A stretch of 47,740 nucleotides of DNA from Vulcanimicrobiota bacterium (GTDB lineage Bacteria > Vulcanimicrobiota > Vulcanimicrobiia > Vulcanimicrobiales > Vulcanimicrobiaceae), in NCBI GenBank assembly GCA_003135555.1, contig PLCF01000069.1:1-47740 (forward strand), written 5' to 3'. The notes beneath the pieces are model-generated. The model was not told the DNA's origin, ran no database searches, and worked only from the letters and a program-made list of their open reading frames with translations. Positions 1 through 47,740 of this stretch are shown here, piece after piece. Each line of letters begins with the position of its first letter. Position 1 is the stretch's first letter. The translations under genes and the position numbers were made by a program.

Positions 1-2028
1 GGCGCGGCGACGGGCGTCGGCGGGATCGTGCGCGACGTGCTCTGCATGGGCGCCGAGGTCATCGGCATCGCCGACCCGCTGCGGTTCGGTCGGCTCGAGA
101 ACGAGCACTGTCGCTACGTCGCGCAGTCGGTCGTGGACGGCATCGCGGCGTACGGCAACGCGATCGGGGTGCCCAACGTCGGCGGCGACGTGTTCTTCGA
201 CGAGTCGTTCGATGACAACGTGCTCGTCAACGTCATCGCGCTGGGGCTGGTGAAGGAGAAGGATATCATCCATTCGCGCGCGCCCAAGGGTAGCGCCGGA
301 TGGGACATCGTGCTGGTCGGAAAGGCGACCGATCGCAGCGGCTTCGGCGGCGCATCGTTCTCGTCGTTGATGCTCGACGACGAGGACGCCGAGCAGAACA
401 AGGGCGCGGTGCAAGTCCCGGACCCGTTCCTCAAGAACGTCATCATGCGCGCGTCGTACGCGGTGTTCGCGGAGCTGCGCAAGGCGGGCATCACCGCGGG
501 GTTCAAGGACCTGGGCGCCGGCGGCCTCGCAGGGTGCAGCGCGGAGTTGTGCGCCGCCGGCGGGATGGGCGCGGAGATCGAGTTGGAGCGCGTCTCGACC
601 GCGCAGCCGAACCTCCCGCCCGAAGTGATCGCGATAGGCGAGACGCAAGAGCGCCTGTGCTGGATCGTCCCGCCGTCGTTCACCCCGCTGCTGCTCTCGA
701 TCTACAACGAGACGTACTCACTCCCGCGCATCGCCCGCGGCGCCTGCGCAGCGATCATCGGCAAGGTCACCGAAACCGGGCGTTACGTCGCGAAATACCA
801 CGGCGAAACCGTGATGGACATCGACCTCGAGTTCCTCACCGGCGGCGTGCGGTACTCGCGACCTTACGTGCTGCCGGCTGTGCCCACCGAAACAGTTAGG
901 GAGCGCGATGACGCGGGATGGCAGATGTTTACCGATGGGGAGCACCGTACAAGCTCGCCGTTTCCGCTGCTAAAGGAAATCCTTGCGCATCGCGACGTTG
1001 GCTCGCGCGCAACGATCTATCAACGCTACGATGGGGTGGTCCGCGGATGCACCGCAACCCCGCCGGGCTATGCGGACGCGGGGGTCCTGGTACCGATCCC
1101 CGGAGCACCGCTCGGCGTCGCGCTCGGTCTCGGCGGAAATCCTCGCTACGGCAAGATCGATCCGCGCCGCGCAGCCGAATTGGCCGTGGTCGAGGCGATC
1201 GCGCAAGTAACGGCGGTTGGCGCCACGCCGGTCGGACTGACCGACTGCCTCAATTTCGGCGATCCGACGGTACCCGAGCAGATGGGCGCCTTCGTCGCCG
1301 CAGTTGAAGGTCTGGCCGAGGCGGCGCGGGCTGTCGATGTGCCATTCGTGTCGGGGAATGTCTCACTCTATAATCGCTCCTCGTCCGGCAACCACGTAGC
1401 GCCATCCCCTATCGTCGGCTGCATCGGCGCCATTTCCGATGTCTCGTGCGTCACGAACGGCGGATTCAAGCGGTCTGGCTCCATCATCGGGATCGTCGGA
1501 GTTCCACAGCTTGCATACGGCGGAAGTGTCCTTGCAGAGATCCGAAAAGGCACGTCGACGACACTACCGGAACCAGACTACGATTTTTTCGGCAAGTATT
1601 GTGCGCTGATTCGTGACGGAATCGCGCATGGTATTTTGCTTGCGGTTCGTGACGTTAGTGACGGAGGTATCTTGAGCACCATCTCAGAGATGGCCTTTGC
1701 TTCACTCGACGAACGCGCATTGGGCGTGCAGTTGCTGCACTACGATGCGCTCTACGATGTCGATCTCTGGATCGATGATTACATCCCCAGAACGACCATG
1801 GCTATTTGGTTCGCCGAGTTCCCGGGTTTTGTGTGCGAAGTCGCTGACTGGCTTGCCTTTCGCCGGCTCGGTCACGGCTATGGCGTAAAGACATTCTACG
1901 CGGGTGAAACGATCGCCGAACCGTTCATTCGCACGGAGTATCGGCACGAGATCAGCGTGCAAGAGCTGCGCGAAGCCTGGGAAGCTCCGTTGCGCGACTT
2001 TTACGGCGCTTCGACAGGCTCAGCGTGA
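1..2028 (+). CDS. purL: Phosphoribosylformylglycinamidine synthase subunit PurL (small type), 5'-truncated by window edge
   Basis: Frame open from base 1 ([13 protein letters not shown]); motifs [34 protein letters not shown]. Confidence 0.96.
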
Positions 2029-2031
2029 CAA
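2008..2031 (+). repeat. Short REP-like interspersed repeat, copy 1 (gcttcgacaggctcagcgtgacaa)
   Basis: Near-identical to 8287-8311; spans the purL stop and purQ start. Confidence 0.6.
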
Positions 2032-2822
2032 AGAGAATATCGCGCGTTGCGGTCATTGTTTTTCCCGGGACGAATAGCGAGGACGAGACGCTGCGTGCGC
2101 TGCACGCCGTGGGGCTCGAGGCCGAGCTCGTGCACTGGTCGCAGCCGGAACAGCTTGCGCACTTCGACGCGTTCGTGCTGCCCGGCGGCTTCGCGTACGA
2201 AGATCGCATCCGGTCGGGCGCCGTCGCCGCGCACGACGCGGTGATGGACCCGATCATCGCGGCCGCGCAGGCCGGGAAGTTCGTCCTGGGGATTTGCAAC
2301 GGTGCGCAGATCCTCGCCGAAGCCGGCCTCGTCCCCGGAACCGGCCCGCTGCGCCGTCCGACCGCGGCGTTCGCGCCGAATGAGAGTGGTCGGTTCCAGT
2401 CGGTGCACGTGCACGTCAAGCTCGCCGTCGCGCCCGAGCGCGTTCCGATCCTCGCGGGGATCGAGGCCGGCGCCGTCATCCCGGCCTGGGCCTCGCACGG
2501 CGACGGCCGCCTCGCCGCACCGGCGGAAGAATTGGCTCGGATCGAACGCGACGGCCACCTCGCGTTCGTCTACTGCGACCGCGACGGCAACGCGGCCCCG
2601 GCGCCCAACGGCGCCGCGCTGGACTGCGCCGGCCTCGTGAACCGTGACGGCAATGTCCTGGCGATCATGCCGCACCCCGAGCGCGACGCGTGGACCTACC
2701 AGCACCTCGACGCCACGCGCGACGCGGCACGGGGCGACATCCGCGCGACACTCGCGCCGTCAGGCGGGATCCGCCTGTTCGAGCACTTCGCGCGAGCTGT
2801 GCGGGATCGGGTACCGGCATGA
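2025..2822 (+). CDS. purQ: FGAM synthase glutaminase subunit PurQ
   Basis: [29 protein letters not shown] (catalytic Cys), MPHPER; GTGA overlap with purL. Confidence 0.96.
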
Positions 2823-3271
2823 GCGCGACGCGACGCACCTTCGCGGTCTCGCTGACGATCCCGGACAACGAGGCCTTCACCGCCTACGAGACGCTCGGGC
2901 GCCTCGGAATCCCGGTCGCCCGCGTCGTCCGGGCAGATATCTGGCAGTTCGACGTCGACGGGTCCGCGGACGACCTGGCCAGGACGGTCGCCTCGATCGA
3001 GTCGATCCACAACCCCAACAAGCACCGCTTGGCCGAGCGGGAGTCCGAGCGGCCCACGCCGGGCGAAGTCTGGATCGCGCCTCGCGACGAACGGAGGACG
3101 ACCCTCGTCGCCGGCCGCGCGATCCCCGGCGTCCGCGCGATCCGCCGCCGCACCGCATGGCGTCTGCTCGACGAGGCCGGCCGCGACGTCGAGTCCGCCC
3201 ACCTGGACCACGCCGTCGAATCGTTCCTCTGCAACCCCGCCTTCCAGACGGTCATAAGAGCACAGGAATGA
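2819..3271 (+). CDS. purS: PurS-like protein with two tandem PurS-like domains (150 aa)
   Basis: ATGA overlap with purQ; D-N-E-A...LGRLG...HNPNKH and a second ...FLCNPAFQ, both resembling the PurS 'LxNP' motif; about twice normal PurS length. Confidence 0.65.
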   Translation: MSATRRTFAVSLTIPDNEAFTAYETLGRLGIPVARVVRADIWQFDVDGSADDLARTVASIESIHNPNKHRLAERESERPTPGEVWIAPRDERRTTLVAGRAIPGVRAIRRRTAWRLLDEAGRDVESAHLDHAVESFLCNPAFQTVIRAQE

Positions 3272-3362
3272 AATCGTGTTAGACCCCGAAGAGACGGTGA
3301 TGGACCGAGCTCAGCAGCAAATTCCGCGTGCATCCATCTCGTTGCGAGGTCGGACCGGGGGG

Positions 3363-3381
3363 CCCCACGCACAGCGTGGGG
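3363..3381. other. GC-rich hairpin in the purS-purP intergenic region (ccccacgc-aca-gcgtgggg)
   Basis: Perfect 8-bp inverted repeat, 3-nt loop; no U-tract. Confidence 0.45.
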
Positions 3382-3406
3382 GGCGCGTAGCCGGGGGCGG
3401 AGCGCC

Positions 3407-4489
3407 GTGACAATGATGGTAGAGCCGTTGCCGCAGGCGAGCCAGCGGCTGAGCGGGGTCGGCGAGATGTACACGATCGCGACCTTGGGTTCCCATTCGG
3501 CGCTGCAGATCCTCAAGGGCGCCCACGACGAAGGCTTCAAGACGCTGGCCATCGCGAGCCGCGAGACCGAGCGCCTGTACCGTTCGTTCGCGTTCGTCGA
3601 CGAGGTCATCACGATCGCGCGCTACAGCGACTTCATGGGGTTGGTGCCCGAGCTCGAGAAGCGCAAGATCATCATCGTCCCGCATGGATCGTTCGTCGCG
3701 TACCTCTCGCTCGAAGAGCACAAGAAGATGACGATCCCGTACTTCGGCAACAAGGCCGTGCTCGACTGGGAGGCGAGCCGCGAGTTGCAGCGTGATTGGC
3801 TGCTGCGCGCGGGGCTCAAGCTGCCGCGCCAATTCAAGACCGGCGCCGAGATCGACCGGCCCGTCATCGTCAAGCTGTACGGCGCGCAGGGCGGCAAGGG
3901 CTACATGTTCTTACGCGACGCGATGGACTTCGAGGAGCGCGCCTCGCTGCTCGCGCGCCAGAACTACATCCTCCAAGAGTACATCATCGGGGTCCCGCTC
4001 TACATCCACTACTTCTACTCGCCGTTGACCGGCAAGCTCGAAGTCATGTCGATGGACCGGCGCTACGAGACCAACGTCGACTCGCTCGGCCGCATTCCGT
4101 CCCAAGCGCAGGCGGCGATGGAGATCGATCCCTCCTACGTTGTGGTGGGCAACCAGCCGATCAGCTTGCGCGAGTCGATGCTCGCCCAAGCGTACCGGAT
4201 GGGGGAGGACGTCGTGCGCGTCAGCCAGGAGATCTGCGGTCCCAAAGGGCTCTTCGGCGCGTTCTGCATCGAGACGATCATCACGCCGGATACGAGTTTC
4301 TACATCATGGAGATTTCGGCTCGGATCGTCGCGGGTACGAACCTCTTCATCGACGGCTCGCCCTACTCGTACTTGAACTACAGCGAGCCGATGTCCACCG
4401 GTCGCCGTATCGCTCGGGAAATCAAGAATGCGCTGCTCTCCAACTCGCTCGACGCGGTGCTCGACGACAGTACGATTGCGCGTCTCTAG
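3407..4489 (+). CDS. purP: PurP-family FAICAR synthetase (formate-dependent ATP-grasp), archaeal cluster-I-like
   Basis: IATLGSHSALQILKGAHDEGF, VPHGSFVAY, GGKGY, DRRYETNVD, GNQPISLRES, EISARIVAGTN, MSTGRRIAREIK; start uncertain. Confidence 0.88.
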   Translation: MTMMVEPLPQASQRLSGVGEMYTIATLGSHSALQILKGAHDEGFKTLAIASRETERLYRSFAFVDEVITIARYSDFMGLVPELEKRKIIIVPHGSFVAYLSLEEHKKMTIPYFGNKAVLDWEASRELQRDWLLRAGLKLPRQFKTGAEIDRPVIVKLYGAQGGKGYMFLRDAMDFEERASLLARQNYILQEYIIGVPLYIHYFYSPLTGKLEVMSMDRRYETNVDSLGRIPSQAQAAMEIDPSYVVVGNQPISLRESMLAQAYRMGEDVVRVSQEICGPKGLFGAFCIETIITPDTSFYIMEISARIVAGTNLFIDGSPYSYLNYSEPMSTGRRIAREIKNALLSNSLDAVLDDSTIARL

Positions 4490-5576
4490 ACTCGCCGCCG
4501 CGCTGCTGGCTGCGCTCGTCTTGATCTTGCCGTCGCTCCCGGCGCGTGCGGCGCTCGACATCGACCCCGCGCAGCTCTACAAGCAGATGAAGGCCGCGTA
4601 CGACAAGGGCGCCGCAAACGGCTGGCATCTAGCGGACCAGCTCGACTACTTCTCTGCGGTGCTCGACGCCGGGCGGGGCTACGAGCTGCGCCGCCGCGAC
4701 GACCCGCAGAACCTCGCGATCAAAGGGATCGCGGTCGACCTCGCGACCCAGCTGTTCTACGATCCGCTCATCAACAACGACGCCGCCGGGTGGTACATTC
4801 GTCTGTCCGCGGAGGCCTGGCAGAGCGACCCGGATCGCGGTCCGAAGGCCCGCGCGCTCATGGCGAAGCTCGACGCCGAGGAGACCGATCCGGGCGTGCT
4901 CGCGCGCGACGCCGACGTCGACAGCGCGGCGCTTGCGAAGGCCTACCCCGACGACGTGCAGGCGCTGCTGGGCCAGGTCGAGGCCGACATGCGCGCCTAC
5001 AACCTCACCCAAGACCCGCGCTGGCGCACCACCGCGCTCCAGCGCGCCACGCAGCCCGACTTTCCGATCGCGTCCGTGCCGCAGGACTTCGGCAAGGTGT
5101 TCTTTCCGATCGTCGACGCGGCGCGCAATGCCGCGCCGGGATATTCGCCGACGGAACGTGAGGCTGCGCGCATCGTCGCCTCGCATCGCGCGGCGGCGCA
5201 CGGCCTCCCGGTGATCGGTCACGTGGTCTCGCACGAAGCGTTTCTGATCATCACGGCGCCGGCCGACGAATACTTCGGGCGCACCAAGCTCTCGCCGATC
5301 GGCGTGCGCAACGAGCTCGCGCGCATCGGCAGATACCTCGACGCCGGCTGGGGCGGCCAGATGACCAAGGACACGGTCTGGGTCGTCGACTCGCTCGACG
5401 ACTGGCAACACCAGTACCCGCGTGACTACGAGCTGCCGCGGCTCTACAAGCGCGCCTTCGACACGCTGGCGCGCGAGGATACGCCCGAGGCGAAGCAGGC
5501 GCAAAGCCAAGTACGCCGGACGCTGCTGGTCAACTACCCGATGTCGAGCGAGGCGCGGGCCTTCCTCTCGTCGTAG
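4476..5576 (+). CDS. Secreted all-helical hypothetical protein with C-terminal APADEYFG...DW..QYPRD domain
   Basis: Signal peptide (RVSRLAAALLAALVLILPSLPARA-A); host-like codon use; TTG start overlapping the purP stop is assumed. Confidence 0.75.
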   Translation: MRVSRLAAALLAALVLILPSLPARAALDIDPAQLYKQMKAAYDKGAANGWHLADQLDYFSAVLDAGRGYELRRRDDPQNLAIKGIAVDLATQLFYDPLINNDAAGWYIRLSAEAWQSDPDRGPKARALMAKLDAEETDPGVLARDADVDSAALAKAYPDDVQALLGQVEADMRAYNLTQDPRWRTTALQRATQPDFPIASVPQDFGKVFFPIVDAARNAAPGYSPTEREAARIVASHRAAAHGLPVIGHVVSHEAFLIITAPADEYFGRTKLSPIGVRNELARIGRYLDAGWGGQMTKDTVWVVDSLDDWQHQYPRDYELPRLYKRAFDTLAREDTPEAKQAQSQVRRTLLVNYPMSSEARAFLSS

Positions 5577-5585
5577 AGGTCAGAC

Positions 5586-6731
5586 GTGGTCGCCGAGCCA
5601 TTCGATCTGCGGGGGACGCTGGCGTCCTACGACGCGAGCCGCCTGACCCTGTGTTCGATCGGCAGCCATTCGGCGCTCGAGGTCGCATCGGGCGCGCGCG
5701 CGCAGGGGATCCCCAACCTCATCGTCGTCGAGCGCGGCCGCAATCGCACCTACGATACGCACTACACGCGCCGCTTCGACGAGCCGGCGCGGGGGTGCGT
5801 CGACGCGACGCTCGAGGTCATACGCTTCGCCGACATCCTCAACGACGACATACAGGACCTGCTGCGGCGCGAGAACGCCGTCTTCGTCCCCAATCGCTCC
5901 TTCGAGGTCTACCTGCACCAGCAGTACTCCTACGCCGAGATCGAACGGCGCATGCGCGTGCCGTTCTTCGGCAACCGCCGGCTACTGCGCGCCGAAGAGC
6001 GCGATGAGCCCGACAACCAGTACGCGCTCATGGACCGCGCCGGGATTCGCTATCCGCGCCGGCTTTCGTCGCCGGATCAGATCGATCGGCTGGTGATGGT
6101 CAAGGCGCCGCACGCGAAGGTCTCGTTCGAGCGCGCGTTCTTCCTGGTGCGCGACGAGAGCGAGTACACGCTAATGGCGCAACGGCTGCTCGATTCCGGG
6201 ACCGTATCGCTGGAGGGCTTGCGCGGTGCGGTCATCGAGGAGTTCGCGCTGGGTCCGACCATCAACCTGAACTTCTTCTGGTCGCCGATCCTGGGCGAGC
6301 TGGAACTGATGGGGACCGACACGCGCCGTCAAACGAATCGTGACGGCTTCGTGGGGCTCCCGTTCAATCAAGCGCGCGACCTCGCCGACGAGCCGGTGCG
6401 CATGGAGGAGGCCGGACACATCGCGGCCACCCTGACCGAGTCGATGCTCGAGAAAGCGTTCGACCTGGGCGAACGCTTCGTGCACGCGGCGCGTGAGACC
6501 GACGGCATCGGCGTAATCGGCCCGTTCGCGCTGCAATGCGTCATCGTCAGCGGGCCGCCCAAAGATTTCATCGTGTACGACGTCTCGTTGCGCATCCCGG
6601 GCTCGCCCGGAACGCGCTACACGCCGTATTCCGCCTACCGCTGGGGACGCGACGTCTCGGTCGGCGAACGAATCGCGATGGAACTCGTCTGGGCGCGCGA
6701 CCGCGGGCGCTTGGCGGACGTGCTGACATGA
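5586..6731 (+). CDS. Second PurP-like ATP-grasp protein (archaeal cluster-II-like)
   Basis: IGSHSALEV, VPNRSF, RAEER, ERAFF, DTRRQTNRDG, GHIAATLTES, IGPFALQ, YDVSLRIPGSPG, VGERIAMEL. Confidence 0.85.
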   Translation: MVAEPFDLRGTLASYDASRLTLCSIGSHSALEVASGARAQGIPNLIVVERGRNRTYDTHYTRRFDEPARGCVDATLEVIRFADILNDDIQDLLRRENAVFVPNRSFEVYLHQQYSYAEIERRMRVPFFGNRRLLRAEERDEPDNQYALMDRAGIRYPRRLSSPDQIDRLVMVKAPHAKVSFERAFFLVRDESEYTLMAQRLLDSGTVSLEGLRGAVIEEFALGPTINLNFFWSPILGELELMGTDTRRQTNRDGFVGLPFNQARDLADEPVRMEEAGHIAATLTESMLEKAFDLGERFVHAARETDGIGVIGPFALQCVIVSGPPKDFIVYDVSLRIPGSPGTRYTPYSAYRWGRDVSVGERIAMELVWARDRGRLADVLT

Positions 6732-8269
6732 CCGTCGTGATCCTGGACTTCGGCTCGCAGGTCAGCCAGCTGATCGCCCGCCGCGCGCGCGAGGCCAACG
6801 TCTATTCCGAGCTGCTGCCGCACGACACGCCATGGGACGAGATCGCCAAACGCGAGCCGTCGGCGATCTTGCTCAGCGGCGGGCCGGAGTCGGCACTCGG
6901 CGACGATGCGCTGGAGTGCGATCCGCGGGTATATTCCAGCGGGTTGCCGCTGCTCGGTATCTGCTACGGCATGCAGCTGCTGGTGAAGCGCTTCGGCGGC
7001 ACGCTCGTGCGGCTGGGCCACAGCGAGTTCGGTCCGGCGCAGCTGAGCCTCGATCGGGTCGACTCACCGTTGTTCCTGGGCGTGCCGCCGCAGTCGCGTG
7101 TCTGGATGTCGCACGGCGACTCCGTCACCGCCGTGCCGCCCGCTTTCACCGCGCTCGCCCACACCGAACGGTCGGCCGTCGCGGCGATGAGCGACGACGC
7201 GCGCCGCATCTATGCGGTGCTGTTCCATCCCGAGGTCGTGCACACCGAAGCCGGAACCGCGATCCTGAAAAACTTTCTGCACACGATTGCGGCGATCGCG
7301 CCGTCGTGGCGCATGGATTCGTGGGTCGAGGACGCGATCGAAAAGGTACGCGTGCAGGTCGGTGATGCGAACGTCCTCTGCGCGCTGTCGGGCGGCGTCG
7401 ACTCCGCGGTCGCCGCGACGCTGGTCGCGCGCGCGATCGGCAAACAGCTGACGTGCATCTACGTCGACACCGGCCTGATGCGCAAGAACGAGTCGCTCGG
7501 CGTCGTCGCCGCCTTTCGCGACGTGCTGCACCTCAATGTCATCCACGTCGACGCGCGCGAACGTTTCCTCGCACGCTTGGCCGGCGTCGCCGATCCCGAA
7601 GAGAAGCGCATCCGAATCGGACACGAGTTCATCGCGATCTTCGAAGAGGAGGCCAAGAAGATCCCCGACGTCCGCTTCTTGGTGCAAGGGACGCTCTATC
7701 CCGACGTGATCGAGTCCAAGACCCCCGGCTCCAAGGCGGGGCACAAGATCAAGTCGCACCACAACGTGGGTGGCCTGCCCGAGCGCATGGCACTGGGGTT
7801 GGTCGAGCCGCTGCGCGCGCTGTTCAAAGACGAGGTGCGCGAAGCCGGGCGCGTTCTGGGTCTGCCCAACGCGATCGTCGAGCGCCAACCGTTTCCCGGC
7901 CCCGGGCTGGCCGTGCGGATCATCGGCGAGGTGACGACCGAGCGGCTCGACGTCGTGCGCGCAGCTGACTGGATCGTCACCAGCGAGATAGACGCGGCGA
8001 TGAGCGGGTTGTTGCCACGGCCGTGGCAGTACTTCGCCGTGCTGACGCCGGTGCAAAGCGTGGGCGTGATGGGCGACGGGCGCACCTACGCCAACCTCGT
8101 TGGCGTGCGCGCGATCACCAGCGAGGACGGGATGACCGCAGACTGGGCGCGCCTACCGCACGAGCTGCTCGAGCGAATCTCGGCCCGCATCGTCAACGAA
8201 GTCCCTGGCGTGAACCGGGTCGCCTACGACATCACCTCAAAGCCCCCCGCCACCGTCGAGTGGGAGTGA
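6728..8269 (+). CDS. guaA: GMP synthase (glutamine-hydrolysing)
   Basis: ILDFGSQ, LGICYGMQ, FHPEV, SGGVDS, IKSHHNVGG, DITSKPPATVEWE; ATGA overlap with upstream gene. Confidence 0.97.
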   Translation: MTVVILDFGSQVSQLIARRAREANVYSELLPHDTPWDEIAKREPSAILLSGGPESALGDDALECDPRVYSSGLPLLGICYGMQLLVKRFGGTLVRLGHSEFGPAQLSLDRVDSPLFLGVPPQSRVWMSHGDSVTAVPPAFTALAHTERSAVAAMSDDARRIYAVLFHPEVVHTEAGTAILKNFLHTIAAIAPSWRMDSWVEDAIEKVRVQVGDANVLCALSGGVDSAVAATLVARAIGKQLTCIYVDTGLMRKNESLGVVAAFRDVLHLNVIHVDARERFLARLAGVADPEEKRIRIGHEFIAIFEEEAKKIPDVRFLVQGTLYPDVIESKTPGSKAGHKIKSHHNVGGLPERMALGLVEPLRALFKDEVREAGRVLGLPNAIVERQPFPGPGLAVRIIGEVTTERLDVVRAADWIVTSEIDAAMSGLLPRPWQYFAVLTPVQSVGVMGDGRTYANLVGVRAITSEDGMTADWARLPHELLERISARIVNEVPGVNRVAYDITSKPPATVEWE

Positions 8270-8286
8270 CGGCGATGGTGGCCCAT

Positions 8287-8311
8287 GCTTCGACGGGGCT
8301 CAGCGTGACAA
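8287..8311 (+). repeat. Short REP-like interspersed repeat, copy 2 (gcttcgacggggctcagcgtgacaa)
   Basis: Matches 2008-2031 except a->gg; lies just after guaA and contains the convergent MBL gene stop. Confidence 0.6.
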
Positions 8312-9298
8312 TGAAGACCAAGTAATCACCGTCGGGGCGTCGTTGCGGACGACCTGGCCGCGTACGCGTAGGTGCGCCAGGTGCGCGAGCGTCTCCGCCA
8401 CCGCGAACTCTTGATGCTCGGGCGGTAGCTGGTCGAAGCGGTCGCCGCGCCGGCGCCATTTGAGCTTGCCGGCGACTTGCGCCGCGGTGTGCGGGCCGTC
8501 GTCGAGCGCGTGGATCACGTCGCCTTCGCGCGTCGCTTCGTGGGCCAGCAGCTCTTCGACGCGGCGCGCGAGATCGGGGAACGCTTCGCCGTGCGCGGGT
8601 AGCGCGCCGCTGGTCTCGAGTGCGCCGACGGCGCGCAGCGAGGCGACATAGTCACCCATCGGGTCCCGGCCCGAGTCGTACCATACGCCGACGTGCGGGG
8701 TGACCGGATCGAGCACGTGATCGCCGGTGAAGGTGCGGCCTGAGACCGAATCCACGAAGCACACGTGACCCGGCGAATGCCCCGGCGTCCACATCGCCCG
8801 CAGGCGGCCGACGCGCTCGCCGTCGGCGAGCATCCGCGTCGGCTCGACGTAGTCGAACCGGTCGTACGGCGATTCACTCCCGTCGTCGGGCTCGACGGGC
8901 AGGCCGTTGCGCCGTAGCCACGCGTCGGCGATCGAGTCGTCATCGCCGCGCCGCGCCTTGCGCGCCTTGAGGAAGTTCCAATCCAATTCGTGCATCGCCA
9001 GCTCGGGGACGCCCGCGGCGCGCAGCGTCCCGGCGAGGCCGTAGTGATCGAAGTGGAAGTGCGTCACCAGCAAACGCCGCAGGTCGCCGATGGCGTAGCC
9101 GCACAGCGCGAGCCCTTCCTCCAGGGCCACCCGGACGTCGGCGGCCTTCCAGCCGCAGTCGATGAGGGTCAGCCCGTCGTCGTCTTCGAGCAGGTAGCCG
9201 TTGATGTACCGCATCGGGTTGCCGGTCATCGGCAGGCGGATCTGCACGATGCGGTCGCCGATCTGCGTGATCGGCGGGAGGCTGCTCGGGATCGACAA
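8300..9298 (-). CDS. MBL-fold metallo-hydrolase with C-terminal winged-helix-like tail
   Basis: THFHFDH, TPGHSPGH, GDH, PAHG; start uncertain (TTG 9298 or ATG 9334). Confidence 0.88.
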   Translation of the reverse strand: MSIPSSLPPITQIGDRIVQIRLPMTGNPMRYINGYLLEDDDGLTLIDCGWKAADVRVALEEGLALCGYAIGDLRRLLVTHFHFDHYGLAGTLRAAGVPELAMHELDWNFLKARKARRGDDDSIADAWLRRNGLPVEPDDGSESPYDRFDYVEPTRMLADGERVGRLRAMWTPGHSPGHVCFVDSVSGRTFTGDHVLDPVTPHVGVWYDSGRDPMGDYVASLRAVGALETSGALPAHGEAFPDLARRVEELLAHEATREGDVIHALDDGPHTAAQVAGKLKWRRRGDRFDQLPPEHQEFAVAETLAHLAHLRVRGQVVRNDAPTVITWSSLSR

Positions 9299-9340
9299 GG
9301 AGTAGTCCGTTAGACCGGTGGAACCGGAAATCATCTTTTT

Positions 9341-11008
9341 ATGAACCAGCGGCACTTTCCGTACTGGCCCAAGCGGCGGCCGAAAACATTCCCGGTTCCG
9401 ACGACCAACGTCGCGCACAACCTTGCGACGTCGGCCGCACGCTACGGCGATCATCCGGCGATCGTGTACTACGACACGCAGATCTCGTATCGCCGCCTGT
9501 GGGACGAGGTCGAGCGCCTGGCGGGCTATCTCGAGCACCGCGCCGGCGTGCAACGCGGCGACCGCGTGCTGCTGTTCATGCAGAACTCGCCGCAGTTCGT
9601 CGTCGCCTACTACGCGATCTTACGCGCCAACGCGGTGGTCGTTCCGCTCAACCCGATGCTGGTCGCCGAAGAGCTGCTCGCCTTCCTCGAAGACAGCGGA
9701 GCGAGGGTTGCGATCGCGGGACAAGAGCTGGTCCCGCGCCTCAAACCCTACGTGCCGGCGCTGCTGCGCCAGGTCGTGGTCGCGGCGTATTCCGACTACG
9801 TCGAAGCCCCGACCGATCTGAATCTGCCGCCGGCCGTCGCTGCGCCGCGCGCGCCGCTCGACGGCGATGGTTTCATCGCGTGGCACGACGCGCTCGCGAC
9901 GGAGCAGGCCCCCGGCCCGATGGTCGCCCGCGGTGACGACATGGCGCTGTTGCCCTACACCTCCGGGACTACCGGTCGTCCCAAAGGCTGCGTGCACACG
10001 CACCGCAGCCTGCAAACGACGCTGTGGGCGACCCCGATGTGGAGCGTCGGCAGCTCCCCGGGCGGGCGCGTCCTGTCCGTGCTGCCGTACTTTCACGTAA
10101 CCGGGATGACCGGCGACATGAATGCCGGGCTGTGCAACGGCGCAACGTTGGTGATGCTGACGCGCTGGGACCCGGCCGCCGTTCTCACGCAGATCGAGCG
10201 CTACGCCTGCACGTCGATGACGGCGATCAGCACGATGGTCGTCGACTTGCTCGCGCATCCCGGCTCTCGCGCCGACGCGCTGCGCTCGTTGACCTCGCTG
10301 GGCGGCGGCGGTGCGCCGCTGCCGGCCGCGGTCGGCACCGAGATCATCGAACGGCTCGGCCTCACCTACATGGAAGGCTACGGGCTGACCGAGACGATCG
10401 CGATGACGCACGCGAACCCACCCGACCGCACCAAACTGCAGTGCTTGGGCATCCCCACCTTCGGCGTCGACTCGCGCGTCATCGACCCCGACAGCTTGCG
10501 CGAACTGGGGCCCAACGAGACCGGTGAGATCGTGATCGCGGGCTCGCAGGTGATGCGCGAGTACTGGCGGCAGCCGCAGGAGACCGCCGAGGCGTTCCTC
10601 GAGCTCGACGGCAAACGGTTCTTCCGGACCGGCGACCTGGGGTACATGGACGACGAGGGCTACTTCTTTCTCGTCGACCGTCTCAAGCGCATGATCAACG
10701 CGGCCGGCTTCAAGGTCTGGCCGGCCGAGGTCGAGACCAAGCTGTATGCGCACCCGGCGGTGCAGGCGGCGTGTGTCATCGCGTCGTTCGATGCGCGCAA
10801 AGGCGAGCAGGTCAAGGCGCTCGTCGTGCTGCGCGAGGGTGCGACGGCGACGGCCGACGAGATCATCGCGTGGGCGCGCGAGCACATGGCGCCCTACAAG
10901 GTCCCCAGCGAGATCGAGTTCGTCGCGTCGCTGCCGCTGTCGGCAACGGGCAAGGTGCAATGGCGCGTGCTCCAGGAAGAAGAACAGCGCCGCCGTCAGC
11001 CCGCATGA
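9341..11008 (+). CDS. Long-chain fatty-acid--CoA ligase (ANL superfamily)
   Basis: YTSGTTGRPKG, EGYGLTE, FRTGDLG, DRLKRMIN, ATGKV. Confidence 0.93.
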   Translation: MNQRHFPYWPKRRPKTFPVPTTNVAHNLATSAARYGDHPAIVYYDTQISYRRLWDEVERLAGYLEHRAGVQRGDRVLLFMQNSPQFVVAYYAILRANAVVVPLNPMLVAEELLAFLEDSGARVAIAGQELVPRLKPYVPALLRQVVVAAYSDYVEAPTDLNLPPAVAAPRAPLDGDGFIAWHDALATEQAPGPMVARGDDMALLPYTSGTTGRPKGCVHTHRSLQTTLWATPMWSVGSSPGGRVLSVLPYFHVTGMTGDMNAGLCNGATLVMLTRWDPAAVLTQIERYACTSMTAISTMVVDLLAHPGSRADALRSLTSLGGGGAPLPAAVGTEIIERLGLTYMEGYGLTETIAMTHANPPDRTKLQCLGIPTFGVDSRVIDPDSLRELGPNETGEIVIAGSQVMREYWRQPQETAEAFLELDGKRFFRTGDLGYMDDEGYFFLVDRLKRMINAAGFKVWPAEVETKLYAHPAVQAACVIASFDARKGEQVKALVVLREGATATADEIIAWAREHMAPYKVPSEIEFVASLPLSATGKVQWRVLQEEEQRRRQPA

Positions 11009-11541
11009 ACGGCGATAGTACCGAGCAGCGCGTCGCGCTGCGCGAGCTGCACTCCGGCGACGCCGAGACGATCTATGCCTATCGCACGGATCCCGGCGTC
11101 GCGCGCTACCAGGGCTGGACCCCGCGCTCGCTCGACGAAGTGCGCGCGTTCATCGCGAGGCTTTCCGAACACGAAGCGTACAGCCCCGATACCTGGCATC
11201 AACTCGGGATCGAGCTGCGTTCCGCCGGCGCGCTCATCGGCGACTGCGGCGTGCACGTCCTGGCCGATGGTGCGCAGGCGGAGTTCGGCATCACGCTCGC
11301 GCCGGCGTATCACGGGCGCGGCTACGCGGACGAAGCCGTCCGGGCTTTGCTCGCGATGCTGTTCGGGACGCTGGAAAAGCATCGCGTCTTCGCCTCGGTC
11401 GATCCGCGAAACGAGCGTTCGATCGCGCTCATGGAGCGATTGGGATTTCGCCGTGAGGCGCACTTCGTCGAGAGCCTGTGGTTCAAGGAAGCCTGGGCGG
11501 ACGACGTGATCTTCGCCATGCTCGAGCGGGAGTGGCAGTGA
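11005..11541 (+). CDS. GNAT N-acetyltransferase, RimJ/RimL-like
   Basis: YHGRGYA, NERSIALMERLGFRREA; overlaps both neighbours. Confidence 0.88.
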   Translation: MNGDSTEQRVALRELHSGDAETIYAYRTDPGVARYQGWTPRSLDEVRAFIARLSEHEAYSPDTWHQLGIELRSAGALIGDCGVHVLADGAQAEFGITLAPAYHGRGYADEAVRALLAMLFGTLEKHRVFASVDPRNERSIALMERLGFRREAHFVESLWFKEAWADDVIFAMLEREWQ

Positions 11542-12809
11542 AGATCCTCGTCGTCGGCGGCGGCGCACGCGAGGACGCGCTGTCGTGGCGGCTGGCCTCG
11601 TCACCGTCGTGCGACGCGCTGTTCCACGCACCCGGCAACGCCGGGACCGCGTCACGCGGCACGAACTGGCCCGAGGTGAGCGCGACCGATGCGCGCACCA
11701 TCGTGCGGCGCGCGCTCGAGGAGAAGATCGACCTCGTCGTACTCGGTCCGGAGACGGCGATCGCGGCCGGCGTCGGCGACAAATGCCGCGACGCCGGGAT
11801 CGCCGTGTTCGGGCCCAACCGCAACGCCGGGCGGCTCGAGACGAGCAAGATCTTCGCGAAGCGCTTCATGGAGCGCCACGGGATTCCGACCGCGCGCTTC
11901 AAGGTCGTGCACAACGCCGATCAGGCCAAACGCGCGCTCGAGGGCTGGCGCGGCGGCGCGGTGGTGAAAGCGGATGGTCTCGCCGCCGGCAAGGGTGTCG
12001 TCGTCTGCGACGACGCGGCCGGCGCGCTGGCGCTGCTGCGCGAATGGTACGAGAGCAACACGGTCCCGGGCGGCGGTAGCGACGTGGTGATCGAAGAGCG
12101 CCTGAGCGGGCGTGAGGTCAGCGTCTTCGCCATCGGTGACGGTCGAGCGATGGTGCCGGTCGCCGCGGCGTGTGACTACAAGCGTGCCGGTGACGACGAC
12201 CAAGGCCCCAACACCGGCGGGATGGGCGCCTACTCGCCGCCCTCGGGATTCGCCGACAACCTGCTGTGGATCGTGCGCGAGCGGGTCGTCGCACCGGCGC
12301 TGCGCGGGCTGCTCGCCGAAGGCGAGGAGTACCGCGGCGTGCTCTACTGCGGGATCATGCAGACCACGAACGGGCCGTACGTGATCGAGTTCAACGCCCG
12401 CTTCGGAGACCCCGAGACGCAAGTGCTGATGCCGCGCGTCGGCGGCGACTTCGCGCGATACCTCAAATCCGCAGCCGACGGTGCGTTGCAGATCGACGCG
12501 GCGACCTGGTCGAGCGATGCCTGCGTCGGCGTCGTCGTGGCGACGGCGCGCTATCCGTACGAGAACACCAAGGTCGCGGGACTCCCCGCGGATCTCGCGC
12601 TAAGCGAAGGTGCGGTCGCGTTCTGGGGAACCTCGACGCGCGAGGGCGACACGGTTTCGTCGCCGGGCGGGCGCGTCCTCACGGTAACCGCGCGCGGTAA
12701 CGACCTCGACGCGGCGCGGGCGCGCGTCTACGCTGCGATCGGCGCGCTCAAGGCCCGTTTCCCGCCCGGAACGGCGCTGACGTACCGGAGCGACATCGCG
12801 CGGCTCTGA
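11538..12809 (+). CDS. purD: Phosphoribosylamine--glycine ligase
   Basis: KILVVGGGARE, VKADGLAAGKGV, GPNTGGMGAYSP, EFNARFGDPETQ, GGRVL, YRSDIA. Confidence 0.96.
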   Translation: MKILVVGGGAREDALSWRLASSPSCDALFHAPGNAGTASRGTNWPEVSATDARTIVRRALEEKIDLVVLGPETAIAAGVGDKCRDAGIAVFGPNRNAGRLETSKIFAKRFMERHGIPTARFKVVHNADQAKRALEGWRGGAVVKADGLAAGKGVVVCDDAAGALALLREWYESNTVPGGGSDVVIEERLSGREVSVFAIGDGRAMVPVAAACDYKRAGDDDQGPNTGGMGAYSPPSGFADNLLWIVRERVVAPALRGLLAEGEEYRGVLYCGIMQTTNGPYVIEFNARFGDPETQVLMPRVGGDFARYLKSAADGALQIDAATWSSDACVGVVVATARYPYENTKVAGLPADLALSEGAVAFWGTSTREGDTVSSPGGRVLTVTARGNDLDAARARVYAAIGALKARFPPGTALTYRSDIARL

Positions 12810-12811
12810 TT

Positions 12812-14344
12812 TCAGAGATGCAGAAGCTGGCGGCCGGCGCGGTTGGGCGTGAAGTAGATGCGCTCGTCCGCGTAGTTCAGCGCGAGCGTGAAGTAGCGTA
12901 AGACGCCGTCGCCGATCACGCCGTCGATATCGTGGGAGTAGGCTTGCTCCGATGTCACCCGGTAGCCCAACAGATCGGCGACGCGCGCGTCGCCCAGCGT
13001 GAGCTGGTGGACGAACGCCGGGCTGACCGAGAACGCTCCGCCGACGCCGCTGAGCTTGGGGTTGTGGGCGAACGGAAACGCATCGGGCGTTTCGCGGAAC
13101 GCGAACGGGTTGCGGCGCATGAAATAGTCGAAGATCAAGAAGTTCCCCACCCCGCCGGTGTCGAGCACGAACCGCTCGGCGAGCATCCCGTCGAGCGCGA
13201 CGCTCACCAGCGGGACGCCGCGCCCCAAACGCGCGGCGAGCGCGAACGCATGCGGGTCGTCCGGGGCGCGGAACGCGGCGCCCGGGACGACGCTCACCCG
13301 GCGTCCCTCGTAGTCGATCGTCACGCCCAGCTGCGCCAAGAAATCGAAGCCCAGCAAACCCGCCATCCGCACGCCGAGGCGGTCGGCGGACCCCAACGGC
13401 ACGATGCCGACCGCGACATTGCGCATCACCAGCGCGCCCACGCGCATCTCGGGGACGACGGATCGAGCCACGGTCGTCCGCCCGGCGACCACGTGGGCGT
13501 GCTCGCCGTACAGCGGCAGCGCCAGCGCGCGAGCGACGCTGCTGTCGACCGCGATCCCCGACGACCCCGTGTCGAGCACGAATTGGTAGTCGGTCCCGCG
13601 GATCGTCACGGTGGCATAGATGTGCGAGCCGAACTGCACCGGCAGGTCGACGCTTTCGGCGCCGGGCGGAAACTCCACGAGCGTCCGGCGGCTGGGCGGG
13701 CGCGCGAGCTCGTCGTCGCTCACCATCCCCGGCGCGTAGTCGGTGACGCGCGATTCGCTCGTCGTCTGCGCGATCGAATCCTCGGCCCGCCAATGATGGG
13801 GGAAGACGCGTCCACGATCGTCGCGGAACTCGTCGTAGATCGTCGCCACGCTGCCGCTCGCGTCGGAGCGCTCGCGGCGCACCAGGTGCCAGCCCGCCGG
13901 GTCGATGTAGTCCCGGCGGCCCCAGCCTTTGGCGTTGAGGATCGCGATGAGATAGCCGTCGACCGGCGCGTGCACGCGCGCGACGCTGGTCGTGACGGGC
14001 TCCGGGAGCGCGCGCCCCGGATCGGCGTCGTCGTCGAGGCTGATGCCGTTGGCATTCTGCCGCCAGTGGCGCCCACCGATGGTCCCGCCTTCATCGTGAA
14101 ACACGCCGGTGTCGTCGATGTCGTGCTCGTCGTCACCGCGCACGATCCGGCGCTGCGTCGTCTTGGTTCCGTCGGAGGACGTGACGACGACCGTCTCCCG
14201 GTATCCCGGCGGTGCGTGTTCGGCAGCGCGCATGTTCGCGCGCAACTCGGCGGCAACCGGGAGCGCGTCCTCGGCACCGGCGAGCGCCGGCACGGAACAT
14301 GCCACAATCAGCGCCGGCAAGTGACGCCAGAAACGCGTCGTCAT
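12812..14344 (-). CDS. Secreted aspartyl protease with two retropepsin-like domains (paralog 1)
   Basis: Signal peptide; FVLDTGSS...GLLGFDFL and FVLDTGGV...DGVIG. Confidence 0.85.
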   Translation of the reverse strand: MTTRFWRHLPALIVACSVPALAGAEDALPVAAELRANMRAAEHAPPGYRETVVVTSSDGTKTTQRRIVRGDDEHDIDDTGVFHDEGGTIGGRHWRQNANGISLDDDADPGRALPEPVTTSVARVHAPVDGYLIAILNAKGWGRRDYIDPAGWHLVRRERSDASGSVATIYDEFRDDRGRVFPHHWRAEDSIAQTTSESRVTDYAPGMVSDDELARPPSRRTLVEFPPGAESVDLPVQFGSHIYATVTIRGTDYQFVLDTGSSGIAVDSSVARALALPLYGEHAHVVAGRTTVARSVVPEMRVGALVMRNVAVGIVPLGSADRLGVRMAGLLGFDFLAQLGVTIDYEGRRVSVVPGAAFRAPDDPHAFALAARLGRGVPLVSVALDGMLAERFVLDTGGVGNFLIFDYFMRRNPFAFRETPDAFPFAHNPKLSGVGGAFSVSPAFVHQLTLGDARVADLLGYRVTSEQAYSHDIDGVIGDGVLRYFTLALNYADERIYFTPNRAGRQLLHL

Positions 14345-14355
14345 AAGGGCCGACC

Positions 14356-14379
14356 TTCCGCGTGCCGGACGCGGCGCCT
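14356..14379 (-). promoter_or_regulatory. Putative promoter motif AGG-N17-GGAA, 11 nt before the protease ATG
   Basis: Same spacing recurs before four other genes in the window. Confidence 0.45.
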
Positions 14380-14622
14380 CCAAACGGCGCGAGCGTGCCC
14401 GGTGTGGTCCGTAGGCGGGTCGCGCCCTCCGGGCTGAGGGTCGGCATGCCAATTATGCGTCGGCTACCGGCTTAGTTCCAGCTTTGAGACGGGAGCGCGC
14501 CCGGCAGGAATCCGGAGGCACCTACGAAAGTGTGCCCGGGTTCAAGCCGACTTGCGGCGCCCCCCTATGTGTGAGCGGCGCGACAACGGCGCTACATCGT
14601 ATTTTCCGCGAGGTGGGAACTT

Positions 14623-15569
14623 ATGAATAGAGGCCAATTGTTGGCGATGCTATCGAGCGCCGGCGCCTTGGCAGGTTGCTCGGCACCAGGGGCGACTCGC
14701 GCCCTCACCCTCGGGCCACAGAGGAACGTTCGCTCCATCCGGATCGATGTTTCTCGACGAAGTGTACAATTCCCGATTGCCAGACCGGATGGCGTGCCGA
14801 TCCCCGCGCATGCAAACTACTTTGCCGCGGAGCAGAGGGTTGCGAGCGTTCCTCGTGACTCGACGCAGATAATCAATCCGATCTGCACGCAGGACAGCTG
14901 CGGAGGCGGTGGCGGAGGCGGAGGCGTGGCGCACAGCCTGACCTCCGATTCGACGCGGGATCTGAAACCGGCTACTATTGGGGCAGCGCTAATTACGTTG
15001 AGACTTGGTCGGGCGACGGCTCCATGCTCCTCAACCAAGCAAATTGGTCGTACAATGCGTCCGGCAATACGATTGGACTGACCTTTACCAACAGCAATGG
15101 GGATTCGATTACAGCGAGCGGTCCCGCATGGTACGACGATGGTACCTACTCGATCAACGGTGGCGCCGCCACCCTGGTCGTCTCAACTACAAACGGCACA
15201 GTAAACCTCTATCATCAAAGTGGGATCTCGTTTTCTGGCGCGTCGGACGGCACGAACATGACCCTAACCTCGACTCAGAACGGTTACTCGGTCAGCACCG
15301 TGGTGCCCCTGACCGATTTTACCCCCTATGCTTCGGTTCGTCGCAAACCGATGGGATTGCGTCATACCGAAAGCCTTCACTGCGTCGCGATAGCGATCGT
15401 CGGGCTTGCAATGATGTTGGCCATCCTGGTGACCGCATTGGCTATGATTGCGGCTGTGTGCGCAACTGCCACGCCTGCTACGTGCGCGGTGGCCGGGCTA
15501 CTGATTGCGGCCCTGGCTGAGAGGTTGATGAGAAGTGTCAAGGATTGGACGCACTCAATGGGATGTTGA
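14623..15569 (+). pseudogene. Frameshifted (or mis-assembled) lipoprotein with Cys-stapled hydrophobic C-terminal hairpin; toxin/bacteriocin-precursor-like
   Basis: ORF 14623 (MNRGQLL...LAGC lipobox) joins the frame of ORF 15024-15569 if one G is restored at about 14926 in the Gly-codon run; lower GC than flanks. Confidence 0.6.
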
Positions 15570-15576
15570 GCCTGCA

Positions 15577-15858
15577 GTGTCTACCGAACTACTGATTGAA
15601 GGTGGGGCCGTCCTCGGTTGCGCTGTCGCCATCCTCGCAATGGGAAATTCGCGAAAGCGGAGGGATCATCGCATCGCGCTGATTTGGATCGGCTTGACGA
15701 TTGTCAGCGGCGGGATCGCGGACGGCGAGGCGACCCAGGGCGATAACCCAAGCGCATATGTATTTCTCGCCGTTGCTGCGTGCACGCTCGTGCTCGGCGC
15801 TTTCTTCGCAGTGCGGGCGGCGCGTTCGTCGAGCTCGGACATCTGGAAGGGCCTCTGA
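15577..15858 (+). CDS. Small membrane protein (about 3 TM), candidate immunity protein
   Basis: GTG 7 nt after the upstream stop; three hydrophobic segments; same low-GC islet. Confidence 0.55.
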   Translation: MSTELLIEGGAVLGCAVAILAMGNSRKRRDHRIALIWIGLTIVSGGIADGEATQGDNPSAYVFLAVAACTLVLGAFFAVRAARSSSSDIWKGL

Positions 15859-15874
15859 GCCGCCGCCGGTGCCT

Positions 15875-17578
15875 TCATTGGGGGCTCGGTGAGGTGACCG
15901 GCACCGGCGCCGGCGCCGGCGCCGGTGACGGCGTCTGCGCGGGTACGGGCGGCGGCGTCGCGGCACGCGTGCGCGAGTTCGGCACGAGCGCGACGCGGGC
16001 ATTGGCGTAGTCGAGGTAGACATCGAACGCGCGCAGCGCGGAGGCGCCGATGAGCCCGTCATCGTCCTCGCCCTCGAATGCCGGCTGGTCGCCGGACATC
16101 ACCAGCGCGATCATGTCCGGGTACAGCACCTGACCGAGCTGCATCTTCTCGAGCAGGACGAGGCGCATGGTCAGCGTTCCGCCAACGCCGCTCGCGGCAA
16201 CCACGTTGAAGATGCGGCTCAGGATCTTCTTGGGGCTGTGGTCGTCGACTGCCGCCGGATGCCGCGCCGCGAAGCCGGAGAAGACCACGACCTCGTCGGC
16301 GCCGGTGTCCAGGATGAAGCGCTCGCCGATCACCTCGTTCACCTTCATCCCTACCATCGGCACGGAGTCGTCGAGGATCGTGTCGAGGATGAATGCGTTC
16401 GCGGGCGGCTTGAACGACTCGGAAGGGATCGCGTCGACCGTTCCATGGTCGTAGTCGATCTTCACGACGCAGCCGGCGATGAAGTCGAAGCCCAGCAGGC
16501 CCACCAGCCGCGTCCGCTCATCGTTCTGCTCTGAGAAGGGCAGTGCATCGACGACGACGTCCGACATGGTGACGTCGCCGATCGCGATCTTGGGGATGAT
16601 GGCGCGGCCGCTGACGAAGGTACCGGCGACCGTCGAGCTCCAGCGCCCGTATGTCTTCAAACCGAGCTGCCGTACGACGTCGCGGTCGAAGACGATCCCC
16701 GACGCGCCGGAATCGAGCTGGAAGTCCAGTCCGCGACCGTTCACGGTGAGCCGCACGATCACGCGTCCCCACCGATCGATCCGCGCCGGTAGACGCACGG
16801 TCGCGCCGCCGGCCGGCATGCTCAGCGGGAGTCGCCGGCTGCCCGGAATCGCGAGCTCCGCGTCGGCTACCGGCGTGTCGATCTGCAGGCTCTCGACTGA
16901 CCACACTTTGTCGTTTTCGGGATGACCGTCGCTCAGCGTCGTGCGATACGGTACCGTGACGGTATGGGCGGAGCGGAAATCGTCGTATGAAGCGACGACC
17001 AACTTGTCGAGGTAGGCCGTCTCGCGCCGCAACAGCCGAAGCGACGTCGCATCGTAGAAGCGCCGCTCCGCGCGGCCGTCCGGCGGCGCGACGCGCAAGA
17101 CGTAGACGTCGGCCGGCGCGCGCAGGCGCCCCAGCACGCGAACCTCTTCGCCCGGATCGGGTTTTTCGAGGGCGCGAACGTTGGCCTCGGCACGTTTGTG
17201 GATCCCGCGCTTGAGCAGCGTGTAGCCGTTCTCGTTCGTCTCCCAGAGCTGCCCTTGCGACTTGCCTTCGGCGGTGACGAACGGGCCGGTCGTTACGTCG
17301 ACCCGATAGTCGTCGCCGCTCCACACCTCGCGCTCGATACCGTCGAGCCCGCCGTCGTGAAAGGTGTAGGTAATCCGCAGGGTATGCTTGCCTTCGCCGA
17401 GCGTTCCATCGGCGCGTTGCGCCCCGTCGAGAATATCCTTGACGGTCATGGTGGTCTCTTCGTACGCCGTCGGCCAGGCGCGCGGATCGGGCGGTTTCGT
17501 CTTCGCCGGTGCAGCGGCGAGCGCTGCGGAAGCGGTAATGCAAAGCGCGACCAGCGACGCGGCCGCGCGGGCGATCAT
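15875..17578 (-). CDS. Secreted aspartyl protease with two retropepsin-like domains (paralog 2), Pro-rich tail
   Basis: Signal peptide; FQLDSGAS...GLLGFDFI, FILDTGAD...DGLIG. Confidence 0.85.
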   Translation of the reverse strand: MIARAAASLVALCITASAALAAAPAKTKPPDPRAWPTAYEETTMTVKDILDGAQRADGTLGEGKHTLRITYTFHDGGLDGIEREVWSGDDYRVDVTTGPFVTAEGKSQGQLWETNENGYTLLKRGIHKRAEANVRALEKPDPGEEVRVLGRLRAPADVYVLRVAPPDGRAERRFYDATSLRLLRRETAYLDKLVVASYDDFRSAHTVTVPYRTTLSDGHPENDKVWSVESLQIDTPVADAELAIPGSRRLPLSMPAGGATVRLPARIDRWGRVIVRLTVNGRGLDFQLDSGASGIVFDRDVVRQLGLKTYGRWSSTVAGTFVSGRAIIPKIAIGDVTMSDVVVDALPFSEQNDERTRLVGLLGFDFIAGCVVKIDYDHGTVDAIPSESFKPPANAFILDTILDDSVPMVGMKVNEVIGERFILDTGADEVVVFSGFAARHPAAVDDHSPKKILSRIFNVVAASGVGGTLTMRLVLLEKMQLGQVLYPDMIALVMSGDQPAFEGEDDDGLIGASALRAFDVYLDYANARVALVPNSRTRAATPPPVPAQTPSPAPAPAPVPVTSPSPQ

Positions 17579-19113
17579 TTGATCCCCATCGCGCGGCGGC
17601 CCTCGGTGTTCGGCGTGAGGTAGATTCGGGCGTTGCCGTAGTCGAGCCCCACCGTGAAGAGGCGCAGGAAGGCGGGTGCGATCACGCCGTCGGTCGCGCC
17701 GGGATAACTGCCGCTCGAGGTGACGCGGTAGCCGACGAACTCGCTGAAGTTGATGTTCGCCAGCTTGAGGCTCTTGATCTGGTATGCGCGCACGTCGAAC
17801 GCGCCGCCGATGCCGCTGAACCGAATCGGCCGGCTACGCGCGCCGGCGCCTTCGTCGCGCACCGCTTCGGGGTGGCGCCGCGCGAAGTAGTCGAGGATCA
17901 AGAACGTGCCGGCCCCGCCTGTGTCGAGCATGAAGCGGTCCGCCGAAGCGCCGTTGACCGACACGGTCATCAGCGGCTGACCGGACCCGAGCCGCACGTC
18001 GAGGGGCGTCGTGTGGGGATCCGCCGGAGGCCGGACGTCTTCGCCGCGCACGACCGTCACGCGCTGGTGCTCGTAGTCGATCGTCACGCCGAGCTCGGCC
18101 AAGAAGTCGAACCCCAGCAAGCCGACGGTCTTCACTCCGGCTTGCTCCACCCAGCCCTGAGGCTCGAGATGCACCATGACGTTGCGCATGCGCAGCCCGC
18201 CGACGCGCAGCTCCGGAATGATGGCGCGGGCGATAGAGTGACGCGCCGCCGTCACGGTGCTGTGCTCGGCGTAGGGCGTGATGCCGAGCTCCTTGGCGAC
18301 CTGTTCGTCCATCGCGATCCCGTACGACCCGGTGTCGAGAATGAAATCGAGCCCGCGATCCCCGGCCATCACGCGAACGTAGATGTGACCGAACGGCGCA
18401 AACCGCGTCGGCAGCTCGAGCGATCGCACCCCGGCGGGAAACTCGACGAGCGCGCGGCGCGGCATCGGGATCGCAACGTCGGCGTCTCCGACCGTGCCGC
18501 TCTCGTAGAGCGTGACGCGCGACTCGCTCGTGGTGCGCGCTACCCCGTCGTCGACGCGCCAGTGATGCGCGAACGAGCGGCCGTGATCGGCGCGAAAGTC
18601 GTCGTAGACGGTGACGATCGTGCCGTTGGGGCCGATCGACTCGCGCCGCACGACGTGCCAGGTCGCGGGATCGACATACTCCTTCGTCCCCGTGCCGCGC
18701 CCCGTCAGCGTCGCGATGACGAACGCCTCGACCGGAGTATGGACGCGCGACACCGTCGTGGTCATCGGTTCGCGAACGGACTCGGCAGGATCGGGCTGCT
18801 CGATGACGACTTGACCGTTCTCGTTCTCGTGCCAGGCTTCGTCCTTGACCGACCCGCGTTCGGTGTGGAACGGGCCGTCGTCCGAGACGACGCGGAAGTC
18901 GGACTCGCGCTGCAAGCGCAACCGCGTGACGTTCGAGCCGTCGCTCGACGTCGTGACGATCGTCTCGCGCCACACCGTTTGCGCCGGACCGCTCGCCTCG
19001 CGAACCTTCTGGCGGATCGCGGCGGCGTCGAGAACGGGCTCGTCCGCGCCCGCCGCCCCGAGCGGAAATAGCAGCAGCACCGCCGGCAAGAAACGCCACA
19101 GCCGACTCGTCAT
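17575..19113 (-). CDS. Secreted aspartyl protease with two retropepsin-like domains (paralog 3)
   Basis: Signal peptide; FILDTGSY...GLLGFDFL, FMLDTGGA...DGVI; clearly colinear with paralog 1. Confidence 0.85.
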   Translation of the reverse strand: MTSRLWRFLPAVLLLFPLGAAGADEPVLDAAAIRQKVREASGPAQTVWRETIVTTSSDGSNVTRLRLQRESDFRVVSDDGPFHTERGSVKDEAWHENENGQVVIEQPDPAESVREPMTTTVSRVHTPVEAFVIATLTGRGTGTKEYVDPATWHVVRRESIGPNGTIVTVYDDFRADHGRSFAHHWRVDDGVARTTSESRVTLYESGTVGDADVAIPMPRRALVEFPAGVRSLELPTRFAPFGHIYVRVMAGDRGLDFILDTGSYGIAMDEQVAKELGITPYAEHSTVTAARHSIARAIIPELRVGGLRMRNVMVHLEPQGWVEQAGVKTVGLLGFDFLAELGVTIDYEHQRVTVVRGEDVRPPADPHTTPLDVRLGSGQPLMTVSVNGASADRFMLDTGGAGTFLILDYFARRHPEAVRDEGAGARSRPIRFSGIGGAFDVRAYQIKSLKLANINFSEFVGYRVTSSGSYPGATDGVIAPAFLRLFTVGLDYGNARIYLTPNTEGRRAMGIK

Positions 19114-19122
19114 GGCGCCGCC

Positions 19123-19146
19123 TTCCCCGCGCCCCCCGCGACGCCT
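19123..19146 (-). promoter_or_regulatory. Putative promoter motif AGG-N17-GGAA, 9 nt before ATG
   Basis: Recurrent motif. Confidence 0.45.
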
Positions 19147-19168
19147 CTACAGGGGCACGGTCTCGCGA

Positions 19169-20401
19169 TCAGCCGCCCGTCCGCACGAAGAGATTCCAGT
19201 ACCACACGCCCCAGGCGCCGACCAGCGACGACCAGCAGATCAGCAGGACGCCCCAGTGCGGCAGCCGCTCGCGCACCCCGATCGCCATGAGCGCAAACAG
19301 GTACGGCAGAAAATCCAGCGCGTGGCGCATCCCGAACTGCACCCAGCCGTTGAGGTAGTACAAGAACTCAGGCGCCGCGACCAGCGCGGTCGTGACCCAC
19401 AGCGCGGTGACGACGTTGCGCGGCGTGCGGGCCAAGAACGCCAACACCAGCGCCGGGCTCGTGAAGGTCAGCGCGATCCCGGTGGTGTCGGGTTTCACGT
19501 ACGGCCACTGCACCTTTTGCAGCCATTCGACCAGCACCGGAGCGCGGAAGAAGAACGAGTAGATTTGGTACGGCACGTACGCGAGCTGGAACGGCGAGCC
19601 GGCCGGTGAGCCCCAGGCGTCGGCGTGGTAGTACACCGTGTGCCCGATGTCGATGACCGTGCCCCACATCAACTCGTCGTAGCCGATGAAAGCGACCGCC
19701 CAGCCCGCCAGCACCGTGCCGAACGCGCGCAGCCGCGCCCAGCGCTGCGCACGCGTCGGCGCGACGCCGCGGAACGCGCCGGTCCACAGCGCCCAGCCAA
19801 AGAGCGGCAGCGCCGCGACCTCGGGGAAACGCGCGCCGCAGGCCAGGACGACGCACAGGCCCACCAGCCAGCCGCGCGACTTTCCGCACAGCTCGACCAA
19901 TGCGGCCAGGATGAACGTGACGGCGCACAGATGCGCGAGGAACCACACGTCGCCGAGTTCGGCGCACCACCACACGTCGGTGCCGGCGACGAAGAACAGC
20001 ACCAGAAAGATCTTGGTCGTCATGTCGGTGACGCCCAGGCGCCCGCACAGCACCCACGCCAGCGCCGCCGCGAGCGCGGCGAACGCGATCGCGACCGTGG
20101 TCTGGTTCGCGTTGTTGCCCCAGATCGCCACGGCCGGGAGCATGAAGATCGCCGGGACCGGGCCGTCGACGCCGTAGTAGTGGCCGTTGTACTGCACGGC
20201 GTCCATCCAGCGACCCGGCCAATCGATCCACATCCGGCCGTGCAGCCAAGCATACGCGACCCGGACATAGTTGTTTTGCTGGGTCGAACGCAGGTGCGAG
20301 CTGGCCAGAATGACGAGAAACGTGGCGACCCCGGTGGTGGCCGGGCCGGCGAACCGGCGCAAGGACACTGCCGTGGTCCGGAAGCGGGACGCGGCGACCA
20401 T
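19169..20401 (-). CDS. Polytopic membrane protein, possibly GT-C-fold glycosyltransferase-like
   Basis: About 10 hydrophobic segments, extracytoplasmic loop with D..YNGHYY..GP.P, C-terminal GWVQFGMRH; start uncertain. Confidence 0.6.
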   Translation of the reverse strand: MVAASRFRTTAVSLRRFAGPATTGVATFLVILASSHLRSTQQNNYVRVAYAWLHGRMWIDWPGRWMDAVQYNGHYYGVDGPVPAIFMLPAVAIWGNNANQTTVAIAFAALAAALAWVLCGRLGVTDMTTKIFLVLFFVAGTDVWWCAELGDVWFLAHLCAVTFILAALVELCGKSRGWLVGLCVVLACGARFPEVAALPLFGWALWTGAFRGVAPTRAQRWARLRAFGTVLAGWAVAFIGYDELMWGTVIDIGHTVYYHADAWGSPAGSPFQLAYVPYQIYSFFFRAPVLVEWLQKVQWPYVKPDTTGIALTFTSPALVLAFLARTPRNVVTALWVTTALVAAPEFLYYLNGWVQFGMRHALDFLPYLFALMAIGVRERLPHWGVLLICWSSLVGAWGVWYWNLFVRTGG

Positions 20402-20464
20402 CTTCGGCGCCCTCGATTCGGCCGAACGTAACCGCGGCCCCGCCGCGGTGGTAGAAAGGATGCG

Positions 20465-21142
20465 ATGTACCAACCACGCTCACCCTACGGCAGCTCCCCC
20501 GCGGGGGGTCCGCCCTATGGCTCCCAAGCCGGTAGCGTCCCCGGCCTGCTCGGCCAGGTCATGGGGATCACCGGCGTCGGTTTCCTGATCACCGCGACGG
20601 CGGCGTACGTATTTCGCGGTATCTCGCCGATCGGCGGCTTGATCGCGTTTTTCGCCGGGTTCGCCATCCTGTTCGTGATGAACTCAGTGCGCGAGAGCCC
20701 GCAGGTGGCGCTGCTGTGGTTCTACGCCTTCACGTTCCTCGAAGGGGTGGGTCTCGCGCCCACGATCGCCCGCTACGCGAACGCCGTCGGCCCCGACGTC
20801 GTCGTGAGCGCGGCTGCGACGACCGGATTCGGCATGCTCGTGCTGGGCGGCGTGGCGTTCGTGTTCTCGATCGATTGGCGGCGCTTCAGCGGCATCGCCT
20901 TCGGTGCGCTGATCGCCCTGATCATCGTCGGACTCGTCTCGGCGTTCACCAACTGGGTGCACCCGACCACGTACTCCTGGCTCGTGCTGGGCGTGTTCAC
21001 GCTGCTGACCTTGGTGGACTTCAGCCGCATTCGTGCCGGCGGCGGCGGTTCGACGCCGGTGGAGCTCGCCGTCGCGATCTACCTCGACGCGATCAACATC
21101 TTCCTCGCCTTGCTCCGTCTGTTCGGTTCGCGCCGGGGTTAA
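20465..21142 (+). CDS. Bax inhibitor-1/YccA family membrane protein
   Basis: About 7 TM; C-terminal AIYLDAINIFLALLRL. Confidence 0.88.
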   Translation: MYQPRSPYGSSPAGGPPYGSQAGSVPGLLGQVMGITGVGFLITATAAYVFRGISPIGGLIAFFAGFAILFVMNSVRESPQVALLWFYAFTFLEGVGLAPTIARYANAVGPDVVVSAAATTGFGMLVLGGVAFVFSIDWRRFSGIAFGALIALIIVGLVSAFTNWVHPTTYSWLVLGVFTLLTLVDFSRIRAGGGGSTPVELAVAIYLDAINIFLALLRLFGSRRG

Positions 21143-21186
21143 CCGAACCGGGCTGATTCTCGGAGCCTGCGGCGAAGACGACGGAG

Positions 21187-22635
21187 ATGGCCCGGGCGTA
21201 CGACGAGCAAGCGGTTGAACCGGCGGGCGACGTCCTTCATGAGGCGTGCGGGATAACCGGGATCTACGCACCAGGCGACGACGTCGCCCGGCTTGCCTAC
21301 TTCGGCCTGTACGCGCTGCAGCACCGCGGTCAAGAGAGCGCCGGCCTCGCGGTCGGCAACGGTCGCGACATCGACAGCCATCGCGAGATGGGCTTGATCG
21401 CCGGCGTTTTCGACGAGGAAACGCTGGGCCGCATGAGCGGCGACGTCGCGATCGGTCACACGCGCTACTCGACCACCGGCAGCTCGGCGATCGTGAACGC
21501 ACAGCCGTTCATCGAGCACACGGACCTGGGTCCGTTCGCCTTCGGCCACAACGGCAACCTCACCAACGCCGACGACCTCGCGGCGCTCCTGCCCGAGGAC
21601 GTGCGGCTCAGCGCGACGTCTGATTCGGAGATTCTGGCCAAGACGATCGCGCGCAGCGACGGTGTGACCTGGACCGACAAGATCATGGCGGCGATGCGCA
21701 TCGCCGAGGGCGCGTACTCGGTGGTGATGTGCACGCGCGACGCCGTCTACGCGTTCCGCGATCCGTGGGGCGTGCGGCCGCTGTGTATCGGCACCTATGG
21801 CGACCACGGCTACATGGTCGCTTCGGAGTCGTGCGCGCTGGCGACCGTCGGAGCACACTACCTGCGCGAGATCTCGGCCGGCGAAGTGGTGTGCATCGAC
21901 GCCCGCGGGATTCGTACCGAGCATACCGAGGTCCTCAAACCCGCGTCGCTGTGCATGTTCGAGTACATCTACTTCGCGCGACCCGACAGCGTGTTGAGCG
22001 GACGTTCGATCTACATGGCGCGCTACGAGATGGGGCGCGCGCTTGCGCGCGAACATCCCGTCCCTGGCGACGTCGTCATGGCGGTGCCCGACAGCGCGAT
22101 CCCCGGCGGGATCGGGTACGCCGCCGAGAGCGGGATCCCGTACGTCGAAGGACTGATCAAGAACCGGTACATCGGGCGCACGTTCATCAGCCCCGACCAG
22201 AAGATGCGCAGCCAGGGCGTGCAGCTCAAGTTCAATCCGATCGTCGAGAACCTGCGTGGGCAGCGCGTCATCGTCGTCGACGACTCCATCGTGCGCGGGA
22301 CCACCACGCCGCGCATCGTCTCGCTGCTCCGTGACGCCGGCGCGCGCGAGGTCCATCTGCGCATCACCTCGCCGCCGATCGTGCATCCGTGCTATCTGGG
22401 CGTCGACATGGCCACCTACGACGAGCTCATCGCTGCGAACTTGACCGTGGCGCAGATCTGCGACCGGGTCGGCGCCGATTCGCTGGGCTACCTCAGCATC
22501 GAGAACCTGGTCGACTCGACCGGACGCGATCGGACCGATTTCTGCCTGGGCTGCCTCAACGGCCGGTATCCGAGCCGCCCCGCCTCGTCGCAGAGCGTCC
22601 CCCAAGCCGACCGCCAGCCCGCCCTCAAGGCCTGA
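21187..22635 (+). CDS. purF: Amidophosphoribosyltransferase (propeptide, Fe-S type)
   Basis: HEACG, LQHRGQESAG, GHTRYST, HNGNLTN, VVDDSIVRGTT, Cys ligands CMFE/HPCY/CLGC. Confidence 0.97.
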   Translation: MARAYDEQAVEPAGDVLHEACGITGIYAPGDDVARLAYFGLYALQHRGQESAGLAVGNGRDIDSHREMGLIAGVFDEETLGRMSGDVAIGHTRYSTTGSSAIVNAQPFIEHTDLGPFAFGHNGNLTNADDLAALLPEDVRLSATSDSEILAKTIARSDGVTWTDKIMAAMRIAEGAYSVVMCTRDAVYAFRDPWGVRPLCIGTYGDHGYMVASESCALATVGAHYLREISAGEVVCIDARGIRTEHTEVLKPASLCMFEYIYFARPDSVLSGRSIYMARYEMGRALAREHPVPGDVVMAVPDSAIPGGIGYAAESGIPYVEGLIKNRYIGRTFISPDQKMRSQGVQLKFNPIVENLRGQRVIVVDDSIVRGTTTPRIVSLLRDAGAREVHLRITSPPIVHPCYLGVDMATYDELIAANLTVAQICDRVGADSLGYLSIENLVDSTGRDRTDFCLGCLNGRYPSRPASSQSVPQADRQPALKA

Positions 22636-22709
22636 GCCGCCCCCGCGGCACCTGTCACACTCGGACGCTTGCCCTCACGGCGGCCCGACCGCGTGCCGAT
22701 TACCGGGGC

Positions 22710-23264
22710 ATGACCCACAGCGGGCTGCTGGCATTCGCGCGCCGAGTGCATCGCTTCGAAGACCGGGAAACCGCGCTCGAGCTCGTCGTGGACGAGGTCG
22801 CCAGCGCGACGCGAGCCGCCTGGGTGGCCGCCTACACGCGCGACTCGCACGGCGGATTCTCCCGCGGCGCCGCAGCCGGAGAGGTCCCCTTCGGTTCGCC
22901 CGACCGCGTCGCCGAGAACGATCCGGTCCTCGTCGCCTTGCAGGCCAAACGCGATGCGATCGACGCGCCCAAGAGTTCGCTGTTGGCCGGGACCGTCGTG
23001 CTGCCGTTCGTCACGGCCGACGGCATCGTCGGGCTGCTCGACGTCGGGCCGGCCGTCGAACCCTACTCCGAAGCGACGCGGGGCGCCCTGGCGGCGGTCG
23101 CCAACGCCGTTGGCCTGGCGCTGGCGATCCTGGACGGACGGTCGATGCGCAAGGACCTCGAGCGCTGGCGCGACCGGGCGGAGCTGGCCGAGCGCGAGCT
23201 GACGGTACTCCATCACGCCCTGAGCGGGGCGAGTCAGTCCGCCGCCTGGTACTCCGAAGGCTGA
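22710..23264 (+). CDS. GAF-like domain protein with C-terminal coiled coil
   Basis: LPFV...IVGLLDVG...YSEATRGALAAVA GAF-like pattern. Confidence 0.55.
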   Translation: MTHSGLLAFARRVHRFEDRETALELVVDEVASATRAAWVAAYTRDSHGGFSRGAAAGEVPFGSPDRVAENDPVLVALQAKRDAIDAPKSSLLAGTVVLPFVTADGIVGLLDVGPAVEPYSEATRGALAAVANAVGLALAILDGRSMRKDLERWRDRAELAERELTVLHHALSGASQSAAWYSEG

Positions 23265-23346
23265 TCCGGGAGCACCGGATCGGCGACCGGTCCGGACGGG
23301 CTTTGTTCGGGCGCGTCGGGATCGGGGATGACGGGCTCTTGCGGGT

Positions 23347-24879
23347 TCACGCGACGGCTGAGGTCGCCGCGCCGTGCGCGACGCCGTTGCTCGACACGCC
23401 GTTCTTCGCGAAGTCCTCGACGATCGAGACGAAGGCACGCACCGGCGTGCCGGTCGGGCCCTTGGCCATGAACGCGGACTCGTTCTCGAGGTAGGCGGTG
23501 CCGGCGACGTCGAGATGGATCCACGGCGTGTCGCCGACGAAGGCTTTGAGAAACGCGCCGGCCGTCTCCGCGCCGCCCGCCCGGCCGCCGGTGTTCTTGA
23601 GGTCGGCGATGTCGCTCTTGATCTGCGTGTCGAAATCCGGGTACAGCGGCAGGCGCCAGTAGCGCTCGCCGCAATCCGCGACGACGCCCAGGAAACGCTC
23701 GACGAACGTGTCGTCGTTGGACATCGCGCCGCTCGCGGCGTGGCCCAACGCGACCACGCACGCGCCGGTGAGCGTCGCCGCGTCGATGATCTTCGTCGCC
23801 CCCAACGTCTTGGCGTAGCACAGCGCGTCGGCCAGGATCAGGCGGCCTTCGGCGTCGGTGTTGATGACCTCGATCGTCTTGCCGTTCATCGCCCGCAGGA
23901 TGTCGCCGGGCTTCATGGCGCGATGGCCGGGCAGATTTTCCGACGACGGCACGAGTCCGATCACGTTGCACTTCGGACGCAGTTTGCCGATCGCCCACAG
24001 CGCCGCGATCACGCCGGCGCCGCCGGACATGTCGTACTTCATCTCGTGCATGTTTTCGGCCGGCTTGATCGAGATGCCGCCGCTGTCGAAGGTCAGGCCC
24101 TTGCCGACCAGTGCCAGCGTCTCGCTCGACGAGGGATCGCCTTTGTAGGTGAGGACGCTGAGCGTCGCAGGCTCGTCGGAGCCGCGCGAGACCCCCAGCA
24201 GCGATCCCATCCCCAGCTCGAGCATGCGGTCTTCGTCGAGCACGTCGAACCCGAGCCCGGCGTCGGCGGCGAGCTCTTTCGCGCGCGCCGCCATGTGTGT
24301 CGGCGTCATGTCGTTGGCGGGGGTCAGCGCCATGCGGCGCGCGGCGTTGACGGCCTCGCCGATCACGGCGCCGCGGCGGGCGCCCTCTTCGAGCGCAGCC
24401 GCGTCGTACGCACCGGCTAGGATGGTGACGTCGGTCGTGACGACCGGCTTGTCGGCTTCGCTGCGATAGATCGTCGTGTCGACGATCGCCGTGGTCGCGC
24501 CCTCGGCGACGAACGATGCGGCCGCGCCGGGATCGACGCCGTCCGGCAGCGCGAAGGCGATCGATTTGACGCCGCGCTTGCCCAGATGGCGGACCGCGGT
24601 CCCGGCGTATTTCGCCAGCGCCGATGCGGTGAGTTTGCCGCGCTCGCCCAGACCGACCACGAGCACGCGCTTGAACGGCGCGTCCTTGGCATGCACCAGC
24701 GAGGTCTCGTTCGGCTTGCCGGTGATCTCGCCGCCCGCCAGGATGTCGGCGATCGCGCCGCCGAGCACGGCGTCAACCTCGGCCGCAGCGCCGGCGCCGG
24801 CGTCACCCACGAACACCGGTACGACGAGCGCGCCGGTTACGACTGACGCGGCCGCATCGTTCGAGACATGGACCTGCAT
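23347..24879 (-). CDS. pepA: Leucyl aminopeptidase (M17)
   Basis: VGKGLTFDSGG, MKYDMSGG, NTDAEGRL, TLTGA, WIHLDVAG. Confidence 0.95.
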   Translation of the reverse strand: MQVHVSNDAAASVVTGALVVPVFVGDAGAGAAAEVDAVLGGAIADILAGGEITGKPNETSLVHAKDAPFKRVLVVGLGERGKLTASALAKYAGTAVRHLGKRGVKSIAFALPDGVDPGAAASFVAEGATTAIVDTTIYRSEADKPVVTTDVTILAGAYDAAALEEGARRGAVIGEAVNAARRMALTPANDMTPTHMAARAKELAADAGLGFDVLDEDRMLELGMGSLLGVSRGSDEPATLSVLTYKGDPSSSETLALVGKGLTFDSGGISIKPAENMHEMKYDMSGGAGVIAALWAIGKLRPKCNVIGLVPSSENLPGHRAMKPGDILRAMNGKTIEVINTDAEGRLILADALCYAKTLGATKIIDAATLTGACVVALGHAASGAMSNDDTFVERFLGVVADCGERYWRLPLYPDFDTQIKSDIADLKNTGGRAGGAETAGAFLKAFVGDTPWIHLDVAGTAYLENESAFMAKGPTGTPVRAFVSIVEDFAKNGVSSNGVAHGAATSAVA

Positions 24880-24998
24880 GGATTCCTCCGGGAGAACAGA
24901 AGCGGTCGGGCGACCGTGAAGCACAACCTGTTCGCGATTACGCACGACCGGTGGCTCGGCCCTCCGGTTTCACGGCGCTTCGCCCAGGGCAGGGCGGC

Positions 24999-26015
24999 GT
25001 GAGCGACCGGTACGCGCGCGCGGGGGTCGACATCGACGCGGGCAACCTCGCGGTCCAGCGCTACCGCGACGTGACGGCCGGTTGGATGCATCCCGACCAA
25101 CTCGGCTCCCTGGGCGGATTCAGCGGGTTGTTCCGGCTCCCGGGCGACGCGAAGCGCGTGCTGGTCGGGTCGACCGACGGCGTCGGGACCAAAATCCTCA
25201 TCGCCGCGGCGCTGCGCCGCTACGACGGGGTGGGCGCCGACCTGGTCAACCACTGTGTGAACGACATCCTGGTGACCGGCGCGGACCCGTTGTTCTTTCT
25301 GGACTATCTGGCCGTCGGCAAGCTCGATCCCGAGGTGGCGGCGCTCATCGTCTCGGGCGTGCACCGGGCCTGTCGCGCGAACGGCTGCGCGCTGCTGGGC
25401 GGTGAAACGGCCGAGATGCCCGGCGTCTACCGGCCCGACCACTTCGATCTGGCCGGCACGATCGTGGGGCTGGTCGACCTCGACGCGATCCCCGACCCCA
25501 ATCGCGTCGCCGCCGGCGACGCGATCGTCGGTTTGCCCGCCGTGGGGCTGCACACCAACGGCTACACGCTCGCGCGAGCGCTCATCGCCGAGGACGAGTA
25601 CGGCTTGCCGTTCGGTGATGCGACCTACGGTGACGCGCTGCTCGCACCGCATCCGTCGTATCTGGACGCGGTGCGCGCGATCCGCGCCGTCGCCGACGTG
25701 AAGTCGATGGCGCACATCACCGGCGGCGGCTTGCTCGAGAACGTCCCGCGCACGCTTCCGGATCATGCGGCGGCGGTTTTCGAACCGGCGCGCTGGCCGG
25801 TGCCGGCGATCATGACGGAGCTGGTGCGGCGCGGCGAGCTCGGGCACGAGGAGCGTTACCGCACGCTCAACATGGGGATCGGCTACACCCTCATCGTCAC
25901 CATCACCGAAGTCGACAAGGCGCTCGCGGCGGCTCCCGGAGCGCGCGTGGTCGGCTTCGTGCAACCGCGCGCCGAGGGTGAACCGCGGGTGATCGTGCGC
26001 CCCGCGCGCCGCTGA
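24999..26015 (+). CDS. purM: AIR synthase
   Basis: YARAGVDI, STDGVGTK, GGETAEMPG, GLHTNGY, AHITGGG, LNMGIG. Confidence 0.96.
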   Translation: MSDRYARAGVDIDAGNLAVQRYRDVTAGWMHPDQLGSLGGFSGLFRLPGDAKRVLVGSTDGVGTKILIAAALRRYDGVGADLVNHCVNDILVTGADPLFFLDYLAVGKLDPEVAALIVSGVHRACRANGCALLGGETAEMPGVYRPDHFDLAGTIVGLVDLDAIPDPNRVAAGDAIVGLPAVGLHTNGYTLARALIAEDEYGLPFGDATYGDALLAPHPSYLDAVRAIRAVADVKSMAHITGGGLLENVPRTLPDHAAAVFEPARWPVPAIMTELVRRGELGHEERYRTLNMGIGYTLIVTITEVDKALAAAPGARVVGFVQPRAEGEPRVIVRPARR

Positions 26016-26024
26016 GCGCGCCGC

Positions 26025-27152
26025 GTGCCGGTCAACTTGCTCGCGGCGCTGGGTGACGAGCGCTACGGCGCGAGCGCCTTGGCACGCGCGCTCGACCTCG
26101 CCGCGCGGGCCGGATTCACGTTGCGGCGCGTCGACGGTCCGCACGACGACCGGCTCGCCGCCTGGATCGATCTGCATTTCGCGCCGTCATGGTGGTCGTA
26201 CGAAGCTCGCGCCGGCAGCGCGTGGGTTGCCGAGCATGACGGTGAGATCGCGGGCTTCGCGGCGTTCGGCGCGCGCGGGTTGCGTTTCAGGTGGCTGCGC
26301 GCGTGGCGCGACCGTCCCGACGTCGGCATCTTCGGACCCTACGGCGTAGCCCAGGCGCAGCGGGGCTGCGGTATCGGCGACGCGTTGCTCACCGCAGCGC
26401 TGTGCAGCCTGCGCGAGATGGGGTATGCGTTCGCGCTGATCCCGGCGGTCGGCGGCGAGCGGCTCATCGCAACCTACATCCGCCGCACCGGCGCCGCGGT
26501 GGTGGAGGAATTCGGGTACGACGCCGGTCGTTTCCGGGCCACCATCCTGGCTTCCGGCGCCGGGACCAACGCGCGCAACGTGCTCGAGCGCGCGCGTGAC
26601 GGTAGCCTTCCCGTCGACGTCGCCGCGGTGATCGTGAATCGTCCCGCTACCGGCGCGGCGGACGCGGCGCGCGCGCACGGCGTCGCGGCGATCGAGCTGG
26701 TCTGGGAGCGGGCCGCCGAGTCGCGCGCCGCGCACGACGCGCGCGTGATCGACGCGCTGGCGCGAACCGAGCCCCAACTCGTGCTGCTGCTGGGCTGGAT
26801 GCATCTGCTCCCGGCCGAGTTCTTCGAGCGCTTCCCGGTCACGCTCAACGTGCACCCGTCGTTTCTGCCGCTCGACCCGGCCGCCGACGAGGTCGTCGCG
26901 CCCGACGGTTCGCTCATCCCGGCGCTGCGCGGCGCGCATGCGCTGCGCGACGCGCTGCGCGACGGCGTCGCGTGGTCGGGCGCGACGGTGCACTACGTGA
27001 CGCAGGCGACGGATCGGGGCGAGGTCCTCGTGCGCGTCCCGGTGGCCGTGGGCGACGCCGCGAGCGAAGCGGCGCTGCTCGCGCGTGTGCGCCCGGCCGA
27101 GTTCGCCGCCGTGCCGGCAGCGATTCGCCGCTGGACGTTCGAAATTGCCTGA
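26025..27152 (+). CDS. purN: Fusion: N-terminal GNAT domain plus C-terminal GAR transformylase (PurN-like)
   Basis: FGPYGV...QRGCGIG (acetyl-CoA motif), then ILASGAGTN, LLGWMHLL, LNVHPSFLP, GATVHYV...DRG. Confidence 0.8.
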   Translation: MPVNLLAALGDERYGASALARALDLAARAGFTLRRVDGPHDDRLAAWIDLHFAPSWWSYEARAGSAWVAEHDGEIAGFAAFGARGLRFRWLRAWRDRPDVGIFGPYGVAQAQRGCGIGDALLTAALCSLREMGYAFALIPAVGGERLIATYIRRTGAAVVEEFGYDAGRFRATILASGAGTNARNVLERARDGSLPVDVAAVIVNRPATGAADAARAHGVAAIELVWERAAESRAAHDARVIDALARTEPQLVLLLGWMHLLPAEFFERFPVTLNVHPSFLPLDPAADEVVAPDGSLIPALRGAHALRDALRDGVAWSGATVHYVTQATDRGEVLVRVPVAVGDAASEAALLARVRPAEFAAVPAAIRRWTFEIA

Positions 27153-27172
27153 CGGGATCGCGGACTAGCAGG

Positions 27173-28174
27173 CTAGGCGAAGCGCAGGTTCGGGTCGGCC
27201 ACGAGGGTGAGCGGGTCGACGCGAGCGACGTCTGCACGGCGCTCCGCGGCGGCGGCGATCATCGCCGCGTTGTCGGTGCAGAAGCGGCGCTCGGGCACGA
27301 ACGCGGGGATACCGCGTCGCTGTGCGAGCGCGAGGAAGGCCGACTGCAGCGTTTGGTTCGCGGCGACGCCGCCGCTGAGCACCAGCGCGGCATAGCTCGC
27401 AGCATCGAGCGCGCGCGCGACGCGGTCGATGAGCACGTCGACCACGGCGGCCTGGAACGATGCCGCGACGTCCGCGCGCCGCGCCCCGTTCCCCGCCTCG
27501 GATTCCAGAAAATAGCGCACCGACGTTTTGAGGCCGGAGAAGCTCATGTCGAGGGTTCCGGGATCGGGGCGGTGGCGGGGGAACGCAAAGGCCTTCGGAT
27601 CGCCGTCGCGGGCGAGCGCCTCGAGCGCCGGGCCGCCCGGGAAGGGAAGGCCGAGCAGCCGCGCCGTCTTGTCGTAGGCCTCGCCAGCGGCGTCGTCGCG
27701 AGTTTTTCCGATCACCCGCAACGCGACCGGCGAGTGCACCTCGACGAGCTGCGAGTGGCCGCCCGAGACCAGCAGCGCGAGAAACGGGTACGGCGGCGGA
27801 TCGTCGCGCTCGAGGAAGGCCGCGAAGAGGTGGCCGTGCAGATGGTTCACCGCGTAGAGCGGCAGCCCGGTCGCGAAGGCGAGGGCCTTGGCCGCGGCGA
27901 CGCCGACGACGAGGCTGCCGATGAGCCCCGGACCGGCGGTTACCGCGATGCCGTCGAGACCGTCGAGCGCGACGCCCGCCCGCGTCAAGGCGTCGTCGAC
28001 CGCCGCCGAGAGCAGCGCTGCGTGGCGCCGCGAGGCGATCTCCGGGACGATCCCGCCGTACTTGGCGTGAAACTCGTCCTGGTTGGTCGAGACGTTGGAG
28101 AGCACGCGCACGCCGTCGCGGACAACCGCGGTCGCGGTGTCGTCGCAGGACGTCTCGATCCCCAGCAGCAGCAC
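27173..28174 (-). CDS. tsaD: tRNA N6-adenosine threonylcarbamoyltransferase
   Basis: LGIETSCDD, GIVPEIASR, NHLHGH, VSGGH, DDAAGEAYDK, TDNAAMIA. Confidence 0.96.
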   Translation of the reverse strand: MLLLGIETSCDDTATAVVRDGVRVLSNVSTNQDEFHAKYGGIVPEIASRRHAALLSAAVDDALTRAGVALDGLDGIAVTAGPGLIGSLVVGVAAAKALAFATGLPLYAVNHLHGHLFAAFLERDDPPPYPFLALLVSGGHSQLVEVHSPVALRVIGKTRDDAAGEAYDKTARLLGLPFPGGPALEALARDGDPKAFAFPRHRPDPGTLDMSFSGLKTSVRYFLESEAGNGARRADVAASFQAAVVDVLIDRVARALDAASYAALVLSGGVAANQTLQSAFLALAQRRGIPAFVPERRFCTDNAAMIAAAAERRADVARVDPLTLVADPNLRFA

Positions 28175-28206
28175 CTTCGAGGTGACTCGTAGCGCGCCGC
28201 GGTCGG

Positions 28207-29421
28207 TTGCGGTATGGTGCTCGGGTGCGCCTCGATCTGCGCTACCTCGCCGTGGGCGCGTGCGGCGGGACCGCGTTTCTGGACATGTATGCGACGCAGC
28301 CGCTGCTGCCGGAGCTGCGCGCGGAGTTCCATACCGGCGAGGCGGCGGTTGGTGCGACGATCTCCGCCCTGACCTTCGCCTGTGCGCTGGCGGCGCCGTT
28401 CGTCGGTCCGCTCGCCGACGCGCTGGGGCGCAAGCGCGTCATCGTGACCGCGATCCTCGGCCTGGCATTGGTCACCTTTGCGGCCGCGGGTGCGACGACG
28501 CTGCACGCGCTGGTCGCGTGGCGCTTCGTGCAGGGCCTCTTCATGCCGGCAGTGTTCGCGGTGACGCTCGCCTACGTCGCCGAGGAGTTCCCACCCTCGA
28601 TCGGGGGCCGCGCGATCGGGGCGTACATCGGCGGCAACGTGCTGGGCGGATTCCTCGGGCGCTACGTCACGGCGCTGATCGCGGGGCGCTGGGACTGGCA
28701 CGCCGCGTTCGTCGTGCTCGGCGCGCTGAACCTCGCCGGCGGTGCGTTCGTGTGGGCGGCGTTGCCGCGGGCGGCACACTTCGTGCGCCAGTCGTCGGCG
28801 AGCGGCGCGGTGCGCGCGGTCGGCCGTTTCGTGCGCGATCCGCTCCTGCTCGCGACGTATGCGGTCGGCAGCAGCGTGCTGTTCTCGCTCGTCGCCACGC
28901 TGACGTTCGTCACCTACCATCTTGCCGCGCCGCCGTTCGGGCTGGGCACCGTTGCGCTGGGCAACGTGTTCTTCGTGTACCTGGTGGCGGTCGTCGCGAC
29001 GCCGCTCGCGGGACGGCTCATCGACCGGCTCGGTCACCGCGTCGCCGTCCTGATCGCGCTCGCGACGAGCGCGAGCGGACTGCTGCTCACGCTGGTTCCG
29101 TCGGTTGCCACGATCGTGACCGGGCTGGGCGTCATGACGACCGGTGTGTTCGCGGCGCAAGCCGCGTCGCAAGGCTACATCGGCGTCGTCGCGCGCGAGC
29201 GCCGCTCGACTGCGGCGGCGCTGTACCTCACGGTGTACTACGTGGGCGGTGGGCTGGGCGCCATCGTACCGGCCGCTGTCTGGGTGCGCGGCGGCTGGCC
29301 CGCGACGGTCGCCCTCGTGTTCGCGGTGCAGGCGTTCGCGGCCGGAATCGCCGCGGTCATGTGGACGCGCCGTAGCCCGCGCGACGCCGAGCTCGATCCG
29401 ATCACCGCGCCCGCCGGGTGA
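28207..29421 (+). CDS. MFS transporter (YnfM-like)
   Basis: YATQPLLP, GPLADALGRKR, about 12 TM. Confidence 0.88.
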   Translation: MRYGARVRLDLRYLAVGACGGTAFLDMYATQPLLPELRAEFHTGEAAVGATISALTFACALAAPFVGPLADALGRKRVIVTAILGLALVTFAAAGATTLHALVAWRFVQGLFMPAVFAVTLAYVAEEFPPSIGGRAIGAYIGGNVLGGFLGRYVTALIAGRWDWHAAFVVLGALNLAGGAFVWAALPRAAHFVRQSSASGAVRAVGRFVRDPLLLATYAVGSSVLFSLVATLTFVTYHLAAPPFGLGTVALGNVFFVYLVAVVATPLAGRLIDRLGHRVAVLIALATSASGLLLTLVPSVATIVTGLGVMTTGVFAAQAASQGYIGVVARERRSTAAALYLTVYYVGGGLGAIVPAAVWVRGGWPATVALVFAVQAFAAGIAAVMWTRRSPRDAELDPITAPAG

Positions 29422-29433
29422 CGCGCTGAACGG

Positions 29434-31140
29434 CTAACGCCGCGCGGCGATCTTTGCGGCCAGCTCCTCGGCGAAGGCGTCGACGGTCTCGGTGCGTTTC
29501 TCCTCGACGCCGCGCTCGTTGACGTTCACGGTGCCGTCGGCCAACTCGCTCTTCCCGACGACGAGGATGTAGGGCACCTTCTGCGTCTTCCAGTGGCGGA
29601 TCTTGTAGCCCAGCTTCTCGTTGCTGCTGTCGACGTCGATGCGAAAGCCGCGTGCCCGCAGCCGGTCGCGCACCGCGTACGCGTAGTCGAGCTGGTGCTC
29701 CGAGATCGGCGCGACCACAGCTTGCGTCGGCGCGACCCAGGCCGGAAACGCGCCGCCGAAGTGCTCGATGAGCACGCCGAAGAAGCGCTCCATCGAACCC
29801 GCCAGCGCCCGGTGGATCATCACCGGCGTATGGTCTTGGCCGTCGGCGCCGCGGTACTTGAGCTCGAAGCGCTCGGGCAACACGAAGTCGACCTGCACCG
29901 TGCCGAGCTGCCATTTGCGCCCGATCGCGTCATGCAGGTTGATGTCGAGCTTGGGCCCGTAGAAAGCGCCGCCGCCCTCGTCGAGCTGATACGGCAGGTT
30001 GCGTGACTCGAGCGCCTTACGGATCGCGTCCTCGGCGATCTCGTCGGTCGGCCCGCGCTCGGCGCGGGTGCTCAAGAAATACTCGAAGTCCTTGAAGTCG
30101 AATGCCCGCATCAGGCGTAGCGCCTCGTCGAGGGCCTGCTCGAACTCGCCCTGCAGCTGTTCGCGCGTGCAGAAGAGGTGCGCGTCGTCGGTGGTGAAGC
30201 CGCGCACCCGCGTGAGCCCGTGCAGCGTCCCGCTGAGCTCGAAGCGGTAGACGGTGCCGAACTCGCTGTAGCGTAGCGGCAGGTCGCGGTACGAGCGGCC
30301 GTCGGCCTTGTAGATCAGGATGTGGCCGGGGCAATTCATCGGCTTCACGCGAAAGCGCTGGCCCTCGACCTCGATCGGCCCGAACATCGAGTGGGCGAAG
30401 TTTTCGAGGTGGCCGGAGATCTCGTACAGCTTTTCGTGCACGACGTGCGGCGTGACGACCGGGAGATACCCACGCTCGCGCAAGCCCTCCCGGATGAACT
30501 CTTCGACGATCCCGCGGATCAGCGCACCCTTGGGGTGCCAGAAGATCAGCCCGCCGCCGGCGAGCTCGTCGACGTGGAAGAGATCGAGCTCCGCGCCGAG
30601 CTTGCGATGGTCGCGCTTCGCGGCCTCTTCGAGGAAGGTGTGGTAGTCGTCGAGCTCTTGCTGCGTGGGGAAGGCGGTGCCGTAGATGCGTTGCAGCATC
30701 GCGTTCTTCGCGTCGCCGCGCCAGTAGGCGCCCGCGACCGACTCCAGCTCGACGGCTCCGATGGCGCCGGTCGAGTCGGCGTGCCCGCCGCGGCATAGGT
30801 CGGTGAACTCACCGATCGTGTAGAGCGTGATCGGCTCGTCGTCGGGGATCCCTTGCGCCAGTTCGACCTTGTAGGGGTTGTCGCGAAAGGCCGCGATCGC
30901 TTCGTCGCGCGTGACCCGCCGGCCGGTCATGGGATAGTCCGCCGCAACGATCTCTCGCATCCGCGCCTCGAGCTTTGCGAGGTCGTCGGGCGTGAACGCC
31001 GTGGTGCGATCGAAGTCGTAGTAGAACCCGCTCTCGATCGCCGGGCCGATCGTGGGCTTGGCCTCGGGGAAGAGGTCTTGCACGGCGTACGCGAGCACGT
31101 GAGCGGCCGTGTGACGGAGGTGCGCGATGTCGACTGCCAT
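29434..31140 (-). CDS. thrS: Threonine--tRNA ligase lacking N1 (TGS) domain
   Basis: RHTAAH, DLCRGGH, KRDHRKLG, KPMNCPGH, AFYGPK, MIHRA.GSMERF. Confidence 0.96.
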   Translation of the reverse strand: MAVDIAHLRHTAAHVLAYAVQDLFPEAKPTIGPAIESGFYYDFDRTTAFTPDDLAKLEARMREIVAADYPMTGRRVTRDEAIAAFRDNPYKVELAQGIPDDEPITLYTIGEFTDLCRGGHADSTGAIGAVELESVAGAYWRGDAKNAMLQRIYGTAFPTQQELDDYHTFLEEAAKRDHRKLGAELDLFHVDELAGGGLIFWHPKGALIRGIVEEFIREGLRERGYLPVVTPHVVHEKLYEISGHLENFAHSMFGPIEVEGQRFRVKPMNCPGHILIYKADGRSYRDLPLRYSEFGTVYRFELSGTLHGLTRVRGFTTDDAHLFCTREQLQGEFEQALDEALRLMRAFDFKDFEYFLSTRAERGPTDEIAEDAIRKALESRNLPYQLDEGGGAFYGPKLDINLHDAIGRKWQLGTVQVDFVLPERFELKYRGADGQDHTPVMIHRALAGSMERFFGVLIEHFGGAFPAWVAPTQAVVAPISEHQLDYAYAVRDRLRARGFRIDVDSSNEKLGYKIRHWKTQKVPYILVVGKSELADGTVNVNERGVEEKRTETVDAFAEELAAKIAARR

Positions 31141-31234
31141 GGTGGTCACCACCGCCCGTTCGACGTCCGCGTTCGGTGAGCCTCACAGCGAACGCAGGCG
31201 TGACGAAATGGCCTCGGGCCAGTACGCTGTGTCG

Positions 31235-31936
31235 ATGACGGTCGCACACAAGCATTTCGAGCGCCACACCGGCGGCACCCAGACGATCCGGGACCTCGTG
31301 CTGGGGATGGCCGACGGCCTGACCGTCCCGTTCGCGCTTGCCGCGGGGGTAACCGGAGCGGTCGCCGCCAGCGGCATCGTCGTGACCGCCGGGATGGCGG
31401 AAATCGTGGCCGGGGCCATCTCGATGGGGCTGGGCGGCTATCTGGCGGCGCGCAGCGAGGCGCAGCACTACGCCAAGGAGTACGCCCGCGAGGTCCGCGA
31501 GACGCACGAGATTCCCAACGAGGAGCGGGCCGAGGTCGCCCAGATCCTCCACGAGTACGGCGTGCGCGAGCCGATCCTGACGCGCGTGGTCAACGATATC
31601 ACCAGCGACCGCGACCAGTGGGTCGCGTTCATGATGCGCAACGAGCTGGGTCTCGAACGGCCCGACGTGCGTGCCGCGCCGCGCAGCGCGGCGCTGGTCG
31701 GCGGCGGGTACGCGCTCGGCGGCGTCTTCCCGCTGGCGCCATACCTGTTCGTCCCCAACGCCCACGAGGCGCTGTACTGGTCGATCCTATGCACCTCGAT
31801 CGCGCTGCTGGTCTTCGGCACGGTGCGCGCGCGCGTGCTCGCGACGCCGCTCGTCGCCGGCGCGCTGCAGACCTGGTTCATCGGAGCGCTCGCAGCGAGC
31901 GTCGCGTACGGCTTGGCGAGGCTGATCTCACATTAG
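31235..31936 (+). CDS. VIT1/CCC1 family Fe/Mn transporter
   Basis: RDLVLGMADG, AGAISMGLGGY, MMRNELG; alternative start at 31208. Confidence 0.9.
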   Translation: MTVAHKHFERHTGGTQTIRDLVLGMADGLTVPFALAAGVTGAVAASGIVVTAGMAEIVAGAISMGLGGYLAARSEAQHYAKEYAREVRETHEIPNEERAEVAQILHEYGVREPILTRVVNDITSDRDQWVAFMMRNELGLERPDVRAAPRSAALVGGGYALGGVFPLAPYLFVPNAHEALYWSILCTSIALLVFGTVRARVLATPLVAGALQTWFIGALAASVAYGLARLISH

Positions 31937-31958
31937 CCGGCTCGCGCTGCGGGCGGCG

Positions 31959-33365
31959 TTGATCCTCGCGCTGGGTGGCGGCGCCGCCGCCGCAGTGTAC
32001 GCGGCAGCTCCCGCGCCGCCGCGCAGCGTCGACGCGAAGCGCGTCGACGCCGTGATGAAACGGAACTTCTTCGAGCGCGGCGGGCGCAGTGGTGCCTCGG
32101 TCGCGATCGCCGTCGATGGGCGGGTTGCGTTCGCGCGCGGCTACGGCGACGTGGACACCGGGACGCCGGATCGCTGGGAGCCCGCGACCGCCGACTACTA
32201 CGGCGCCGGGCGTGGAAGCGCTGCGCCGAGGCCCCGCGCGCCGGCGACCGCCGACACGATCTACGAGGCCGGGTCGATCTCGAAGACGATCGTCGCGACC
32301 GCCGTCCATGCACTCGCCGACGACGGCGCGCTTTCGATCGACGATCCGGTGGCGCGCTGGCTCCCCGCGTTTACGAACCGCCCCGAACTGCGCGTGCGCA
32401 ACCTGCTCGAACAGACCTCGGGGATCTCGGACTTCAACCAGCCCAAATATCTCGGCGATTTTCGCGGGAAGCCGGTCGGAGCCCTGATCGCGGCGCTCGC
32501 GCACGAGCAACCATTGTTCCGCGCGGGTTCACGCTACGAGTACAGCAACAGCAACTACCTGCTGCTGGGGCGGATCGTCGAGCGCGCCGCGCACCGGCCG
32601 CTGGAGCAGTACCTCGCGCAACGGTTCTTCACGCCGCTGGGGATGACGCGCACGCGGTTCTACGGCTTCGCGAGCCGCGCCGACGTCGCCGTCGGCTACA
32701 CGCTCGAGGAGCGCGAGCGCGTTCGCGCTTATCCGTGGGATCTGCGCTGGGCCGGCGGCGCAGGCGGCCTCACGACCGATGCGCCCGACCTGGCGCGTTT
32801 CGACGCCGCGCTCATGGACGGCCGGGTGATTCGGGTCGCGTCGTTCGCCGCGATGGCGACGCCGAGCGGCGCGCAGCATCCGATCTCCATGGGACCCTAT
32901 GCGCAGGCGCTCATCGCGGACCGCATCGGCTCGCACCGCGAACTGTGGCACAACGGCGCCATCGGCGGCTTCCACGCGGTGCACGCGCTCTTTCCCGACG
33001 ATCGAATCGCGATCGTCGTGCTGACGGATCAGTTGAATTCGAGGCCGGAGTCGCTCGTCGGCCCGTTGCTCGCCGCCGTCGTTCCGCTGACGCCATACGA
33101 GCAATCGACGCAGCAGAGCTCGAGCGATGCGGCGCGGGCGCTGTTCGGCTGCGCTCTGACCGCCCTCATCGCGGCGATCGTTGCCGGGGTGTGGCGCCGC
33201 CGAGCGATCTGGGCCGTCGCGCTGGTCGCAATCGGCGCCGCCGTAATCGGACTTGCCTTGCCGCTCTTCGTCGCGCTGCCGTCGGCCTTCGCGTACGCGC
33301 TGGTTCCCGCCGCGCTGTTCGCGCTGCCGTGGAGCCGCCTGCTTCGGCGCAGAAGCACAACGTAG
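31959..33365 (+). CDS. Serine hydrolase, beta-lactamase/PBP-like family, with C-terminal TM segments
   Basis: S-x-x-K (GSISK), Y-x-N (YSNSNY), HNG. Confidence 0.85.
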   Translation: MILALGGGAAAAVYAAAPAPPRSVDAKRVDAVMKRNFFERGGRSGASVAIAVDGRVAFARGYGDVDTGTPDRWEPATADYYGAGRGSAAPRPRAPATADTIYEAGSISKTIVATAVHALADDGALSIDDPVARWLPAFTNRPELRVRNLLEQTSGISDFNQPKYLGDFRGKPVGALIAALAHEQPLFRAGSRYEYSNSNYLLLGRIVERAAHRPLEQYLAQRFFTPLGMTRTRFYGFASRADVAVGYTLEERERVRAYPWDLRWAGGAGGLTTDAPDLARFDAALMDGRVIRVASFAAMATPSGAQHPISMGPYAQALIADRIGSHRELWHNGAIGGFHAVHALFPDDRIAIVVLTDQLNSRPESLVGPLLAAVVPLTPYEQSTQQSSSDAARALFGCALTALIAAIVAGVWRRRAIWAVALVAIGAAVIGLALPLFVALPSAFAYALVPAALFALPWSRLLRRRSTT

Positions 33366-33465
33366 GCCCAAGTGTACGCTGGGGAACTTTGTCCCCAGGA
33401 GAAACGACCCGCCGTAGCAAGGATAGGTCATCGGTCTCACTACGGTTTTCGGAAGGGTGCCACTC

Positions 33466-34233
33466 ATGAACAGCCTCTTCAAGAGCGCGGGTTTCTTTGC
33501 TGTCGTCGCGCTGACGGCATGTGGCGGCGGTGGGGGCGGTGGCGGAACCGGTGGTGGAGGAGGCGGATTCACCCCGCCCACGGCCAGCGGCGACATGGTC
33601 GCGTTTCAAGGGAGCCGGGGATGGAATTATCACGGCAATGCCTTTGGCGTAAACAGCGTAACGGTTTCCGTGTATGCCGATCCCCCGCAGAACGGACTTG
33701 ACGTACTCGTATTGTTCGCACAAAGCGGCAGCCTGGCAGATGCGTTCAGCGGAACGAAGCTCGCGGGCATCGCGGTTCAGCCGAGCGGCGGCGCGTACAG
33801 CGTGACGGCCTACGTGCTGCTCAACAACAACGGCTCGATATACGCGCAAGGAACGCTTGCGGGCCCGCCGACGCTTGTGCCGGCAGCGCTTATCCAGGGA
33901 CAAGGTTTCGCTTCGTATCCGGGCGTGACCGCCGTCGTGCAGGCGGTCGGCGCGGTGCCGGGCGCGAGCGCGTGTCCGACGCCGGCGACGGGAGCAACCG
34001 TGCAGTACACGTTTGCGGGTGGAACCTATCTCGTCTCGTACGTGCCCGGCTGCGGGATCACGCAGTACGTCGGCAACCACGGCGAGACATTGACACTAGC
34101 CTCGGTCGGCAGCTACCCACAGCTCGGATCGCAAAGCGTTCGCAATATGTCGACCCTCACGCTGTTCGACAACATGAAGAGCCTCGCGCGCATCCTAGCA
34201 ACCGGCGAAAAGTGGACGCCGGGTTTGCGATAG
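33466..34233 (+). CDS. Hypothetical lipoprotein with poly-Gly linker
   Basis: Lipobox LTA-C followed by a Gly run; beta-rich mature part. Confidence 0.75.
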   Translation: MNSLFKSAGFFAVVALTACGGGGGGGGTGGGGGGFTPPTASGDMVAFQGSRGWNYHGNAFGVNSVTVSVYADPPQNGLDVLVLFAQSGSLADAFSGTKLAGIAVQPSGGAYSVTAYVLLNNNGSIYAQGTLAGPPTLVPAALIQGQGFASYPGVTAVVQAVGAVPGASACPTPATGATVQYTFAGGTYLVSYVPGCGITQYVGNHGETLTLASVGSYPQLGSQSVRNMSTLTLFDNMKSLARILATGEKWTPGLR

Positions 34234-34271
34234 CGGTTCTCGTGGCTGAAGAGGAACATCCGTTCGCTTGC

Positions 34272-34295
34272 AGGGAGACTCGCCCGGTCGCGGAA
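34272..34295 (+). promoter_or_regulatory. Putative promoter motif AGG-N17-GGAA, 9 nt before ATG 34305
   Basis: Recurrent motif. Confidence 0.45.
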
Positions 34296-34304
34296 GCCCG
34301 CGCG

Positions 34305-34583
34305 ATGACGTTCGGCTCGAGATCGCGGGTCGTTCTGTGGATGACCGCCGCCGTGTCGTTCGTGTCGTTCGCCGCGGCCGCCGCAGCGGCAAACAAGGTG
34401 ATCGTGCCGGAGCCGCTGGTGGTTCAGGGCGAGTCGGCTGCCGCCAGCACGGCGCCGACCACGACGCGGCGCATCCAGCCGGTCGCACTGGTCGTCGTGG
34501 GCGAGTCCGCGATCACGACAGGAACACGCTCGACGCAGCGGTCGATCACGCCGCAGGCTCTCGTCGTGCAGGGGGAACACTGA
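34305..34583 (+). CDS. Small secreted protein with three IxPxxLVVxGE repeats
   Basis: Signal peptide, then IVPEPLVVQGE / IQPVALVVVGE / ITPQALVVQGE. Confidence 0.7.
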   Translation: MTFGSRSRVVLWMTAAVSFVSFAAAAAAANKVIVPEPLVVQGESAAASTAPTTTRRIQPVALVVVGESAITTGTRSTQRSITPQALVVQGEH

Positions 34584-35116
34584 TGCGCATTGTCCGTGCT
34601 GTCATCGCCGCCGCCACCTGCACCGCGCTGTTCGCGCCCGCTGCGGCTACCACGCAGGCACCGGCATCGGATGCGTTCACCATCGACGTACCCGTGCAGC
34701 TCACCACGATCAATGCCCACGCTGGGCCGAAGGTTCGTTCGGTTACCGTCGAGTGCGCGGTCGCTTCGGGGACGAGCGTCCGGACGATGGTGTCCGGGGA
34801 CCGGCCCGGCGTGCGGTTTCTCTCCGGACCGCAGGCGAACGGGTCGGCCGGGAGCGTTCTCGGCAGAGCATTCGCCCGCGTGCCGCTCGATGCGACCGGC
34901 TCCTATGGCGGCCCCCCAGTGCCGGTCGTCGTGAACGCGATCCATGGATCTGCCGGGAACGCGCACAGCTACCTCTGCGCTTTGCTCTTCGATGGAGCCA
35001 TCGCGCGCAATCCCCCGCCGGTAAGCAGCGGCAGCGGTAAGGCCGTGGGCGGATCGAGGACATATCGCTACGTACCCGCGACCTTTCATGTGGTATCCGT
35101 TGGTACGATCCAGTAG
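34583..35116 (+). CDS. Secreted hypothetical beta-rich protein
   Basis: TGATG coupling with upstream gene; signal peptide; two Cys in mature part. Confidence 0.7.
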   Translation: MRIVRAVIAAATCTALFAPAAATTQAPASDAFTIDVPVQLTTINAHAGPKVRSVTVECAVASGTSVRTMVSGDRPGVRFLSGPQANGSAGSVLGRAFARVPLDATGSYGGPPVPVVVNAIHGSAGNAHSYLCALLFDGAIARNPPPVSSGSGKAVGGSRTYRYVPATFHVVSVGTIQ

Positions 35117-35127
35117 TTCACGCAAAA

Positions 35128-35161
35128 CAAGAAGACCCCGCGGCCATGCGGGGTCTTCTTG
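35128..35161. terminator. Intrinsic terminator between convergent gene and tRNA-Val
   Basis: 14-bp perfect stem caagaagaccccgc/gcggggtcttcttg; T-tract on minus strand. Confidence 0.85.
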
Positions 35162-35165
35162 GACG

Positions 35166-35240
35166 TGGTGGGCGGCAGAAGGATTGAACTTCTGACCTCT
35201 ACAGTGTCAATGTAGCGCTCTCCCACTGAGCTAGCCGCCC
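35166..35240 (-). tRNA. tRNA-Val(GAC)
   Basis: gggcggc acceptor stem, ctaca-ttGACac-tgtag anticodon arm, gttcaatc T-loop, encoded CCA. Confidence 0.95.
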
Positions 35241-35321
35241 GTATCCTTGTCCGACGTGGCTTTTACGACGCTCCTGCGTTCACGAACCTCCCATGTATAC
35301 CAAGAAGTAGACCTTTTTCCT

Positions 35322-35705
35322 TTAGGGTTGCTTCGTGGTTGATGAGGTAGGATCTCCTCCGGATTTCCGCATGTTGACCGAATGCGCAGCTTTATCCAAC
35401 TCCGTGAGGTGCGCCGTTGTGCATGGCGTTCCATTACATAGCAAGGAGCCATCCGCCCTGACTGCGAGGCTCTTGATGCTCTTGCTGGTGCCGAGAGAAG
35501 CCGCCAGTGCTTTGACCTCGTCTTGAGTGCACGCCACCATGTCTTTCCCGCGGGCTTGCGGGACCACCATACATTTCAGCGGGCCGCTCGGACCATCTTG
35601 AACGATCTTATAGATGTTGCTCCGACTAGAGTTGAGGTTAATCGACCCCATCGCCGGCAGAGCTACAACGCACATCAGCACGAAAGAAAGAGCCAGTCGT
35701 TTCAT
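35322..35705 (-). CDS. Small secreted protein with internal Cys-pair duplication
   Basis: Signal peptide; GPLKC...ACTQDEVKAL vs GSLLCNGTPCTTAHLTEL. Confidence 0.7.
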   Translation of the reverse strand: MKRLALSFVLMCVVALPAMGSINLNSSRSNIYKIVQDGPSGPLKCMVVPQARGKDMVACTQDEVKALAASLGTSKSIKSLAVRADGSLLCNGTPCTTAHLTELDKAAHSVNMRKSGGDPTSSTTKQP

Positions 35706-35801
35706 TGGTAGGACCCCCTTTGTCGATCCGACCCAATGCTAGGCGCAGTCCGACCCGAAAGTCAAATCCTCGCCTAAGGCGAGGCGCAGGGCCCGCTCGC
35801 T

Positions 35802-36818
35802 TCAGGACGCGAGGCGGCGGCGCAGCGCGCCGCCGAGGCCGCCCGGGACGAACAGCACCAGCACGATGAAGAGCACGCCGAGCAAGAACAGCGGCTGCGA
35901 GAGCGGGACGCGTAGCACGCCCGGCAGCCCGTGCAGCGCCGCCGTGTTCGACAGCGCCACCAAGCGGAAATCCAAGTACTGGTACACGATGCCGCCGAGG
36001 ACCGCGCCCCACAACGTACCGACCCCGCCCAGTACGACCATCACCAGCAGGGCGAGGGTGAAGTCAGCGGTCGTGACCTGCGGGTTGGCGCCGCCTTGCA
36101 GCAGCAAGTAGACGACGCCGGTCATCGACGCGAGGAACGCCGACAGGACGAACGCGCCGAGCTTGTAGAGATACGGGTTCAAGCCCAGGACGCCGACCCG
36201 GCGCTCGTTCTCGCGAATCGCTTGCCAGACGCGCCCGGGCGGTGAGTTGACCGCGCGCCAGGCGACCGCGTAGAGCACGATCAACAGCGCGAGCGCGATC
36301 CAGTACACGTTGCGCGTGTTCGCTACGCCGACCAGAAACGAAGGCAGCGTGTCGCCCCCCAGCGCCAGCCCTTCCTCGCCGCCGGTGAGCCCCCAGGGAT
36401 TCTGCATCACCAAAATCGAGCCGGCTTGGGCGAAGGCGAGCGTGACCATCGCGAACGGGATGTCGCGCATGCGCAAGCAGATCGCACCGAGCGCGAGCGG
36501 CAGGATCACCGAGACGACCACCGTGAGCGCGAACGCTGCCGGGAGCGACCAGTGCCAGCGCGCCAGCGCGACCGCCGTGACGTACACGCCGGTGGCGAAG
36601 TACAGTGCGTGGCCGAACGAGAGCAGGCCGACGTAGCCGAACACGAGGTCGTACGTCAGCGCGAGCGCGCCGAACACGAAGCACAGCCCGAGCAGGTTGA
36701 GCGTTCCCGGCGCGTTGAGCGCGTTGTCGAACAGTCCCGGGATCGCGATCCCGATCGCCGGCAGCGCGACGCACACGAGCAGCGCAGCGCCGAGCACGAC
36801 GAGGCGGCGCGGCAGCAT
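35802..36818 (-). CDS. livM: Branched-chain amino acid ABC permease (LivM-like)
   Basis: GLLSFGHA, FAMVTLAF, AIRENE, MVVLGG. Confidence 0.9.
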   Translation of the reverse strand: MLPRRLVVLGAALLVCVALPAIGIAIPGLFDNALNAPGTLNLLGLCFVFGALALTYDLVFGYVGLLSFGHALYFATGVYVTAVALARWHWSLPAAFALTVVVSVILPLALGAICLRMRDIPFAMVTLAFAQAGSILVMQNPWGLTGGEEGLALGGDTLPSFLVGVANTRNVYWIALALLIVLYAVAWRAVNSPPGRVWQAIRENERRVGVLGLNPYLYKLGAFVLSAFLASMTGVVYLLLQGGANPQVTTADFTLALLVMVVLGGVGTLWGAVLGGIVYQYLDFRLVALSNTAALHGLPGVLRVPLSQPLFLLGVLFIVLVLFVPGGLGGALRRRLAS

Positions 36819-37699
36819 CAGGTCGTCGCGCCCGACAGGCCGCCGGGGCGCACCAAGAGCACGATGGCCAGCAGCAGCACCACCGAGAAATCGCCCACGC
36901 CGGCCGCGCCGTAGAAGTTGAGGAACTGCTGCAGCACGCCGACGAGCACGGCGGCCAGCGCCGAGCCGGTGACCGACCCCAGGCCGCCGATGATCACCAC
37001 GATGAAGGCGAAGATCAGCATCGAGGTGCCGCGACCGGGATCGATCGTCCCGTAGTAGGTCGCGGCGAGCATCCCGGCGAGCCCCGCCGCCATGCCGCCG
37101 ATCGCGAACACCAGCGTGAACGCGCGCTGCACGTCGATCCCCAACGCTTGCACCATCGCGCGATTTTCGACGCCGGCGCGGACGATGAGCCCGAACCGCG
37201 TGCGCTGCAAGAAGAAGAGCAACAGCGCGAACACGATCGCGGCGACGGCGATCACCAGCAGGCGGGTGTTCGGGATGTTCGCGCCCGCTATGGTGACCGT
37301 GTTGGTCATCCACACCGGCAGGGCCAGCCGCTGCGGATCGCTGCCGAAGCCGCCTTGCACGAGCGCGATCGTGGCCAGCGCGAGCCCGACCGTCACCAGC
37401 ACCTGGCCGACGTGGCGCGCGTACAGCGGGCGGATCAGCACGACTTCGGTCAGCGCCGCCATGACGCCGCCGACGACGACCGCGACGGCGACGGCGGTCA
37501 GCCACTGCAGCTCGGGCGAGGCCGAGCCGACGAGGCGCGTCGCCGACCACCCGGCGTACGCGGCGACGGTGAAGAACGCGCCGTGCGCGAAGTTGAGCAC
37601 GCGCATCAGCCCCCAGATCAGCGACAAGCCGGCGGCGATGAGAAAGTACAGCGCTCCGAGGCCCAGCCCCGTGATGAGCAGCAACGCGATCGTCGTCAC
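36818..37699 (-). CDS. livH: Branched-chain amino acid ABC permease (LivH-like)
   Basis: GLSLIWGLMRVLNFAHG, VIIGGLGS, RPGGL. Confidence 0.9.
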   Translation of the reverse strand: MTTIALLLITGLGLGALYFLIAAGLSLIWGLMRVLNFAHGAFFTVAAYAGWSATRLVGSASPELQWLTAVAVAVVVGGVMAALTEVVLIRPLYARHVGQVLVTVGLALATIALVQGGFGSDPQRLALPVWMTNTVTIAGANIPNTRLLVIAVAAIVFALLLFFLQRTRFGLIVRAGVENRAMVQALGIDVQRAFTLVFAIGGMAAGLAGMLAATYYGTIDPGRGTSMLIFAFIVVIIGGLGSVTGSALAAVLVGVLQQFLNFYGAAGVGDFSVVLLLAIVLLVRPGGLSGATT

Positions 37700-38421
37700 G
37701 ATTCAGTGGTCCCCGCAGCGGCGAGTCCGAGGTGGCGCCGGGCCAGCGCCGCATCGCCCATGAGCTGATCGACCTCGCCCGTGAACGAGACGCGGCCCTG
37801 GTCGAGCACGACCACGTCGTGCACGAGCTTGTGTGCGACGCTGAGGTTCTGCTCGACCAAGAGGATGGTGGTGACCTCCGCGGCGCGGCGCAGCGCGTCG
37901 ACGACGTGCCGCACGACGAGCGGCGCGAGCCCCTTGGTCGGCTCGTCGACGAGCAGGATCTGGTTGTCGTTGAGCAGCGCGCGCCCCAAGGCGACCATCT
38001 GCTGCTGCCCGCCCGAGAGCGTGCCGGCTTTTTGCGCACCGCGCGCCTTGAGCTCCGGGAACAGCTCGTAGACGAGGTCGTAGCGCAAGGCGGCTCCGGC
38101 ACGCTCGGCGAGCCGCAGGTTCTCGTCGACCGTCAAGCCGGAAAACACGTCGCGGTCTTCCGGGACGTAACCGACGCCGCGCCGCACGATCTCGTGCACC
38201 GCGAGTTTGGTGGTCTCGGCGCCGGCGAGCAGCACGCTGCCGGTGCGCGGGACCAGCCCCAGGATGCCGCGCAAGGTGGTTGTCTTGCCGACGCCGTTGC
38301 GGCCCAGCAACCCGGTAATCCCGCCGCGCCGGACGTCGAACGACACCCCTTGCAGGATGTGCGACTCGCCGATGTACACGTCGAGATCGCGCACTTCGAG
38401 CAGCATCCCGGCGCCGTTCAC
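37696..38421 (-). CDS. livF: ABC ATPase (LivF-like)
   Basis: GRNGVGKTT, LSGGQQQM, DEPTKGLAP. Confidence 0.92.
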   Translation of the reverse strand: MNGAGMLLEVRDLDVYIGESHILQGVSFDVRRGGITGLLGRNGVGKTTTLRGILGLVPRTGSVLLAGAETTKLAVHEIVRRGVGYVPEDRDVFSGLTVDENLRLAERAGAALRYDLVYELFPELKARGAQKAGTLSGGQQQMVALGRALLNDNQILLVDEPTKGLAPLVVRHVVDALRRAAEVTTILLVEQNLSVAHKLVHDVVVLDQGRVSFTGEVDQLMGDAALARRHLGLAAAGTTES

Positions 38422-39185
38422 AACGGATCTCCCAAATACGCCGACTGCACGACCTCGTTGGCGATGATGCGCTCGGGCGTGTCGACAGCCAGCAGCGAGC
38501 CGTGGTGCATCACCGCCATCCGGTCAGCCAGCCCCATCACCAAGTCCATGCGGTGCTCGACCATGAGCACGGTCTTGCCTCGATCGCGATGGATGCTGCG
38601 AATGAGCGTCATCATCTCGGGGACGTCTTCGACCGCGATCCCGGCGGTGGGCTCGTCAAGCAGCACGACATGCGGATCGCCGCACAGCAGGATCGCCAGA
38701 TCGAGCTTACGTTTCTCGCCGTGCGACAGCGATGCGGCCTTCGTTGCGGCCCGGGCTTCGAGTCCGACCGAGGCCAGCACGGTGCGAGCGCGTTCGAGCG
38801 GTTCGCGCTGTTCGTCGGCGAGCGTCCACAAGCGGTCCGAGCCGCCCAAGTACGCCTGCGCGGCGAGCCGCGCGTTCTCGAGCGTCGTCAACTCGGCGAA
38901 GATCGTCGAGGTTTGAAATGTCCGCCCCAGGCCCAGCCGCGCCCGGACGTACGGTGGCGCGTTGGTGATGTCGGTGCCGCGAAAGACGACCCGCCCCGAA
39001 GTCGGGCGCGTCACGCCCGAGAGCAGGTTGAAGAGGGTCGTCTTCCCGGCGCCGTTCGGGCCGATGATCACCAGGAATTCGCCCTCGGTGACCGCGAGGC
39101 TGACGTCGTCGACGATGACGGCGCCGCGGATGCGCAGGCCCAGGCCCGCGGTGGACATCACCGGGCCGCGCACCGTCTCGGTCAT
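38418..39185 (-). CDS. livG: ABC ATPase (LivG-like)
   Basis: GPNGAGKTT, RTFQ, LSHGEKR, DEPTAG. Confidence 0.92.
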   Translation of the reverse strand: MTETVRGPVMSTAGLGLRIRGAVIVDDVSLAVTEGEFLVIIGPNGAGKTTLFNLLSGVTRPTSGRVVFRGTDITNAPPYVRARLGLGRTFQTSTIFAELTTLENARLAAQAYLGGSDRLWTLADEQREPLERARTVLASVGLEARAATKAASLSHGEKRKLDLAILLCGDPHVVLLDEPTAGIAVEDVPEMMTLIRSIHRDRGKTVLMVEHRMDLVMGLADRMAVMHHGSLLAVDTPERIIANEVVQSAYLGDPL

Positions 39186-39189
39186 GGAG

Positions 39190-40392
39190 CTACTTGAAGG
39201 GATGTACCGGCGGCGAGACCGCTTCGAGCGGAACGGTCCGCACGAGATGCGGTTCGATGTTCGAACCAGTTCCTTCGAGCTTAGCCACGAACATCGGTTG
39301 CAGCATGGCGTGATCCGCGGCGCGAATCGTCTGTTTGCCCTTGGGGGCCTCGAACGTCCAACCTTCGAGCGCGGAGATCATCTTGCCGACGTCGTCGCCA
39401 TCGGCCTTTTCGATCGCATGCACGATCATCTGCGCCGCGACGAAGCCGTCGGGGTCGAACAGGTCCGGGACTTTGTTCTGCTTCTTGAGCGCGGCAACGA
39501 GGACGTCATTAATCTTGGACTTCGGCGCACGATAGAAATAGTGTGACAAAAACGAAACCTTTGTCGCGGCCGCGCCCAGCGTATCGTACGACGAGCGCTG
39601 ATCCAAGCCACTGACGACCCGCGTCGCGGCGAAGACGCCGGAGTCATCGAGCCCCTTCCACATCGCGGGCGCGGTCGCGCCGGCCCATGCCGGGAACAAG
39701 AGATCGGGCTTCGCGTCCTTGATTTTTTGCGAGAACGGCGCGAAGTCGTTGGCGGAGAGCGGCGCCATCACGCCCGTGACCTCGGCTCCCGCGGCGCCCA
39801 GCACGGTCCGCACCGCGTTGAGGTTGGCTTGGCCGAACGCCGAGTCTTGCGCGTAGACCACGACCTTCTTACCGCGCATGTTGTTCCCGACGATCGTCCC
39901 CGCGGTCAACACGTCTTGGTACGTCTGCCGCCCGGAGCGAAATGTGTTGCGGTTGTTGCCGGTGATTCCGTCGGCAGCCGCGGCTCCCGAGATGAACAGG
40001 ATGTTGTTGTCCTTGGCCAACGGCGCAATTTGGAGCGCGACACCCGATGCGGTGGGGCCGGCGATGATCTTGTATCCTTGGCCGACGAGCTCTTTCGTCG
40101 CCGCAACGCCCTTTGCAGCATCAGCCGCGTCGTCTCGTTCGGTCACGACGATCTTGTGACCACCGGCCATACCCGTGTGGTGGGTCGCGTAGTCCAGCCC
40201 GATGGCGAAACCCTCGGCGTACTGCGCGCCGTACGACCCCAGGAACCCGGTCTTCGAGTAGACCAAGCCCACGTTGACGGAGGATTTTGCCGCCTCAGCG
40301 GCCCGCACCGGGACGGCTCCGCCCAGCGTGATGAGCTGGGCGACCAACGCCGACATCGCCAGCACTGAAAGAACTGAACGCTTCCGCAACAC
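39190..40392 (-). CDS. ABC substrate-binding protein (Leu/Ile/Val-binding fold)
   Basis: GAGGAG RBS before GTG 40392; signal peptide; type-I periplasmic binding protein pattern; heads the liv operon. Confidence 0.88.
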   Translation of the reverse strand: MLRKRSVLSVLAMSALVAQLITLGGAVPVRAAEAAKSSVNVGLVYSKTGFLGSYGAQYAEGFAIGLDYATHHTGMAGGHKIVVTERDDAADAAKGVAATKELVGQGYKIIAGPTASGVALQIAPLAKDNNILFISGAAAADGITGNNRNTFRSGRQTYQDVLTAGTIVGNNMRGKKVVVYAQDSAFGQANLNAVRTVLGAAGAEVTGVMAPLSANDFAPFSQKIKDAKPDLLFPAWAGATAPAMWKGLDDSGVFAATRVVSGLDQRSSYDTLGAAATKVSFLSHYFYRAPKSKINDVLVAALKKQNKVPDLFDPDGFVAAQMIVHAIEKADGDDVGKMISALEGWTFEAPKGKQTIRAADHAMLQPMFVAKLEGTGSNIEPHLVRTVPLEAVSPPVHPFK

Positions 40393-40520
40393 GATACTCC
40401 TCAGCGAGGCCGCCCGTGTGTGGTTGGGCGGCGGTCTGTACCGATACACCGGCGAGCCCCGATCTCATGCCTGGCGACACGCAACCCACGGCAATGCGGT
40501 GCGCGTCCTCTCGGTTAGAA

Positions 40521-41726
40521 ATGCGTCTCCGCTCTGGGCTCGGCGTCCTCATCGTCGCCTGCATCGCGCTGTCGGTCGGCTATGGCGTGCGGCAATGCCT
40601 GGGGCTCTTCATCGTCCCGCTCGAAGGCGCGCGCGGCTGGTCGGCCGGCGTGTTCGCGCTCGCCTTTGCCCTGCAGAACCTCGTTTGGGGCATCGCTCAG
40701 CCGTTCGCGGGCGCGATCGCCGACCGTTTCGGGGCGCGGGCAACCGTGGCGTCGGGCGGCCTGCTCTTCGCGTCGGCGCTCGGGCTGATGGCGACGACGC
40801 AGAACCCGACGGTCTTCGCCTGGGCCGGCGGAACGTTGCTCGGCCTCGCGCTGGCGGCGGTCTCGTTCGGCGTGTTGATCGGTCCGGTGGCGGCGCTCGT
40901 GCCGCCCGAGCGGCGCAACGTCGCGTTCGGTCTGCTCGGCGCGGGCGGCTCGCTGGGCCAACTGTTCTATCCGCCGTTCGCGCAGATCGCGATCGGCGGC
41001 GACGGTGCGCATTGGTTCCCGACCATCTTGGCCCTGGCGGCGATCGGGATCGGCATCATACCGCTCGCGCTGTTGTTGCGCGACCCCGCGCAGGCGGTCG
41101 CGTCGGCGCAGCACCTCTCGCTCGGCGCCGCGCTGCGCGAGGCGTTCACCGTCCCAAGCTACGGCTTCTTGACGGCGGGCTTCTTCGTGTGCGGCTTCCA
41201 CATCGCGTTCTTCCAGACGCACATGCCGGCGATCGTCGCGCGCGCGGGGCTCTCGCCGGGCCTGGGCGCAGCCGCGCTCGCGATCGTCGGCGCGTTCAAC
41301 GTCGTCGGCAGCTACCTCAGCGGACGGCTCGCCGACCGGTTCCCCAAACGCTACGTGCTCTCGGGGATCTACGGCCTGCGCTTCGTCGCGATCTTGCTGT
41401 TCGTGCTCGTGCCGATCAGCACGTTCTCCGTGCTCGCCTTCTCGTCGGCGATGGGGCTCCTGTGGCTCTCGACGGTCGCGCCGACCAGCGGCGTCATCGC
41501 CGAGAAGTTCGGGATGCAGTGGGTGTCGACACTCTTCGGCGTCGCCTTCCTGGTCCATCAGATCGGCGCGTTTTTCGGCGCCTGGCTCGGCGGGGTGATC
41601 GTCGACCGGACGGGGAGCTACAACCTCATGTGGGTCATCTCGCTGGGCGTCGCGTTGTTCGGTTTCGCGATCCAGTTCCCGATCGACGAACGCCCGCTGG
41701 CCCGGTTGGCGGAGGCGCCCGCGTGA
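40521..41726 (+). CDS. MFS transporter
   Basis: GAIADRFGAR, FFVCGFH, GRLADRFPKR; about 12 TM. Confidence 0.88.
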   Translation: MRLRSGLGVLIVACIALSVGYGVRQCLGLFIVPLEGARGWSAGVFALAFALQNLVWGIAQPFAGAIADRFGARATVASGGLLFASALGLMATTQNPTVFAWAGGTLLGLALAAVSFGVLIGPVAALVPPERRNVAFGLLGAGGSLGQLFYPPFAQIAIGGDGAHWFPTILALAAIGIGIIPLALLLRDPAQAVASAQHLSLGAALREAFTVPSYGFLTAGFFVCGFHIAFFQTHMPAIVARAGLSPGLGAAALAIVGAFNVVGSYLSGRLADRFPKRYVLSGIYGLRFVAILLFVLVPISTFSVLAFSSAMGLLWLSTVAPTSGVIAEKFGMQWVSTLFGVAFLVHQIGAFFGAWLGGVIVDRTGSYNLMWVISLGVALFGFAIQFPIDERPLARLAEAPA

Positions 41727-41833
41727 TCCGCGCCACACTGGGCGGCCCCAGGTCCGATCCGGCCGGGAGCCTGCCGATAAGCTAGAGGCGGACGTCTTCG
41801 GCCGCCGCTTTTTTCGTACGCAAGGAGGCACTC

Positions 41834-42493
41834 GTGGCGCATCGTCTCTCGCTTTCGTCCCTGTTGGGCACACTCGGCGCTGCGGCGCTGCTGAGCGCGT
41901 GCCAGGGCGGCGCCGCGAGCCCCCCGCCCCTGCCGCCCAGCGGACAAGGGACGCAATCCGCGGCCCAATCGGCGGAGTCGGCCTCGCGCGCAACGCAGAG
42001 CCACCACGCCAAGCCGCCGGCGCTGAGCGCCGATCCGGCGAGCCTCGAATTCACCGCCGACCAGGCGGCCGCGACGCCGCCGGTCTCGCAGACCCTCACG
42101 ATCACCGCGACCTCCGACCGCGTGCTGACGGTCTCGATCGCGGGCACCGGGAACTGCCCCGCGGTCTCGCCCGCCAAGCTCAAGCCGAAACGGGTCGACG
42201 AAGACGGTGACGGCGACCGTGACCACCGCGACCCCAAGCGCGGCGTCATCACCGTCACGCCAAACGGTGCCGGACCGGCAACCTGCACGATCACCGTGAC
42301 TCGCCACGACCGCGAAGGCGATGACGAGGACGGCCCCGGCGACAAGGGCCGCAAGGGCGATCACGACGGCGACCGCCACGACGGCGGCCACGATCGCGAC
42401 GCCGGCGACGTGCTGCTCGTCCCGGTGACGGTCGACGCGCCGGCGACCCCGGTCCCGACGCCGACTCCGATCGGACGCGTGGGCGGCGGCTAA
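41834..42493 (+). CDS. Hypothetical lipoprotein with Asp/Gly/His/Arg-rich loops
   Basis: AAGGAGG RBS; lipobox LSA-C; DEDGDGDRDHRD and GDHDGDRHDGGHDRD inserts. Confidence 0.75.
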   Translation: MAHRLSLSSLLGTLGAAALLSACQGGAASPPPLPPSGQGTQSAAQSAESASRATQSHHAKPPALSADPASLEFTADQAAATPPVSQTLTITATSDRVLTVSIAGTGNCPAVSPAKLKPKRVDEDGDGDRDHRDPKRGVITVTPNGAGPATCTITVTRHDREGDDEDGPGDKGRKGDHDGDRHDGGHDRDAGDVLLVPVTVDAPATPVPTPTPIGRVGGG

Positions 42494-42510
42494 GCGCTCA
42501 GGCGGCGGCT

Positions 42511-42534
42511 AGGCGCGCGCTCGCGCGCGCCGAA
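42511..42534 (+). promoter_or_regulatory. Putative promoter motif AGG-N17-CGAA, 10 nt before ATG 42545
   Basis: Recurrent motif. Confidence 0.45.
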
Positions 42535-42544
42535 CCGCCGCTGC

Positions 42545-42967
42545 ATGCCGCTTGCGCCCCTGCGTTACGAATCGATCGCGCCGGTCCTCATCGTCGAGCG
42601 GGTCGCGCCTACGCGCGATTTCTTTCGTGACCGGCTGGGCTTCACGCAGACCGCGGTCGTTGCCGACGGCGACGACGTCGGCTTCGCGATGCTCGAGAAG
42701 GACGGGGTGACCGTCATGATCCAGTCGCATGCGAGCATCATCGCCGACGTCGGGCCGGATGCGGCGCGCGCGGTCAACGAGACGATCTCCGGCCGGGGTG
42801 CCGTCGCCCTGTACGTCGCCGTCAACGACGTCGATCTGATCGTGCCGTCGCTCGCCGACGCCGACGTCATCGTCCCGTTGCGCAAGACGTTCTACGGGAT
42901 GCACGAGATCATGGTACGCGAGCCCGGCGGCCACAGCGTAACCTTCGCCTCGCGCCTCCCGTCGTGA
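42545..42967 (+). CDS. VOC/glyoxalase family protein
   Basis: DFFRDRLGF, TFYGMHEIMVREPGGH. Confidence 0.85.
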   Translation: MPLAPLRYESIAPVLIVERVAPTRDFFRDRLGFTQTAVVADGDDVGFAMLEKDGVTVMIQSHASIIADVGPDAARAVNETISGRGAVALYVAVNDVDLIVPSLADADVIVPLRKTFYGMHEIMVREPGGHSVTFASRLPS

Positions 42968-43070
42968 CGCGGGCGCTGAGCGTCACCCGCGTGCGACCGC
43001 GCGTATAGCCTTGGCACACCAGGGTCGCCCAGCAGGGGAGGCAGGCTTGGCCGCATAAGCGCCGCGGCGG

Positions 43071-43526
43071 ATGCGAGGATCCTGGCGCACGTTTTTGTCC
43101 TGCGCGGTATTGGCCTCGGCGTTGTCGACGCGTGCCGCGATCGGGACGCCTGAGGAAACCGCCGAGCCTTGCCACGCCAACTTCACCGTGAGCGGCGGCC
43201 GTCTCTCGGGCTACAGCTTCAAAGCGTTTGCGAACTTTCCGGCGGTCGCGCCCGCCCGCGCATTCTCCTCGCTGGCCCGAGCGATCGCCGCCGATGGCGC
43301 GACGCTTCAGAACACCAACGAAAAGCTCGGCACCTTCTCGGCGCTCAACGCGCTGGGGCCGAACATGGCCGGGAGCCGCCCGGTCAATGCGCTCGTGACG
43401 CCGGAGCAGTCCGGCGCGCGGGTCGAGCTCTCATGGAGCATCGCGCCCTTCATCGCATTTCACAAAGGCGACGTCGAGACGCGGTTCTGCAAATGGTTGG
43501 GCCGCGTCGGGCTCGACCCCAAATGA
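43071..43526 (+). CDS. Secreted hypothetical protein
   Basis: Signal peptide; N- and C-terminal Cys. Confidence 0.6.
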   Translation: MRGSWRTFLSCAVLASALSTRAAIGTPEETAEPCHANFTVSGGRLSGYSFKAFANFPAVAPARAFSSLARAIAADGATLQNTNEKLGTFSALNALGPNMAGSRPVNALVTPEQSGARVELSWSIAPFIAFHKGDVETRFCKWLGRVGLDPK

Positions 43527-43539
43527 AAGGTTAGGTCTC

Positions 43540-44124
43540 ATGTCGCTTCGCAGAAACGGCGCGGTTCACGCTGCCGCGGTGCTCTTCACGTTGCTGATCT
43601 CGGCGCTGCCGATCGCCGCAGCCGAGGAGACCGTTCTCGTGCCGCGCGATACCGTGATCCCGATCCTCATCACCAAGGAGATCCGCATCGGCGGCGCTGG
43701 TGATTCGCAGACGAAGAAGGTCGTCTTCGAGGTGTCGCAAGATGTGGTTGTCGGCCATCATGTCATCGCGAAGAAGGGCGACACGACGGAAGGCCACATC
43801 ACGACCGCGAAAAATACGACGCGCCGGCTGCTCTCGAGCACGACGTCATCCGAGGTGGCCCTCGACATCGACGACGTCGTCAACTTCTGCGGCGACATCA
43901 TTCACATGAAGTTCGAGCGCACGCTCGTCGGCGGCTCGCACGAGGGTTGGATGACGATGGGCTCGCATGCCCACGATGCGGTCTTCGACAAAGGCATCGT
44001 GCTCAAAGCCAAGACCGATCGCGTCGAAAAGAAAGTCTGCAGCGAACGCGCGGCACAAGAAACGTCGGCGCTGCCCGAAGGGATGATGCTCCCCGACGAA
44101 GAGGTCACGCAGACCGCCAAATAG
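43540..44124 (+). CDS. Secreted hypothetical beta-rich protein
   Basis: Signal peptide; VPRDTVIPI...FEVSQDVVV...IAKKG pattern. Confidence 0.7.
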   Translation: MSLRRNGAVHAAAVLFTLLISALPIAAAEETVLVPRDTVIPILITKEIRIGGAGDSQTKKVVFEVSQDVVVGHHVIAKKGDTTEGHITTAKNTTRRLLSSTTSSEVALDIDDVVNFCGDIIHMKFERTLVGGSHEGWMTMGSHAHDAVFDKGIVLKAKTDRVEKKVCSERAAQETSALPEGMMLPDEEVTQTAK

Positions 44125-44168
44125 CCGCGCACCCGACGCGGACGTGACCTCCTCGGGGACAGCCGGCG

Positions 44169-44534
44169 CTAGCCTTTTTGCTGCTTGACCGGTTTCTGCA
44201 TGCGGTTGAGCACGAGGATGCGATCCGCGTGGCGCGCACCGAGCAGCTTCTGGTCGTAGAAGACCTTGACGAGTTGTCCTGAGTGGAGCGACTTCATCTG
44301 ATACGTGGTCTTGCCGTCTTCGGAGAAGACCTGATCGAAGTGCGGGACCAACAAGAAGGCCATCTCTTGACCCGTCTTGTCGTCCTTGATCTTGATGTTG
44401 CTCGTCGAGATGTGGACCAAAGTCCCTTCGACCCACGACGAGCCGACCGTGGCGGCTTGAGCCGGTGCGGGGGCAACGATCGCGGTCGCGAGGGGTAATA
44501 CCGCGAATCCCGCGGCGAGGAGAAAAGTACGCAT
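44169..44534 (-). CDS. Small secreted OB-fold-like protein
   Basis: Signal peptide; VEGTLVHI...LHSGQLVKVFY. Confidence 0.65.
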   Translation of the reverse strand: MRTFLLAAGFAVLPLATAIVAPAPAQAATVGSSWVEGTLVHISTSNIKIKDDKTGQEMAFLLVPHFDQVFSEDGKTTYQMKSLHSGQLVKVFYDQKLLGARHADRILVLNRMQKPVKQQKG

Positions 44535-44560
44535 AGGGACCGTGTACCCGATCGGAGGGC

Positions 44561-45706
44561 TTACGCCGCTTTCTGCGCTGCGGTCGAGCGCTTGCCGCCT
44601 TTGCGGCGCCGTTTCGCGGCGGCTGCGCGGACGGATTTTGCCAGCAGCTCGCTCAGCGGTTTGCTCTCGCGCTTGATTGCGCGCTCGACGAGCGCGATCA
44701 CCGCAGCTTCGTGCTTGCTCAGCGCGGTGGGGCCGGCTTTTTCAACCGCGCGCTCGACCAGCTCGAGCGCGCCATGGGCGAGAAATTCGTCGATCACGCC
44801 GGGATGGATGTACGACTTTTTGCACACCGCGGGCGTGTTGCCGAGCTTTTCGGCGACGCGCTTGATCGCCTCGGTCACCGCGCTCTTGGCTTCGCCCGAG
44901 TCCTCGATTCGGACTGCGGCGAGCTCGAGTGCGCAGGTCATCGTGGCGTCCCACGTACGGAAATCCTTGGCGGTGAAGTCGCCCTCGGAGATCTCGCGCA
45001 AGTAGTCGTTGACGTCTTCGGAGCGCACCGGGTGTGCTTCGCCTTCGTCGTCGAGGTACTCGAAGAGATTTTGCCCCGGCAGATCCTGGCTGGCCTTGAC
45101 GATGCGGGCGACGCGCTTGTCCTTGACCTCGATCTCGTGTTCCTTGCCGCTCTTGCCGCGGAACCGAAAGACGATCTTCGCCCCGGTGACCTCGGCGTGA
45201 TCCTCTTGCAGCGTCGTCAGCCCATAGGAGTCGTTGTCCCGGGCGTACTCTTCGTTGCCGATGCGGATCGCCGTCGATGCCAGCAGCGAGACGACAGTCG
45301 CGAGCACTTTCTCGCGCGGGAGTCCGGCCTTGGCGAGGTCGGCCGAGAGCGCCGCGCGGATCGCGGGCAACACCTTCGCAAACGCGAGCATGCGGTCGAA
45401 CTTGTTCTCGTCGCGGATGGCGCGCCAGCGCTTGTGGTAGCGGTATTGTTTGCGGCCGCGCGCGTCGCGGCCGGTTGCTTGGAGGTGGCCGTTGGGAAGC
45501 GGACAGATCCACACGTCGGCGTAGGCGGGCGGGATCGCCAGCGACTTGATGCGCGCGACCTCTTTCTTGTCCCGGATCGGGGCGCCGTCGGCGGCGATGA
45601 AGGCAAAGCTCTTCCCGCGCTTGACCCGCCGGATCCCGGGGATCACGTCGGTCGTGTAGCGCAGCCCGGCCGCCTTTGCCGCCTCGGGTCCGTCGGTCGC
45701 CAGCAT
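44561..45706 (-). CDS. DNA topoisomerase IB (bacterial/poxvirus-like)
   Basis: GRDARGRKQYRYH, RIGNEEY, FRGKSGK, AKDFRTW, LGNTPAVCKKSY (catalytic Tyr). Confidence 0.93.
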   Translation of the reverse strand: MLATDGPEAAKAAGLRYTTDVIPGIRRVKRGKSFAFIAADGAPIRDKKEVARIKSLAIPPAYADVWICPLPNGHLQATGRDARGRKQYRYHKRWRAIRDENKFDRMLAFAKVLPAIRAALSADLAKAGLPREKVLATVVSLLASTAIRIGNEEYARDNDSYGLTTLQEDHAEVTGAKIVFRFRGKSGKEHEIEVKDKRVARIVKASQDLPGQNLFEYLDDEGEAHPVRSEDVNDYLREISEGDFTAKDFRTWDATMTCALELAAVRIEDSGEAKSAVTEAIKRVAEKLGNTPAVCKKSYIHPGVIDEFLAHGALELVERAVEKAGPTALSKHEAAVIALVERAIKRESKPLSELLAKSVRAAAAKRRRKGGKRSTAAQKAA

Positions 45707-45716
45707 CGGATTGCTT

Positions 45717-46238
45717 CTACCCCATGAGCGCGTCGTACACGAGCACGTCACCGGCCAGCCGGACCCCGGCGGTCGGTCTGTGGGGCTGCCGGGTCGCGCC
45801 CACGAGGTGGATCACCTCGCTGCCGGCGAGCAAGACGGCGGCGTCGGCGATGAGCCGGCGATGGCAGCGCCACCACAGCGTCTCCGAGCAGACGATCGCG
45901 GTGGGGGTCGCGGCGGCAGCGGCGAGCAGCACCCCGAACGCCTCGCGAAAGGGCGGAGTCAGCATGTAGTCGGCGTAGCCGCGGAAGCCCCGCTCGCGCA
46001 GCGCGACGTGCGGTGACTCGGGTGACGGTGCGCGGCGCCCGCCCAGCTCCGGCGCCGCGACGTAGACCAGGCCGTGCTCGGGCAGCCAGCTTGCCATCGC
46101 TTCAGCGGCGAACCACGGCCAGCGCCGCGAGCCCGGAAAACGGCGCACGTCGACCACGCGGCGCACCCCGGCTGCTTCGAGGCGGGAAGCGAACGTGGTT
46201 TCGTCGTTGGTCCCGTGTCCGTAGGTGAACAGCGTCAT
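45717..46238 (-). CDS. DUF488 family protein
   Basis: TYGHG, VDVRRFPGSRR, LGGRR, CSETLWWRCHRRLIAD. Confidence 0.88.
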   Translation of the reverse strand: MTLFTYGHGTNDETTFASRLEAAGVRRVVDVRRFPGSRRWPWFAAEAMASWLPEHGLVYVAAPELGGRRAPSPESPHVALRERGFRGYADYMLTPPFREAFGVLLAAAAATPTAIVCSETLWWRCHRRLIADAAVLLAGSEVIHLVGATRQPHRPTAGVRLAGDVLVYDALMG

Positions 46239-46244
46239 CGGTCT

Positions 46245-46274
46245 TTGACAGGCGTTCCCCCTTGCCGGTAGAAT
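46245..46274 (+). promoter_or_regulatory. Sigma70-type promoter for the tRNA pair
   Basis: TTGACA-18 nt-TAGAAT, 28 nt upstream of tRNA-Val. Confidence 0.75.
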
Positions 46275-46302
46275 ACGCGGGTTCGCCAAAACGAGTGGCC
46301 GT

Positions 46303-46377
46303 GGGCGCGTAGCTCAGTGGGAGAGCATCCGCTTCACACGCGGGGGGTCGTTGGTTCAATCCCAACCGTGCCCACCA
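46303..46377 (+). tRNA. tRNA-Val(CAC)
   Basis: tccgc-ttCACac-gcggg anticodon arm; ggttcaatcc; CCA. Confidence 0.95.
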
Positions 46378-46383
46378 TCTCGT

Positions 46384-46460
46384 GGCGTTGTAGCTCAGTT
46401 GGTTAGAGCGCCGCCCTGTCACGGCGGAGGTCGTGGGTTCGAGCCCCATCAACGTCGCCA
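46384..46460 (+). tRNA. tRNA-Asp(GTC)
   Basis: ccgcc-ctGTCac-ggcgg anticodon arm; ggttcgagcc; CCA. Confidence 0.96.
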
Positions 46461-46468
46461 TCTTCCGC

Positions 46469-46505
46469 AGAAGAAACCCTCGTCAATGGGGGTTTCTTCT
46501 CTTTT
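46469..46505 (+). terminator. Intrinsic terminator after the tRNAs
   Basis: agaagaaaccc...gggtttcttct stem followed by ctttt. Confidence 0.8.
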
Positions 46506-46632
46506 GCGCCGGGTCGCGGTCGCCGTACGGCTGCCGTCGGGTGCAGACAGGTGATCCGGTCTTTGCCTGACGACTGGAAGAGAGTACCGGTGCGTCGAAT
46601 CTGCGGAGACTCGCCATGCTGCGGAGAATGAG

Positions 46633-46983
46633 ATGACAGTGCGGAAGCGTGTCAATCTATTCGTGCTCGCGTTCTTTCTGGACGGCGCGATAGACGGAAT
46701 GTCAGTGTACTCCGATCTTTTGCGAGCCAATCGAGCGCTGCGTCGGTACGTGAAGTGGCCCGAATTACGCGCTTCGGTGAGACGCAAGAATCCAACCTTA
46801 CGCGGTTCAGATTTGTACCGAGCAATCTACGGAGCGATGGATCAGTCCCGCTTCGCTGGTACATCTCTATTCGAGGTCCCACTGGACCCTGCGCGCGCGC
46901 CAGTATCAACCAGAGGCATCAAGTCATTGGTAAAGCGCGCTCGCGGCAAGTCTGTTCGCGAAGGAAAGGGCACAATATCTTAG
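46633..46983 (+). CDS. Hypothetical basic protein (lower GC)
   Basis: GGAG upstream; 116-aa ORF followed by a hairpin; no recognisable motif. Confidence 0.4.
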   Translation: MTVRKRVNLFVLAFFLDGAIDGMSVYSDLLRANRALRRYVKWPELRASVRRKNPTLRGSDLYRAIYGAMDQSRFAGTSLFEVPLDPARAPVSTRGIKSLVKRARGKSVREGKGTIS

Positions 46984-47002
46984 GGTGGGCTACGAATTGA
47001 AT

Positions 47003-47024
47003 GCCCCGGCCGACGCGCCGGGGC
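47003..47024. terminator. Hairpin between convergent genes
   Basis: gccccggc/gccggggc 8-bp stem. Confidence 0.45.
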
Positions 47025-47057
47025 TCGTTTCGAGCGGAGGGCGCCTTGGCGCGCGAG

Positions 47058-47489
47058 CTACGCGTGTACTGCGCGACGTGTCTGCAGGCGGCGGAGATAG
47101 CCTCCGAGCGCACCGAGCAGCGGGCTGACGAGGAATCCAGCAAGATGTAGCGCGAGCGAGGTTCCAGACGTGGCCTGCGAGAGCGCGGCGACGCCGAATA
47201 CCGTGCAAAGGTAAGCGGAGAGCGCGCCTACGAGAAGCTCGTTTCCGCGGGCTATCCACGCCGCCGTGAAGCCGCCGAGCACCGACGCGGCCCCTCCGAG
47301 GAACCACATCGCAACGCCGAGCGAAGGGTCCGAACCGACGATACGGGCCAAGCTCTGGGCGCCATCTGGCGCCCCGACGAGGTGATGCGTCAGGAGAACG
47401 TAGATCACAACGGGCGCAGCGAAGACGTTGGTCGCGAGGATATCGACGATACCGCCAACGAGAACGCCGACGACCGGTCGAGCCTTCAC
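47058..47489 (-). CDS. Small membrane protein (about 4 TM)
   Basis: Hydrophobic segments, GALGGYL; GTG start assumed. Confidence 0.65.
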   Translation of the reverse strand: MKARPVVGVLVGGIVDILATNVFAAPVVIYVLLTHHLVGAPDGAQSLARIVGSDPSLGVAMWFLGGAASVLGGFTAAWIARGNELLVGALSAYLCTVFGVAALSQATSGTSLALHLAGFLVSPLLGALGGYLRRLQTRRAVHA

Positions 47490-47571
47490 CTCGCTGATTT
47501 CGCCGAGCCTAGCCCAGAGACATGCGAGCCGACGCTCGCCCACATCGCCCGGCCCGCGCCGGATCGCAACG

Positions 47572-47595
47572 AGGTCCGGCGTTCGTCTTTGCGAA
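47572..47595 (+). promoter_or_regulatory. Putative promoter motif AGG-N17-CGAA, 11 nt before GTG 47607
   Basis: Recurrent motif. Confidence 0.45.
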
Positions 47596-47606
47596 CACGG
47601 CGCACC

Positions 47607-47740
47607 GTGGCGTCGATCGCAATCGAGCACTTGACGAAGCGCTATCCCACCGGGACGGTCGCACTCGACGACGTGACCCTCGACGTCGCCGACGGCGAGT
47701 TCGTCGCCGTGGTCGGCCCCAGCGGCTGCGGCAAGAGCAC
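47607..47740 (+). CDS. ABC transporter ATP-binding protein, 3'-truncated by window edge
   Basis: VASIAIEHLTKRY...GEFVAVVGPSGCGKS (Walker A). Confidence 0.88.
   Translation, partial: MASIAIEHLTKRYPTGTVALDDVTLDVADGEFVAVVGPSGCGKS

Follow-up and report, generated by a model that had tools for sequence, protein, structure and literature searches.

In polymorphic toxin systems, a conserved N-terminal part is combined with interchangeable, non-homologous toxin ends, and toxin tips also occur with their immunity genes as orphan modules. In the SdpC/SdpI system of Bacillus, a C-terminal hydrophobic disulfide peptide is derived from an exported precursor and immunity resides in a membrane protein. Two helices stapled by nested disulfides are found in glycocins such as sublancin.

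The SitA/SitI pairs of myxobacteria, as far as the published accounts cited here describe them, comprise a lipobox followed by a disordered stretch, an N-terminal escort and a C-terminal effector, with the immunity gene downstream (PMC5562445, PMC8546572). The SitA effectors are swappable cytoplasmic nucleases behind an escort domain of ~375 aa, and TraAB outer-membrane exchange is required (PMC5562445, PMC8546572). ProC8, the precursor of halocin C8, is described as a 283-aa protein exported by Tat with a 76-aa C-terminal effector, and its immunity function (HalI) is built into the N-terminal part of the same protein (bioRxiv 10.64898/2026.07.27.741052). The pore domain of colicins has a hairpin buried among eight amphipathic helices, release is by lysis, and the immunity proteins of pore-forming colicins are normally found in the cytoplasmic membrane; other antibacterial pore formers with membrane immunity in the same account are Tse4/Tsi4, VasX/TsiV2 and TspA/TsaI (PMC9558359).

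The window analysed here, a 47,740-nucleotide stretch of DNA from a Vulcanimicrobiota bacterium, carries a lipoprotein gene followed directly by a gene for a small membrane protein. In layout this cassette is closest to SitA/SitI, and by analogy it would work most like that system, with a predicted effector and membrane antidote like those of pore-forming colicins. The features shared with SitA/SitI, as these are described, are the lipobox, a disordered stretch, an escort-like N-terminal part, a predicted C-terminal effector, frequent location on mobile DNA and, as is likely here, a host with two membranes. A gene also lies directly downstream in 10 of the 11 other loci of the family, a likeness in layout only, immunity being a prediction here. 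Unlike SitA in these accounts, the protein is ~300 aa in all, ends in one homologous four-cysteine helix hairpin and has an integral membrane partner. Searches of Pfam and NCBIfam matched no SitA-type nuclease end behind the escort domain, and no sequence link to SitA was found.

The comparison with halocin C8 goes back to the first-pass annotation of this DNA. In the published description ProC8 is of similar size and has a short C-terminal effector (62 aa here, predicted) and Tat export, the signal here being Tat-like; unlike ProC8, the precursor has a lipobox and is followed by a separate membrane gene. Kinship is not upheld, in that TIGR04449 was found in 0 of 19 family members at E<=0.5, in 0 of 4 isolated tails and nowhere in the genome by a search in which the Haloferax control was positive, and the HalI domain PF22862 matched none of the 19 members. 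As in the colicins so described, a hydrophobic helical hairpin is the predicted inserting unit and the putative cognate immunity protein is predicted to lie in the membrane; unlike in them, the hairpin is a bare, cysteine-locked pair of helices placed after a beta domain on a lipoprotein. Instead of the eight-helix bundle, the AlphaFold2 model (mean pLDDT 65.8) has two C-terminal helices only.

The predicted combination of a C-terminal hydrophobic disulfide peptide with membrane immunity also resembles Sdp in layout, but membership of the SdpC family (TIGR04032) is not borne out, with only 1 of 19 members matching, at E 0.29. Two helices with predicted nested disulfides recall the glycocins; unlike in glycocins, the arms are much longer (~25 residues) and modifying enzymes do not recur. 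An orphan module of tail and partner (one case, L090), patchy spread and allelic variation at one site are reminiscent of polymorphic toxins, from which the family differs in that the tails are homologous in 27 of 27 proteins, with no interchangeable non-homologous ends.

The lipoprotein gene and its two alleles

The lipoprotein gene (positions 14623..15569, + strand) encodes 315 aa when intact and is frameshifted in the window, as judged from the open reading frames and from comparison with P0007. The latter is the natural form of the 315-aa protein that had been reconstructed in the first-pass annotation: it occurs on 6 contigs and is otherwise identical. The 181-aa downstream piece of the split gene is found on 5 contigs. 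Comparison with P0007 and with metagenome runs places the natural one-base frameshift at about position 14926 (+). The runs containing window DNA are peat metagenomes, and no RNA dataset is among the runs listed. Contigs from three of the four runs compared (8 runs are listed) agree with the window letter for letter, frameshift included; the fourth run has the intact allele with one substitution. It should be noted that the three frameshift runs are possibly the source of the window DNA and are thus not independent proof of the frameshift; even so, an assembly error is unlikely. Evidently, both an intact and a frameshifted allele exist in peat. The 93-aa partner gene beside the frameshifted lipoprotein gene is intact.

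The gene begins with a signal peptide and lipobox (14623..14679, +) whose start is degenerate and Tat-like, with a single Arg; the LAGC lipobox recognized earlier is genuine, and its lipidation-type cysteine is Cys19. The basic pro-region that follows (14680..14883, +) has a net charge of +5, carries the family motif FPxxRPDG of our alignment (A4) at 14770-14793, and includes a pair of strands (residues 36-47) in the AlphaFold2 model. Next comes a poly-Gly linker with a cysteine pair (14884..14925, +), which is missing from several homologues; the pair had been read as C-x5-C (CxxxxxC), but is C-x4-C in intact P0007. An acidic all-beta domain with the motif Y.E.WD..G.L..Q spans residues about 108-229 (14943..15308, +), and no known fold was matched to it.

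The protein ends in a four-cysteine helical hairpin (15381..15566, +; Cys254, Cys280, Cys288 and Cys315), the predicted toxic part. As first described, this tail is 62 aa long with cysteines at positions 1, 27, 35 and 62, i.e. C-x25-C-x7-C-x26-C followed by the stop. Of the two long hydrophobic or amphipathic helices attributed to it, the first is strongly hydrophobic, whereas the second is amphipathic rather than strongly hydrophobic (best 19-residue Kyte-Doolittle means of 2.79 and 1.49, respectively). RRKPM is not a conserved basic cleavage site, since GRQTM and GRQAQ stand in its place in two 62%-identical homologues, and the alignment of 27 proteins contains no conserved cleavage motif before Cys254.

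In the full-length AlphaFold2 model (mean pLDDT 65.8, pTM 0.55), a 12-strand beta region is followed by helices at residues 248-280 and 285-312. Foldseek gave no match at E<=0.001, an absence that does not make the fold new, and the best VIA-align result (Z 5.6, rmsd 3.4, 99 aligned) lies within background.

The insertion site and the host genome

The cassette occupies a low-GC islet of ~1.5 kb (14345..15874) between two aspartyl-protease genes, in which GC falls to 0.55. Earlier statements about this islet proved accurate, both as to base composition (27/60 GC at 15181-15240) and as to strand and position, the islet being read from the + strand and flanked on either side by an Asp_protease_2 gene of the - strand. 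GC3 is 0.65 in both halves of the lipoprotein gene, compared with 0.86-0.89 in three proteases and purD. By their Asp_protease_2 matches and the gene order of relatives, protease 1 (12812..14344, -) and protease 2 (15875..17578, -) belong to the same interrupted host operon and lie outside the cassette. Orthologues of both abut in genomes G025 and G022, where the site is empty, and the islet is covered by none among the matches listed from 43 other genomes of the genus. The contiguity of the proteases in these two relatives marks the islet as a recent arrival in an older protease operon.

Release of the tail by these flanking proteases, as had been suggested, is rejected, because the operon that the islet splits is contiguous in relatives and an aspartyl protease is near only 1 of the 11 other loci. 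This is L060, where the protease is at a distance of about 3.2 kb and the partner gene is missing. Judging from gene order, the proximity of the cassette to the proteases is a coincidence of insertion site.

The window belongs to contig C41 of genome G000, which is 3.57 Mb in size, 68% GC and 84% complete. Genes for Omp85, TatC and LspA were all found in it, and the host is thus likely a two-membrane, lipoprotein-competent bacterium. No sigma-70 promoter, terminator or Rfam match was found at the islet. Upstream of the lipoprotein start, a stable hairpin is present at 14494-14560 (z -2.49 for 14470-14630), without an Rfam match. The protease genes are part of an array of three tandem secreted aspartyl-protease genes behind purD (12812-19113, -), two of which contain two Asp_protease_2 stretches each; the array reappears in other members of the genus, where its copy number and order vary. 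Beside the array, a gene at 19169-20473 (-) encodes a 434-aa multi-pass membrane protein without a Pfam match.

A family of lipoproteins with a cysteine hairpin

A first profile made from three close homologues was searched against 1.84 billion representative proteins and recovered 21 proteins at E<=0.001, one of which, a 1093-aa repeat protein (E 6e-4), was discarded. A 19-sequence profile detected the lipoprotein family in 12 of the 385 genomes searched from the class; these 12 belong to one family and to 5 of 89 genera. None of the conclusions depends on G032, an unpublished genome. An earlier-stage search gave weak matches in six non-self genomes, the one examined being L002, and most weak matches of the 50-genome search cover the signal peptide only. 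Pattern scans with the close clade detected no relative in metagenome or viral contigs and one 35-residue match in genome contigs. Two tail matches were discarded, namely one in G198 that falls inside a glycosyltransferase and one in G367 that falls inside an unrelated small membrane ORF.

The precursors (19 members), tails and partners have no Pfam or NCBIfam match at cut-off. A PDB sequence search gave no family match (best E 0.0068, a designed beta-barrel), nor did the ESM Atlas, where the best feature scores of 0.75 and 0.82 are leads only, and no description of the family was found in the literature searched. On sequence criteria, the lipoprotein/hairpin family is real and previously undescribed, and belongs to none of the known systems with which it was compared.

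The order of parts is constant in the 27 aligned proteins, which include 16 from metagenomes and have a mean column identity of 30%: a lipoprotein signal (Tat-like or Sec), the FPxxRPDG pro-region, an optional C-x4-C/Gly linker, the acidic beta domain and the tail. RR is present in the n-region of 6 of 23 family signals and most have one Arg, with TatC found in the genome as noted above. Tat-like lipoprotein starts with Ala, Ser or Gly in place of the second Arg are common in the lineage (L081, L083, L084, L088 and the family N-termini).

The outer cysteine pair of the tail, Cys254 and Cys315, is invariant (27/27). The inner pair, Cys280 and Cys288, is present in 25 of 27 proteins and is lost together in L053 and L054, and also in the related L090. 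This joint loss in one clade, with the outer pair kept, fits the nested disulfides proposed in the first-pass annotation (first to fourth and second to third cysteine); it counts as only one event, however, and the cysteine columns are among those that the profile by its nature prefers. The hairpin arms are 24-28 residues long (the first is 25 in 21 of 25) and the loop 5-13, and the conservation of arm length while the loop varies, together with the joint loss, fits an antiparallel hairpin. In 6 of the 27 tails no helix is strongly hydrophobic, the best mean staying below 1.6; among the metagenome proteins, P0013, P0019 and P0021 have polar tails. Beta domain and tail are equally variable, with mean identities of 0.23 and 0.24, respectively.

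The small membrane protein encoded downstream

The gene at 15577..15858 (+) is intact and encodes a 93-aa small membrane protein, the predicted cognate immunity protein, with relatives at 89% and 63% identity. It is the hydrophobic ORF seen in the first pass, starting with GTG at 15577, 7 nt after the lipoprotein stop. The contigs of the relative at 63%, P0028, and of the lipoprotein homologue P0006 are equal in length, from which we infer that they are one contig. In 10 of 11 other loci, a hydrophobic ORF of 64-126 aa has its start between -14 and +25 nt relative to the lipoprotein stop, whereas the same rule finds a partner-like ORF after 24 of 1250 ordinary genes of the window's own genome; the loss of this gene from homologues, named beforehand as an argument against a toxin/immunity reading, is thus not what was observed. 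Since the pair recurs in other genomes, the association is more than chance. The partners of the other loci (64-126 aa, GRAVY 0.63-1.11) match no immunity family. In an additional member, the metagenome locus L107, the partner has 93 aa and overlaps the lipoprotein stop. In 5 of 5 pairs of partner ORFs the third codon positions are those that change most, so that these ORFs behave as genes.

In a post hoc grouping that excludes the window, a partner follows 11 of 11 genes that end <=5 residues after the last cysteine and 1 of 6 genes that are extended past it. L060 and four distant genes (two in L089, one each in L091 and L092) have a long low-complexity extension after the last cysteine and no partner, so that the hairpin can exist without one. 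The distant subfamily (L089:4242-6907, L091:4451-5839 and L092:4350-5366) consists of lipoproteins with a beta domain, a cysteine hairpin and a Pro/Thr- or Pro/Ser-rich tail, and lacks FPxxRPDG as well as the partner; G018 has a tandem pair.

Pairing of tails with partners, and mobility of the unit

Among 66 pairs of partners, only 4 show clear homology (z 24-49), all other pairs having z <= 4.6, and these 4 are exactly the pairs with a tail identity of 0.52-0.63. Beta-domain identity is likewise high in the 4 matched pairs (0.45-0.67). In the full set of 66 pairs, however, the similarity of the partners is not rank-correlated with tail identity (rho 0.10, p 0.41), but it is with the signal plus pro-region (0.44) and the beta domain (0.36). 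Trees of the N-terminal part and of the tail are mostly congruent, the tail tree being poorly resolved and one weak conflict concerning P0011/15/16/18, and the pairing could thus stem from whole-locus descent; the loci are related and not independent of each other.

At one chromosomal site of one genus, with flanks about 80-82% identical, L056, L057 and L059 carry the unit with signal plus pro-region identities of 0.57-0.62. L057 and L059 have a tail identity of 0.52 and the same partner type, and the tail of L056, at 0.32 to each of them, goes with an unrelated partner type. Separate examination of the N-terminal part and the tail, from which variable tails each with a cognate membrane gene had been expected, thus bears out the expectation in that partner type tracks tail type, but not in that the tails are swappable, all of them being one homologous family. 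Two extra small membrane ORFs follow the partner in L057 (7320-8108) and L059 (7639-8166); they are partly interrelated (z 7.6-27) and unrelated to the cognate partners, and L056 retains just a stub of the first. They are possible spare immunity genes.

A search of 385 genomes with the tail profile revealed one orphan module, L090 in G035, in which the ~90 last codons (the tail) and the partner are present at low GC without the N-terminal part. The 11 loci lie in 9 different kinds of neighbourhood, and an integrase, IS, resolvase or tRNA is near 5 of them.

A proposed toxin and its antidote

Taken together, the downstream partner, the tail-linked partner type, the orphan module and the mobility make up a toxin/immunity signature. 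From these sequence features, we consider it probable (roughly 60%) that the cassette is a mobile two-gene unit for a lipoprotein-borne, membrane-damaging antibacterial toxin and its cognate inner-membrane immunity protein, with the toxin gene frameshifted here. What stands of the toxin/immunity cassette first suggested is the retained membrane gene, the partner that follows the tail and the orphan module, and not protease release or kinship with halocin C8. The mild hydrophobicity of 6 of 27 tails counts against the toxin reading, and no lysis or secretion-system gene was found near the cassette.

In the proposed mechanism, the precursor would be exported by Tat or Sec and receive a lipid at Cys19, and would then stay on the cell surface or in outer-membrane vesicles. 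The basic pro-region and the acidic beta domain probably shield and escort the hydrophobic tail. With disulfides Cys254-Cys315 and Cys280-Cys288 in place, the tail would be fixed in the shape of an antiparallel hairpin, and this hairpin is predicted to insert into the cytoplasmic membrane of a neighbouring cell, form oligomers and dissipate the membrane potential. The partner, with its 2-4 helices, would bind and block the hairpin within the membrane of the producer. The window allele, with a broken toxin gene and an intact partner, would then be an immune non-producer. DsbB, VKOR and LolA were not found in the 84%-complete genome, despite its Omp85 and its Cys-rich exported proteins, which counts against the proposed mechanism as regards disulfide formation and sorting.

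If the toxin reading is true, the family would be an unrecognised antibacterial one with a minimal disulfide-stabilised membrane effector, and its about a dozen effector/antidote pairs would form a natural set small enough for cross-testing in E. coli. The family would reveal the way in which a transmembrane hairpin is recognised by small membrane proteins. It would also open a first way into kin conflict in a peat and soil lineage that is for the most part uncultured, and in which the intact and frameshifted peat alleles would constitute a natural pair of producer and immune non-producer. A bolder version, to which we give somewhat less than even odds, is that of a new class of lipoprotein bacteriocin in which a 60-residue, doubly stapled transmembrane hairpin is the whole pore-forming warhead, a lipid-anchored beta domain the escort, and many independently recruited small membrane proteins the antidotes, orphan modules and additional antidote genes being part of the picture. 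Outside the myxobacteria, such a class would be the membrane-targeting counterpart of SitA, and it would imply that lipoproteins are exchanged by contact or through vesicles in the phylum.

Cognate pairing and translational coupling would fit any two binding partners, and some tails are insufficiently hydrophobic for a pore; the small protein might thus cooperate with the hairpin as its membrane receptor, chaperone or assembly partner, e.g. in a module for ligand sensing or self-recognition. Many unrelated types are usual among immunity proteins and not among receptors for a single ligand family, and the partners of this one homologous hairpin are of many such types. In addition, no signalling domain or regulator recurs among the neighbours and the orphan tail of L090 is without an export signal, and we regard a cooperating pair as unlikely. 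The hairpin could also belong to a plain surface protein, in which an adhesin-like beta domain would use it as an additional membrane anchor or as a stalk for oligomerisation, the small gene being incidental. The four distant genes in which a Pro/Thr-rich tail and no partner follow the hairpin point in this direction, as does a beta domain as variable as the tail (0.23 vs 0.24), and for the distant extended subfamily such an explanation may be right. For the cassette itself its chances are slim, given the small-gene association (10/11 vs 24/1250), the partners that track tails at one site and the existence of an orphan module.

Two-gene membrane cassettes that are mobile and patchy in distribution, with integrases and tRNAs nearby, would also be in keeping with a surface lipoprotein and a small membrane protein that prevent phages from entering, abort their entry or keep out mobile elements. 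This is rather improbable, in that no close-clade relative was found in viral contigs (by one narrow query), a Pfam scan detected no known defence gene among 81 neighbours, and an orphan of tail and partner would not be expected. Finally, the layout may be that of a toxin with self-protection whose target is not kin, namely distant bacteria, archaea or grazing protists, since hydrophobic disulfide-locked hairpins presumably need no protein receptor. Allele-specific partners that have diversified at one site point instead to close-kin conflict, and we consider a non-kin target highly improbable.

Genes beside other copies of the cassette

In L107, a second lipoprotein gene (1680-2807, -) faces the cassette; its product has a signal like that of the family and a helical body, and its hydrophobic C-terminal hairpin terminates in Cys followed by an acidic tail. 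It has no homology to the tail profile, and no partner was seen. Other candidate antagonism loci adjoin the cassette in two cases, with a gene for a LodA-type lysine oxidase and that for its flavoprotein nearby in L053 (835-4065), and a LanC-like gene nearby in L054 (1780-3132).
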